A stretch of DNA of 64,000 nt from Balanoglossus misakiensis (Eukaryota > Animalia > Hemichordata). Below, in pieces: positions 1 to 64,000 of this stretch (the stretch's first letter is position 1; every line of letters starts with the position of its first letter). Below the pieces are notes generated by a model. That model was not told the DNA's origin. It did no database searches and saw nothing but the letters and a program-made list of their open reading frames with translations. A program made the position numbers and the translations under genes. Location: NCBI GenBank assembly GCA_040954595.2, contig CM082594.2, positions 824,247 to 888,246 of the forward strand, given 5' to 3'.

Positions 1-330
1 CTGGAGTGCCGGGGCTTTATCCAAGCCATGCCGTAGAAAATCTGACTTGATCACCGTTGCTAACCTACGCTAGTGTCTGTCATATTGTGACGGAGATTTA
101 GCCGAGCCAGGCCGTAGAAAAATCGACTTGTTCAACGTTACCAGTGTGCAACTGTTTCTGTTCTAGAGAGTCAGGGTTTTAGCCGACTTGTAGGAAATCT
201 GAGTTGATGAACTGGAATTCAATGTTAGAAATCCGTGTGGAAAGTATCTCTACCCGTTTGGAACTAAGAAAAGAATTTATTCTTATTTATTTTGTAAAAA
301 AACAACATTTCGAAAAAAAGTCGAAAATGG

Positions 331-792
331 TAATTTTGTCTTGGGTGATTCAAATTATACCGCCTTTTCTGGAATTTGCAGCACTTTTTACAAGAGAACG
401 ACACTTCATGCTCCATAATATTTCCGAAAATGAAGAAAAGAGTTATTTTTTATGATTTTTTTAAAAATTTACCATTTTTGTCATAATATGGCCAAAATGG
501 CTATTTTTTCTTGAATTCCGTCTATATCTCTGCATTTTTGGAGTGGTCGAAACTTTTAACATACAATCAACATGTCATATATAATCAGGGCACCGAATTC
601 GAAGAACAATTAAAGCTTGTTTTAATTGTTTTTCTAAAAATGACATTTTCAAGGAAAATTTGGTAAAACGCAATTTTGTCTGCAGTGAGCCAAATTAGAC
701 TGTCTTTTGTGCAATTTGTATCGATATATACATACGAAGAGCATTCTATACTCCATCAGATATCCGAAAATGTAGAAAACAGGTATTTTTTG
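331..792. repeat. ~340-bp diverged AT-rich subrepeat within the macro-unit (continues at 7141-7422 and 8138-8640)
   Basis: 'aattttgtct...ctcca...ccgaaaatg.agaaaa.agtta' recurs at ~331 and ~672, and 'aaaatttaccatttttg...aacatacaa...atcagg..accgaatt' recurs at ~7273 and ~8331. Confidence 0.7.
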
Positions 793-1781
793 TGTCACAA
801 AGTGTCTATAGGGTTGTGTGTTGTCTTGTGTGTCCAGTGTTGTTTTTGTGTGGTGGTTAAAGGTTAGTTAGGATTTGCTGCACGTCTACTTGTCTGAGGT
901 GGTTAGACAGTCAGTTACACATATTACCATCGGACGGCTTTGACAAAATGAACTCTGCTATGACACACCACCAGTGTGAATAACTGCGCATGGACAATTC
1001 ACCAGCCCTGGATTACATAATCTCTGCACTGATTTGGTTTGCATGAATAATTCGGAGGTGATAATTCGGGGAGAAACGAAAACAATAGACAGTGGAGAAC
1101 AGTGGACAATCATTCTGAATAAATTATTGTAGAAAATATGTACAGCAATGCACCTGGAAGGTGGTATAAAAGGCTGCGTGCCCATTCTTGAGGGGGAGAC
1201 TGACATGACAGCCAGCGGTAGCACTGAGGCACTGTGTGTGTAATCCTACCAGAATCTGACTGCCAGGCCTGTATGGCGAAACTACCACGGTGACGGAGTT
1301 TTCCACCAAGTGTGATACGAGACATCCTGTGCGGCCACGGATAAACCATCTTCTCGATGAAACTGGAACGACTGATATATTCTGCGACCCATTTCCCGGA
1401 ACATTGTCACTACTGAACTCACTGAACTCAACAATCTTTCTTAGCAAGGGTAGGACAACCGTTCGATAACCACCTGTTAATGTCTTTGTCATGTTTGTAC
1501 CGTTTCATGTCTTTGTGTTTGTGTTTTGTGTAATATTTCTTTACTGTGCATACAGTCCACTGGTATTTTGTCTATAGTGGCTGTCCCTGTACAATTTATT
1601 GGATCCATCGATACATTTCTGCAAGTTGAATAAATAGTCTATGCATAAATGTAATAACGTTTCTGAGTTTTACGATTCCCGTAGTAAGGGGTCCCCAGCA
1701 CACAAGAACCCAGTCACATGGTCTGAAGGAAAAGCTACCTGATACTGCTCAGTATCATCCCTTGTATCTTACCTTGTGACA
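793..1781 (+). repeat. 5' LTR of element 1 (989 bp)
   Basis: Inverted termini TGTCACAA/TTGTGACA; TATAAAA at 1165-1171; AATAAA at 1629-1634; direct repeat of 4242-4875. Confidence 0.95.
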
Positions 1782-1785
1782 TATT

Positions 1786-1803
1786 TGGTGGCAGCGGTGG
1801 GAT
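1786..1803 (+). promoter_or_regulatory. Primer-binding site, tRNA-Leu
   Basis: TGGTGGCAGCGGTGGGAT after a 4-nt spacer from the LTR end; complementary to the 3' end (...AUCCCACCGCUGCCACCA) of metazoan tRNA-Leu. Confidence 0.85.
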
Positions 1804-1972
1804 AGTTTTCATTGAAATTCATATCTTTCGGATTTTTTTGTTTATTCCCACCGTTTATTTCTTGGACACCCATCGTGGTTCCTGGTATATAACAAAAACT
1901 ACAAAAGGGGAACAAATTGGCCAATCTTGTTGGTGTTGGTGAATCGTAAACTCAGGGTATAATATTTGTAGG

Positions 1973-2305
1973 ATGGATCTGGCTGAAATTAAGAGAGTTG
2001 GTGAAGAGATAGGGTTAGAAGGAGGAGACTTTGCTGATTTCATAAAAGAACAACAAAACATAGCACGAGAACAACAAAACAGAGCACGTGAAGAGAGACA
2101 GGCAAAACGAGAAGCTGATAAATTGGAAACTGAAGTAACTTTGCGTACACTAGAGTTTGAACAGGAAAAGTTAATGTCAGCTGAAAGACAGAGAGAGAAA
2201 GACAGGCAATTCGAACAAGAAAAATTAACCAGTTACAGACAATTTGAACTTGAAAAATTGAAATGGTTAAAAAGCGAACCTGTAGAACAGAAGTTGAGTC
2301 TAAAA
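1973..2305 (+). pseudogene. gag: Gag N-terminal coiled-coil fragment (truncated by internal deletion)
   Basis: MDLAEIKRVGEEIGLEG...EQQNRAREERQAKRE...FELEKLK, first ORF after the PBS; capsid and CCHC parts are absent. End coordinate is approximate. Confidence 0.8.
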
Positions 2306-4111
2306 TCACCCTCTCGCAATCAAGGTACAAATTGCATTTTGACAAGAAAACCAGTGATAGGACTTTCAAGGTCGGGGATAAGGTCTTGCTTTTACTTCCT
2401 ACAGAGCTTGACAAATTAAAAATGCAATGGCAAGGCCCATACACTGTAAAAGAAAGGGTTGGTCTGATGGACTATCGACTGGAAGTTAAGACAAGGTTGA
2501 AATTATATCATGCTAATTTATTGAAGAAATATGAAGAACGTGGGGAGGACAAGGATGAGCATGAGCCAATTAGTGGCGGTGTGATGGAATGTGTATGTAT
2601 TGGGGTAATAGAAAGTAAAGAGGTGGATGAGGATGAATGTAATGAAAATAGTGATCAGGGACAGGGGAATGATTTGATAGAAACTACCTCATCGCTAGGG
2701 AAAGAAAGTATTGAGGATGTGCAAAATCTGAGTGCAGAACAAAACCAAGATGTGAGAAGAACTCTGAGACAATTTGCGCATATACTGACTGACATGCCTG
2801 GGAAATTAAAAGTAGGGGAACATGATATCAAGTTAATATCCAATGACCCTATTAGGTCTAAACCGTATCCACTGCCATTTGCATTACAAGACACTGTGTG
2901 TCAGGAAGTTGACAGTATGCTAAGAATGGGTGTGATTGAACCATCAGATTCTCCATATGCATCCCCCATTGTCTTAATTACAAAAAAAGATGGCACCGTT
3001 CGATTTTGTATCGACTTTAGAAAGTTGAACAAAGTCACCACCTTTGATGCAGAACCAATACCAAATTCTGATGAGTTATTTACTAGATTAACCGAGAGCA
3101 AATACTTTACTAAGTTAGATCTTACCAAAGGGTATTGGCAAATCCCAATGGCAGAGGGGGCAAAGGACAAAACCGCCTTTCTCACCCCTAAAGGATTGTT
3201 TCAGTTTCGGTTTATGCCATTTGGTCTTGTCAATGCTCCGGCGACCTTCAGTCGTATTATGAGAATAGTTCTCAGAGGATTGCAAGGAAGGGTTGAAAAT
3301 ATAATAGATGACATCTTAATACACAACCAGTCATGGGCAGATCATATTGATACCATAACGGAAGTACTCAGAAGACTAGATGAAACAGGTTTAACTGCAA
3401 AGCCCAGTAAATGTTACATAGGATATCAAAATTTGGAATTTGTGGGACATTTGGTTGGCCAGGGGTTATTGCAAATGCAGCCACAGAAATTGGAGGCACT
3501 TCTTCGTGCAGAAAAACCCCGTACATGCAGTAAAGCAAGTTCGTTCGTTTCTGGGAATGGCCAGCTACTATAGAAAATTCATACCAAACTTTGCATCTAT
3601 AGCAGCGCCACTCAGTGACCTCACTAGAAAGGGACAACCAAAGGTGGTTCACTGGGGTATGCCACAGGAGAAGGCCTTTACTGAATTGAAAAGGGCCCTG
3701 AGTAACTATCCGGTTCTAAGGCTGCCAGATTTTTCAAAGCCTTTCATTTTAAGGGCTGATGCATCAGATAATGGACTGGGGGCAGTCGTCTTGCAAGAAC
3801 ATGAGAGCAACAAATTCCCAATAATTTATGCAAGTAGAAAATTGCTTAAAAGGGAGACAGCATATTCAGTGATTGAAAAAGAATGTTTGGCAATTATCTG
3901 GGGTATTTGTAAATTCCAACAGTACCTTTATGGGAAAGAGTTTGTGATTGAGACTGACCACCAGCCACTTATCTACTTAAGCCGTGCCAAAGTATCAAAT
4001 AGTCGGTTGATGCGTTGGGCTCTGTAATTGCAGTCCTTTCGCTACAGGATCGTTGCTATCAAAGGTACAGACAATGTTGAAGCTGACTACTTGAGCCGAA
4101 GCACAGGGTAA
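2306..4111 (+). pseudogene. pol: pol remnant: integrase C-terminal GPY domain, reverse transcriptase, RNase H; frameshift ~3525 and premature TAA 4025-4027
   Basis: FKVGDKVLLLLP..WQGPY..YHANLLKKY; RT motifs RFCIDFRKLN, KLDLTKGYWQ, MPFGLVNAPATF, IIDD; RNase H ADAS, EKECLA, TDHQPL; the frame continues past the stop as LQSFRYRIVAIKGTDNVEADYLSR. Confidence 0.93.
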
Positions 4112-4228
4112 AGCCGTTATATTTCAATGAATACCTAAGGTGAGCAAAAGGAAATAGTATTTCAGCTTCCCCATATAGCTGTAACTATAGAAACTTTTCA
4201 GTTTTAAGACGAAACTAGTTCCGTCTTT

Positions 4229-4241
4229 GAAAGGGGAGTAG
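4229..4241 (+). promoter_or_regulatory. Polypurine tract of element 1
   Basis: GAAAGGGGAGTAG immediately before the 3' LTR. Confidence 0.85.
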
Positions 4242-4875
4242 TGTCACAAAGTGTCTATAGTGTTGTGTGTTGTCTTGTGTGTCCAGTGTTGTTTTTGTGT
4301 GGTGGTTAAAGGTTAGTTAGGATTTGCTGCACGTCTACTTGTCTGAGGTGGTTAGACTGTCAGTTACACATATTAGCATCGAACGGCTTTGACAAAATGA
4401 ACTCTGCTATGACACACCACCGGTGTGAATAACTGCGCATGGACAATTCACCAGCCGTGGATTACATAATCTCTGCACTGATTTGGTTTGCATGAATAAT
4501 TCGGAGGTGATAATTCGGGGAGAAACGAAAACAATAGACAGTGGAGAACAGTGGACAATCATTCTGAATAAATTATTGTAGAAAATATGTACAGCAATGC
4601 ACCTGGAAGGTGGTATAAAAGGCTGCGTGCCCATTCTTGAGGGGGAGACTGACATGACAGCCAGCGGTAGCACTGAGGCACTGTGTGTAATCCTACCAGA
4701 ATCTGACTGCCAGGCCTGTATGGCGAAACTACCACGGTGACGGAGTTTTCCACCAAGTGTGATACGAGACATCCTGTGCGGCCACGGATCAACCATCTTC
4801 TCAATGAAACTGGAACGACTGATATATTCTGCGACCCATTTCCCGGAACATTGTCACTACTGAACTCACTGAACT
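4242..4875 (+). repeat. 3' LTR of element 1, truncated (634 bp)
   Basis: Matches 793-~1427 with about 8 substitutions and 1 indel by eye; breaks off after actgaact. Confidence 0.93.
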
Positions 4876-5410
4876 AAAATTAAATTAAAAAAATAAAGAA
4901 TGTTTTGCCTAAAAATGACCTTTTTGGTGCAAAAACGAATAAAACGCAATTTTGTATTAAATCAGCTCATTCAGAGTGCATTTTTTATAATCAGCACCAT
5001 TTTTACATATAATGGAAATTTCTTACATCATCAGATATCCAAATATGAAAAAATGATTTAGATTTTAGATGATTGTCCAAAATTAGCTGATATCTAATAA
5101 ATGTAGTATTGAACCGTTCTGTTCCCCCCCCCCCCCTACATTATATGCGGTACGCCGATGTCAGCTTACCCGGCAGTACTGCAGGCCGTGCCCCCAACTA
5201 ACGTCGGTGTTTGAAACGCCCTGGTTAAATTCGGGCTTTCTCTATAAATTGACAGGCAATAATGCAGTCCTACCCGAACAAATGTCGAGTGTTGACCCGC
5301 TGTGACTTTCCCTCTTCGGTTTGCCCGACTTAGCCAACGTCTTTGTACTAGAGTGTCGGGTCTTTTGCAGAGCCAGGCCGAAGGAAATCCGACTTGATCA
5401 CCGTTGCTAA

Positions 5411-6371
5411 GTAAAGGATAATGTACGAGTGGAGTGCAATCGTTCAGATATTGAACGACACGAGGGCCGCAGGCCCGAGTGTCGTTCAATATCTGAACGA
5501 TTGCACGACACGAGTACATTATCCGGCTTACAATACGTCGCAACATCTGTGTTCTTGATATATGCTAAACAACTTCTCAACCACATCAACCAATCACAAG
5601 CGTCGCAAAATACACCTGGTGTATGATTTCGATTTCGATTGGATACTTGTCAACCAGGGCATTTGTCACGTGGTCATTGAGGTGCCACGTTTCCATCATC
5701 ATTCGGAACTCAACCTTCGACAGACAAACACCATGGCCGAAAGTAGCGACGAGCACGAGCTTTTCATTACCCATGGAGCACGTTCCGACACCCAAGCGAA
5801 AGCGAAGGGCGTAGCTTTTACGATATGGACTGGATTTTCCAAGATTTTGGTAGCTTCATTGAAGAGAATGTACATAAACCATCGGTCATGGAAAGTGTCC
5901 TGCAGAAAATCAAGGGTGCCTTTCTCCTGGCCTGCAGCCGCCATTGCGCACATCCTCAGTCTGTTAGTACCATTTTTTTGTCATTTTCCTCGGAACTTGT
6001 AAATTTGTAGTTTTATATTGATCAGGAATGTTCGATTGTACGTCAGCGTAGGCACTTCAGGGAAGTTTTGGTACGTCGAAAAAAATCAAGCTTTCAGGTG
6101 AATCCGTGTGTGAGGTAGAAACGAACCCCCAACCAAAGGTTGAGCCCTGCAGCGCAGAGATCACGACAAAGAAAGATGGACGAACCAAGTGTGTGCACCT
6201 GGAAGCAGTTCTTCCCGCCGGAGGCAGCACCTCCTGTCAAAGCTATCTTGTTTGTTGTAGTGAATCTTATTATGCCAGGTGCAGTGCAATATCCAGATAT
6301 TGCACTGGTACCAGTGCATTATCATAGATAATGTCCCAAGAGAACAAAGAGTCTGGTCACATGTAGTGTTG
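5411..6371 (+). mobile_element. Non-autonomous hairpin element without TIRs, Crypton-like (tyrosine-recombinase type, tentative)
   Basis: The empty site is seen at 8981-8996 (ccgttgctaa|cgaacg). TAA is present on both sides (5408-5410, 6372-6374), and a long palindrome lies at the 5' end. The insertion is certain; the family is inferred. Confidence 0.7.
5416..5524 (+). other. 109-bp hairpin with three tandem GA/GA mismatches and a GCA loop
   Basis: ggataatgtac-GA-gtg-GA-gtgcaatcgttcagatattgaacgacac-GA-gggcc-GCA-ggccc-GA-gtgtcgttcaatatctgaacgattgcac-GA-cac-GA-gtacattatcc. Confidence 0.97.
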
Positions 6372-6374
6372 TAA

Positions 6375-7015
6375 CGAACGCTAGTGTCTGTCATGGTGTG
6401 CCAGGGTTTTAGTCGAGCCAGGCCGTAGGAGATCTGACTTGATCAACGTGGTCAATGTACGCGTGTTTCCGCTCTAAAGTGCCGGGGCTTCAGCTAAACC
6501 AGGCCGTAGGAAACCCGACGTGATTACCGTTGTTAACTTACGCCAGTCTGTGTCCTATATATAGTGCCGGGGCATCAGCCGTGCCAGGCCGAAGGAAATG
6601 TGAGTGGATCAACGTGGTCTCTGTACGCATGTTTCTGCTCTAAGGTGCCAGGGCTTTAGCCAAGCCATGCCGTAGGAAATCTGACTTGATCAACGTTGCT
6701 ACCGAACGCTATTGTCTGTCATAGTGTGCCGGGGTTTTAGTCGAGCCAAGCCGTAGGAGATCAGACTTGATCAACGTGGTCTCCGTACGCGTGTTTCTGC
6801 TCTAGAGTGCCGGGGCTTTATCCAAGCCATGCCGTAGAAAATCTGACTTGATCACCGTTGCTAACGTACGCCAGTGTCTGTCATATTGTGACGGAGATTT
6901 AGCCGAGCCAGGCCGTAGAAAAATCGACTTGTTCAACGTTACCTGTGTGCAACTGTTTCTGCTCTAGAGTGTCAGGGTTTTCGCCGACTTATGCTGTAGG
7001 AAATCTGAGTTGATG
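6375..7015. repeat. 81-bp diverged subrepeat array (A/B alternation, ~162-bp dimer); also at 1-205, ~5280-5410 and ~8860-9318
   Basis: Motif gccg(t/a)ag(g/a)a..tctgacttgatca starts at 6422, 6503, 6588, 6669, 6750, 6831 and 6912 (spacing 81, once 85). Alternate units carry 'cgttgcta..c(g)aacgc.agtgtctgtcat' or 'cgtggtc..tgtacgcgtgtttctgctcta'. Confidence 0.85.
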
Positions 7016-7422
7016 AACCGGAATTCAATGTTAGAAAACCCGTGTGGAAAGTATCTCTACCCGTTTGAAACTAAGAAAAGAATTTATTCTTATTTATTTT
7101 GTAAAAAAGACAATTTTTCGAAAAAAAAGTCGAAAATGGTAATTTTGTCTTGGGTGATTCAAATTATACCGCCTTTTCTGGAATTTGCAGCACTTTTTAC
7201 AAGAGAACGACACTTCATGCTCCATTATATTTCCGAAAATGAAGAAAAGAGTTAATTTTTTATGATTTTTTAAAAATTTACCATTTTTGTCAAAATATGG
7301 CCAAAATGACTATTTTTTCTTGAATTCCGTCAATATCTCTGCATTTTTGGAGTGGTCGAAACTTTTAACATACAATCAACATGTCATATATAATCAGGAC
7401 ACCGAATTCGAAGAACAATTAA

Positions 7423-8137
7423 GGTGGCATTGCATGAAAACTTGTGATTTTTGCCAAATTTAATTTTTTTTACATAAATCGGTAGGCCTAATACTGACCC
7501 ACATTCTGACTAATACGTCTTGGCCTAAATGGTGCATAATCACCCCAAAATAGCACTTTTCTGAATGAGTTCACAGCTTAACAAATAGGTGTCAACAATG
7601 CAAATGGCCGTTTTTGTCAGTTTGCATTTTCGCTGCTCTTGACAACTTCAGACTAAAATAGCTTCGCTCTGCATTGGCCAAGTGTGCTCAAATTTCAACA
7701 GGGGATTGTGTATGACCCATCCAACAAAACGGTATTTTTGTTAGTCGATAAAGTGTCCCTGGCGGGAATAAACTCTGATTCAATACAACTCACCGTGAAT
7801 TTGATCAAATTTTACAAAAAATCTAACTTTCAAACGCTGTTACTCCTCAATGGAAGCAGATAACGCAAAACAAAATTACGTTTTTTTGCACGTGTACTCT
7901 AGTTTCGAATGACATATTTAGATGCATGATGCATGGTCAACTTTTTTGCCTAATTTAAATTTAATGATATAATATCAAAAAATGTTTTTTTTCACCCAAA
8001 ATCGATAATATTTGCAACTCAAACAAAAGTTCAAAAACTCAGCTTCCAGAATATATATGGTTTATGGGGGTTTTAACGTTGTCTTTGATGAGAAATAGGC
8101 CTCTGAAAAAGTCTCGACGGTTTCATGCAATGCCACC
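7423..8137. mobile_element. 715-bp MITE with TTAA TSD, Kolobok-like
   Basis: Perfect 17-bp TIR GGTGGCATTGCATGAAA/TTTCATGCAATGCCACC; TTAA at 7419-7422 and 8138-8141; empty site gaacaaTTAAagc at ~604-616. GG...CC termini fit Kolobok better than piggyBac (CCY). Confidence 0.85.
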
Positions 8138-9320
8138 TTAAAGCTTTTTTTAATTGTTTTTCTAAAAATGACATTTTCAAGCAAAATTTGATAACATGCA
8201 ATTTTGTCTGCAGTGAGCCAAATTAGACTGTCTTTTGTGGAAGTTGTATCGATATATACATACGAAGGGCATTCTATACTCCACCAGATTACCGAAAATG
8301 TAGAAAACAGTTATTTTTCGTAATTTTCAAAAATTTACCATTTTTGACAAAATGTGGCTAAAATGGTTATTTTCGTCTTGAATGCCGCCAGTGTCACTGC
8401 TTTTAAGAGTCATAAAAACTTTCAACATACAAGCAATTGTTTATATATGATCAGGTCACCGAATTAAAAAAAATAAAGAATGTTTTGCCTAAAAATTACC
8501 TTTTTGGTGCAAAAACGAATAAAACGCAATTTTGTATTAAATCAGCTCATTCAGAGTGCATTTTTTATAATAAGCACCATTTTTACATATAATGGAAATT
8601 TCATACATCATCAGATATCCAAATATGAAAAAATGATTTAGATTTTAGATGATTGTCCAAAATTAGCTGATATCTAATAAATGTAGTATTGAACCGTTCT
8701 GTTCCCCCCCCCCCCCTACATTATATGCGGTACGCCGATGTCAGTTTACCCGGCAGTACTGCAGGCCGTGCCCCCAACTTACGTCGGTGTTTGAAACGCC
8801 CAGGTTAAATTCGGGCTTTCTCTATAAATTGACAGGCAATAATGCAGTCCTACCCGAACAAATGTCGAGTGTTGACCCGCTGTGACTTTCCCTGTTCGGT
8901 TTGTCTGACTTAGCCAACGCCTTTGTACTAGAGTGTCGGGTCTTTTGCAGAGCCAGGCCGAAGGAAATCCGACTTGATCACCGTTGCTAACGAACGCCAT
9001 TGTCTGTCATGGTGTGCCGGGGTTTTAGACGAGCCAGGCCTTAGGAGATCTGACTTGATCAACGTGGTCAATGTACGCGTGTTTCCGCTCTAAAGTGCCG
9101 GGGCTTCAGCTAAACCAGGCCGTAGGAAATCCGACGTAATCACCGTTGATAACTTACGCCAGTCTGTGTCCTATATATATTGCCGGGGCATCAGCCGTGC
9201 CAGGCCGAAGGAGATGTGAGTAGATCAACGTGTACGCGTGTTTCTGCTCTAGAGTGCCAGGGCTTTAGCCAAGCCATGCCTGTGAAATCTGACTTGATCA
9301 ACGTTGGTAACGAACGTTAA

Positions 9321-9360
9321 GCCTGAAATGACATTTTCAAGCCTGAAATGACATTTTCAA
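9321..9360. repeat. 20-bp tandem duplication at the satellite boundary
   Basis: gcctgaaatgacattttcaa occurs twice. Confidence 0.95.
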
Positions 9361-11080
9361 GCCTGTCTTAGGTCACCACTTCATAAGCGGTCTTACCCGT
9401 CATTGGCACAAACAGTCTCAGGAAGTAAGCTTTCAGCCTACCAATGTAGCTATTGTATTTTCCACTTTTTGTAAGTGAAGCCTGACTGTCGCCTGTCTTA
9501 GGTCACCACTTCATAAGCGGTCTTACCCGTCATTGGCACAAACAGTCTCAGGAAGTAAGCTTTCAGCCTACCAATGTAGCTATTGTATTTTCCACTTTTT
9601 GTAAGTGAAGCCTGACTGTCGCCTGTCTTAGGTCACCACTTCACAAGAGGTCTTACCCGTCATTGGCACAAACAGTCTCAGGAAGTAAGCTTTCAGCCTA
9701 CCAATGTAGCTATTGTATTTTCCACTTTTTGTAAGTGAAGCCTGACTGTCGCCTGTCTTAGGTCACCACTTCATAAGCGGTCTTACCCGTCATTGGCACA
9801 AACAGTCTCCGGAAGTAAGCTTTCAGCCTACCAACGTAGCTATTATATTTTCCACTTTTTGTAAGTGAAGCCTGACTGTCGCCTGTCTTAGGTCACCACT
9901 TCATAAGCGGTCTTACCCGTCATTGGCACAAACAGCCTCAGGAAGTAAGCTTTCAGCCTACCAATGTAGCTATTGTATTTTCCACTTTTTGTAAGTGAAG
10001 CCTGACTGTCGCCTGTCTTAGGTCACCACTTCATAAGCGGTCTTACCCGTCATTGGCACAAACAGCCTCAGGAAGTAAGCTTTCAGCCTACCAATGTAGC
10101 TATTGTATTTTCCACTTTTTGTAAGTGAAGCCTGACTGTCGCCTGTCTTAGGTCACCACTTCATATGAGGTCTTACCCGTCATTGGCACAAACAGTCTCA
10201 GGAAGTAAGCTTTCAGCCTACCAATGTAGCTATTGTATTTTCCACTTTTTGTAAGTGAAGCCTGACTGTCGCCTGTCTTAGGTCACCACTTCATAAGCGG
10301 TCTTACCCGTCATTGGCACAAACAGTCTCAGGAAGTGAGCTTTCAGCCTACCAATGTAGCTATTGTATTTTCCACTTTTTGGAAGTGAAGCCTGACTGTC
10401 GCCTGTCTTAGGTCACCACTTCATAAGCGGTCTTACCCGTCATTGGCACAAACAGTCTCAGGAAGTAAGCTTTCAGCCTACCAATGTAGCTATTATATTT
10501 TCCACTTTTTGTAAGTGAAGCCTGACTGTCGCCTGTCTTAGGTCACCACTTCATAAGCAGTATTACCCGTCATTGTCACAAACAGTCTCAGGAAGTAAGC
10601 TTTCAGCCTACCAATGTAGCTATTGCATTTTCCACTTTTTGTAAGTGAAGCCTGACTGTCGCCTGTCTTAGGTCACCACTTCATAAGCGGTCTTACCCGT
10701 CATTGGCACAAACAGTCTCAGGAAGTAAGCTTTCTGCCTACCAATGTAGCTATTATATTTTCCACTTTTTGTAAGTGAAGCCTGACTGTCGCCTGTCTTA
10801 GGTCACCACTTCATAAGCGGTATTACCCGTCATTGGCACAAACAGTCTCAGGACGTAAGCTTTCAGCCTACCAATGTAGCTATTGTATTTTCCACTTTTT
10901 GTAAGTAAAGCCTGACTGTCACCTGTCTTAGGTCACCACTTCATAAGCGGTCTTACCCGTCATTGGCACAAACAGTCTCAGGAAGTAAGCTTTTAGCCTA
11001 CCAATGTAGCTATTGTATTTTCCACTTTTTGTAAGTGAAGCCTGACTGTCGCCTGTCTTAGGTCACCACTTCATACGCGG
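9361..11080. repeat. 130-bp satellite, boundary block (~13 monomers)
   Basis: gcctgtcttaggtcaccacttcataagcggtcttacccgtcattggcacaaacagtctcaggaagtaagctttcagcctaccaatgtagctattgtattttccactttttgtaagtgaagcctgactgtc starts at 9361, 9491, 9621 and so on. Confidence 0.99.
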
Positions 11081-11934
11081 TGTTACGTAGGTTCAGTCGG
11101 CTATTGTTTTGTGACCAGGTGTGTTTTTCGTGTGCGTTTCGTTTGCTTTCTTTATTTGAATATTTAAGTGACCAGGTGTGAGGAATTAATTTTTGGCTAG
11201 TTTAAAAGCCCGCTCGTTGCCACGTTGTGCGAGTGGATGTTAATTTGACCTGGAGGACGTGCTGCTCGTTTGAACCGTCTTGGAAGCTGTGGCTGCTCTT
11301 CTGAACAATTTGTAAGTCGTGCTGTTTCGTGTGGAGCGGACTTTTGAAGCGGACTTTTGTGGAGCAGACTTTTGCGGACTTTTGTGGAGCAGACTTTTGC
11401 GGACTTTTGTGGAACCAGTTGGAGCTGGACTTTTGCCTGGACCGCCGTGTCGCTGTGTCTACGCTGAACTGCCGCCGAGTTGGAGCTGTCGTTGTGTCTA
11501 CGCTGAACTGCCGCCGAGTTGGAGCTGTCGTTGTGTCTACGCTGAACTGCCGCCGAGTTGGAGCTGTCGCCGTGTCGCTGTGTCTACACTGAATTATCGC
11601 TGAGTTGCTGTGTCTACGTGTCCTCCGTCAAGTCAGCGGAACGTTCTAGCGGACATTGGACTTGTTCTGTTTCAGTTTATGCACACCTGGTCACGTTTAA
11701 AAAGGTAGTTCACTTGTTTCTTGTGTGTTTCTTTAGTTTATAATATTTAATGTTCACGATTACTTTAGTTATTATTAAATTCGTTATAAATAAGGTGATT
11801 TGCTGGTTGATGTGACTTTTGTTGACCAACTTTGTTGCGTGCGGCGCTGGTTTGGTTCCTTACAAAGTACGCCATCCGGCTAGTGTGTTTATTGCTCGCC
11901 CTGTTTCGGCTGGAACGGCCAGCGTGTCGTAACA
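11081..11934 (+). repeat. 5' LTR of element 2
   Basis: TGTTACG...CGTAACA; about 9 substitutions versus 21387-22240. Confidence 0.97.
11336..11590 (+). repeat. LTR-internal minisatellites: (g/a)gacttttg repeats and three 39-bp units (same at 21642-21896)
   Basis: gacttttg recurs 7 times; tgtgtctacgctgaactgccgccgagttggagctgtcg occurs three times plus a partial copy. Confidence 0.9.
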
Positions 11935-11937
11935 AAT

Positions 11938-11955
11938 TGGGGGCTCGTCCGGGAT
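11938..11955 (+). promoter_or_regulatory. Primer-binding site, tRNA-Pro
   Basis: TGGGGGCTCGTCCGGGAT, the well-known tRNA-Pro PBS, after a 3-nt spacer from the LTR. Confidence 0.93.
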
Positions 11956-12013
11956 CTATCCTTGAATTCATTCAGTGCGCACGGTCAACAACGGTTCACA
12001 ATTACTATTCGTA

Positions 12014-13201
12014 ATGGCTTCCACAGCGGAGTTCAACGTAACTGAGTTTGTCAAAAATGAAAATTTAACTGTTGATGATTTACAACGTTTGCGAAAGGCA
12101 GAACTAAAGCAGGTAGCTGCTCATTTTGGTGTCAGTCTTGGTAGTAATGTAACAAAAAAGGAAATTATTGATAGTATTTCTGCTTTCCTTGGTTTGACTA
12201 AACATGGTATGCATAATGCTGAGAGTACTGAAGTGGCATTGGCAAAAATTGAACTTGAAAGAGAGAAATTAAGACTTGCTCAAGAAAGAGGAGAGGCCCA
12301 ATTATTGAGAGAAAAAGAAAGAGAACAATTCGAGTTGAGGAAGTTAGAACTTGAACTTCAGTTAAGTCGACAGAATCATGAACCTGTTCAGAGCACTACG
12401 AGAAGTTCTGATTTTGATGTTACTAAATATCTTAAGTTGGTCCCAAGGTTTTCTGAAGCCGAAGTAGATACTTACTTTTTGGCTTTTGAGAAAATTGCGA
12501 GACAACTTAAGTGGCCAACTAAATTTTGGACTTTGTTGCTTCAAAGTGTGTTTGTTGGGAAAGCCCAGGAAGTGTTTTCTTCCTTGTCCGATTCAGATTC
12601 TGAAGATTATGAAATTGTCAAGAAAGCAGTTCTATCCGCTTATGAGTTAGTTCCCGAGGCTTATAGACAGAAGTTTAGAAATTTAAGGAGACAGACTGGG
12701 CAAACCTTTGTTGAATTTGCAAGAGAGAAGGAAATTATATTTGATAGATGGTACCGTTCCTTGCAAACTGAAAAAGAATTTAATATACTGAGGGAGGTAA
12801 TACTCATGGAGGAATTTAAGAACAGCATCCCTTTGGACATTAGAACCCATATTGATGAACATAAAGTTACAGAACTAAAGCGGGCAGCTGTTATTGCTGA
12901 TGATTATGAGCTTACTCACAAGAAAAGTGGTAGTAGCTCACCTAATTATAATAGGTATGGTAATAAACCTTTCACTAATTATGCAAAATTTGATAACAGG
13001 GTAAATCATCCTAGTCCAGACAGAAAGGGCCAGTCTGTTGCTGCTAATAAGCCACCTGAGATTAGAAGGGGTCCTGTCTGTTTCCATTGTGGTAAAGTGG
13101 GGCACATTAAGTCTCACTGTTTGCAATGGAAGAAGAGTAACCAGAGGGATAGTAAACCTGTGGCTTTTGTTAATAGAAATGCGCGATATCCGTACAGATA
13201 G
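12014..13201 (+). CDS. gag: Gag with SCAN-like capsid region and CCHC zinc knuckle
   Basis: ATG at 12014 (MASTAEF); coiled coil; VPRFSEAEVDTYFLAFEKIA..W..LLLQSVFVGKAQ; YELVPEAYRQKFR; LREVILMEEF; CFHCGKVGHIKSHC. Confidence 0.9.
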   Translation: MASTAEFNVTEFVKNENLTVDDLQRLRKAELKQVAAHFGVSLGSNVTKKEIIDSISAFLGLTKHGMHNAESTEVALAKIELEREKLRLAQERGEAQLLREKEREQFELRKLELELQLSRQNHEPVQSTTRSSDFDVTKYLKLVPRFSEAEVDTYFLAFEKIARQLKWPTKFWTLLLQSVFVGKAQEVFSSLSDSDSEDYEIVKKAVLSAYELVPEAYRQKFRNLRRQTGQTFVEFAREKEIIFDRWYRSLQTEKEFNILREVILMEEFKNSIPLDIRTHIDEHKVTELKRAAVIADDYELTHKKSGSSSPNYNRYGNKPFTNYAKFDNRVNHPSPDRKGQSVAANKPPEIRRGPVCFHCGKVGHIKSHCLQWKKSNQRDSKPVAFVNRNARYPYR

Positions 13202-13831
13202 TCATATAAATATTGGTGATAAGTACCAAAGTTTGCCTGCACGAGATAACTGTAAAATCCCCAAGTCTATTCCTGACGGTTTTAGGGATTTTGTATCCCA
13301 AGGAGAGGTATCTGAATTATCTGACGTGCATGAAGTGAAGCCCATTATCATACTGAGGGATACTGGTGCCGCTCAATCATTAATGTTAGCAGACGTCTTG
13401 CCAGAGAATGTATGGCGTTCAATGGATACCAGAATGTTGCTGCAAGGTATAGGTGGTAATTTTGTTTCGGTTCCTTTGTGTGAGGTTAATTTGAATTCTG
13501 ACCTAGTCAATAGAGGGGGTAGATTTTCTCTTGGGGAATGATTTAGCTGGGGGAAAGGTTCAAGTCCCTCCCATACTTACTAAATTTCCATCTGTCCAAC
13601 CGGCCACAGAGGAATTAAAGGATACATTTCCGGGTATATTTCCATCATGTGCAGTTACCAGGTCACAGTCACGTGTTGCGCGTTTAGATGAGGCGAATTC
13701 TCCCGACGTTCCCAATTCTGGTGTTTGGTTGGCAGAAACATTTTTCAAAGATTTAGACAGTGGGGATGGTCTATCTAAACCTGGTGATTCTGAGACCGTG
13801 TTTACTCAGACTTCTCTAATAAAAGAACAAA
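13190..13831 (+). pseudogene. pol: Aspartic protease and linker, frameshifted
   Basis: IIILRDTGAAQSLML (GAT at 13359); a short deletion/frameshift at ~13515-13535 before LGNDL; CAVTRSQ; interrupted after LIKEQ by a nested insertion. Confidence 0.88.
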
Positions 13832-13835
13832 TAGT

Positions 13836-14899
13836 CAGGTGGAAATTTCAGAAAATGAGCATTTTAAAAGCATGTCAGGCATTTTTTGGTACAAGCTGGG
13901 AACAAGTTGTTTTTGGATATTTCGAATACGCTGATTTCGAATTTGCCTGTTCCCAAAAATTCTTTTCACGTTTTCATGTCGAAAATGGCAAATTAATTTG
14001 TGACGTCATAATTTCAAAATACCTAAAAGAAAACGCTGTTTGTAGCCATTATGGTGCAATATCACAGGTCAACACCATAATAGTCTATTGAAATCATATT
14101 CTTATATTCATTTAAATATTTGTAAACAATTTTTTTAATTTAGAAACATTTTGTGAATTGGTAAAATGCTAATTTATGTTAATTAGGTCCAGGTGGAAAT
14201 TTCAGAAAATGAGCATTTTAAAAGCATGTCATTCATTTTTTTGGTACAAGCTGGGAACAAGTTGTTTTTGGATATTTCGAATACGCTGACTTCGAATTTG
14301 CCTGTTCCCAAAAATTCTTTTCACGTTTTCATGTCGAAAATGGCAAATTAATTTGTGACGTCATAATTTCAAAATACCTAAAAGAAAACGCTGTTTGTAG
14401 CCATTATGGTGCAATATCACAGGTCAACACCATAATAGTCTATTGAAATCATATTCTTATATTCATTTAAATATTTTTAAACAATGTTTTTAATTTAGAA
14501 ACATTTTGTGAATTGGTAAAATGCTAATTTATGTTAATTAGGTCCAGGTGGAAATTTCAGAAAATGAGCATTTTAAAAGCATGTCATTCATTTTTTTGGT
14601 ACAAGCTGGGAACAAGTTGTTTTTGGATATTTCGAATACGCTGACTTCGAATTTGCCTGTTCCCAAAAATTCTTTTCACGTTTTCATGTCGAAAATGGCA
14701 AATTAATTTGTGACGTCATAATTTCAAAATACCTAAAAGAAAACGCTGTTTGTAGCCATTATGGTGCAATATCACAGGTCAACACCATAATAGTCTATTG
14801 AAATCATATTCTTATATTCATTTAAATATTTTTAAACAATTTGTTTAATTTAGAAACATTTGGTGAATTGGTAATAATGCTAATTTATGTTAATTAGGT
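13836..14899. repeat. Three near-identical ~355-bp tandem copies of the left end of the TIR element
   Basis: caggtggaaatttcagaaaatgagc starts at 13836, 14190 and 14545. Confidence 0.95.
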
Positions 14900-15219
14900 G
14901 ACACGCCCATCTAAAATCAATGGGTCTACAAAAGAGAGCCAACGGTGTTAAGTGAGGTGTCTATTCCAATGTTTTCAGGGTCAAGGAATTCAAATATGCA
15001 ATCGTTTACCTTGTCAGACAAGGTGCAGCATGAAAAATATGCAAAATTAGCTTAATTAGTCATGATGTCATGCTAAAATTGACAACTGAAAGCTAAAGAT
15101 ACGACTTTGGCCTGTCAGGTGTCTATTCATATGTTTTTTGACAAATGTTTGCATTTTAATGAATAACTGAAATGAAACTTTTCATATTTGTATGTAATAG
15201 CATGTAAAAAACAACAAAA

Positions 15220-15252
15220 TCAAACAAACTAACAAACAAACAAACAAATAAA
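15220..15252. repeat. Imperfect (AAAC)n microsatellite
   Basis: caaacaaactaacaaacaaacaaacaaataaa. Confidence 0.7.
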
Positions 15253-15730
15253 CATACACAACGAGGATTTAGTGTAGACTGTACATGCTCGCTGGTAACA
15301 TCGTGACCAACCGCTCCGTTAAAAAACACCAGAACATTGAACGTATGAACGTTTAGGTCCACAATTCACAAGTTATTGAACTATGAATGTATGTTCAATG
15401 TTGTGAAAAGCCAAAAACATACTTTTTGCCAACAAAACTGACATTTGTTAACGTACAAGTTGTTCATTAATAGCGAAAGCACCGTATGGCCACACTCACA
15501 TTATGCCAGCACCATATATTCATGCTTAGTTATAAGACGTTGAATGCACACTGATGGCCCGACGTCCTCGGTGTTTTTTTGAAACCCGGTCTCTAACAAC
15601 AATTTCTCTTCATAAGTAAAGAGTAATGTGTATTTTTATTACGGTTTTATATATGATACTGTGTGCAAAGTGAAGATTGTGTCAGTGAGGCAACATATAT
15701 ACATGTATGTTTAATCCACTTGGGTGTCGT

Positions 15731-17953
15731 ACTTGGCTCAGATGTGCGTTAATGTGTACTAAACAAATTCAGATAGCGAGCCACAATATCTGTTGATGAG
15801 TTTCCATGGCAATTTTTTTCAAAATGGCCGCCAATACAGATGATCTCACCCACAAAATACCAATTATAAAACACCAAAATAAATTCATATTACAATATTT
15901 GAAACAAGAAACTGCTCAAAGAGTAATTTTCAAAATATTTATCATCACTAAACTAGTTATAGGGGTAAATACAGGATCGAGATTCAGTCGCTAAAGAAAT
16001 TCAAGTTTGGTAATAACACCGGTTACAACAAACTTAGTTAAAACACTGTATAACCATAGATATATTATAATAGTGGCCTGGCATAAACAAAATTTTCATA
16101 ACATTTGGGCATTTTGTGATAAAAGTTTAACAAGTAAAGCTCAGTTGATTCGTTCTTTTCCCCATAAAAATATCTTTGATGAACAAAATTCCAAATTTAG
16201 TCAACCCAGGAAAAACGGCATCTTGTTTCTCAACCTTATAAATTGATCTGACCAGTTTGAATCAGTGCAGAATCTAGCTTTTCTATTTTATCTTCATCAA
16301 ATGATTTATGCAAATAAAGAATCACTTCCCCATAAAATGGTGGCAGAAATCCAGTATCATGACAGTCGATTGGTTTGTTAAAGTTACTATAGAAACTAAC
16401 TATGTCTAGGTTGCATGTACATAGATAGATGTTAGGAATCCAAATCAAAATCTGTTTCAAACTTTTCATCCAATACTTGTCCTTCGGAAAGTGTTTTGAT
16501 GAAGTCGCTTGAAGTGCTTTGTATTGCTCAAGTTATCGATAATTTTAATTGCACCTTGATGATAGTCAGCAGTTCTATTTTGACATGTTATTTTGTGTAT
16601 TTTTGAACCCCCAAAATCAAAGAATAAAATGATAAAGTGAAAATAAGCTTCAAAACACCAAAAGTCTTCAGGATCACAGCTTTTCTGTAAAGAGTAAGAT
16701 TTCGCTTACTTCATGCTATTAAATGAAATGAAGTTTTCCGTAATATCTCTTGCAAAGTCAGATTACACATTGAGATATTAGAATGGAAGTACATTCCAAG
16801 TGACTTGTTGGGAGCATTGGGCCACCTAATCCCAGAAAATTGCAATAAGACCTGTTTTTTCCATTTACCAATCTAAAGGCCAACTGCTTGTATATTTAGT
16901 TGGGTTTCTATAATTAACACACATTTTTGACAATATTTATGGCATGATGGACACTATTCTCGACAAATAAAATAATGTTGTGTCCTCCGCTGTAATTTTT
17001 ATGAGTTTGGAATCATAGACACCATTTATTTTTTGGTCAACTCTGTTAACAGTCGACAAAATTGCTGGAGTGGAACTGATACATGATCTAAAGTATCAAG
17101 ACATATGGTCGATTATTAACGTTTCAGCAATTCGACTTAAGTTTCTTAAATTTCCTATGGCATTTTGACAAACATCAACGCCCCGAAAAAACGTTGTCAA
17201 CGCTGCGGTCGCGATTGTGGTCGAAACAAAGCCGACATTTTCGCATGGTTCGTTACCCGGGGTCCATTTAGATTGCATTGCGTTTGAGGCCCTATGTGTA
17301 TGTCTGACGACCAATAAACGTGACGACCGCGGACTCAGTTTGGATCAACGTCTATTTCGGGCAGTAGACTCTCCTATCAAGTTGATAAGGAAATTTTACC
17401 AGTCACGAGTAAGCCAAGCCCACATCCGTGTGCAAATCTGATATATCGGTGATCTGTTTATATGATTATCATTAGCTAAGGTGGTAAACTGTTGTGATTC
17501 ATATGTGTAATTTACGTACTGCAAGTTAAATATCGCAATTAGCCTAATGTTTGACCATAGACAGTATGGTTTGATTTCTAGAGGAGCACCTATTAATCCG
17601 AGAACAAAGGGATTAAAAGTTGCGCCGTTAAATTGTGTTTTAATAACTTACTTACCCCTATAAGTAGTTTAGTAACCATAATATCTTTGAAAATCATTGT
17701 TTCCACAGTTCCTTGTATCAAATATAGAAATCTAAATTTATTTTGGTGTTCACAGATGTTATTTGGTGGGTGAAATTATCTGTATTGGTGGCCATTTTGA
17801 AAAATTGGTTGCCATGGAAACTCATCAACAGATATTTAGTGGCTCGCTATCTGAATTTGTTTAGTACACATTAACACACATCTGAGCCAAGTTTGGTGCT
17901 TTTATCACAAAATGCACAATCGCTATGAAAATTAGGGTTTGGCCGCTCCACTA
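15731..17953. mobile_element. Second, inner long-TIR element (Academ-like), left terminus missing
   Basis: 15731-15968 is the diverged reverse complement of 17652-17892 (acttggctcagatgtg.gttaatgtgtactaaacaaattcagatagcgagccac...). The right arm continues to ...GGCCGCTCCACTA at 17953, taken as the terminus. Confidence 0.75.
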
Positions 17954-18489
17954 CAGGGCTTTAGACGGCCATATTGAATTGCCACATCGAGGCTCTTATC
18001 TCAAAATGAACTTCACACTTGAAGTATTGTTTTGAACAAGGTTTAAGTCCTTTACTAAAATAAAGAAAAGGTTATTCTTTCCAATGGTTGTGAGTTTTCA
18101 GTACATGTACTGTTACACCTAGCTTTATTATTATTTGGTAGCCAAAAATCAACGAATTATTCATACAATATGCAAATTTGTGCATAATTATTGTTTTATT
18201 ATTGCTATTTTGTGTTTATACAACCAAAAAAGTTGTTGATGTAAACATGTAGTTTATTTTCATTGTTTAAGGAGGTACGTGAACATTTCTTTGATGCTAT
18301 TCATGTGAGAATTGCGATCCTTGGCGGCCATATTTGATTTGCCAAAACGAGGCTCTTATCTCAAAAAGATCTTTTGGGAACAGGCATTTTCGAAATCAGC
18401 GTAGTCGAATTGACCAAAAAACATATTTGGTTTGCTTGTACCAAAAAATGCCAGAGGGGGTCACAATTTCTCAAATCTCCACCTGACTA

Positions 18490-21252
18490 AAAAGGCTGAT
18501 CCATTCTGAATGACTTAATTCATAAGGCATTATCAGAATCCGAAGCCAACAATGTTCCAGAATGTTATTACATGAAGTCAGGAATTTTAATGAGAAAGTG
18601 GAGACCACCGTCTGTTCCTGCTGATCAGGATTGGTTGGTGAAAAATCAAATAGTGGTACCTGCATGTTATCGTCCTGAAATTCTGCGTTTGGCCCACGAA
18701 ATTCCTATGGCTGGGCATTTGGGCATTCGAAAAACACAGTGCAGGGTTATGGCTCATTTTTATTGGCCAAAATTGCATCAGGATGTTGTTGAATTTTGCA
18801 AAACCTGTCATACGTGTCAGCTGTTAGGCAAACCCCAGCCGGCGATCAAACCCGCTCCATTAATTCCAATTCCTGCGTTCGGCGAACCCTTCAGTAAGGT
18901 TCTAATTGATTGTGTGGGCCCTTTGCCGAGAACCAAATCTGGTAATAAATATCTTTTGACAATTTTAGACACCTCGACCAGATTTCCTGAGGCTATTCCT
19001 TTGAAAAACATCTCTACCAAAGTAGTAGTTGACGCGCTAATGCATTTCTTCACACGATATGGTTTGCCCAAGGAGGTCCAAACAGATCAAGGGTCCAACT
19101 TTATGTCTGGTTTATTTCAGGAAGTGTTGTGTCAATTCGGGGTTACACAGTTGCATTCGTCGGCCTACCATCCTCAATCTCAAGGTGCGTTGGAAAGGTA
19201 TCACCAAACGCTAAAGAATATGTTGAAGGCATACTGCTTGGAATACCCTGGGGATTGGGATAAGGGCGTTGCATTTGTATTATTTGCCACAAGGGATGCC
19301 CCTAACGAATCAACTGGTTTTACTCCCTTTGAACTCGTATATGGTCATGAAGTCAGGGGCCCTCTTAAATTCATCAAAGAGAGATTGCTTAATGAACAGG
19401 ATGATGTCAACCTCCTGGATTACGTTTCCAAATTTCGAGAACGTTTGACTAAGGCCTGTGATTTGGCTAGACACCATCTGAAACTGTCTCAGCAAACCAT
19501 GAAGAGGTATTATGATAGGGATAGTCAATTTCGCAAATTTAAAGTTGGTGACAAAGTTCTAGTTTTGTTACCTATACCAGGTGAACCATTATCCGCTAAA
19601 TTCAGGGGGCCCTATGAAGTAGAAAAGAAATTGAATAGTGTGAATTATGTTATCCGAACCCCTGACAGACGCAAGACACGCAGGGTTTGTCATATTAATA
19701 TGTTGAAGCTGTATTTTGTTCGTGAAGGTGACCATAAGCATTCCGTTGGTTTGGCTGCTGCTGTCAACAATATGGATGTTCACAATGTCGATTGCAATGA
19801 TACAGAATGTGTTGAGTTTGAGGTGACTGAAGTTGATTCTTTGACGGGAAAATTGTCTAATTCGGAAGCACTTGCTAATTTACAGTCTACTTTGTGTCAC
19901 TTGCCTGAGAATGAAAGGGCTGGCATTGTCAAACTTATAAATGAATATAAACCTCTGTTTTCCGATGAACCGGGTTGCACGTCCATAGCTGAACATGACG
20001 TAGACGTCGGCAATGAACCACCTATCAAACAACACCCCTATAGGTTAAATCCTTATAAAGCAGCCAAAGTTGAGGAGGAATTGCAGTATATGTTGGACCA
20101 CGACCTAATTGAACCAAGTGAGAGTAGTTGGAGCTCTCCAGTAGTGTTAGTACCAAAGCCAGACAAGTCTTTGAGATTTTGCATAGATTATCGCAAGGTA
20201 AATGCTGTTACGCGTACTGATTCCTATCCACTTCCTCGAATTGAGGATTGCATTGACAAAATTGGTACAGCCAAGTATGTAACCAAAATTGATTTGTTGA
20301 AAGGTTATTGGCAAGTACCTTTGTCTAACAGAGCCAGGAAAATTTCTGCTTTCATTACTCCAAACGGATTGTACCAGTTTAAAGTAATGCCCTTTGGCAT
20401 GAAAAATGCCCCGGCTACATTTCAAAGGTTGATGAACAAGGTCACAGCCGGTTTAGCATATTGTGTTGTGTATATTGATGATATTCTGGTTTTCAGTGAC
20501 ACATGGGAAGATCATGTAACCCATTTAAGGAATCTGTTTCAGCGGCTTCACGAGGCTAATCTGGTGGTTAATCTGTCAAAGAGTGGTTTTGCCAAAGCCA
20601 AAGTGGTTTATCTTGGGCATGTCATAGGTGAAGGCAGAGTGTCTCCAAGACAAGCGAAAATTCAAGACATCATAGAGTTTCCAGTGCCTACAAATAAGCG
20701 AGAATTACGTCGTTTTCTAGGCGTGTCGGGGTTTTATCGGAAATTTTGTGCAAATTATAGCACCATTGTTGCTCCTCTCACTAATTCGATTCGACCGATT
20801 CGTGTCAAAATGCATTCGATGTAATAAAAGCAGTTCTAGCAAGTGAGCCAGTGCTTACGGCTCCAGATTTCTACAAGCCGTTTAAATTGGCTATTGATGC
20901 CAGTGATGTTGGTATCGGTGCCGTCTTATTGCAGGATGATGAATCAGGTATCGAGAAACCTGTCAGTTATTTTTCGAGAAAACTAAACCGTCACCAAAGA
21001 GTGTATTCTACCATTGAGAAAGAGGCTTTAAGCCTAGTGTCTGCTCTTCAGCATTTTGAAATTTATGTGACTAATGGGGTAGGTGATGTTACTGTTTACA
21101 CAGATCACAACCCACTTGTATTTCTTGACAAGTTCAAAACAAAGAGTAACAGGTTGTTTCGCTGGAGTTTGTTGCTTCAGCCTTATTCAATTAAAGTCGT
21201 ACATATTTCTGGAAAAGAAAATGTCATTGCAGATGCACTATCCAGAGTTTAG
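18490..21252 (+). pseudogene. pol: pol: integrase (HHCC, DDE, GPY), reverse transcriptase, RNase H; frameshifts at ~18503 and ~20785
   Basis: AHEIPMAGHLG..CKTCHTC; IDCVGP, TDQGSNF, ALERYH; FRGPY; RFCIDYRKVN, MPFGMKNAPATF, YIDD; IDASD, EKEAL, TDHNPL, ADALSR. Longest open stretch is 18572-20824. Confidence 0.96.
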
Positions 21253-21375
21253 AATGTATAACAGGATAGCTTTTTGAAATGATTCTTGAATGATTCTTGA
21301 AATGATGTTTTTGAAATAATTAACATATGTGATTACCCCTTGAAAAACGTCACCATGGTAACGTTTTTCTTTTCT

Positions 21376-21386
21376 GAGGGGGGAGG
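21376..21386 (+). promoter_or_regulatory. Polypurine tract of element 2
   Basis: GAGGGGGGAGG immediately before the 3' LTR. Confidence 0.9.
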
Positions 21387-22240
21387 TGTTACGTAGGTTC
21401 AGTCTGCTATTGTTTTGTGACCAGGTGTGTTTTTCGTGTGCGTTTCGTTTGCTTTCTTTATTTGAATATTTAAGTAACCAAGTGTGAGGAATTAATTTTT
21501 GGCTAGTATAAAAGCCCGCTCGTTGCCACGTTGTGCGAGTGGATGTTAATTTGACCTGGAGGACGTGCTGCTCGTTTGAACCGTCTTGGAAGCTGTGGCT
21601 GCTCTTCTGAACAAGTTGTAAGTCGTGCTGTTTCGTGTGGAGCGGACTTTTGAAGCGGACTTTTGTGGAGCAGACTTTTGCGGACTTTTGTGGAGCAGAC
21701 TTTTGCGGACTTTTGTGGAACCAGTTGGAGCTGGACTTTTGCCTGGACCGCCGTGTCGCTGTGTCTACGCTGAACTGCCGCCGAGTTGGAGCTGTCGTTG
21801 TGTCTACGCTGAACTGCCACCGAGTTGGAGCTGTCGTTGTGTCTACGCTGAACTGCCGCCGAGTTGGAGCTGTCGCCGTGTCGCTGTGTCTACACTGAAT
21901 TATCGCTGAGTTGCTGTGTCTACGTGTCCTCCGTCAAGTCAGCGGAACGTTCTAGCGGACATTGGACTTGTTCTGTTTCAGTTTATGCACACCTGGTCAC
22001 GTTTAAAAAGGTAGTTCACTTGTTTCTTGTGTGTTTCTTTAGTTTATAATATTTAATGTTCACGATTACATTAGTTATTATTAAATTCGTTATAAATAAG
22101 GTGATTTGCTGGTTTATGTGACTTTTGTTGACCAACTTTGTTGCGTGCGGCGCTGGTTTGGTTCCTTACAAAGTACGCCATCAGGCTAGTGTGTTTATTG
22201 CTCGCCCTGTTTCGGCTGGAACGGCCAGCGTGTCGTAACA
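21387..22240 (+). repeat. 3' LTR of element 2
   Basis: 854-bp direct repeat of 11081-11934; TATAAAA at 21507-21513. Confidence 0.97.
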
Positions 22241-25200
22241 GCGGTCTTACCCGTCATTGGCACAAACAGTCTCAGGAAGTTAGCTTTCAGCCTACCAATG
22301 TAGCTATTATATTTTACACTTTTTGTAAGTGAAGCCTGACTGTCGCCTGTCTTAGGTCACCACTTCATAAGAGGTCTTACCCGTCATTGGCACAAACAGT
22401 CTCAGGAAGTAAGCTTTCAGCCTACCAATGTAGCTATTGTATTTTCAACTTTTTGTAAGTGAAGCCTGACTGTCGCCTGTCTTAGGTAACAACTTCATAA
22501 GAGGTCTTACCCGTCATTGGCACAAACAGACTCAGGAAGTAAGCTTTCAGCCTACCAATGTAGCTATTGTATTTTCCACTTTTCGTAAGTGAAGCCTGAC
22601 TGTCGCCTGTCTTAGGTCACCACTTCATAAGAGGTCTTACCCGTCATTGGCACAAACAGTCTCAGGAAGTAAGCTTTCAGCCTACCAATGTAGCTATTGT
22701 ATTTTCCACTTTTTGTAAGTGAAGCCTGACTGTCGCCTGTCTTAGGTCACCACTTCATAAGAGGTCTTACCCGTCATTGGTACAAACAGTCTCAGGAAGT
22801 AAGCTTTCAGCCTACCAATGTAGCTATTATATTTTCCACTTTTTGTAAGTGAAGCCTGACTGTCGCCTGTCTTAGGTCACCACTTCATAAGAGGTCTTAC
22901 CCGTCATTGGCACATACAGTCTCAGGAAGTTAGCTTTCAATCTACCAATGTAGCTATTATATTTTCCACTTTTTGTAAGTGAAGCCTGACTGTCGCCTGT
23001 CTTAGGTCACCACTTCATAAGAGGTCTTACCCGTCATTGGCACAAACAGTCTCAGGAAGTAAGCTTTCGGCCTACCAATGTAGCTATTGTATTTTCAACT
23101 TTTTGTAAGTGAAGCCTGACTGTCGCCTGTCTTAGGTCACCACTTCATAAGAGGTCTTACCCGTCATTGGCACAAACAGACAGGAAGTAAGCTTTCAGCC
23201 TACCAATGTAGCTTTTGTATTTTCAACTGTTTGTAAGTGAAGCCTGACTGTCGCCTGTCTTAGGTCACCACTTCATAAGAGGTCTTACCCGTCATTGGCA
23301 CAAACAGTCTCAGGAAGTAAGCTTTCAGCCTACCAATGTAGCTATTATATTTTCCACTTTTTGTAAGTGAAGCCTGAGTGTCGCCTGTCTTAGGTCACCA
23401 CTTCATAAGAGGTCTTACCCGTCATTGGCACAAACAGTCTCAGGAAGTAAGCTTTCAGCCTACCAATGTAGCTATTATATTTTCCACTTTTTGTAAGTGA
23501 AGCCTGACTGTCGCCTGTCTTAGGTCATCACTTCATAAGAGGTCTTACCCGTCATTGGCACAAACAGTCTCAGGAAGTAAGCTTTCAGCCTACCAATGTA
23601 GCTATTGTATTTTCAACTTTTTGTAAGTGAAGCCTGACTGTCGCCTGTCTTAGGTCACCACTTCATAAGAGGTCTTACCCGTCATTGGCACAAACAGTCT
23701 CAGGAAGTAAGCTTTCAGCCTACTAATGTAGCTATTATATTTTCCACTTTTTGTAAGTGAAGCCTGACTGTCGCCTGTCTTAGGTCACCACTTCATAAGC
23801 GGTCTTACCCGTCATTGGCACAAACAGTCTCAGGAAGTAAGCTTTCAGCCTACCAATATAGCTATTGTATTTTCCACTTTTTGTAAGTGAAGCCTGACTG
23901 TTGCCTGTCTTAGGTCACCCCTTCATAAGTGTTCTTACCCGTCATTGGCACAAACAGTCTCAGGAAGTAAGCTTTCAGCCTACCAATATAGCTATTATAT
24001 TTTCCACTTTTTGTAAGTGAAGCCTGACTGTCGCCTGTCTTAGGTCACCACTTCATACGCGGTCTTACCCGTCATTGGCACAAACAGTCTCAGGAAGTTA
24101 GCTTTCAGCCTACCAATGTAGCTATTATATTTTACACTTTTTGTAAGTGAAGCCTGACTGTCGCCTGTCTTAGGTCACCACTTCATAAGAGGTCTTACCC
24201 GTCATTGGCACAAACAGTCTCAGGAAGTAAGCTTTCAGCCTACCAATGTAGCTATTGTATTTTCAACTTTTTGTAAGTGAAGCCTGACTGTCGCCTGTCT
24301 TAGGTAACAACTTCATAAGAGGTCTTACCCGTCATTGGCACAAACAGACTCAGGAAGTAAGCTTTCAGCCTACCAATGTAGCTATTGTATTTTCCACTTT
24401 TCGTAAGTGAAGCCTGACTGTCGCCTGTCTTAGGTCACCACTTCATAAGAGGTCTTACCCGTCATTGGCACAAACAGTCTCAGGAAGTAAGCTTTCAGCC
24501 TACCAATGTAGCTATTGTATTTTCCACTTTTTGTAAGTGAAGCCTGACTGTCGCCTGTCTTAGGTCACCACTTCATAAGAGGTCTTACCCGTCATTGGTA
24601 CAAACAGTCTCAGGAAGTAAGCTTTCAGCCTACCAATGTAGCTATTATATTTTCCACTTTTTGTAAGTGAAGCCTGACTGTCGCCTGTCTTAGGTCACCA
24701 CTTCATAAGAGGTCTTACCCGTCATTGGCACATACAGTCTCAGGAAGTTAGCTTTCAATCTACCAATGTAGCTATTATATTTTCCACTTTTTGTAAGTGA
24801 AGCCTGACTGTCGCCTGTCTTAGGTCACCACTTCATAAGAGGTCTTACCCGTCATTGGCACAAACAGTCTCAGGAAGTAAGCTTTCGGCCTACCAATGTA
24901 GCTATTGTATTTTCAACTTTTTGTAAGTGAAGCCTGACTGTCGCCTGTCTTAGGTCACCACTTCATAAGAGGTCTTACCCGTCATTGGCACAAACAGACA
25001 GGAAGTAAGCTTTCAGCCTACCAATGTAGCTTTTGTATTTTCAACTGTTTGTAAGTGAAGCCTGACTGTCGCCTGTCTTAGGTCACCACTTCATAAGAGG
25101 TCTTACCCGTCATTGGCACAAACAGTCTCAGGAAGTAAGCTTTCAGCCTACCAATGTAGCTATTATATTTTCCACTTTTTGTAAGTGAAGCCTGAGTGTC

Positions 25201-28200
25201 GCCTGTCTTAGGTCACCACTTCATAAGAGGTCTTATCCGTCATTGGCACAAACAGTCTCAGGAAGTAAGCTTTCAGCCTACCAATGTAGCTATTATATTT
25301 TCCAATTTTTGTAAGTGAAGCCTGACTGTCGCCTGTCTTAGGTCATCACTTCATAAGAGGTCTTACCCGTCATTGGCACAAACAGTCTCAGGAAGTAAGC
25401 TTTCAGCCTACCAATGTAGCTATTGTATTTTCAACTTTTTGTAAGTGAAGCCTGACTGTCGCCTGTCTTAGGTCACCACTTCATAAGAGGTCTTACCCGT
25501 CATTGGCACAAACAGTCTCAGGAAGTAAGCTTTCAGCCTACTAATGTAGCTATTATATTTTCCACTTTTTGTAAGTGAAGCCTGACTGTCGCCTGTCTTA
25601 GGTCACCACTTCATAAGCGGTCTTACCCGTCATTGGCACAAACAGTCTCAGGAAGTAAGCTTTCAGCCTACCAATATAGCTATTGTATTTTCCACTTTTT
25701 GTAAGTGAAGCCTGACTGTTGCCTGTCTTAGGTCACCCCTTCATAAGTGTTCTTACCCGTCATTGGCACAAACAGTCTCAGGAAGTAAGCTTTCAGCCTA
25801 CCAATATAGCTATTATATTTTCCACTTTTTGTAAGTGAAGCCTGACTGTCGCCTGTCTTAGGTCACCACTTCATACGCGGTCTTACCCGTCATTGGCACA
25901 AACAGTCTCAGGAAGTTAGCTTTCAGCCTACCAATGTAGCTATTATATTTTCCACTTTTTGTAAGTGAAGCCTGACTGTCGCCTGTCTTAGGTCACCACT
26001 TCATAAGAGGTCTTACCCGTCATTGGCACAAACAGTCTCAGGAAGTAAGCTTTCAGCCTACCAATGTAGCTATTGTATTTTCAACTTTTTGTAAGTGAAG
26101 CCTGACTGTCGCCTGTCTTAGGTAACAACTTCATAAGAGGTCTTACCCGTCATTGGCACAAACAGTCTCAGGAAGTAAGCTTTCAGCCTACCAATATAGC
26201 TATTATATTTTCCACTCTTTGTAAGTGAAGCCTGACTGTCGCCTGTCTTAGGTCACCACATCATACGCGGTCTTACCCGTCATTGGCACAAACAGTCTCA
26301 GGAAGTTAGCCCTTCAGCCTACCAATGTAGCTATTATATTTTCCACTTTTTGTAAGTGAAGCCTGACTGTCGCCTGTCTTAGGTCACCACTTCATAAGAG
26401 GTCTTACCCGTCATTGGCACAAACAGTCTCAGGAAGTAAGCTTTCAGCCTACCAATGTAGCTATTGTATTTTCAACTTTTTGTAAGTGAAGCCTGACTGT
26501 CGCCTGTCTTAGGTAACAACTTCATAAGAGGTCTTACCCGTCATTGGCACAAACAGACTCAGGAAGTAAGCTTTCAGCCTACCAATGTAGCTATTGTATT
26601 TTCAACTTTTTGTAAGTGAAGCCTGACTGTCGCCTGTCTTAGGTCACCACTTCATAAGAGGTATTACCCGTCATTGGCACAAACAGTCTCAGGAAGAAAG
26701 CTTTCAGCCTACAAATGTAGTTATTGTATTTTCAACTTTTTGTAAGTAAAGCCTGACTGTCGCCTGTCTTAGGTCACCACTTCATAACAGGTCTTACCCG
26801 TCATTGGCACAAACAGTCTCAGGAAGTAAGCTTTCAGCCTACCAATGTAGCTATTATATTTTCCACTTTTTGTAAGTGAAGCCTGACTGTCGCCTGTCTT
26901 AGGTAACAACTTCATAAGAGGTCTTACCCGTCATTGGCACAAACAGACTCAGGAAGTAAGCTTTCAGCCTACCAATGTAGCTATTGTATTTTCCACTTTT
27001 TGTAAGTGAAGCCTGACTGTCGCCTGTCTTAGGTCACCACTTCATAAGAGGTCTTACCCGTCATTGGCACAAACAGTCTCAGGAAGTAAGCTTTCAGCCT
27101 ACCAATGTAGTTATTGTATTTTCAACTTTTTGTAAGTAAAGCCTGACTGTCGCCTGTCTTAGGTCACCACTTCATAAGAGGTCTTACCCGTCATTGGCAC
27201 AAACAGTCTCAGGAAGTAAGCTTTCAGCCTACCAATGTAGCTATTATATTTTCCACTTTTTGTAAGTGAAGCCTGACTGTCGCCTGTCTTAGGTCACCAC
27301 TTCATAAGCGGTCTTACCCGTCATTGGCACAAACAGTCTCAGGAAGTAAGCTTTCAGCCTACCAATGTAGCTATTGTATTTTCCACTTTTTGTAAGTGAA
27401 GCCTGACTGTTGCCTGTCTTAGGTCACCACTCCATAAGTGTTCTAACCCGTCATTGGCACAAACAGTCTCAGGAAGTAAGCTTTCAGCCTACCAATGTAG
27501 CTATTATATTTTCCACTTTTTGTAAGTGAAGCCTGACTGTCGCCTGTCTTAGGTCACCACTTCATAAGAGGTCTTACCCGTCATTGGCACAAACAGTCTC
27601 AGGAAGTAAGCTTTCAGCCTACCAATGTAGCTATTATATTTTCCACTTTTTGTAAGTGAAGCCTGACTGTCGCCTGTCTTAGGTCACCACTTCATAAGCG
27701 GTCTTACCCGTCATTGGCACAAACAGTCTCAGGAAGTAAGCTTTCAGCCTACCAATGTAGCTATTGTATTTTCCACTTTTTGTAAGTGAAGCCTGACTGT
27801 CGCCTGTCTTAGGTCACCACTTCATAAGCGGTCTTACCCGTCATTGGCACAAACAGTCTCAGGAAGTAAGCTTTCAGCCTACCAATGTAGCTATTGTATT
27901 TTCCACTTTTTGTAAGTGAAGCCTGACTGTCGCCTGTCTTAGGTCACCACTTCATAAGTGTTCTTACCCGTCATTGGCACAAACAGTCTCAGGAAGTAAG
28001 CTTTCAGCCTACCAATGTAGCTATTATATTTTCCACTTTTTGTAAGTGAAGCATGACTGTCGCCTGTCTTAGGTCACCACTTCATAAGCGGTCTTACCCG
28101 TCATTGGCACATACAGTCTCAGGAAGTTAGCTTTCAGCCTACCAATGTAGCTATTATATTTTCCACTTTTTGTAAGTGAAGCCTTACTGTCGCCTGTCTT

Positions 28201-31200
28201 AGGTCACCACTTCATAAGAGGTCTTACCCGTCATTGGCACAAACAGTCTCAGGAAGTAAGCTTTCAGCCTACCAATGTAGTTATTGTATTTTCAACTTTT
28301 TGTAAGTAAAGCCTTACTGTCGCCTGTCTTAGGTCACCACTTCATAAGCGGTCTTACCCGTCATTGGCACAAACAGTCTCAGGAAGTAAGCTTTCAGCCT
28401 ACCAATGTAGTTATTATATTTTCCACTTTTTGTAAGTGAAGCCTGACTGTCGCCTGTCTTAGGTCACCACTTCATAAGCGGTCTTACGCGTCATTGGCAC
28501 AAACAGTCTCAGGAAGTAAGCTTTCAGCCTACCAATGTAGCTATTGTATTTTCCACTTTTTGTAAGTGAAGCCTGACTGTTGCCTGTCTTAGGTCACCAC
28601 TCCATAAGTGTTCTTACCCGTCATTGGCACAAACAGTCTCAGGAAGTAAGCTTTCAGCCTACCAATGTAGCTATTATATTTTCCACTTTTTGTAAGTGAA
28701 GCCTGACTGTCGCCTGTCTTAGGTCACCACTTCATAGGAGGTCTTGCCCGTCATTGGCACAAACAGTCTCAGGAAGTAAGCTTTCAGCCTACCAATGTAG
28801 CTATTGTATTTTCCACTTTTTGTAAGTGAAGCCTGACTGTCGCCTGTCTTAGGTCACCACTTCATAAGTGGTCTTACCCGTCATTGGCACAAACAGTCTC
28901 AGGAAGTAAGCTTTCAGCCTACCAATGTAGCTATTATATATTCCACTTTTTGTAAGTGAAGCCTGACTGTCGCCTGTCTTAGGTCACCACTTCATAAGCG
29001 GTCTTACCCGTCATTGGCACATACAGTCTCAGGAAGTTAGCTTTCAGCCTACCAATGTAGCTATTATATTTTCCACTTTTTGTAAGTGAAGCCTTACTGT
29101 CGCCTGTCTTAGGTCACCACTTCATAAGAGGTCTTCCCCGTCATTGGCACAAACAGTCTCAGGAAGTAAGCTTTCAGCCTACCAATGTAGCTATTGTATT
29201 TTCAACTTTTTGTAAGTGAAGCCTGACTGTCGCCTGTCTTAGGTCACCACTTCATAAGCGGTCTTACCCGTCATTGGCACAAACAGTCTCAGGAAGTAAG
29301 CTTTCAGCCTACCAATGTAGCTATTGTATTTTCCACTTTTTGTAAGTGAAGCCTGACTGTTGCCTGTCTTAGGTCACCACTTCATAAGTGTTCTTACCCG
29401 TCATTGGCACAAACAGTCTCAGGAAGTAAGCTTTCAGCCTACCAATGTAGCTATTATATTTTCCACTTTTTGTAAGTGAAGCCTGACTGTCGCCTGTCTT
29501 AGGTCACCACTTCATAAGCGGTCTTACCCGTCATTGGCACAAACAGTCTCAGGAAGTTAGCTTTCAGCCTACCAATGTAGCTATTATATTTTCCACTTTT
29601 TGTAAGTGAAGCCTTACTGTCGCCTGTCTTAGGTCACCACTTCATAAGAGGTCTTCCCCGTCATTGGCACAAACAGTCTCAGGAAGTAAGCTTTCAGCCT
29701 ACCAATGTAGCTATTGTATTTTCAACTTTTTGTAAGTGAAGCCTGACTGTCGCCTGTCTTAGGTCACCACTTCATAAGAGGTCTTACCCGTCATTGGCAC
29801 AAACAGACAGGAAGTAAGCTTTCAGCCTACCAATGTAGCTTTTGTATTTTCAACTGTTTGTAAGTGAAGCCTGACTGTCGCCTGTCTTAGGTCACCACTT
29901 CATAAGCGGTCTTACCCGTCATTGGCACAAACAGTCTCAGGAAGTAAGCTTTCAGCCTACCAATGTAGCTATTGTATTTTCCACTTTTTGTAAGTGAAGC
30001 CTGACTGTTGCCTGTCTTAGGTCACCACTTCATAAGTGTTCTTACCCGTCATTGGCACAAACAGTCTCAGGAAGTAAGCTTTCAGCCTACCAATGTAGCT
30101 ATTATATTTTCCACTTTTTGTAAGTGAAGCCTGACTGTCGCCTGTCTTAGGTCACCACTTCATAAGCGGTCTTACCCGTCATTGGCACAAACAGTCTCAG
30201 GAAGTTAGCTTTCAGCCTACCAATGTAGCTATTATATTTTCAACTTTTTGTAAGTGAAGCCTGACTGTCGCCTGTCTTAGTTCACCACTTCATAAGAGGT
30301 CTTACCCGTCATTGGCACAAACAGACAGGAAATAAGCTTTCAGCCTACCAATGTAGCTATTGTATTTTCCACTTTTTGTAAGTGAAGCCTGACTGTCGCC
30401 TGTCTTAGGTCACCACTTCATAAGAGGTCTTACCCGTCATTGGCACAAACAGTCTCAGGAAGTAAGCTTTCAGCCTACCAATGTAGCTATTATATTTTCC
30501 ACTTTTTGTAAGTGAAGCCTGACTGTCGCCTGTCTTAGGTCACCACTTCATAAGCGGTCTTACCCGTCATTGGCACAAACAGTCTCAGGAAGTAAGCTTT
30601 CAGCCTACCAATGTAGCTATTGTATTTTCCACTTTTTGTAAGTGAAGCCTGACTGTCGCCTGTCTTAGGTCACCACTTCATAAGAGGTCTTACCCGTCAT
30701 TGGCACAAACAGACAGGAAGTAAGCTTTCAGCCTACCAATGTAGCTTTTGTATTTTCAACTGTTTGTAAGTGAAGCCTGACTGTCGCCTGTCTTAGGTCA
30801 CCACTTCATAAGCGGTCTTACCCGTCATTGGCACAAACAGTCTCAGGAAGTAAGCTTTCAGCCTACCAATGTAGCTATTGTATTTTCCACTTTTTGTAAG
30901 TGAAGCCTGACTGTTGCCTGTCTTAGGTCACCACTTCATAAGTGTTCTTACCCGTCATTGGCACAAACAGTCTCAGGAAGTAAGCTTTCAGCCTACCAAT
31001 GTAGCTATTATATTTTCCACTTTTTGTAAGTGAAGCCTGACTGTCGCCTGTCTTAGGTCACCACTTCATAAGCGGTCTTACCCGTCATTGGCACAAACAG
31101 TCTCAGGAAGTTAGCTTTCAGCCTACCAATGTAGCTATTATATTTTCAACTTTTTGTAAGTGAAGCCTGACTGTCGCCTGTCTTAGTTCACCACTTCATA

Positions 31201-34200
31201 AGAGGTCTTACCCGTCATTGGCACAAACAGACAGGAAATAAGCTTTCAGCCTACCAATGTAGCTATTGTATTTTCCACTTTTTGTAAGTGAAGCCTGACT
31301 GTCGCCTGTCTTAGGTCACCACTTCATAAGAGGTCTTACCCGTCATTGGCACAAACAGTCTCAGGAAGTAAGCTTTCAGCCTACCAATGTAGCTATTATA
31401 TTTTCCACTTTTTGTAAGTGAAGCCTGACTGTCGCCTGTCTTAGGTCACCACTTCATAAGCGGTCTTACCCGTCATTGGCACAAACAGTCTCAGGAAGTA
31501 AGCTTTCAGCCTACCAATGTAGCTATTGTATTTTCCACTTTTTGTAAGTGAAGCCTGACTGTCGCCTGTCTTAGGTCACCACTTCATAAGCGGTCTTACC
31601 CGTCATTGGCACAAACAGTCTCAGGAAGTAAGCTTTCAGCCTACCAATGTAGCTATTGTATTTTCCACTTTTTGTAAGTGAAGCCTGACTGTCGCCTGTC
31701 TTAGGTCACCACTTCATAAGTGTTCTTACCCGTCATTGGCACAAACAGTCTCAGGAAGTAAGCTTTCAGCCTACCAATGTAGCTATTATATTTTCCACTT
31801 TTTGTAAGTGAAGCCTGACTGTCGCCTGTCTTAGGTCACCACTTCATAAGCGGTCTTACCCGTCATTGGCACATACAGTCTCAGGAAGTTAGCTTTCAAT
31901 CTACCAATGTAGCTATTATATTTTCCACTTTTTGTAAGTGAAGCCTGACTGTCGCCTGTCTTAGGTCACCACTTCATAAGAGGTCTTACCCGTCATTGGC
32001 ACAAACAGTCTCAGGAAGTAAGCTTTCAGCCTACCAATGTAGCTATTGTATTTTCAACTTTTTGTAAGTGAAGCCTGACTGTCGCCTGTCTTAGGTCACC
32101 ACTTCATAAGAGGTCTTACCCGTCATTGGCACAAACAGACAGGAAGTAAGCTTTCAGCCTACCAATGTAGCTTTTGTATTTTCAACTGTTTGTAAGTGAA
32201 GCCTGACTGTCGCCTGTCTTAGGTCACCACTTCATAAGAGGTCTTACCCGTCATTGGCACAAACAGTCTCAGGAAGTAAGCTTTCAGCCTACCAATGTAG
32301 CTATTATATTTTCCACTTTTTGTAAGTGAAGCCTGACTGTCGCCTGTCTTAGGTCACCACTTCATAAGAGGTGTTACCCGTCATTGGCACAAACAGTCTC
32401 AGGAAGTAAGCTTTCAGCCTACCAATGTAGCTATTGTATTTTCAACTTTTTGTAAGTGAAGCCTGACTGTCGCCTGTCTTAGGTCACCACTTCATAAGAG
32501 GTCTTACCCGTCATTGGCACAAACAGACTCAGGAAGTAAGCTTTCAGCCTACCAATGTAGCTATTGTATTTTCAACTTTTTGTAAGTGAAGCCTGACTGT
32601 CGCCTGTCTTAGGTCACCACTTCATAAGAGGTCTTACCCGTCATTGGCACAAACAGTCTCCGGAAGTAAGCTTTCAGCCTACCAATGTAGCTATTGTATT
32701 TTCCACTTTTTGTAAGTGAAGCCTGACTGTCACCTGTCTTAGGTCACCACTTCATAAGCGGTCTTACCCGTCATTGGCACAAACAGTCTCAGGAAGTAAG
32801 CTTTCAGCCTACCAATGTAGCTATTATATTTTCCACTTTTTGTAAGTGAAGCCTGACTGTCGCCTGTCTTAGTTCACCTCTTCATAAGCGGTCTTACCCG
32901 TCATTGGCACAAACAGTCTCAGGAATTAAGCTTTCAGCATACCAATGTAGCTATTATATTTACCACTTTTTGTAAGTGAAGCCTGACTGTCGCCTGTCTT
33001 AGGTCACCACCTCATAAGCGGTCTTACCCGTCATTGGCACAAACAGTCTCAGGAAGTTAGCTTTCAGCCTACCAATGAAGCTATTATATTTTCCACTTTT
33101 TGTAAGTGAAGCCTGACTGTCGCCTGTCTTAGGTCACCGACTCATAAGCGGTCTTACCCGTCATTGGCACAAACAGTCTCAGGAAGTAAGCTTTCAGCCT
33201 ACCAATGTAGCTATTATATTTTCCACTTTTTGTAAGTGAAGCCTGACTGTCGCCTGTCTTAGGTCACCACTTCATAAGCGGTCTTACCCGTCATTGGCAC
33301 AAACAGTCTCAGGAAGTAAGCTTTCAGCCTACCAATGTAGCTATTATATTTTCCACATTTTGTAAGTGAAGCCTGACTGTCGCCTGTCTTAGGTCACCAC
33401 TTCATAAGCGGTCTTACCCGTCATTGGCACAAACAGTCTCAGGAAGTAAGCTTTCAGCCTACCAATGTAGCTATTGTATTTTCCACTTTTTGTAAGTAAA
33501 GCCTGACTGTCGCCTGTCTTAGGTCACCACTTCATAAGAGGTCTTACCCGTCATTGGCACAAACAGTCTCAGGAAGTAAGCTTTCAGCCTACCAATGTAG
33601 CTATTGTATTTTCCACTTTTTGTAAGTGAAGCCTGACTGTCGCCTTTCTTAGGTCACCACTTCATAAGAGGTCTTACCCGTCATTGGCACAAACAGTCTC
33701 AGGAGGTAAGCTTTCAGCCTACCAATGTAGCTATTGTATTTTCCACTTTTTGTAAGTGAAGCCTGACTGTCGCCTGTCTTAGGTCACCTCTTCATAAGCG
33801 GTCTTACCCGTCATTGGCACAAACAGTCTCAGGAAGTAAGCTTTCAGCCTACCAATGTAGCTATTGTATTTTCAACTTTTTGTAAGTGAAGCCTGACTGT
33901 CGCCTGTCTTAGGTCACCACTTCATAAGAGGTCTTACCCGTCATTGGCACAAACAGACTCAGGAAGTAAGCTTTAAGCCTACCAATGTAGCTATTGTATT
34001 TTCAACTTTTTGTAAGTGAAGCCTGACTGTCGCGTGTCTTAGGTCACCACTTCATAAGAGGTCTTACCCGTCATTGGCACAAACAGTCTCCGGAAGTAAG
34101 CTTTCAGCCTACTAATGTAGCTATTGTATTTTCCACTTTTTGTAAGTGAAGCCTGACTGTCGCCTGTCTTAGGTCACCACTTCATAAGCGGTCTTACCCG

Positions 34201-37200
34201 TCATTGGCACAAACAGTCTCAGGAAGTAAGCTTTCAGCCTACCAATGTAGCTATTATATTTTCCACTTTTTGTAAGTGAAGCCTGACTGTCGCCTGTCTT
34301 AGTTCACCACTTCATAAGCGGTCTTACCCGTCATTGGCACAAACAGTCTCCGGAAGTAAGCTTTCAGCCTACCAATGTAGCTATTGTATTTTCCACTTTT
34401 TGTAAGTGAAGCCTGACTGTCGCCTGTCTTAGGTCACCACTTCATAAGCGGTCTTACCCGACATTGGCACAAACAGACAGGAAGTAAGCTTTCAGCCTAC
34501 CAATGTAGCTTTTGTATTTTCAACTGTTTGTAAGTGAAGCCTGACTGTCGCCTGTCTTAGGTCACCACTTCATAAGCGGTCTTACCCGTCATTGGCACAA
34601 ACAGTCTCAGGAAGTAAGCTTTCAGCCTACCAATGTAGCTATTGTATTTTCCACTTTTTGTAAGTGAAGCCTGACTGTTGCCTGTCTTAGGTCACCACTT
34701 CATAAGTGTTCTTACCCGTCATTGGCACAAACAGTCTCAGGAAGTAAGCTTTCAGCCTACCAATGTAGCTATTATATTTTCCACTTTTTGTAAGTGAAGC
34801 CTGACTGTCGCCTGTCTTAGGTCACCACTTCATAAGCGGTCTTACCCGTCATTGGCACAAACAGTCTCAGGAAGTTAGCTTTCAGCCTACCAATGTAGCT
34901 ATTATATTTTCAACTTTTTGTAAGTGAAGCCTGACTGTCGCCTGTCTTAGTTCACCACTTCATAAGAGGTCTTACCCGTCATTGGCACAAACAGACAGGA
35001 AATAAGCTTTCAGCCTACCAATGTAGCTATTGTATTTTCCACTTTTTGTAAGTGAAGCCTGACTGTCGCCTGTCTTAGGTCACCACTTCATAAGAGGTCT
35101 TACCCGTCATTGGCACAAACAGTCTCAGGAAGTAAGCTTTCAGCCTACCAATGTAGCTATTATATTTTCCACTTTTTGTAAGTGAAGCCTGACTGTCGCC
35201 TGTCTTAGGTCACCACTTCATAAGCGGTCTTACCCGTCATTGGCACAAACAGTCTCAGGAAGTAAGCTTTCAGCCTACCAATGTAGCTATTGTATTTTCC
35301 ACTTTTTGTAAGTGAAGCCTGACTGTCGCCTGTCTTAGGTCACCACTTCATAAGCGGTCTTACCCGTCATTGGCACAAACAGTCTCAGGAAGTAAGCTTT
35401 CAGCCTACCAATGTAGCTATTGTATTTTCCACTTTTTGTAAGTGAAGCCTGACTGTCGCCTGTCTTAGGTCACCACTTCATAAGTGTTCTTACCCGTCAT
35501 TGGCACAAACAGTCTCAGGAAGTAAGCTTTCAGCCTACCAATGTAGCTATTATATTTTCCACTTTTTGTAAGTGAAGCCTGACTGTCGCCTGTCTTAGGT
35601 CACCACTTCATAAGCGGTCTTACCCGTCATTGGCACATACAGTCTCAGGAAGTTAGCTTTCAATCTACCAATGTAGCTATTATATTTTCCACTTTTTGTA
35701 AGTGAAGCCTGACTGTCGCCTGTCTTAGGTCACCACTTCATAAGAGGTCTTACCCGTCATTGGCACAAACAGTCTCAGGAAGTAAGCTTTCAGCCTACCA
35801 ATGTAGCTATTGTATTTTCAACTTTTTGTAAGTGAAGCCTGACTGTCGCCTGTCTTAGGTCACCACTTCATAAGAGGTCTTACCCGTCATTGGCACAAAC
35901 AGACAGGAAGTAAGCTTTCAGCCTACCAATGTAGCTTTTGTATTTTCAACTGTTTGTAAGTGAAGCCTGACTGTCGCCTGTCTTAGGTCACCACTTCATA
36001 AGAGGTCTTACCCGTCATTGGCACAAACAGTCTCAGGAAGTAAGCTTTCAGCCTACCAATGTAGCTATTATATTTTCCACTTTTTGTAAGTGAAGCCTGA
36101 GTGTCGCCTGTCTTAGGTCACCACTTCATAAGAGGTGTTACCCGTCATTGGCACAAACAGTCTCAGGAAGTAAGCTTTCAGCCTACCAATGTAGCTATTG
36201 TATTTTCAACTTTTTGTAAGTGAAGCCTGACTGTCGCCTGTCTTAGGTCACCACTTCATAAGAGGTCTTACCCGTCATTGGCACAAACAGACTCAGGAAG
36301 TAAGCTTTCAGCCTACCAATGTAGCTATTGTATTTTCAACTTTTTGTAAGTGAAGCCTGACTGTCGCCTGTCTTAGGTCACCACTTCATAAGAGGTCTTA
36401 CCCGTCATTGGCACAAACAGTCTCCGGAAGTAAGCTTTCAGCCTACCAATGTAGCTATTGTATTTTCCACTTTTTGTAAGTGAAGCCTGACTGTCACCTG
36501 TCTTAGGTCACCACTTCATAAGCGGTCTTACCCGTCATTGGCACAAACAGTCTCAGGAAGTAAGCTTTCAGCCTACCAATGTAGCTATTATATTTTCCAC
36601 TTTTTGTAAGTGAAGCCTGACTGTCGCCTGTCTTAGTTCACCTCTTCATAAGCGGTCTTACCCGTCATTGGCACAAACAGTCTCAGGAATTAAGCTTTCA
36701 GCATACCAATGTAGCTATTATATTTACCACTTTTTGTAAGTGAAGCCTGACTGTCGCCTGTCTTAGGTCACCACCTCATAAGCGGTCTTACCCGTCATTG
36801 GCACAAACAGTCTCAGGAAGTTAGCTTTCAGCCTACCAATGAAGCTATTATATTTTCCACTTTTTGTAAGTGAAGCCTGACTGTCGCCTGTCTTAGGTCA
36901 CCGACTCATAAGCGGTCTTACCCGTCATTGGCACAAACAGTCTCAGGAAGTAAGCTTTCAGCCTACCAATGTAGCTATTATATTTTCCACTTTTTGTAAG
37001 TGAAGCCTGACTGTCGCCTGTCTTAGGTCACCACTTCATAAGCGGTCTTACCCGTCATTGGCACAAACAGTCTCAGGAAGTAAGCTTTCAGCCTACCAAT
37101 GTAGCTATTATATTTTCCACATTTTGTAAGTGAAGCCTGACTGTCGCCTGTCTTAGGTCACCACTTCATAAGCGGTCTTACCCGTCATTGGCACAAACAG

Positions 37201-40200
37201 TCTCAGGAAGTAAGCTTTCAGCCTACCAATGTAGCTATTGTATTTTCCACTTTTTGTAAGTAAAGCCTGACTGTCGCCTGTCTTAGGTCACCACTTCATA
37301 AGAGGTCTTACCCGTCATTGGCACAAACAGTCTCAGGAAGTAAGCTTTCAGCCTACCAATGTAGCTATTGTATTTTCCACTTTTTGTAAGTGAAGCCTGA
37401 CTGTCGCCTTTCTTAGGTCACCACTTCATAAGAGGTCTTACCCGTCATTGGCACAAACAGTCTCAGGAGGTAAGCTTTCAGCCTACCAATGTAGCTATTG
37501 TATTTTCCACTTTTTGTAAGTGAAGCCTGACTGTCGCCTGTCTTAGGTCACCTCTTCATAAGCGGTCTTACCCGTCATTGGCACAAACAGTCTCAGGAAG
37601 TAAGCTTTCAGCCTACCAATGTAGCTATTGTATTTTCAACTTTTTGTAAGTGAAGCCTGACTGTCGCCTGTCTTAGGTCACCACTTCATAAGAGGTCTTA
37701 CCCGTCATTGGCACAAACAGACTCAGGAAGTAAGCTTTAAGCCTACCAATGTAGCTATTGTATTTTCAACTTTTTGTAAGTGAAGCCTGACTGTCGCGTG
37801 TCTTAGGTCACCACTTCATAAGAGGTCTTACCCGTCATTGGCACAAACAGTCTCCGGAAGTAAGCTTTCAGCCTACTAATGTAGCTATTGTATTTTCCAC
37901 TTTTTGTAAGTGAAGCCTGACTGTCGCCTGTCTTAGGTCACCACTTCATAAGCGGTCTTACCCGTCATTGGCACAAACAGTCTCAGGAAGTAAGCTTTCA
38001 GCCTACCAATGTAGCTATTATATTTTCCACTTTTTGTAAGTGAAGCCTGACTGTCGCCTGTCTTAGTTCACCACTTCATAAGCGGTCTTACCCGTCATTG
38101 GCACAAACAGTCTCCGGAAGTAAGCTTTCAGCCTACCAATGTAGCTATTGTATTTTCCACTTTTTGTAAGTGAAGCCTGACTGTCGCCTGTCTTAGGTCA
38201 CCACTTCATAAGCGGTCTTACCCGACATTGGCACAAACAGACTCAGGAAGTAAGCTTTCAGCCTACCAATGTAGCTATTGTATTTTCAACTTTTTGTAAG
38301 TGAAGCCTGACTGTCGCCTGTCTTAGGTCACCACTTCATAAGAGGTCTTACCCGTCATTGGCACAAACAGTCTCCGGAAGTAAGCTTTCAGCCTACCAAT
38401 GTAGCTATTGTATTTTCCACTTTTTGTAAGTGAAGCCTGACTGTCGCCTGTCTTAGGTCACCACTTCATAAGCGGTCTTACCCGTCATTGGCACAAACAG
38501 TCTCATGAATTAAGCTTTCAGCATACCAATGTAGCTATTATATTTTCCACTTTTTGTAAGTGAAGCCTGACTGTCGCCTGTCTTAGGTCACCACATCATA
38601 AGCGGTCTTACCCGTCATTGGCACAAACAGTCTCAGGAAGTTAGCTTTCAGCCTACCAATGAAGCTATTATATTTTCCACTTTTTGTAAGTGAAGCCTGA
38701 CTGTCGCCTGTCTTAGGTCACCGACTCATAAGCGGTCTTACCCGTCATTGGCACAAACAGTCTCAGGAAGTAAGCTTTCAGCCTACCAATGTAGCTATTA
38801 TATTTTCCACTTTTTGTAAGTGAAGCCTGACTGTCGCCTGTCTTAGGTCACCACTTCATAAGCGGTCTTACCCGTCATTGGCACAAACAGTCTCAGGAAG
38901 TAAGCTTTCAGCCTACCAATGTAGCTATTATATTTTCCACTTTTTGTAAGTGAAGCCTGACTGTCGCCTGTCTTAGGTCACCACTTCATAAGCGGTCTTA
39001 CCCGTCATTGGCACAAACAGTCTCAGGAAGTAAGCTTTCAGCCTACCAATGTAGCTATTGTATTTTCCACTTTTTGTAAGTGAAGCCTGACTGTCGCCTG
39101 TCTTAGGTCACCACTTTATAAGCGGTCTTACCCGTCATTGGCACAAACAGTCTCAGGAAGTAAGCTTGCAGCCTACCTATGTAGCTATTGTATTTTCCAC
39201 TTTTTGTAAGTGAAGCCTGACTGTCACCTGTCTTAGGTCACCACTTCATAAGCGGTCTTACCCGTCATTGGCACAAACAGTCTCAGGAAGTAAGCTTTCA
39301 GCCTACCAATGTAGCTATTATATTTTCCACTTTTTGTAAGTGAAGCCTGACTGTCGCCTGTCTTAGTTCACCACTTCATAAGCGGTCTTACCCGTCATTG
39401 GCACAAACAGTCTCAGGAATTAAGCTTTCAGCATACCAATGTAGCTATTATATTTACCACTTTTTGTAAGTGAAGCCTGACTGTCGCCTGTCTTAGGTCA
39501 TCACCTCATAAGCGGTCTTACCCGTCATTGGCACAAACAGTCTCAGGAAGTTAGCTTTCAGCCTACCAATGAAGCTATTATATTTTCCACTTTTTGTAAG
39601 TGAAGCCTGACTGTCGCCTGTCTTAGGTCACCGACTCATAAGCGGTCTTACCCGTCATTGGCACAAACAGTCTCAGGAAGTAAGCTTTCAGCCTACCAAT
39701 GTAGCTATTATATTTTCCACTTTTTGTAAGTGAAGCCTGACTGTCGCCTGTCTTAGGTCACCACTTCATAAGCGGTCTTACCCGTCATTGGCACAAACAG
39801 TCTCAGGAAGTAAGCTTTCAGCCTACCAATGTAGCTATTATATTTTCCACTTTTTGTAAGTGAAGCCTGACTGTCGCCTGTCTTAGGTCACCACTTCATA
39901 AGCGGTCTTACCCGTCATTGGCACAAACAGTCTCAGGAAGTAAGCTTTCAGCCTACCAATGTAGCTATTGTATTTTCCACTTTTTGTAAGTGAAGCCTGA
40001 CTGTCGCCTGTCTTAGGTCACCACTTCATAAGAGGTCTTACCCGTCATTGGCACAAACAGTCTCAGTAAGTAAGCTTTCAGCCTACCAATGTAGCTATTG
40101 TATTTTCCACTTTTTGTAAGTGAAGCCTGACTGTCGCCTTTCTTAGGTCACCACTTCAAAAGCGGTCTTACCCGTCATAGGCACAAACAGTCTCAGGAAG

Positions 40201-43200
40201 TAAGCTTTCAGCCTACCAATGTAGCTATTATATTTTCCACTTTTTGTAAGTGAAGCCTGACTGTCGCCTGTCTTAGGTCACCACTTCATAAGAGGTCTTA
40301 CCCGTCATTGGCACAAACAGTCTCAGGAAGTAAGCTTTCAGCCTACCAATGTAGCTATTGTATTTTCAACTTTTTGTAAGTGAAGCCTGACTGTCGCCTG
40401 TCTTAGGTCACCACCTCATAAGCGGTCTTACCCGTCATTGGCACAAACAGTCTCAGGAAGTTAGCTTTCAGCCTACCAATGAAGCTATTATATTTTCCAC
40501 TTTTTGTAAGTGAAGCCTGACTGTCGCCTGTCTTAGGTCACCGACTCATAAGCGGTCTTACCCGTCATTGGCACAAACAGTCTCAGGAAGTAAGCTTTCA
40601 GCCTACCAATGTAGCTATTATATTTTCCACTTTTTGTAAGTGAAGCCTGACTGTCGCCTGTCTTAGGTCACCACTTCATAAGCGGTCTTACCCGTCATTG
40701 GCACAAACAGTCTCAGGAATTAAGCTTTCAGCATACCAATGTAGCTATTATATTTACCACTTTTTGTAAGTGAAGCCTGACTGTCGCCTGTCTTAGGTCA
40801 CCACCTCATAAGCGGTCTTACCCGTCATTGGCACAAACAGTCTCAGGAAGTTAGCTTTCAGCCTACCAATGAAGCTATTATATTTTCCACTTTTTGTAAG
40901 TGAAGCCTGACTGTCGCCTGTCTTAGGTCACCGACTCATAAGCGGTCTTACCCGTCATTGGCACAAACAGTCTCAGGAAGTAAGCTTTCAGCCTACCAAT
41001 GTAGCTATTATATTTTCCACTTTTTGTAAGTGAAGCCTGACTGTCGCCTGTCTTAGGTCACCACTTCATAAGCGGTCTTACCCGTCATTGGCACAAACAG
41101 TCTCAGGAAGTAAGCTTTCAGCCTACCAATGTAGCTATTATATTTTCAACTTTTTGTAAGTGAAGCCTGACTGTCGCCTGTCTTAGGTCACCACTTCATA
41201 AGCGGTCTTACCCATCATTGGCACAAACAGTCTCAGGAAGTAAGCTTTCAGCCTACCAATGTAGCTATTGTATTTTCCACTTTTTGTAAGTGAAGCCTGA
41301 CTGTCGCCTGTCTTAGGTCACCACTTTATAAGCGGTCTTACCCGTCATAGGCACAAACAGTCTCGGGAAGTAAGCTTTCAGCCTACCAATGTAGCTATTG
41401 TATTTTCCACTTTTTGTAAGTGAAGCCTGACTGTCGCCTGTCTTAGGTCACCACTTCATAAGTGTTCTTACCCGTCATTGGCACAAACAGTCTCAGGAAG
41501 TAAGCTTTCAGCCTACCAATGTAGCTATTATATTTTCCACTTTTTGTAAGTGAAGCATGACTGTCGCCTGTCTTAGGTCACCACTTCATAAGCGGTCTTA
41601 CCCGTCATTGGCACAAACAGTCTCAGGAGGTAAGCTTTCAGCCTACCAATGTAGCTATTGTATTTTCCACTTTTTGTAAGTGAAGCCTGACTGTCGCCTG
41701 TCTTAGGTCACCACTTCATAAGAGGTCTTACCCGTCATTGGCACAAACAGTCTCAGGAAGTAAGCTTTCAGCCTACCAATGTAGCTATTATATTTTCCAC
41801 TTTTTGTAAGTGAAGCCTGACTGTCGCCTGTCTTAGGTCACCTCTTCATAAGCGGTCTTACCCGTCATTGGCACAAACAGTCTCAGGAAGTAAGCTTTCA
41901 GCCTACCAATGTAGCTATTAAATTTTTTACTTTTTGTAAGTGAAGCCTGACTGTCGCCTGTCTTAGGTCACCACCTCATAAGCGGTCTTACCCGTCATTG
42001 GCACAAACAGTCTCAGGAAGTAAGCTTTCAGCCTACCAATGTAGCTATTATATTTTCCACTTTTTGTAAGTGAAGCCTGACTGTCGCCTGTCTTAGGTCA
42101 CCACTTCATAAGCGGTCTTACCCGTCATTGGCACAAACAGTCTCAGGAAGTAAGCTTTCAGCCTACCAATGTAGCTATTATATTTTCCACTTTTTGTAAG
42201 TGAAGCCTGACTGTCGCCTGTCTTAGGTCACCACTTCATAAGTGGTCTTACCCGTCATTGGCACAAACAGTCTCAGGAAGTAAGCTTTCAGCCTACCAAT
42301 GTAGCTATTGTATTTTCCACTTTTTGTAAGTGAAGCCTGACTGTCGCCTGTCTTAGGTCACCACTTCAAAAGCGGTCTTACCCGTCATAGGCACAAACAG
42401 TCTCAGGAAGTAAGCTTTCAGCCTACCAATGTAGCTATTATATTTTCCACTTTTTGTAAGTGAAGCCTGACTGTCGCCTGTCTTAGGTCACCACTTCATA
42501 AGAGGTCTTACCCGTCATTGGCACAAACAGTCTCAGGAAGTAAGCTTTCAGCCTACCAATGTAGCTATTGTATTTTCAACTTTTTGTAAGTGAAGCCTGA
42601 CTGTCGCCTGTCTTAGGTCACCACCTCATAAGCGGTCTTACCCGTCATTGGCACAAACAGTCTCAGGAAGTTAGCTTTCAGCCTACCAATGAAGCTATTA
42701 TATTTTCCACTTTTTGTAAGTGAAGCCTGACTGTCGCCTGTCTTAGGTCACCGACTCATAAGCGGTCTTACCCGTCATTGGCACAAACAGTCTCAGGAAG
42801 TAAGCTTTCAGCCTACCAATGTAGCTATTATATTTTCCACTTTTTGTAAGTGAAGCCTGACTGTCGCCTGTCTTAGGTCACCACTTCATAAGCGGTCTTA
42901 CCCGTCATTGGCACAAACAGTCTCAGGAAGTTAGCTTTCAGCCTACCAATGAAGCTATTATATTTTCCACTTTTTGTAAGTGAAGCCTGACTGTCGCCTG
43001 TCTTAGGTCACCGACTCATAAGCGGTCTTACCCGTCATTGGCACAAACAGTCTCAGGAAGTAAGCTTTCAGCCTACCAATGTAGCTATTATATTTTCCAC
43101 TTTTTGTAAGTGAAGCCTGACTGTCGCCTGTCTTAGGTCACCGACTCATAAGCGGTCTTACCCGTCATTGGCACAAACAGTCTCAGGAAGTAAGCTTTCA

Positions 43201-46200
43201 GCCTACCAATGTAGCTATTATATTTTCCACTTTTTGTAAGTGAAGCCTGACTGTCGCCTGTCTTAGGTCACCACTTCATAAGCGGTCTTACCCATCATTG
43301 GCACAAACAGTCTCAGGAAGTAAGCTTTCAGCCTACCAATGTAGCTATTGTATTTTCCACTTTTTGTAAGTGAAGCCTGACTGTCGCCTGTCTTAGGTCA
43401 CCACTTTATAAGCGGTCTTACCCGTCATAGGCACAAACAGTCTCGGGAAGTAAGCTTTCAGCCTACCAATGTAGCTATTGTATTTTCCACTTTTTGTAAG
43501 TGAAGCCTGACTGTCGCCTGTCTTAGGTCACCACTTCATAAGTGTTCTTACCCGTCATTGGCACAAACAGTCTCAGGAAGTAAGCTTTCAGCCTACCAAT
43601 GTAGCTATTATATTTTCCACTTTTTGTAAGTGAAGCATGACTGTCGCCTGTCTTAGGTCACCACTTCATAAGCGGTCTTACCCGTCATTGGCACAAACAG
43701 TCTCAGGAGGTAAGCTTTCAGCCTACCAATGTAGCTATTGTATTTTCCACTTTTTGTAAGTGAAGCCTGACTGTCGCCTGTCTTAGGTCACCACTTCATA
43801 AGAGGTCTTACCCGTCATTGGCACAAACAGTCTCAGGAAGTAAGCTTTCAGCCTACCAATGTAGCTATTATATTTTCCACTTTTTGTAAGTGAAGCCTGA
43901 CTGTCGCCTGTCTTAGGTCACCTCTTCATAAGCGGTCTTACCCGTCATTGGCACAAACAGTCTCAGGAAGTAAGCTTTCAGCCTACCAATGTAGCTATTA
44001 AATTTTTTACTTTTTGTAAGTGAAGCCTGACTGTCGCCTGTCTTAGGTCACCACCTCATAAGCGGTCTTACCCGTCATTGGCACAAACAGTCTCAGGAAG
44101 TAAGCTTTCAGCCTACCAATGTAGCTATTATATTTTCCACTTTTTGTAAGTGAAGCCTGACTGTCGCCTGTCTTAGGTCACCACTTCATAAGCGGTCTTA
44201 CCCGTCATTGGCACAAACAGTCTCAGGAAGTAAGCTTTCAGCCTACCAATGTAGCTATTATATTTTCCACTTTTTGTAAGTGAAGCCTGACTGTCGCCTG
44301 TCTTAGGTCACCACTTCATAAGTGGTCTTACCCGTCATTGGCACAAACAGTCTCAGGAAGTAAGCTTTCAGCCTACCAATGTAGCTATTGTATTTTCCAC
44401 TTTTTGTAAGTGAAGCCTGACTGTCGCCTGTCTTAGGTCACCACTTCAAAAGCGGTCTTACCCGTCATAGGCACAAACAGTCTCAGGAAGTAAGCTTTCA
44501 GCCTACCAATGTAGCTATTATATTTTCCACTTTTTGTAAGTGAAGCCTGACTGTCGCCTGTCTTAGGTCACCACTTCATAAGAGGTCTTACCCGTCATTG
44601 GCACAAACAGTCTCAGGAAGTAAGCTTTCAGCCTACCAATGTAGCTATTGTATTTTCAACTTTTTGTAAGTGAAGCCTGACTGTCGCCTGTCTTAGGTCA
44701 CCACCTCATAAGCGGTCTTACCCGTCATTGGCACAAACAGTCTCAGGAAGTTAGCTTTCAGCCTACCAATGAAGCTATTATATTTTCCACTTTTTGTAAG
44801 TGAAGCCTGACTGTCGCCTGTCTTAGGTCACCGACTCATAAGCGGTCTTACCCGTCATTGGCACAAACAGTCTCAGGAAGTAAGCTTTCAGCCTACCAAT
44901 GTAGCTATTATATTTTCCACTTTTTGTAAGTGAAGCCTGACTGTCGCCTGTCTTAGGTCACCACTTCATAAGCGGTCTTACCCGTCATTGGCACAAACAG
45001 TCTCAGGAATTAAGCTTTCAGCATACCAATGTAGCTATTATATTTACCACTTTTTGTAAGTGAAGCCTGACTGTCGCCTGTCTTAGGTCACCACCTCATA
45101 AGCGGTCTTACCCGTCATTGGCACAAACAGTCTCAGGAAGTTAGCTTTCAGCCTACCAATGAAGCTATTATATTTTCCACTTTTTGTAAGTGAAGCCTGA
45201 CTGTCGCCTGTCTTAGGTCACCGACTCATAAGCGGTCTTACCCGTCATTGGCACAAACAGTCTCAGGAAGTAAGCTTTCAGCCTACCAATGTAGCTATTA
45301 TATTTTCCACTTTTTGTAAGTGAAGCCTGACTGTCGCCTGTCTTAGGTCACCACTTCATAAGCGGTCTTACCCGTCATTGGCACAAACAGTCTCAGGAAG
45401 TAAGCTTTCAGCCTACCAATGTAGCTATTATATTTTCAACTTTTTGTAAGTGAAGCCTGACTGTCGCCTGTCTTAGGTCACCACTTCATAAGCGGTCTTA
45501 CCCATCATTGGCACAAACAGTCTCAGGAAGTAAGCTTTCAGCCTACCAATGTAGCTATTGTTTTTTCCACTTTTTGTAAGTGAAGCCTGACTGTCGCCTG
45601 TCTTAGGTCACCACTTTATAAGCGGTCTTACCCGTCATAGGCACAAACAGTCTCGGGAAGTAAGCTTTCAGCCTACCAATGTAGCTATTGTATTTTCCAC
45701 TTTTTGTAAGTGAAGCCTGACTGTCGCCTTTCTTAGGTCACCACTTCATAAGAGGTCTTACCCGTCATTGGCACAAACAGTCTCAGGAGGTAAGCTTTCA
45801 GCCTACCAATGTAGCTATTGTATTTTCCACTTTTTGTAAGTGAAGCCTGACTGTCGCCTGTCTTAGGTCACCACTTCATAAGAGGTCTTACCCGTCATTG
45901 GCACAAACAGTCTCAGGAAGTAAGCTTTCAGCCTACCAATGTAGCTATTATATTTTCCACTTTTTGTAAGTGAAGCCTGACTGTCGCCTGTCTTAGGTCA
46001 CCTCTTCATAAGCGGTCTTACCCGTCATTGGCACAAACAGTCTCAGGAAGTAAGCTTTCAGCCTACCAATGTAGCTATTAAATTTTTTACTTTTTGTAAG
46101 TGAAGCCTGACTGTCGCCTGTCTTAGGTCACCACCTCATAAGCGGTCTTACCCGTCATTGGCACAAACAGTCTCAGGAAGTAAGCTTTCAGCCTACCAAT

Positions 46201-49200
46201 GTAGCTATTATATTTTCCACTTTTTGTAAGTGAAGCCTGACTGTCGCCTGTCTTAGGTCACCACTTCATAAGCGGTCTTACCCGTCATTGGCACAAACAG
46301 TCTCAGGAAGTAAGCTTTCAGCCTACCAATGTAGCTATTATATTTTCCACTTTTTGTAAGTGAAGCCTGACTGTCGCCTGTCTTAGGTCACCACTTCATA
46401 AGTGGTCTTACCCGTCATTGGCACAAACAGTCTCAGGAAGTAAGCTTTCAGCCTACCAATGTAGCTATTGTATTTTCCACTTTTTGTAAGTGAAGCCTGA
46501 CTGTCGCCTGTCTTAGGTCACCACTTCATAAGCGGTATGACCCGTCATAGGCACAAACAGTCTCAGGAAGTAAGCTTTCAGCCTACCAATGTAGCTATTG
46601 TATTTTCCACTTTTTGTAAGTGAAGCCTGACTGTCGCCTGTCTTAGGTCACCACTTCATAAGCGGTCTTACCCGTCATAGGCACAAACAGTCTCAGGAAG
46701 TAAGCTTTCAGCCTACCAATGTAGCTATTATATTTTCCACTTTTTGTAAGTGAAGCCTGACTGTCGCCTGTCTTAGGTCACCACTTCATAAGAGGTCTTA
46801 CCCGTCATTGGCACAAACAGTCTCAGGAAGTAAGCTTTCAGCCTACCAATGTAGCTATTATATTTTCCACTTTTTGTAAGTGAAGCCTGACTGTCGCCTG
46901 TCTTAGGTCACCTCTTCATAAGCGGTCTTACCCGTCATTGGCACAAACAGTCTCAGGAAGTAAGCTTTCAGCCTACCAATGTAGCTATTAAATTTTTTAC
47001 TTTTTGTAAGTGAAGCCTGACTGTCGCCTGTCTTAGGTCACCACCTCATAAGCGGTCTTACCCGTCATTGGCACAAACAGTCTCAGGAAGTAAGCTTTCA
47101 GCCTACCAATGTAGCTATTATATTTTCCACTTTTTGTAAGTGAAGCCTGACTGTCGCCTGTCTTAGGTCACCTCTTCATAAGCGGTCTTACCCGTCATTG
47201 GCACAAACAGTCTCAGGAAGTAAGCTTTCAGCCTACCAATGTAGCTATTAAATTTTTTACTTTTTGTAAGTGAAGCCTGACTGTCGCCTGTCTTAGGTCA
47301 CCACCTCATAAGCGGTCTTACCCGTCATTGGCACAAACAGTCTCAGGAAGTAAGCTTTCAGCCTACCAATGTAGCTATTATATTTTCCACTTTTTGTAAG
47401 TGAAGCCTGACTGTCGCCTGTCTTAGGTCACCTCTTCATAAGTGGTCTTACCCGTCATTGGCACAAACAGTCTCAGGAAGTAAGCTTTCAGCCTACCAAT
47501 GTAGCTATTGTATTTTCCACTTTTTGTAAGTGAAGCCTGACTGTCGCCTGTCTTAGGTCACCACTTCATAAGCGGTCTTACCCGTCATAGGCACAAACAG
47601 TCTCAGGAAGTAAGCTTTCAGCCTACCAATGTAGCTATTATATTTTCCACTTTTTGTAAGTGAAGCCTGACTGTCGCCTGTCTTAGGTCACCACTTCATA
47701 AGAGGTCTTACCCGTCATTGGCACAAACAGTCTCAGGAAGTAAGCTTTCAGCCTACCAATGTAGCTATTGTATTTTCAACTTTTTGTAAGTGAAGCCTGA
47801 GTGTCGCCTGTCTTAGGTCACCACTTCATAAGAGGTCTTACCCGTCATTGGCACAAACAGTCTCAGGACGTAAGCTTTCAGCCTACCAATGTAGCTATTG
47901 TATTTTCAACTTTTTGTAAGTGAAGCCTGACTGTCGCCTGTCTTAGGTCACCACTTCATAAGAGGTCTTACCCGTCATTGGCACAAACAGACTCAGGAAG
48001 TAAGCTTTCAGCCTACCAATGTAGCTATTGTATTTTCAACTTTTTGTAAGTGAAGCCTGACTGTCGCCTGTCTTAGGTCACCACTTCATAAGAGGTCTTA
48101 CCCGTCATTGGCACAAACAGTCTCCGGAAGTAAGCTTTCAGCCTACCAATGTAGCTATTGTATTTTCCACTTTTTGTAAGTGAAGCCTGACTGTCGCCTG
48201 TCTTAGGTCACCGACTCATAAGCGGTCTTACCCGTCATTGGCACAAACAGTCTCAGGAAGTAAGCTTTCAGCCTACCAATGTAGCTATTATATTTTCCAC
48301 TTTTTGTAAGTGAAGCCTGACTGTCGCCTGTCTTAGGTCACCACTTCATAAGCGGTCTTACCCGTCATTGGCACAAACAGTCTCAGGAAGTAAGCTTTCA
48401 GCCTACCAATGTAGCTATTATATTTTCCACTTTTTGTAAGTGAAGCCTGACTGTCGCCTGTCTTAGGTCACCACTTTATAAGCGGTCTTACCCGTCATAG
48501 GCACAAACAGTCTCGGGAAGTAAGCTTCCAGCCTACCAATGTAGCTATTGTATTTTCCACTTTTTGTAAGTGAAGCCTGACTGTCGCCTGTCTTAGGTCA
48601 CCACTTCATAAGAGGTCTTACTCGTCATTGGCACAAACAGACTCAGGACGTAAGCTTTCAGCCTACCAATGTAGCTATTGTATTTTCCACTTTTTGTAAG
48701 TGAAGTCTGACTGTCGCCTGTCTTAGGTCACCACTTCATAAGAGGTCTTACCCGTCATTGGCACAAACAGTCTCAGGAAGTAAGCTTTCAGCCTACCAAT
48801 GTAGCTATTGTATTTTCCACTTTTTGTAAGTGAAGTCTGACTGTCGCCTGTCTTAGGTCACCACTTCATAAGAGGTCTTACCCGTCATTGGCACAAACAG
48901 TCTCAGGAGGTAAGCTTTCAGCCTACCAATGTAGCTATTGTATTTTCCACTTTTTGTAAGTGAAGCCTGACTGTCGCCTGTCTTAGGTCACCACTTCATA
49001 AGAGGTCTTACCCGTCATTGGCACAAACAGTCTCAGGAAGTAAGCTTTCAGCCTACCAATGTAGCTATTATATTTTCCACTTTTTGTAAGTGAAGCCTGA
49101 CTGTCGCCTGTCTTAGGTCACCTCTTCATAAGCGGTCTTACCCGTCATTGGCACAAACAGTCTCAGGAAGTAAGCTTTCAGCCTACCAATGTAGCTATTA

Positions 49201-52200
49201 AATTTTTTACTTTTTGTAAGTGAAGCCTGACTGTCGCCTGTCTTAGGTCACCACCTCATAAGCGGTCTTACCCGTCATTGGCACAAACAGTCTCAGGAAG
49301 TAAGCTTTCAGCCTACCAATGTAGCTATTATATTTTCCACTTTTTGTAAGTGAAGCCTGACTGTCGCCTGTCTTATGTCACCACTTCATAAGAGGTCTTA
49401 CTCGTCATTGGCACAAACAGACTCAGGACGTAAGCTTTCAGCCTACCAATGTAGCTATTGTATTTTCCACTTTTTGTAAGTGAAGTCTGACTGTCGCCTG
49501 TTTTAGGTCACCACTTCATAAGAGGTCTTACCCGTCATTGGCACAAACAGTCTCAGGAAGTAAGCTTTCAGCCTACCAATGTAGCTATTGTGTTTTCCAC
49601 TTTTTGTAAGTGAAGTCTGACTGTCGCCTGTCTTAGGTCACCACTTCATAAGAGGTCTTACCCGTCATTGGCACAAACAGTCTCAGGAAGTAAGCTTTCA
49701 GCCTACCAATGTAGCTATTATATTTTCCACTTTTTGTAAGTGAAGCCTGACTGTCGCCTGTCTTAGGTCACCTCTTCATAAGCGGTCTTACCCGTCATTG
49801 GCACAAACAGTCTCAGGAAGTAAGCTTTCAGCCTACCAATGTAGCTATTAAATTTTTTACTTTTTGTAAGTGAAGCCTGACTGTCGCCTGTCTTAGGTCA
49901 CCACCTCATAAGCGGTCTTACCCGTCATTGGCACAAACAGTCTCAGGAAGTAAGCTTTCAGCCTACCAATGTAGCTATTATATTTTCCACTTTTTGTAAG
50001 TGAAGCCTGACTGTCGCCTGTCTTATGTCACCACTTCATAAGAGGTCTTACTCGTCATTGGCACAAACAGACTCAGGACGTAAGCTTTCAGCCTACCAAT
50101 GTAGCTATTGTATTTTCCACTTTTTGTAAGTGAAGTCTGACTGTCGCCTGTTTTAGGTCACCACTTCATAAGAGGTCTTACCCGTCATTGGCACAAACAG
50201 TCTCAGGAAGTAAGCTTTCAGCCTACCAATGTAGCTATTGTGTTTTCCACTTTTTGTAAGTGAAGTCTGACTGTCGCCTGTCTTAGGTCACCACTTCATA
50301 AGAGGTCTTACCCGTCATTGGCACAAACAGTCTCAGGAAGTAAGCTTTCAGCCTACCAATGTAGCTATTAAATTTTTTACTTTTTGTAAGTGAAGCCTGA
50401 CTGTCGCCTGTCTTAGGTCACCACCTCATAAGCGGTCTTACCCGTCATTGGCACAAACAGTCTCAGGAAGTAAGCTTTCAGCCTACCAATGTAGCTATTA
50501 TATTTTCCACTTTTTGTAAGTGAAGCCTGACTGTCGCCTGTCTTAGGTCACCACTTCATAAGAGGTCTTACTCGTCATTGGCACAAACAGACTCAGGACG
50601 TAAGCTTTCAGCCTACCAATGTAGCTATTGTATTTTCCACTTTTTGTAAGTGAAGTCTGACTGTCGCCTGTCTTAGGTCACCACTTCATAAGAGGTCTTA
50701 CCCGTCATTGGCACAAACAGTCTCAGGAAGTAAGCTTTCAGCCTACCAATGTAGCTATTGTATTTTCCACTTTTTGTAAGTGAAGTCTGACTGTCGCCTG
50801 TCTTAGGTCACCACTTCATAAGAGGTCTTACCCGTCATTGGCACAAACAGTCTCAGGAAGTAAGCTTTCAGCCTACCAATGTAGCTATTAAATTTTTTAC
50901 TTTTTGTAAGTGAAGCCTGACTGTCGCCTGTCTTAGGTCACCACCTCATAAGCGGTCTTACCCGTCATTGGCACAAACAGTCTCAGGAAGTAAGCTTTCA
51001 GCCTACCAATGTAGCTATTATATTTTCCACTTTTTGTAAGTGAAGCCTGACTGTCGCCTGTCTTAGGTCACCACTTCATAAGCGGTCTTACCCGTCATTG
51101 GCACAAACAGTCTCAGGAAGTAAGCTTTCAGCCTACCAATGTAGCTATTATATTTTCCACTTTTTGTAAGTGAAGCCTGACTGTCGCCTGTCTTAGGTCA
51201 CCACTTCATAAGTGGTCTTACCCGTCATTGGCACAAACAGTCTCAGGAAGTAAGCTTTCAGCCTACCAATGTAGCTATTGTATTTTCCACTTTTTGTAAG
51301 TGAAGCCTGACTGTCGCCTGTCTTAGGTCACCACTTCATAAGCGGTCTTACCCGTCATAGGCACAAACAGTCTCAGGAAGTAAGCTTTCAGCCTACCAAT
51401 GTAGCTATTATATTTTCCACTTTTTGTAAGTGAAGCCTGACTGTCGCCTGTCTTAGGTCACCACTTCATAAGAGGTCTTACCCGTCATTGGCACAAACAG
51501 TCTCAGGAAGTAAGCTTTCAGCCTACCAATGTAGCTATTGTATTTTCAACTTTTTGTAAGTGAAGCCTGACTGTCGCCTGTCTTAGGTCACCACTTCATA
51601 AGAGGTCTTACTCGTCATTGGCACAAACAGACTCAGGACGTAAGCTTTCAGCCTACCAATGTAGCTATTGTATTTTCCACTTTTTGTAAGTGAAGTCTGA
51701 CTGTCGCCTGTCTTAGGTCACCACTTCATAAGAGGTCTTACCCGTCATTGGCACAAACAGTCTCAGGAAGTAAGCTTTCAGCCTACCAATGTAGCTATTG
51801 TATTTTCCACTTTTTGTAAGTGAAGTCTGACTGTCGCCTGTCTTAGGTCACCACTTCATAAGAGGTCTTACCCGTCATTGGCACAAACAGTCTCAGGAAG
51901 TTAGCTTTCAGCCTACCAATGAAGCTATTATATTTTCCACTTTTTGTAAGTGAAGCCTGACTGTCGCCTGTCTTAGGTCACCGACTCATAAGCGGTCTTA
52001 CCCGTCATTGGCACAAACAGTCTCAGGAAGTAAGCTTTCAGCCTACCAATGTAGCTATTGTATTTTCCACTTTTTGTAAGTGAAGCCTGACTGTCGCCTG
52101 TCTTAGGTCACCACTTTATAAGCGGTCTTACCCGTCATAGGCACAAACAGTCTCGGGAAGTAAGCTTTCAGCCTACCAATGTAGCTATTGTATTTTCCAC

Positions 52201-55200
52201 TTTTTGTAAGTGAAGCCTGACTGTCGCCTTTCTTAGGTCACCACTTCATAAGAGGTCTTACCCGTCATTGGCACAAACAGTCTCAGGAGGTAAGCTTTCA
52301 GCCTACCAATGTAGCTATTGTATTTTCCACTTTTTGTAAGTGAAGCCTGACTGTCGCCTGTCTTAGGTCACCACTTCATAAGAGGTCTTACCCGTCATTG
52401 GCACAAACAGTCTCAGGAAGTAAGCTTTCAGCCTACCAATGTAGCTATTGTATTTTCCACTTTTTGTAAGTGAAGCCTGACTGTCGCCTGTCTTAGGTCA
52501 CCTCTTCATAAGCGGTCTTACCCGTCATTGGCACAAACAGTCTCAGGAAGTAAGCTTTCAGCCTACCAATGTAGCTATTAAATTTTTTACTTTTTGTAAG
52601 TGAAGCCTGACTGTCGCCTGTCTTAGGTCACCACCTCATAAGCGGTCTTACCCGTCATTGGCACAAACAGTCTCAGGAAGTAAGCTTTCAGCCTACCAAT
52701 GTAGCTATTATATTTTCCACTTTTTGTAAGTGAAGCCTGACTGTCGCCTGTCTTAGGTCACCACTTCATAAGCGGTCTTACCCGTCATTGGCACAAACAG
52801 TCTCAGGAAGTAAGCTTTCAGCCTACCAATGTAGCTATTATATTTTCCACTTTTTGTAAGTGAAGCCTGACTGTCGCCTGTCTTAGGTCACCACTTCATA
52901 AGTGGTCTTACCCGTCATTGGCACAAACAGTCTCAGGAAGTAAGCTTTCAGCCTACCAATGTAGCTATTGTATTTTCCACTTTTTGTAAGTGAAGCCTGA
53001 CTGTCGCCTGTCTTAGGTCCCCACTTCATAAGCGGTCTTACCCGTCATAGGCACAAACAGTCTCAGGAAGTAAGCTTTCAGCCTACCAATGTAGCTATTA
53101 TATTTTCCACTTTTTGTAAGTGAAGCCTGACTGTCGCCTGTCTTAGGTCATCACTTCATAAGAGGTCTTACCCGTCATTGGCACAAACAGTCTCAGGAAG
53201 TAAGCTTTCAGCCTACCAATGTAGCTATTGTATTTTCAACTTTTTGTAAGTGAAGCCTGACTGTCGCCTGTCTTAGGTCACCACTTCATAAGAGGTCTTA
53301 CTCGTCATTGGCACAAACAGACTCAGGACGTAAGCTTTCAGCCTACCAATGTAGCTATTGTATTTTCCACTTTTTGTAAGTGAAGCCTGACTGTCGCCTG
53401 TCTTAGGTCACCGACTCATAAGCGGTCTTACCCGTCATTGGCACAAACAGTCTCAGGAAGTAAGCTTTCAGCCTACCAATGTAGCTATTGTATTTTCCAC
53501 TTTTTGTAAGTGAAGCCTGACTGTCGCCTGTCTTAGGTCACCACTTTATAAGCGGTCTTACCCGTCATAGGCACAAACAGTCTCGGGAAGTAAGCTTTCA
53601 GCCTACCAATGTAGCTATTGTATTTTCCACTTTTTGTAAGTGAAGCCTGACTGTCGCCTGTCTTAGGTCACCGACTCATAAGCGGTCTTACCCGTCATTG
53701 GCACAAACAGTCTCAGGAAGTAAGCTTTCAGCCTACCAATGTAGCTATTGTATTTTCCACTTTTTGTAAGTGAAGCCTGACTGTCGCCTGTCTTAGGTCA
53801 CCACTTTATAAGCGGTCTTACCCGTCATAGGCACAAACAGTCTCGGGAAGTAAGCTTTCAGCCTACCAATGTAGCTATTGTATTTTCCACTTTTTGTAAG
53901 TGAAGCCTGACTGTCGCCTTTCTTAGGTCACCACTTCATAAGAGGTCTTACCCGTCATTGGCACAAACAGTCTCAGGAAGTAAGCTTTCAGCCTACCAAT
54001 GTAGCTATTATATTTTCCACTTTTTGTAAGTGAAGCCTGACTGTCGCCTGTCTTAGGTCACCACTTCATAAGAGGTCTTACCCGTCATTGGCACAAACAG
54101 TCTCAGGAAGTAAGCTTTCAGCCTACCAATGTAGCTATTATATTTTCCACTTTTTGTAAGTGAAGCCTGACTGTCGCCTGTCTTAGGTCACCTCTTCATA
54201 AGCGGTCTTACCCGTCATTGGCACAAACAGTCTCAGGAAGTAAGCTTTCAGCCTACCAATGTAGCTATTAAATTTTTTACTTTTTGTAAGTGAAGCCTGA
54301 CTGTCGCCTGTCTTAGGTCACCACTTCATAAGCGGTCTTACCCGTCATAGGCACAAACAGTCTCAGGAAGTAAGCTTTCAGCCTACCAATGTAGCTATTA
54401 TATTTTCCACTTTTTGTAAGTGAAGCCTGACTGTCGCCTGTCTTAGGTCACCACTTTATAAGCGGTCTTACCCGTCATAGGCACAAACAGTCTCGGGAAG
54501 TAAGCTTTCAGCCTACCAATGTTGCTATTGTATTTTCCACTTTTTGTAAGTGAAGCCTGACTGTCGCCTTTCTTAGGTCACCACTTCATAAGAGGTCTTA
54601 CCCGTCATTGGCACAAACAGTCTCAGGAGGTAAGCTTTCAGCCTACCAATGTAGCTATTGTATTTTCCACTTTTTGTAAGTGAAGCCTGACTGTTGCCTG
54701 TCTTAGGTCACCACTCCATAAGTGTTCTTACCCGTCATTGGCACAAACAGTCTCAGGAAGTAAGCTTTCAGCCTACCAATGTAGCTATTATATTTTCCAC
54801 TTTTTGTAAGTGAAGCCTGACTGTCGCCTGTCTTAGGTCACCACTTCATAAGCGGTCTTACCCGTCATTGGCACAAACAGTCTCAGGAAGTAAGCTTTCA
54901 GCCTACCAATGTACCTATTGTATTTTCCACTTTTTGTAAGTGAAGCCTGACTGTCGCCTGTCTTAGGTCACCACTTCATAAGCGGTCTTACCTGTCATTG
55001 GCACAAACAGTCTCAGGAAGTAAGCTTTCAGCCTACCAATGTAGCTATTGTATTTTCCACTTTTTGTAAGTGAAGCCTGACTGTCGCCTGTCTTAGGTCA
55101 CCACTTCATAAGTGTTCTTACCCGTCATTGGCACAAACAGTCTCAGGAAGTAAGCTTTCAGCCTACCAATGTAGCTATTATATTTTCCACTTTTTGTAAG

Positions 55201-58200
55201 TGAAGCCTGACTGTCGCCTGTCTTAGGTCACCACTTCATAAGCGGTCTTACCCGTCATTGGCACATACAGTCTCAGGAAGTTAGCTTTCAGCCTACCAAT
55301 GTAGCTATTATATTTTCCACTTTTTGTAAGTGAAGCCTTACTGTCGCCTGTCTTAGGTCACCACTTCATAAGAGGTCTTACCCGTCATTGGCACAAACAG
55401 TCTCAGGAAGTAAGCTTTCAGCCTACCAATGTAGCTATTGTATTTTCAACTTTTTGTAAGTGAAGCCTGACTGTCGCCTGTCTTAGGTCACCACTTCATA
55501 AGAGGTCTTACCCGTCATTGGCACAAACAGACAGGAAGTAAGCTTTCAGCCTACCAATGTAGCTTTTGTATTTTCAACTGTTTGTAAGTGAAGCCTGACT
55601 GTCGCCTGTCTTAGGTCACCACTTCATAAGCGGTCTTACCCGTCATTGGCACAAACAGTCTCAGGGAGTAAGCTTTCAGCCTACCAATGTAGCTATTGTA
55701 TTTTCCACTTTTTGTAAGTGAAGCCTGACTGTTGCCTGTCTTAGGTCACCACTTCATAAGTGTTCTTACCCGTCATTGGCACAAACAGTCTCAGGAAGTA
55801 AGCTTTCAGCCTACCAATGTAGCTATTATATTTTCCACTTTTTGTAAGTGAAGCCTGACTGTCGCCTGTCTTAGGTCACCACTTCATAAGCGGTCTTACC
55901 CGTCATTGGCACAAACAGTCTCAGGAAGTTAGCTTTCAGCCTACCAATGTAGCTATTATATTTTCCACTTTTTGTAAGTGAAGCCTGACTGTCGCCTGTC
56001 TTAGGTCACCACTTCATAAGAGGTCTTACCCGTCATTGGCACAAACAGTCTCAGGAAGTAAGCTTTCAGCCTACCAATGTAGCTATTGTATTTTCAACTT
56101 TTTGTAAGTGAAGCCTGACTGTCGCCTGTCTTAGGTCACCACTTCATAAGAGGTCTTACCCGTCATTGGCACAAACAGACAGGAAATAAGCTTTCAGCCT
56201 ACCAATGTAGCTATTGTATTTTCCACTTTTTGTAAGTGAAGCCTGACTGTCGCCTGTCTTAGGTCACCACTTCATAAGAGGTCTTACCCGTCATTGGCAC
56301 AGACAGTCTCAGGAAGTAAGCTTTCAGCCTACCAATGTAGCTATTATATTTTCCACTTTTTGTAAGTGAAGCCTGACTGTCGCCTGTCTTAGGTCACCAC
56401 TTCATAAGCGGTCTTACCCGTCATTGGCACAAACAGTCTCAGGAAGTAAGCTTTCAGCCTACCAATGTAGCTATTGTATTTTCCACTTTTTGTAAGTGAA
56501 GCCTGACTGTCGCCTGTCTTAGGTCACCACTTCATAAGCGGTCTTACCCGTCATTGGCACAAACAGTCTCAGGAAGTAAGCTTTCAGCCTACCAATGTAG
56601 CTATTGTATTTTCCACTTTTTGTAAGTGAAGCCTGACTGTCGCCTGTCTTAGGTCACCACTTCATAAGAGGTCTTACCCGTCATTGGCACAAACAGTCTC
56701 AGGAAGTAAGCTTTCAGCCTACCAATGTAGCTATTATATTTTCCACTTTTTGTAAGTGAAGCCTGACTGTCGCCTGTCTTAGGTCACCACTTCATAAGAG
56801 GTCTTACCCGTCATTGGCACAAACAGACAGGAAGTAAGCTTTCAGCCTACCAATGTAGCTTTTGTATTTTCAACTGTTTGTAAGTGAAGCCTGACTGTCG
56901 CCTGTCTTAGGTCACCACTTCATAAGAGGTCTTACCCGTCATTGGCACAAACAGTCTCAGGAAGTAAGCTTTCAGCCTACCAATGTAGCTATTGTATTTT
57001 CCACTTTTTGTAAGTGAAGCCTGACTGTCGCCTGTCTTAGGTCACCACTTCATAAGCGGTCTTACCCGTCATTGGCACAAACAGTCTCAGGAAGTAAGCT
57101 TTCAGCCTACCAATGTAGCTATTGTATTTTCCACTTTTTGTAAGTGAAGCCTGACTGTCGCCTGTCTTAGGTCACCACTTCATAAGTGTTCTTACCCGTC
57201 ATTGGCACAAACAGTCTCAGGAAGTAAGCTTTCAGCCTACCAATGTAGCTATTATATTTTCCACTTTTTGTAAGTGAAGCCTGACTGTCGCCTGTCTTAG
57301 GTCACCACTTCATAAGCGGTCTTACCCGTCATTGGCACATACAGTCTCAGGAAGTTAGCTTTCAGCCTACCAATGTAGCTATTATATTTTCCACTTTTTG
57401 TAAGTGAAGCCTTACTGTCGCCTGTCTTAGGTTACCACTTCATAAGAGGTCTTACCCGTCATTGGCACAAACAGTCTCAGGAAGTAAGCTTTCAGCCTAC
57501 CAATGTAGCTATTGTATTTTCAACTTTTTGTAAGTGAAGCCTGACTGTCGCCTGTCTTAGGTCACCACTTCATAAGAGGTCTTACCCGTCATTGGCACAA
57601 ACAGACAGGAAGTAAGCTTTCAGCCTACCAATGTAGCTTTTGTATTTTCAACTGTTTGTAAGTGAAGCCTGACTGTCGCCTGTCTTAGGTCACCACTTCA
57701 TAAGCGGTCTTACCCGTCATTGGCACAAACAGTCTCAGGAAGTAAGCTTTCAGCCTACCAATGTAGCTATTGTATTTTCCACTTTTTGTAAGTGAAGCCT
57801 GACTGTTGCCTGTCTTAGGTCACCACTTCATAAGTGTTCTTACCCGTCATTGGCACAAACAGTCTCAGGAAGTAAGCTTTCAGCCTACCAATGTAGCTAT
57901 TATATTTTCCACTTTTTGTAAGTGAAGCCTGACTGTCGCCTGTCTTAGGTCACCACTTCATAAGCGGTCTTACCCGTCATTGGCACAAACAGTCTCAGGA
58001 AGTTAGCTTTCAGCCTACCAATGTAGCTATTATATTTTCCACTTTTTGTAAGTGAAGCCTGACTGTCGCCTGTCTTAGGTCACCACTTCATAAGAGGTCT
58101 TACCCGTCATTGGCACAAACAGTCTCAGGAAGTAAGCTTTCAGCCTACCAATGTAGCTATTGTATTTTCAACTTTTTGTAAGTGAAGCCTGACTGTCGCC

Positions 58201-61200
58201 TGTCTTAGGTCACCACTTCATAAGAGGTCTTACCCGTCATTGGCACAAACAGACAGGAAATAAGCTTTCAGCCTACCAATGTAGCTATTGTATTTTCCAC
58301 TTTTTGTAAGTGAAGTCTGACTGTCGCCTGTCTTAGGTCACCACTTCATAAGAGGTCTTACCCGTCATTGGCACAAACAGTCTCAGGAAGTAAGCTTTCA
58401 GCCTACCAATGTAGCTATTATATTTTCCACTTTTTGTAAGTGAAGCCTGACTGTCGCCTGTCTTAGGTCACCACTTCATAAGCGGTCTTACCCGTCATTG
58501 GCACAAACAGTCTCAGGAAGTAAGCTTTCAGCCTACCAATGTAGCTATTGTATTTTCCACTTTTTGTAAGTGAAGCCTGACTGTCGGCTGTCTTAGGTCA
58601 CCACTTCATAAGCGGTCTTACTCGTCATTGGCACAAACAGACTCAGGACGTAAGCTTTCAGCCTACCAATGTAGCTATTGTATTTTCCACTTTTTGTAAG
58701 TGAAGCCTGACTGTCGCCTGTCTTAGGTCACCGACTCATAAGCGGTCTTACCCGTCATTGGCACAAACAGTCTCAGGAAGTAAGCTTTCAGCCTACCAAT
58801 GTAGCTATTGTATTTTCCACTTTTTGTAAGTGAAGCCTGACTGTCGCCTGTCTTAGGTCACCACTTTATAAGCGGTCTTACCCGTCATAGGCACAAACAG
58901 TCTCGGGAAGTAAGCTTTCAGCCTACCAATGTAGCTATTGTATTTTCCACTTTTTGTAAGTGAAGCCTGACTGTCGCCTGTCTTAGGTCACCACTTTATA
59001 AGCGGTCTTACCCGTCATAGGCACAAACAGTCTCGGGAAGTAAGCTTTCAGCCTACCAATGTAGCTATTGTATTTTCCACTTTTTGTAAGTGAAGCCTGG
59101 CTGTCGCCTTTCTTAGGTCACCATTTCATAAGAGGTCTTACCCGTCATTGGCACAAACAGTCTCAGGAGGTAAGCTTTCAGCCTACCAATGTAGCTATTG
59201 TATTTTCCACTTTTTGTAAGTGAAGCCTGACTGTCGCCTGTCTTAGGTCACCACTTCATAAGAGGTCTTACCCGTCATTGGCACAAACAGTCTCAGGAAG
59301 TAAGCTTTCAGCCTACCAATGTAGCTATTATATTTTCCACTTTTTGTAAGTGAAGCCTGACTGTCGCCTGTCTTAGGTCACCTCTTCATAAGCGGTCTTA
59401 CCCGTCATTGGCACAAACAGTCTCAGGAAGTAAGCTTTCAGCCTACCAATGTAGCTATTAAATTTTTTACTTTTTGTAAGTGAAGCCTGACTGTCGCCTG
59501 TCTTAGGTCACCACTTCATAAGCGGTCTTACCCGTCATAGGCACAAACAGTCTCAGGAAGTAAGCTTTCAGCCTACCAATGTAGCTATTATATTTTCCAC
59601 TTTTTGTAAGTGAAGCCTGACTGTCGCCTGTCTTAGGTCACCACTTTATAAGCGGTCTTACCCGTCATAGGCACAAACAGTCTCGGGAAGTAAGCTTTCA
59701 GCCTACCAATGTTGCTATTGTATTTTCCACTTTTTGTAAGTGAAGCCTGACTGTCGCCTTTCTTAGGTCACCACTTCATAAGAGGTCTTACCCGTCATTG
59801 GCACAAACAGTCTCAGGAGGTAAGCTTTCAGCCTACCAATGTAGCTATTGTATTTTCCACTTTTTGTAAGTGAAGCCTGACTGTCGCCTGTCTTAGGTCA
59901 CCACTTCATAAGAGGTCTTACCCGTCATTGGCACAAACAGTCTCAGGAAGTAAGCTTTCAGCCTACCAATGTAGCTATTATATTTTCCACTTTTTGTAAG
60001 TGAAGCCTGACTGTCGCCTGTCTTAGGTCACCTCTTCATAAGCGGTCTTACCCGTCATTGGCACAAACAGTCTCAGGAAGTAAGCTTTCAGCCTACCAAT
60101 GTAGCTATTAAATTTTTTACTTTTTGTAAGTGAAGCCTGACTGTCGCCTGTCTTAGGTCACCACTTCATAAGCGGTCTTACCCGTCATAGGCACAAACAG
60201 TCTCAGGAAGTAAGCTTTCAGCCTACCAATGTAGCTATTATATTTTCCACTTTTTGTAAGTGAAGCCTGACTGTCGCCTGTCTTAGGTCACCACTTTATA
60301 AGCGGTCTTACCCGTCATAGGCACAAACAGTCTCGGGAAGTAAGCTTTCAGCCTACCAATGTTGCTATTGTATTTTCCACTTTTTGTAAGTGAAGCCTGA
60401 CTGTCGCCTTTCTTAGGTCACCACTTCATAAGAGGTCTTACCCGTCATTGGCACAAACAGTCTCAGGAGGTAAGCTTTCAGCCCACCAATGTAGCTATTG
60501 TATTTTCCACTTTTTGTAAGTGAAGCCTGACTGTCGCCTGTCTTAGGTCACCACTTCATAAGAGGTCTTACCCGTCATTGGCACAAACAGTCTCAGGAAG
60601 TAAGCTTTCAGCCTACCAATGTAGCTATTATATTTTCCACTTTTTGTAAGTGAAGCCTGACTGTCGCCTGTCTTAGGTCACCTCTTCATAAGCGGTCTTA
60701 CCCGTCATTGGCACAAACAGTCTCAGGAAGTAAGCTTTCAGCCTTCCAATGTAGCTATTAAATTTTTTACTTTTTGTAAGTGAAGCCTGACTGTCGCCTG
60801 TCTTAGGTCACCACCTCATAAGCGGTCTTACCCGTCATTGGCACAAACAGTCTCAGGAAGTAAGCTTTCAGCCTACCAATGTAGCTATTATATTTTCCAC
60901 TTTTTGTAAGTGAAGCCTGACTGTCGCCTGTCTTAGGTCACCACTTCATAAGCGGTCTTACCCGTCATTGGCACAAACAGTCTCAGGAAGTAAGCTTTCA
61001 GCCTACCAATGTAGCTATTATATTTTCCACTTTTTGTAAGTGAAGCCTGACTGTCGCCTGTCTTAGGTCACCACTTCATAAGTGGTCTTACCCGTCATTG
61101 GCACAAACAGTCTCAGGAAGTAAGCTTTCAGCCTACCAATGTAGCTATTGTATTTTCCACTTTTTGTAAGTGAAGCCTGACTGTCGCCTGTCTTAGGTCA

Positions 61201-64000
61201 CCACTTCATAAGCGGTCTTACCCGTCATAGGCACAAACAGTCTCAGGAAGTAAGCTTTCAGCCTACCAATGTAGCTATTATATTTTCCACTTTTTGTAAG
61301 TGAAGCCTGACTGTCGCCTGTCTTAGGTCACCACTTCATAAGAGGTCTTACCCGTCATTGGCACAAACAGTCTCAGGAAGTAAGCTTTCAGCCTACCAAT
61401 GTAGCTATTGTATTTTCAACTTTTTGTAAGTGAAGCCTGACTGTCGCCTGTCTTAGGTCACCACTTCATAAGAGGTCTTACTCGTCATTGGCACAAACAG
61501 ACTCAGGACGTAAGCTTTCAGCCTACCAATGTAGCTATTGTATTTTCCACTTTTTGTAAGTGAAGTCTGACTGTCGCCTGTTTTAGGTCACCACTTCATA
61601 AGAGGTCCTACCCGTCATTGGCACAAACAGTCTCAGGAAGTAAGCTTTCAGCCTACCAATGTAGCTATTGTATTTTCAACTTTTTGTAAGTGAAGCCTGA
61701 CTGTCGCCTGTCTTAGGTCACCACTTCATAAGAGGTCTTACTCGTCATTGGCACAAACAGACTCAGGACGTAAGCTTTCAGCCTACCAATGTAGCTATTG
61801 TATTTTCCACTTTTTGTAAGTGAAGTCTGACTGTCGCCTGTTTTAGGTCACCACTTCATAAGAGGTCCTACCCGTCATTGGCACAAACAGTCTCAGGAAG
61901 TAAGCTTTGAGCCTACCAATGTAGCTATTGTATTTTCCACTTTTTGTAAGTGAAGCCTGACTGTCACCTGTCTTAGGTCACCACTTCATAAGAGGTCTTA
62001 CCCGTCATTGGCACAAACAGTCTCAGGAAGTAAGCTTTCAGCCTACCAATGTAGCTATTATATTTTCCACTTTTTGTAAGTGAAGCCTGACTGTCGCCTG
62101 TCTTAGGTCACCACTTCATAAGCGGTCTTACCCGTCATTGGCACAAACAGTCTCAGGAAGTAAGCTTTCAGCCTACCAATGTAGCTATTATATTTTCCAC
62201 TTTTTGTAAGTGAAGCCTGACTGTCGCCTGTCTTAGGTCACCACTTCATAAGCGGTCTTACCCGTCATTGGCACAAACAGTCTCAGGAAGTAAGCTTTCA
62301 GCCTACCAATGTAGCTATTATATTTTCCACTTTTTGTAAGTGAAGCCTGACTGTTGCCTGTCTTAGGTCACCACTCCATAAGTGTTCTTACCCGTCATTG
62401 GCACAAACAGTCTCAGGAAGTAAGCTTTCAGCCTACCAATTTAGCTATTATATTTTCAACTTTTTGTAAGTGAAGCCTGACTGTCGCCTGTCTTAGGTCA
62501 CCACTTCATAAGAGGTCTTACCCGTCATTGGCACAAACAGTCTCAGGAAGTAAGCTTTCAGCCTACCAATGTAGCTATTATATTTTCCACTTTTTGTAAG
62601 TGAAGCCTGACTGTCGCCTGTCTTAGGTCACCACTTCATAAGCGGTCTTACCCGTCATTGGCACAAACAGTCTCAGGAAGTAAGCTTTCAGCCTACCAAT
62701 GTAGCTATTGTATTTTCCACTTTTTGTAAGTGAAGCCTGACTGTCGCCTGTCTTAGGTCACCACTTCATAAGCGGTCTTACCCGTCATTGGCACAAACAG
62801 TCTCAGGAAGTAAGCTTTCAGCCTACCAATGTAGCTATTGTATTTTCCACTTTTTGTAAGTGAAGCCTGACTGTCGCCTGTCTTAGGTCACCACTTCATA
62901 AGTGTTCTTACCCGTCATTGGCACAAACAGTCTCAGGAAGTAAGCTTTCAGCCTACCAATGTAGCTATTATATTTTCCACTTTTTGTAAGTGAAGCCTGA
63001 CTGTCGCCTGTCTTAGGTCACCACTTCATAAGCGGTCTTACCCGTCATTGGCACATACAGTCTCAGGAAGTTAGCTTTCAGCCTACCAATGTAGCTATTA
63101 TATTTTCCACTTTTTGTAAGTGAAGCCTTACTGTCGCCTGTCTTAGGTCACCACTTCATAAGAGGTCTTACCCGTCATTGGCACAAACAGTCTCAGGAAG
63201 TAAGCTTTCAGCCTACCAATGTAGCTATTGTATTTTCAACTTTTTGTAAGTGAAGCCTGACTGTCGCCTGTCTTAGGTCACCACTTCATAAGCGGTCTTA
63301 CCCGTCATTGGCACAAACAGTCTCAGGAAGTAAGCTTTCAGCCTACCAATGTAGCTATTGTATTTTCCACTTTTTGTAAGTGAAGCCTGACTGTCGCCTG
63401 TCTTAGGTCACCACTTCATAAGTGTTCTTACCCGTCATTGGCACAAACAGTCTCAGGAAGTAAGCTTTCAGCCTACCAATGTAGCTATTATATTTTCCAC
63501 TTTTTGTAAGTGAAGCCTGACTGTCGCCTGTCTTAGGTCACCACTTCATAAGCGGTCTTACCCGTCATTGGCACATACAGTCTCAGGAAGTTAGCTTTCA
63601 GCCTACCAATGTAGCTATTATATTTTCCACTTTTTGTAAGTGAAGCCTTACTGTCGCCTGTCTTAGGTCACCACTTCATAAGAGGTCTTACCCGTCATTG
63701 GCACAAACAGTCTCAGGAAGTAAGCTTTCAGCCTACCAATGTAGCTATTGTATTTTCAACTTTTTGTAAGTGAAGCCTGACTGTCGCCTGTCTTAGGTCA
63801 CCACTTCATAAGAGGTCTTACCCGTCATTGGCACAAACAGACAGGAAGTAAGCTTTCAGCCTACCAATGTAGCTTTTGTATTTTCAACTGTTTGTAAGTG
63901 AAGCCTGACTGTCGCCTGTCTTAGGTCACCACTTCATAAGCGGTCTTACCCGTCATTGGCACAAACAGTCTCAGGAAGTAAGCTTTCAGCCTACCAATGT
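22241..64000. repeat. 130-bp satellite, main array (~321 monomers, runs off the window)
   Basis: Uninterrupted head-to-tail monomers on one strand, with a HindIII site (aagctt) in most monomers and a few substitutions per monomer. Confidence 0.99.

What the first reader, a model, noticed from the sequence alone, without database searches (positions are those of the whole stretch)
5416..5524. 109-bp hairpin shaped for single-stranded DNA: every mismatch is a tandem GA/GA pair and the loop is GCA
Seen: the 53-bp arms pair perfectly except at three places, and all three are 5'-GA-3' opposite 5'-GA-3'; the apex is C-GCA-G. Established: tandem sheared G.A pairs and GNA triloops are unusually stable in DNA hairpins. 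The complementary strand would have TC/TC mismatches and a TGC loop, so the structure is strand-specific. Each arm also holds a nested mini-palindrome (cgttca-N5-tgaacg), allowing a branched fold. Inference: random decay is unlikely to give this pattern, so it may be a selected folded-ssDNA recognition site for a recombinase, conceptually like integron attC or IS200/REP hairpins, in a eukaryotic element.
Basis: partly seen in the sequence, partly recalled or inferred. Interest (0 to 1): 0.8.

Follow-up and report, generated by a model that had tools for sequence, protein, structure and literature searches.

The report
Folded-strand end of a Crypton transposon
The hairpin is the left end of a 964-base jumping element whose G·A-studded stem, self-pairing ends and one-sided insertion scar recur in recombinase-encoding Crypton transposons of other animals, so it likely folds one DNA strand into the site that a Crypton enzyme would cut, a route known from bacteria that my literature searches did not find for these elements.

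Summary
The hairpin is real: 53-bp arms, three GA/GA tandem mismatches, C-GCA-G loop; none of 400,000 decay simulations gave even two GA/GA. It is the left end of a 964-bp multicopy insertion (5411-6374) with an empty paralogous site; some copies likely carry a fourth GA/GA. A 9-nt foot behind the hairpin pairs with the element's right end, and about 55% of read depth makes that pairing perfect. Twelve families with divergent stems share the layout: target triplet, 7-nt spacer, GA/GA stem, GNA cap, foot. Among loci found by protein alone it lies upstream of a DUF3504 tyrosine recombinase in 8 of 25. In one young family the left flank varies and the right end is fixed, the scar of a single-strand exchange. 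Best reading (0.62): a non-autonomous CryptonA-type element whose top strand folds into an attC/CTX-like site. Against: no recombinase is tied to this family, strand energies barely differ, 2 of 12 caps are flipped, and nothing was tested biochemically. This scan reported the same design before, on another piece of this genome and in other genomes. A 2026 review calls the Crypton mechanism undemonstrated.

The parts
5411..6374 (+). 964-bp non-autonomous mobile element (no TIR, no intact ORF) inserted into an 81-bp repeat array; the terminal TAA belongs to the element
   Evidence: Empty paralogous site at 8960-9030; contig joints skipping 964 bases; contigs starting at 5411 with foreign flanks
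5408..5410 (+). Target triplet TAA (host-derived, resembles the element's 3' triplet)
   Evidence: left triplet variable and right fixed in a related family
5411..5417 (+). 7-nt spacer GTAAAGG; predicted central spacer of the folded site (2 bp, 3-vs-1 bubble, 2 bp against CCGGC 5523-5527)
   Evidence: A 7-nt spacer was set by hand in 12 families; the register predicted the far end in 7 of 12; circular fold
5416..5524 (+). 109-nt hairpin with three GA/GA steps (5427-28/5512-13, 5432-33/5507-08, 5462-63/5477-78) and C-GCA-G cap
5482..5483 (+). TC here; GA in a subfamily, which would give a fourth GA/GA opposite 5457-58
   Evidence: T>G 417.5 of 1901.7 depth in 10 contigs (X1) and 1372.6 of 16057 in 8 contigs (X2); unphased
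5429..5456 (+). Central-stem motif repeated near the right end (6279-6305); likely accessory protein-binding site
   Evidence: Local alignment score 16 over 28 nt; head/tail shared motifs also in 5-6 of 8 other families
5528..5536 (+). Foot TTACAATAC, complementary to the element's last 9 nt (8 Watson-Crick pairs plus 1 G·T)
   Evidence: the variant 5534 T>C makes it perfect and holds 1269.8 of 2242.2 (X1) and 5386 of 9831.6 (X2) depth
5733..5935 (+). Decayed reading-frame remnant: ATG in good context about 140 bases after a CCAAT word (5590-5594); no homologue found
6279..6333 (+). Two small subterminal palindromes (6282-6307 and 6317-6333) sharing words with the left hairpin
6366..6374 (+). 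Right end GTGTTGTAA; predicted cleaved arm, cut after TAA

Best explanation
The hairpin is the left end of a 964-bp non-autonomous element that is likely mobilised in trans by a CryptonA (DUF3504) tyrosine recombinase, and its top strand likely folds into the recombination site. SHOWN: the element's limits; the GA/GA and GNA design; the foot-to-end complementarity; the same layout upstream of intact DUF3504 recombinase genes; the one-sided target scar in a related family. INFERRED: when the top strand is single-stranded (lagging strand or repair gap), the hairpin closes and its foot pairs with the far end. This builds arm 1 (right end and foot, ending TAA), a 7-nt over 5-nt spacer with a 3-vs-1 bubble, and arm 2 (the hairpin base up to the first GA/GA). 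The recombinase would cut 3' of the triplet and exchange only that strand. Excision would give a single-stranded circle while the other strand templates repair (copy-out). Insertion would exchange one strand with a T-A/T/C-A/T-like target and be resolved by replication. Sheared GA/GA steps and the GNA cap would nucleate and favour the top-strand fold. The central motif repeated near the right end would be an accessory binding site.
For: Insertion with an empty site and TAA at both junctions, no TIR. Family-wide GA/GA plus a likely fourth; 0 of 400,000 by chance. The variant 5534 T>C perfects foot-to-end pairing in about 55% of depth. L098 has the same end layout around a 2.2-kb element with DUF3504 (E 1e-34) and Phage_integrase hits. 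R, K, H, R and Y are invariant in 78 of 78 homologues and the second H in 76. The model (pLDDT 93) matches QRICH1, then Cre, Xer, IntI and Tn1549 Int. Protein-first sampling found long hairpins within about 0.6 kb upstream of the recombinase match in 8 of 25 distinct loci. In 12 families 15 of 24 2x2 loops are GA/GA and 2 are TC/TC; 1 of 39 in 33 other long hairpins from 400 kb of host DNA. The foot at a fixed register finds a near-perfect partner downstream in 7 of 12 families (shuffled foot as good in 0-8 of 300). The young family L031 etc. has 15 non-tandem left triplets (TAT 7, TAA 4, TTA 3, TCA 1) against right ends TAA 11 and CAA 1. All 18 left ends keep the 7-nt spacer, none of the 12 non-tandem right ends carries it, and 3 junctions are head-to-tail. 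Junction constructs are more stable on the top strand in 9 of 9. Precedents: attC (PMC2727003, PMC2811028) and CTX attP(+) (PMC4246890). Chlamydomonas Cryptons both excise cleanly and gain copies (PMC9977147).
Against: No recombinase gene is tied by sequence to this family: the genome is not held and the ORF remnant has no true homologue. 17 of 25 DUF3504 loci, including long open frames (L153, L155, L171), show no such hairpin or cap. The cap is flipped to TC/TC-TTC or TGC in 2 of 12 families (L151, L168). In the six protein-found families alone the 2x2 count is only 4 GA/GA, 2 TC/TC and 4 other. G·T over A·C bias is weak (15 vs 6, p=0.08). Energies barely separate the strands: the whole circular element folds better on the bottom strand (-158.3 vs -153.5), and six foot pairs form on both strands. 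The window's foot alone is not significant as a blind search (114 of 300 shuffles), and 4 further families are not significant. One-strand exchange also occurs with double-stranded substrates (VGJ phage, PMC4246890; SE elements, PMC9345347). There is no homology after the inferred cut (first right-flank base T4 A4 G2 C2), unlike the 1-nt need of integrons. The read data come from one sample.
Confidence: 0.62

Rival explanations
1. Crypton end, but recombination uses a double-stranded junction (TAA, 7 bp, WTA is also a normal tyrosine-recombinase core). One strand is exchanged, and the hairpin serves another step: cruciform extrusion, priming of the second strand on an excised circle, or an array of recombinase binding sites of which the foot is one more copy.
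For: Inverted triplets flank the 7-nt spacer in duplex form. The cap can be flipped. Strand energies are near equal. GNA mini-hairpins mark phage priming and N4 promoter sites (PMC13037366 passages). VGJ phage and SE elements exchange one strand from duplex DNA. The standing model is a dsDNA circle (PMC13565253).
Against: The foot co-varies with the far end across divergent families at one register that leaves a 3-vs-1 bubble. That geometry has meaning only in a folded strand. G·T wobbles sit on the top strand at the junction. GA/GA steps deep in the stem have no role in duplex DNA.
Confidence: 0.25
2. The element is moved by an HUH enzyme (Helitron/Helentron, Replitron or IS200-like peel-and-paste), which reads single-stranded hairpins and leaves no target duplication.
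For: HUH transposons use terminal hairpins, ssDNA and one-sided targets (PMC13565253, PMC10288648 passages). Replitron-1 ends in TAAAGG, a word found at this element's left end.
Against: Every coding element found with this end layout carries a DUF3504 recombinase. No HUH gene was seen inside those elements, though no HUH profile search was run. TAAAGG is not repeated at the right end.
Confidence: 0.06
3. A neutral palindrome (fold-back accident or MITE core) whose mismatches are chance decay or arm-to-arm conversion.
For: Arm conversion evidently happens (TC versus GA at 5482-83; flipped caps), and CpG decay is common in copies.
Against: 0 of 400,000 simulations; the same design in divergent families; control hairpins 1 of 39.
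Confidence: 0.02

Closest known systems
CryptonA (DUF3504) DNA transposons and their non-autonomous derivatives (Kojima & Jurka 2011, PMC3212892, outline and passages; Eulor5/6 and salmon Crypton-N in Kojima 2018, PMC5753468, passages)
   Same: No TIR or long direct repeat. One short terminal motif matches the target. Elements with the same end layout encode a DUF3504 tyrosine recombinase with intact catalytic residues. Non-autonomous copies are abundant.
   Different: Those papers report no terminal repeats in animal Cryptons, and the words hairpin and palindrome do not occur in either main text. The assumed intermediate is a dsDNA circle (PMC13565253). This copy encodes no recombinase. Repbase and Dfam entries and the papers' supplements were not seen and may note the palindromes.
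Integron attC / IntI (PMC2727003, PMC2811028, passages)
   Same: Works like it (predicted): a folded single strand, sequence-variable arms, an unpaired central spacer next to the cut, a short relaxed triplet at the cut, one-strand exchange.
   Different: The site is made from two ends about 850 nt apart, not one palindrome. Symmetric sheared GA/GA steps replace extrahelical bases. No 1-nt homology is seen after the inferred cut. The enzyme is Cre-like by fold (IntI ranks lower), and the IntI-specific insertion was not tested.
CTX phage attP(+) with XerC/D (PMC4246890, passages)
   Same: Two distant segments of one strand pair to make the recombination site; single-strand exchange resolved by replication.
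   Different: It uses host Xer at dif and needs homology beside the XerC site. Here the enzyme is element-encoded and targets are loose triplets.
IS200/IS605 (TnpA, HUH) (PMC13565253, passages)
   Same: Strand-specific subterminal hairpin, target adjacent to the left end and not duplicated, ssDNA circle.
   Different: HUH enzyme with 5'-phosphotyrosine, small hairpins at both ends. Here a tyrosine recombinase and one long left hairpin.

Membership tests
CryptonA transposons | Encodes, or derives from an element encoding, a DUF3504-type tyrosine recombinase | tested here: inconclusive
   The window element has no recombinase or detectable remnant. Elements with the same end layout do.
CryptonA transposons | No TIRs or long direct repeats; a short motif at both junctions, one from the target and one from the element | tested here: met
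   TAA at both junctions, no TIR; variable left and fixed right triplet in a related family.
CryptonA transposons | Termini shared by sequence with an autonomous Crypton of the same genome | not testable with these tools
   No genome held. Left arms of other families match the window at only 16-24 of 45 bases.
CryptonA transposons | Catalytic R-K-H-R-H-Y intact in the autonomous form | tested here: met
   For the L098 family and 77 homologues; not for this family's own partner.
Integron attC site | R and L boxes with a GTT/AAC crossover and extrahelical bases in one palindrome | tested here: not met
   Symmetric GA/GA loops, a TAA-type triplet, and a site assembled from two ends.
Integron attC site | Only one folded strand is bound and cleaved | not testable with these tools
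   Needs biochemistry; indirect support only.
DDE cut-and-paste MITE (e.g. PIF/Harbinger, TAA TSD) | Terminal inverted repeats and a true target-site duplication | tested here: not met
   No TIR. Flanks before 5411 vary among copies. Triplets are not duplicated in the related family.
Helitron/Helentron/Replitron | HUH transposase partner and characteristic ends | tested here: inconclusive
   Elements with this layout encode a tyrosine recombinase, and the Replitron-like word is not directly repeated. No HUH profile search was run.

The most novel reading that the evidence does not exclude
Animal CryptonA transposons move by a folded single strand. The element's two ends base-pair through a foot sequence to build a tyrosine-recombinase site with a 3-vs-1 bubble, sheared G·A steps and a GNA cap select the strand, and a Cre-like enzyme exchanges one strand with almost any TAW-like target without homology. 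This would be a eukaryotic counterpart of integron and CTX recombination, convergent with IS200 peel-and-paste.
Probability: 0.55. Interest if true: 0.85.

Novelty: new variant of a known kind. Interest (0 to 1): 0.68.

Why it matters
A 2026 review states that the Crypton mechanism has not been demonstrated and assumes a double-stranded circle (PMC13565253). De novo data show Cryptons both excising cleanly and gaining copies, which the authors call a complex mode (PMC9977147). The end architecture found here names the substrate, the cut position and rescue mutations, so the question becomes directly testable with oligonucleotides. It also gives a rule for finding Crypton ends, which were called hard to define. 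It bears on the ancestral DNA-binding mode of domesticated DUF3504 proteins (QRICH1, ZMYM2-4, KCTD1). A structure-reading, homology-free eukaryotic integrase for single-stranded donors would also interest genome engineers.

Tried and rejected
Rfam over 4800-9400: no match. Whole genome not held. Exact and degenerate apex patterns in viral contigs gave 0 and 30 hits, none with an extended stem; the recombinase alignment found no relatives there. ORF remnant: no real Pfam hit (one sub-threshold hydrophobin row); no homologue among longer proteins; only weak hits (E 0.006 or worse) against 120 Crypton recombinases. One phmmer hit, P0121, is a repetitive bacterial STAND/TPR-like protein whose score sums five repeats, so I treat it as spurious. 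No RNA holder listed. Within-family compensatory stem changes were looked for in the read tables and not seen; the tables are truncated and unphased. GA-to-TC rows in single contigs may be contigs laid in the wrong orientation and were not used. Of 130 apex matches in 121 metagenome loci, 4 passed an ungapped stem filter; only loci at 50% GC or below were folded, and GC-rich ones were dropped. In one search the 3' ends of L168, L169 and L173 were set in the wrong register by hand; redid this blind and supersedes it, and L168's end was not found. L179 was left out of the 12-family tally as the same family as L206; L200 and L209's TC/TC hairpin were left out because orientation was unclear. Rejected: PIF/Harbinger MITE (no TIR, no true TSD), parvovirus-type telomere (internal, no viral gene nearby), RNA structure (no Rfam hit; expression untested), branched fold by the nested mini-palindrome. 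Paper search was mis-specified and uninformative.

Full report
1. Observation. The hairpin is as described. Arms 5416-5468 and 5472-5524 pair except at three 5'-GA/5'-GA steps, and the loop is GCA closed by C-G. Folding z is -12.7. Starting from a perfect stem and adding substitutions until six pairs mismatch, 0 of 400,000 trials gave two or more GA/GA steps and 931 gave one. Two of the three steps sit in the C-GA-G context known to form sheared G·A pairs, and GNA triloops are stable DNA loops (PMC10085684 passages). ViennaRNA separates the strands by only 1.2 kcal/mol, so strand specificity is not shown by energy.

2. What it is part of. The window is repeat-rich animal DNA: Gypsy elements, an 81-bp array and a 130-bp satellite. 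Bases 4883-5410 are duplicated at 8462-8990, where the sequence runs on without 5411-6374. The hairpin therefore begins 5 bases inside the left end of a 964-bp insertion, with TAA at both junctions and no TIR. Contigs of one sample (three runs, one study, perhaps the source of the window) confirm the empty joint and show many copies that start at 5411 with foreign flanks. Two variants matter. First, 5482-83 reads GA instead of TC in 10 contigs of X1 (417.5 of 1901.7 depth) and 8 of X2, while the reciprocal change at 5457-58 is in one contig per run. Most such copies therefore likely have a fourth GA/GA (unphased). Second, 5534 T>C holds about 55% of depth in both runs. It converts the single G·T in the pairing between the foot (5528-5536) and the last nine bases (6366-6374) into G-C. 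None of the 40 rows shown, of 44, touches the four basal GA dinucleotides; apical ones show minor, mostly CpG-type, changes. Compensatory stem changes were not seen.

3. Relatives by pattern. A scan of 4 of 64 parts of the metagenome collection for the apex gave 121 loci. A young family in 15 loci (18 copies) is a 311-bp element with the same layout. Its non-tandem left triplets are TAT 7, TAA 4, TTA 3 and TCA 1; its right ends are TAA 11 and CAA 1; three junctions are head-to-tail. All 18 left ends keep the 7-nt spacer, and none of the 12 non-tandem right ends carries it. This is not a target duplication. A two-strand exchange with heteroduplex overlap would put the spacer on the right in about half the cases (inference). 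One member, L098, is 2.2 kb and carries a recombinase frame that appears frameshifted near its 5' end, with DUF3504, QRICH1 and Phage_integrase matches. In 78 aligned homologues R182, K216, H307, R310 and Y342 are invariant and H333 is present in 76. The model (pLDDT 93.2) matches QRICH1 first, then Cre, Xer, IntI4 and Tn1549 Int.

4. Relatives by protein, free of pattern bias. The recombinase alignment and PF12012 retrieved animal DNA caught in three genome bins; 30 of 39 matches came as loci. Of 25 distinct loci, 8 (7 families) have a long hairpin within about 0.6 kb upstream of the recombinase match and 17 do not, including long open frames. Over 12 families (the query, 2 by pattern, 6 by protein, 1 beside a recombinase, 2 from a blind scan but picked by their cap) 2x2 loops are GA/GA 15, TC/TC 2 and other 7. 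1x1 mismatches are G·T 15 versus A·C 6 (p=0.08). In the six protein-found families alone the count is 4 GA/GA, 2 TC/TC and 4 other, three of them one step from GA/GA. In 33 other long hairpins from 400 kb of the same host DNA, 1 of 39 2x2 loops is of GA type. The full cap occurs 5 times against 0-1 in 20 shuffles. Left arms match the window at 16-24 of 45 bases, so the design, not the sequence, is shared. In L151 and L168 the cap is flipped to the other strand while the ends keep their orientation.

5. The ends pair. Prompted by earlier notes of this scan, I tested whether the 10 bases starting at the sixth base after the hairpin arm pair with a downstream site. In 7 of 12 families (this set has L098 and L209 in place of L031 and L145) a 9.5-10 of 10 partner exists, with shuffled feet as good in 0-8 of 300. 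In L098 that site is the end defined by copies; L209 scores 8 and ends at a tandem junction. Five were not significant, including the window as a blind search (114 of 300). In the window the end is fixed independently, pairs 8 Watson-Crick plus 1 G·T, and is perfected by the common variant. Folded as a circle, the whole element forms six of these pairs at P of 0.91 or more on both strands. The other three form at 0.43-0.50 on top and 0.06 or less on the bottom. The bottom strand has the lower total energy. Junction constructs favour the top strand in 9 of 9 by 0.5-8.9 kcal/mol. A central-stem motif recurs near the right end in the window and most families.

6. Mechanism. The folded junction gives two arms around a 7-over-5-nt spacer with a 3-vs-1 bubble, the geometry of an attC site with its unpaired central spacer (PMC2727003 passages). 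Integrons cut AA|C, tolerate a change beside the cut and need one base of homology (PMC2811028 passages). Here the inferred cut follows a TAA-like triplet, and no homology follows it (first flank base T4 A4 G2 C2). CTX builds its site from two separated segments of one strand; VGJ exchanges one strand from duplex DNA (PMC4246890 passages), and SE elements circularise one strand (PMC9345347 passages). The one-sided scar therefore shows single-strand exchange but not by itself a folded substrate. The co-varying foot is the main argument for folding. I give 0.62 to folded-strand recombination by a Crypton enzyme, 0.25 to duplex recombination with the hairpin acting in extrusion, priming or binding (GNA mini-hairpins do such jobs in phages, PMC13037366 passages), 0.06 to an HUH enzyme and 0.02 to neutrality.

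7. Known versus new. Cryptons are known. Kojima and Jurka found no terminal repeats in animal Cryptons, and their main text has no hairpin or palindrome (PMC3212892, outline and passages); likewise PMC5753468 (passages). PMC13565253 says the mechanism is undemonstrated and assumes a dsDNA circle (passages). PMC9977147 reports clean excision plus copy gain (passages). Searches found no paper describing GA/GA hairpins, end pairing or folded-strand recombination in Cryptons; most listed papers were seen only as listings. The library lacks most subscription papers and Repbase Reports, and I did not read the supplements. Membership of this copy in CryptonA is inferred from architecture, not from sequence. 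This scan has reported the same design on other DNA; those notes are not independent support. Added here are the family variants that extend the design, the protein-first denominator (8 of 25), control hairpins and the flipped caps.

Noticed in passing
window:792-4878: Gypsy LTR retrotransposon with 640-bp LTRs 98.3% identical (792-1431, 4241-4878) and a rearranged pol with RT.
   Followed up: partly
window:11197-21933: Second Gypsy element with a SCAN-domain gag and RT/integrase between direct repeats near 11.2-11.6 and 21.5-21.9 kb; interrupted by a 355-bp tandem triplet (13836-14899) and an element with long inverted ends (about 15731-17892).
   Followed up: no
window:9361-11086 and 22243-64000: 130-bp satellite, about 97% identical copies, filling two thirds of the window; it begins right after an 81/162-bp array.
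   Followed up: no
window:5339-5410, 6368-7018, 8919-9316: High-copy host repeat with a diverged 81/162-bp internal array, present in several duplicated blocks; read depth is roughly 100 times that of the hairpin element.
   Followed up: no
L151:2579-2676 and L168 (G001:C18 near 299,100): Crypton left hairpins whose cap is inverted (TC/TC with TTC or TGC loop) while ends and ORF keep their orientation; L168 carries the exact complement of the window's cap. This suggests arm-to-arm strand switching.
   Followed up: partly
L209:18500-19000: A hairpin with three GA/GA steps lies directly against the start of an oppositely read 303-bp element that continues into another copy's start; nested or tandem insertion at element ends.
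   Followed up: partly
L114, L123, L058, L102, L144, L142: AT-rich or non-animal contigs carry clustered short hairpins with the same GA/GA-plus-GNA cap but no long stem; L142 has a long stem in what looks like bacterial DNA. The cap may be a wider ssDNA motif.
   Followed up: no
G001, G002, G003 (L151-L159): Genome bins filed as bacterial species contain contigs of animal-like DNA, some megabases long, with Crypton elements; host contamination of reference bins.
   Followed up: partly
L153, L155, L171: Long open DUF3504 recombinase frames (474-564 aa) without the hairpin or cap nearby; possibly a separate Crypton lineage or domesticated genes.
   Followed up: partly
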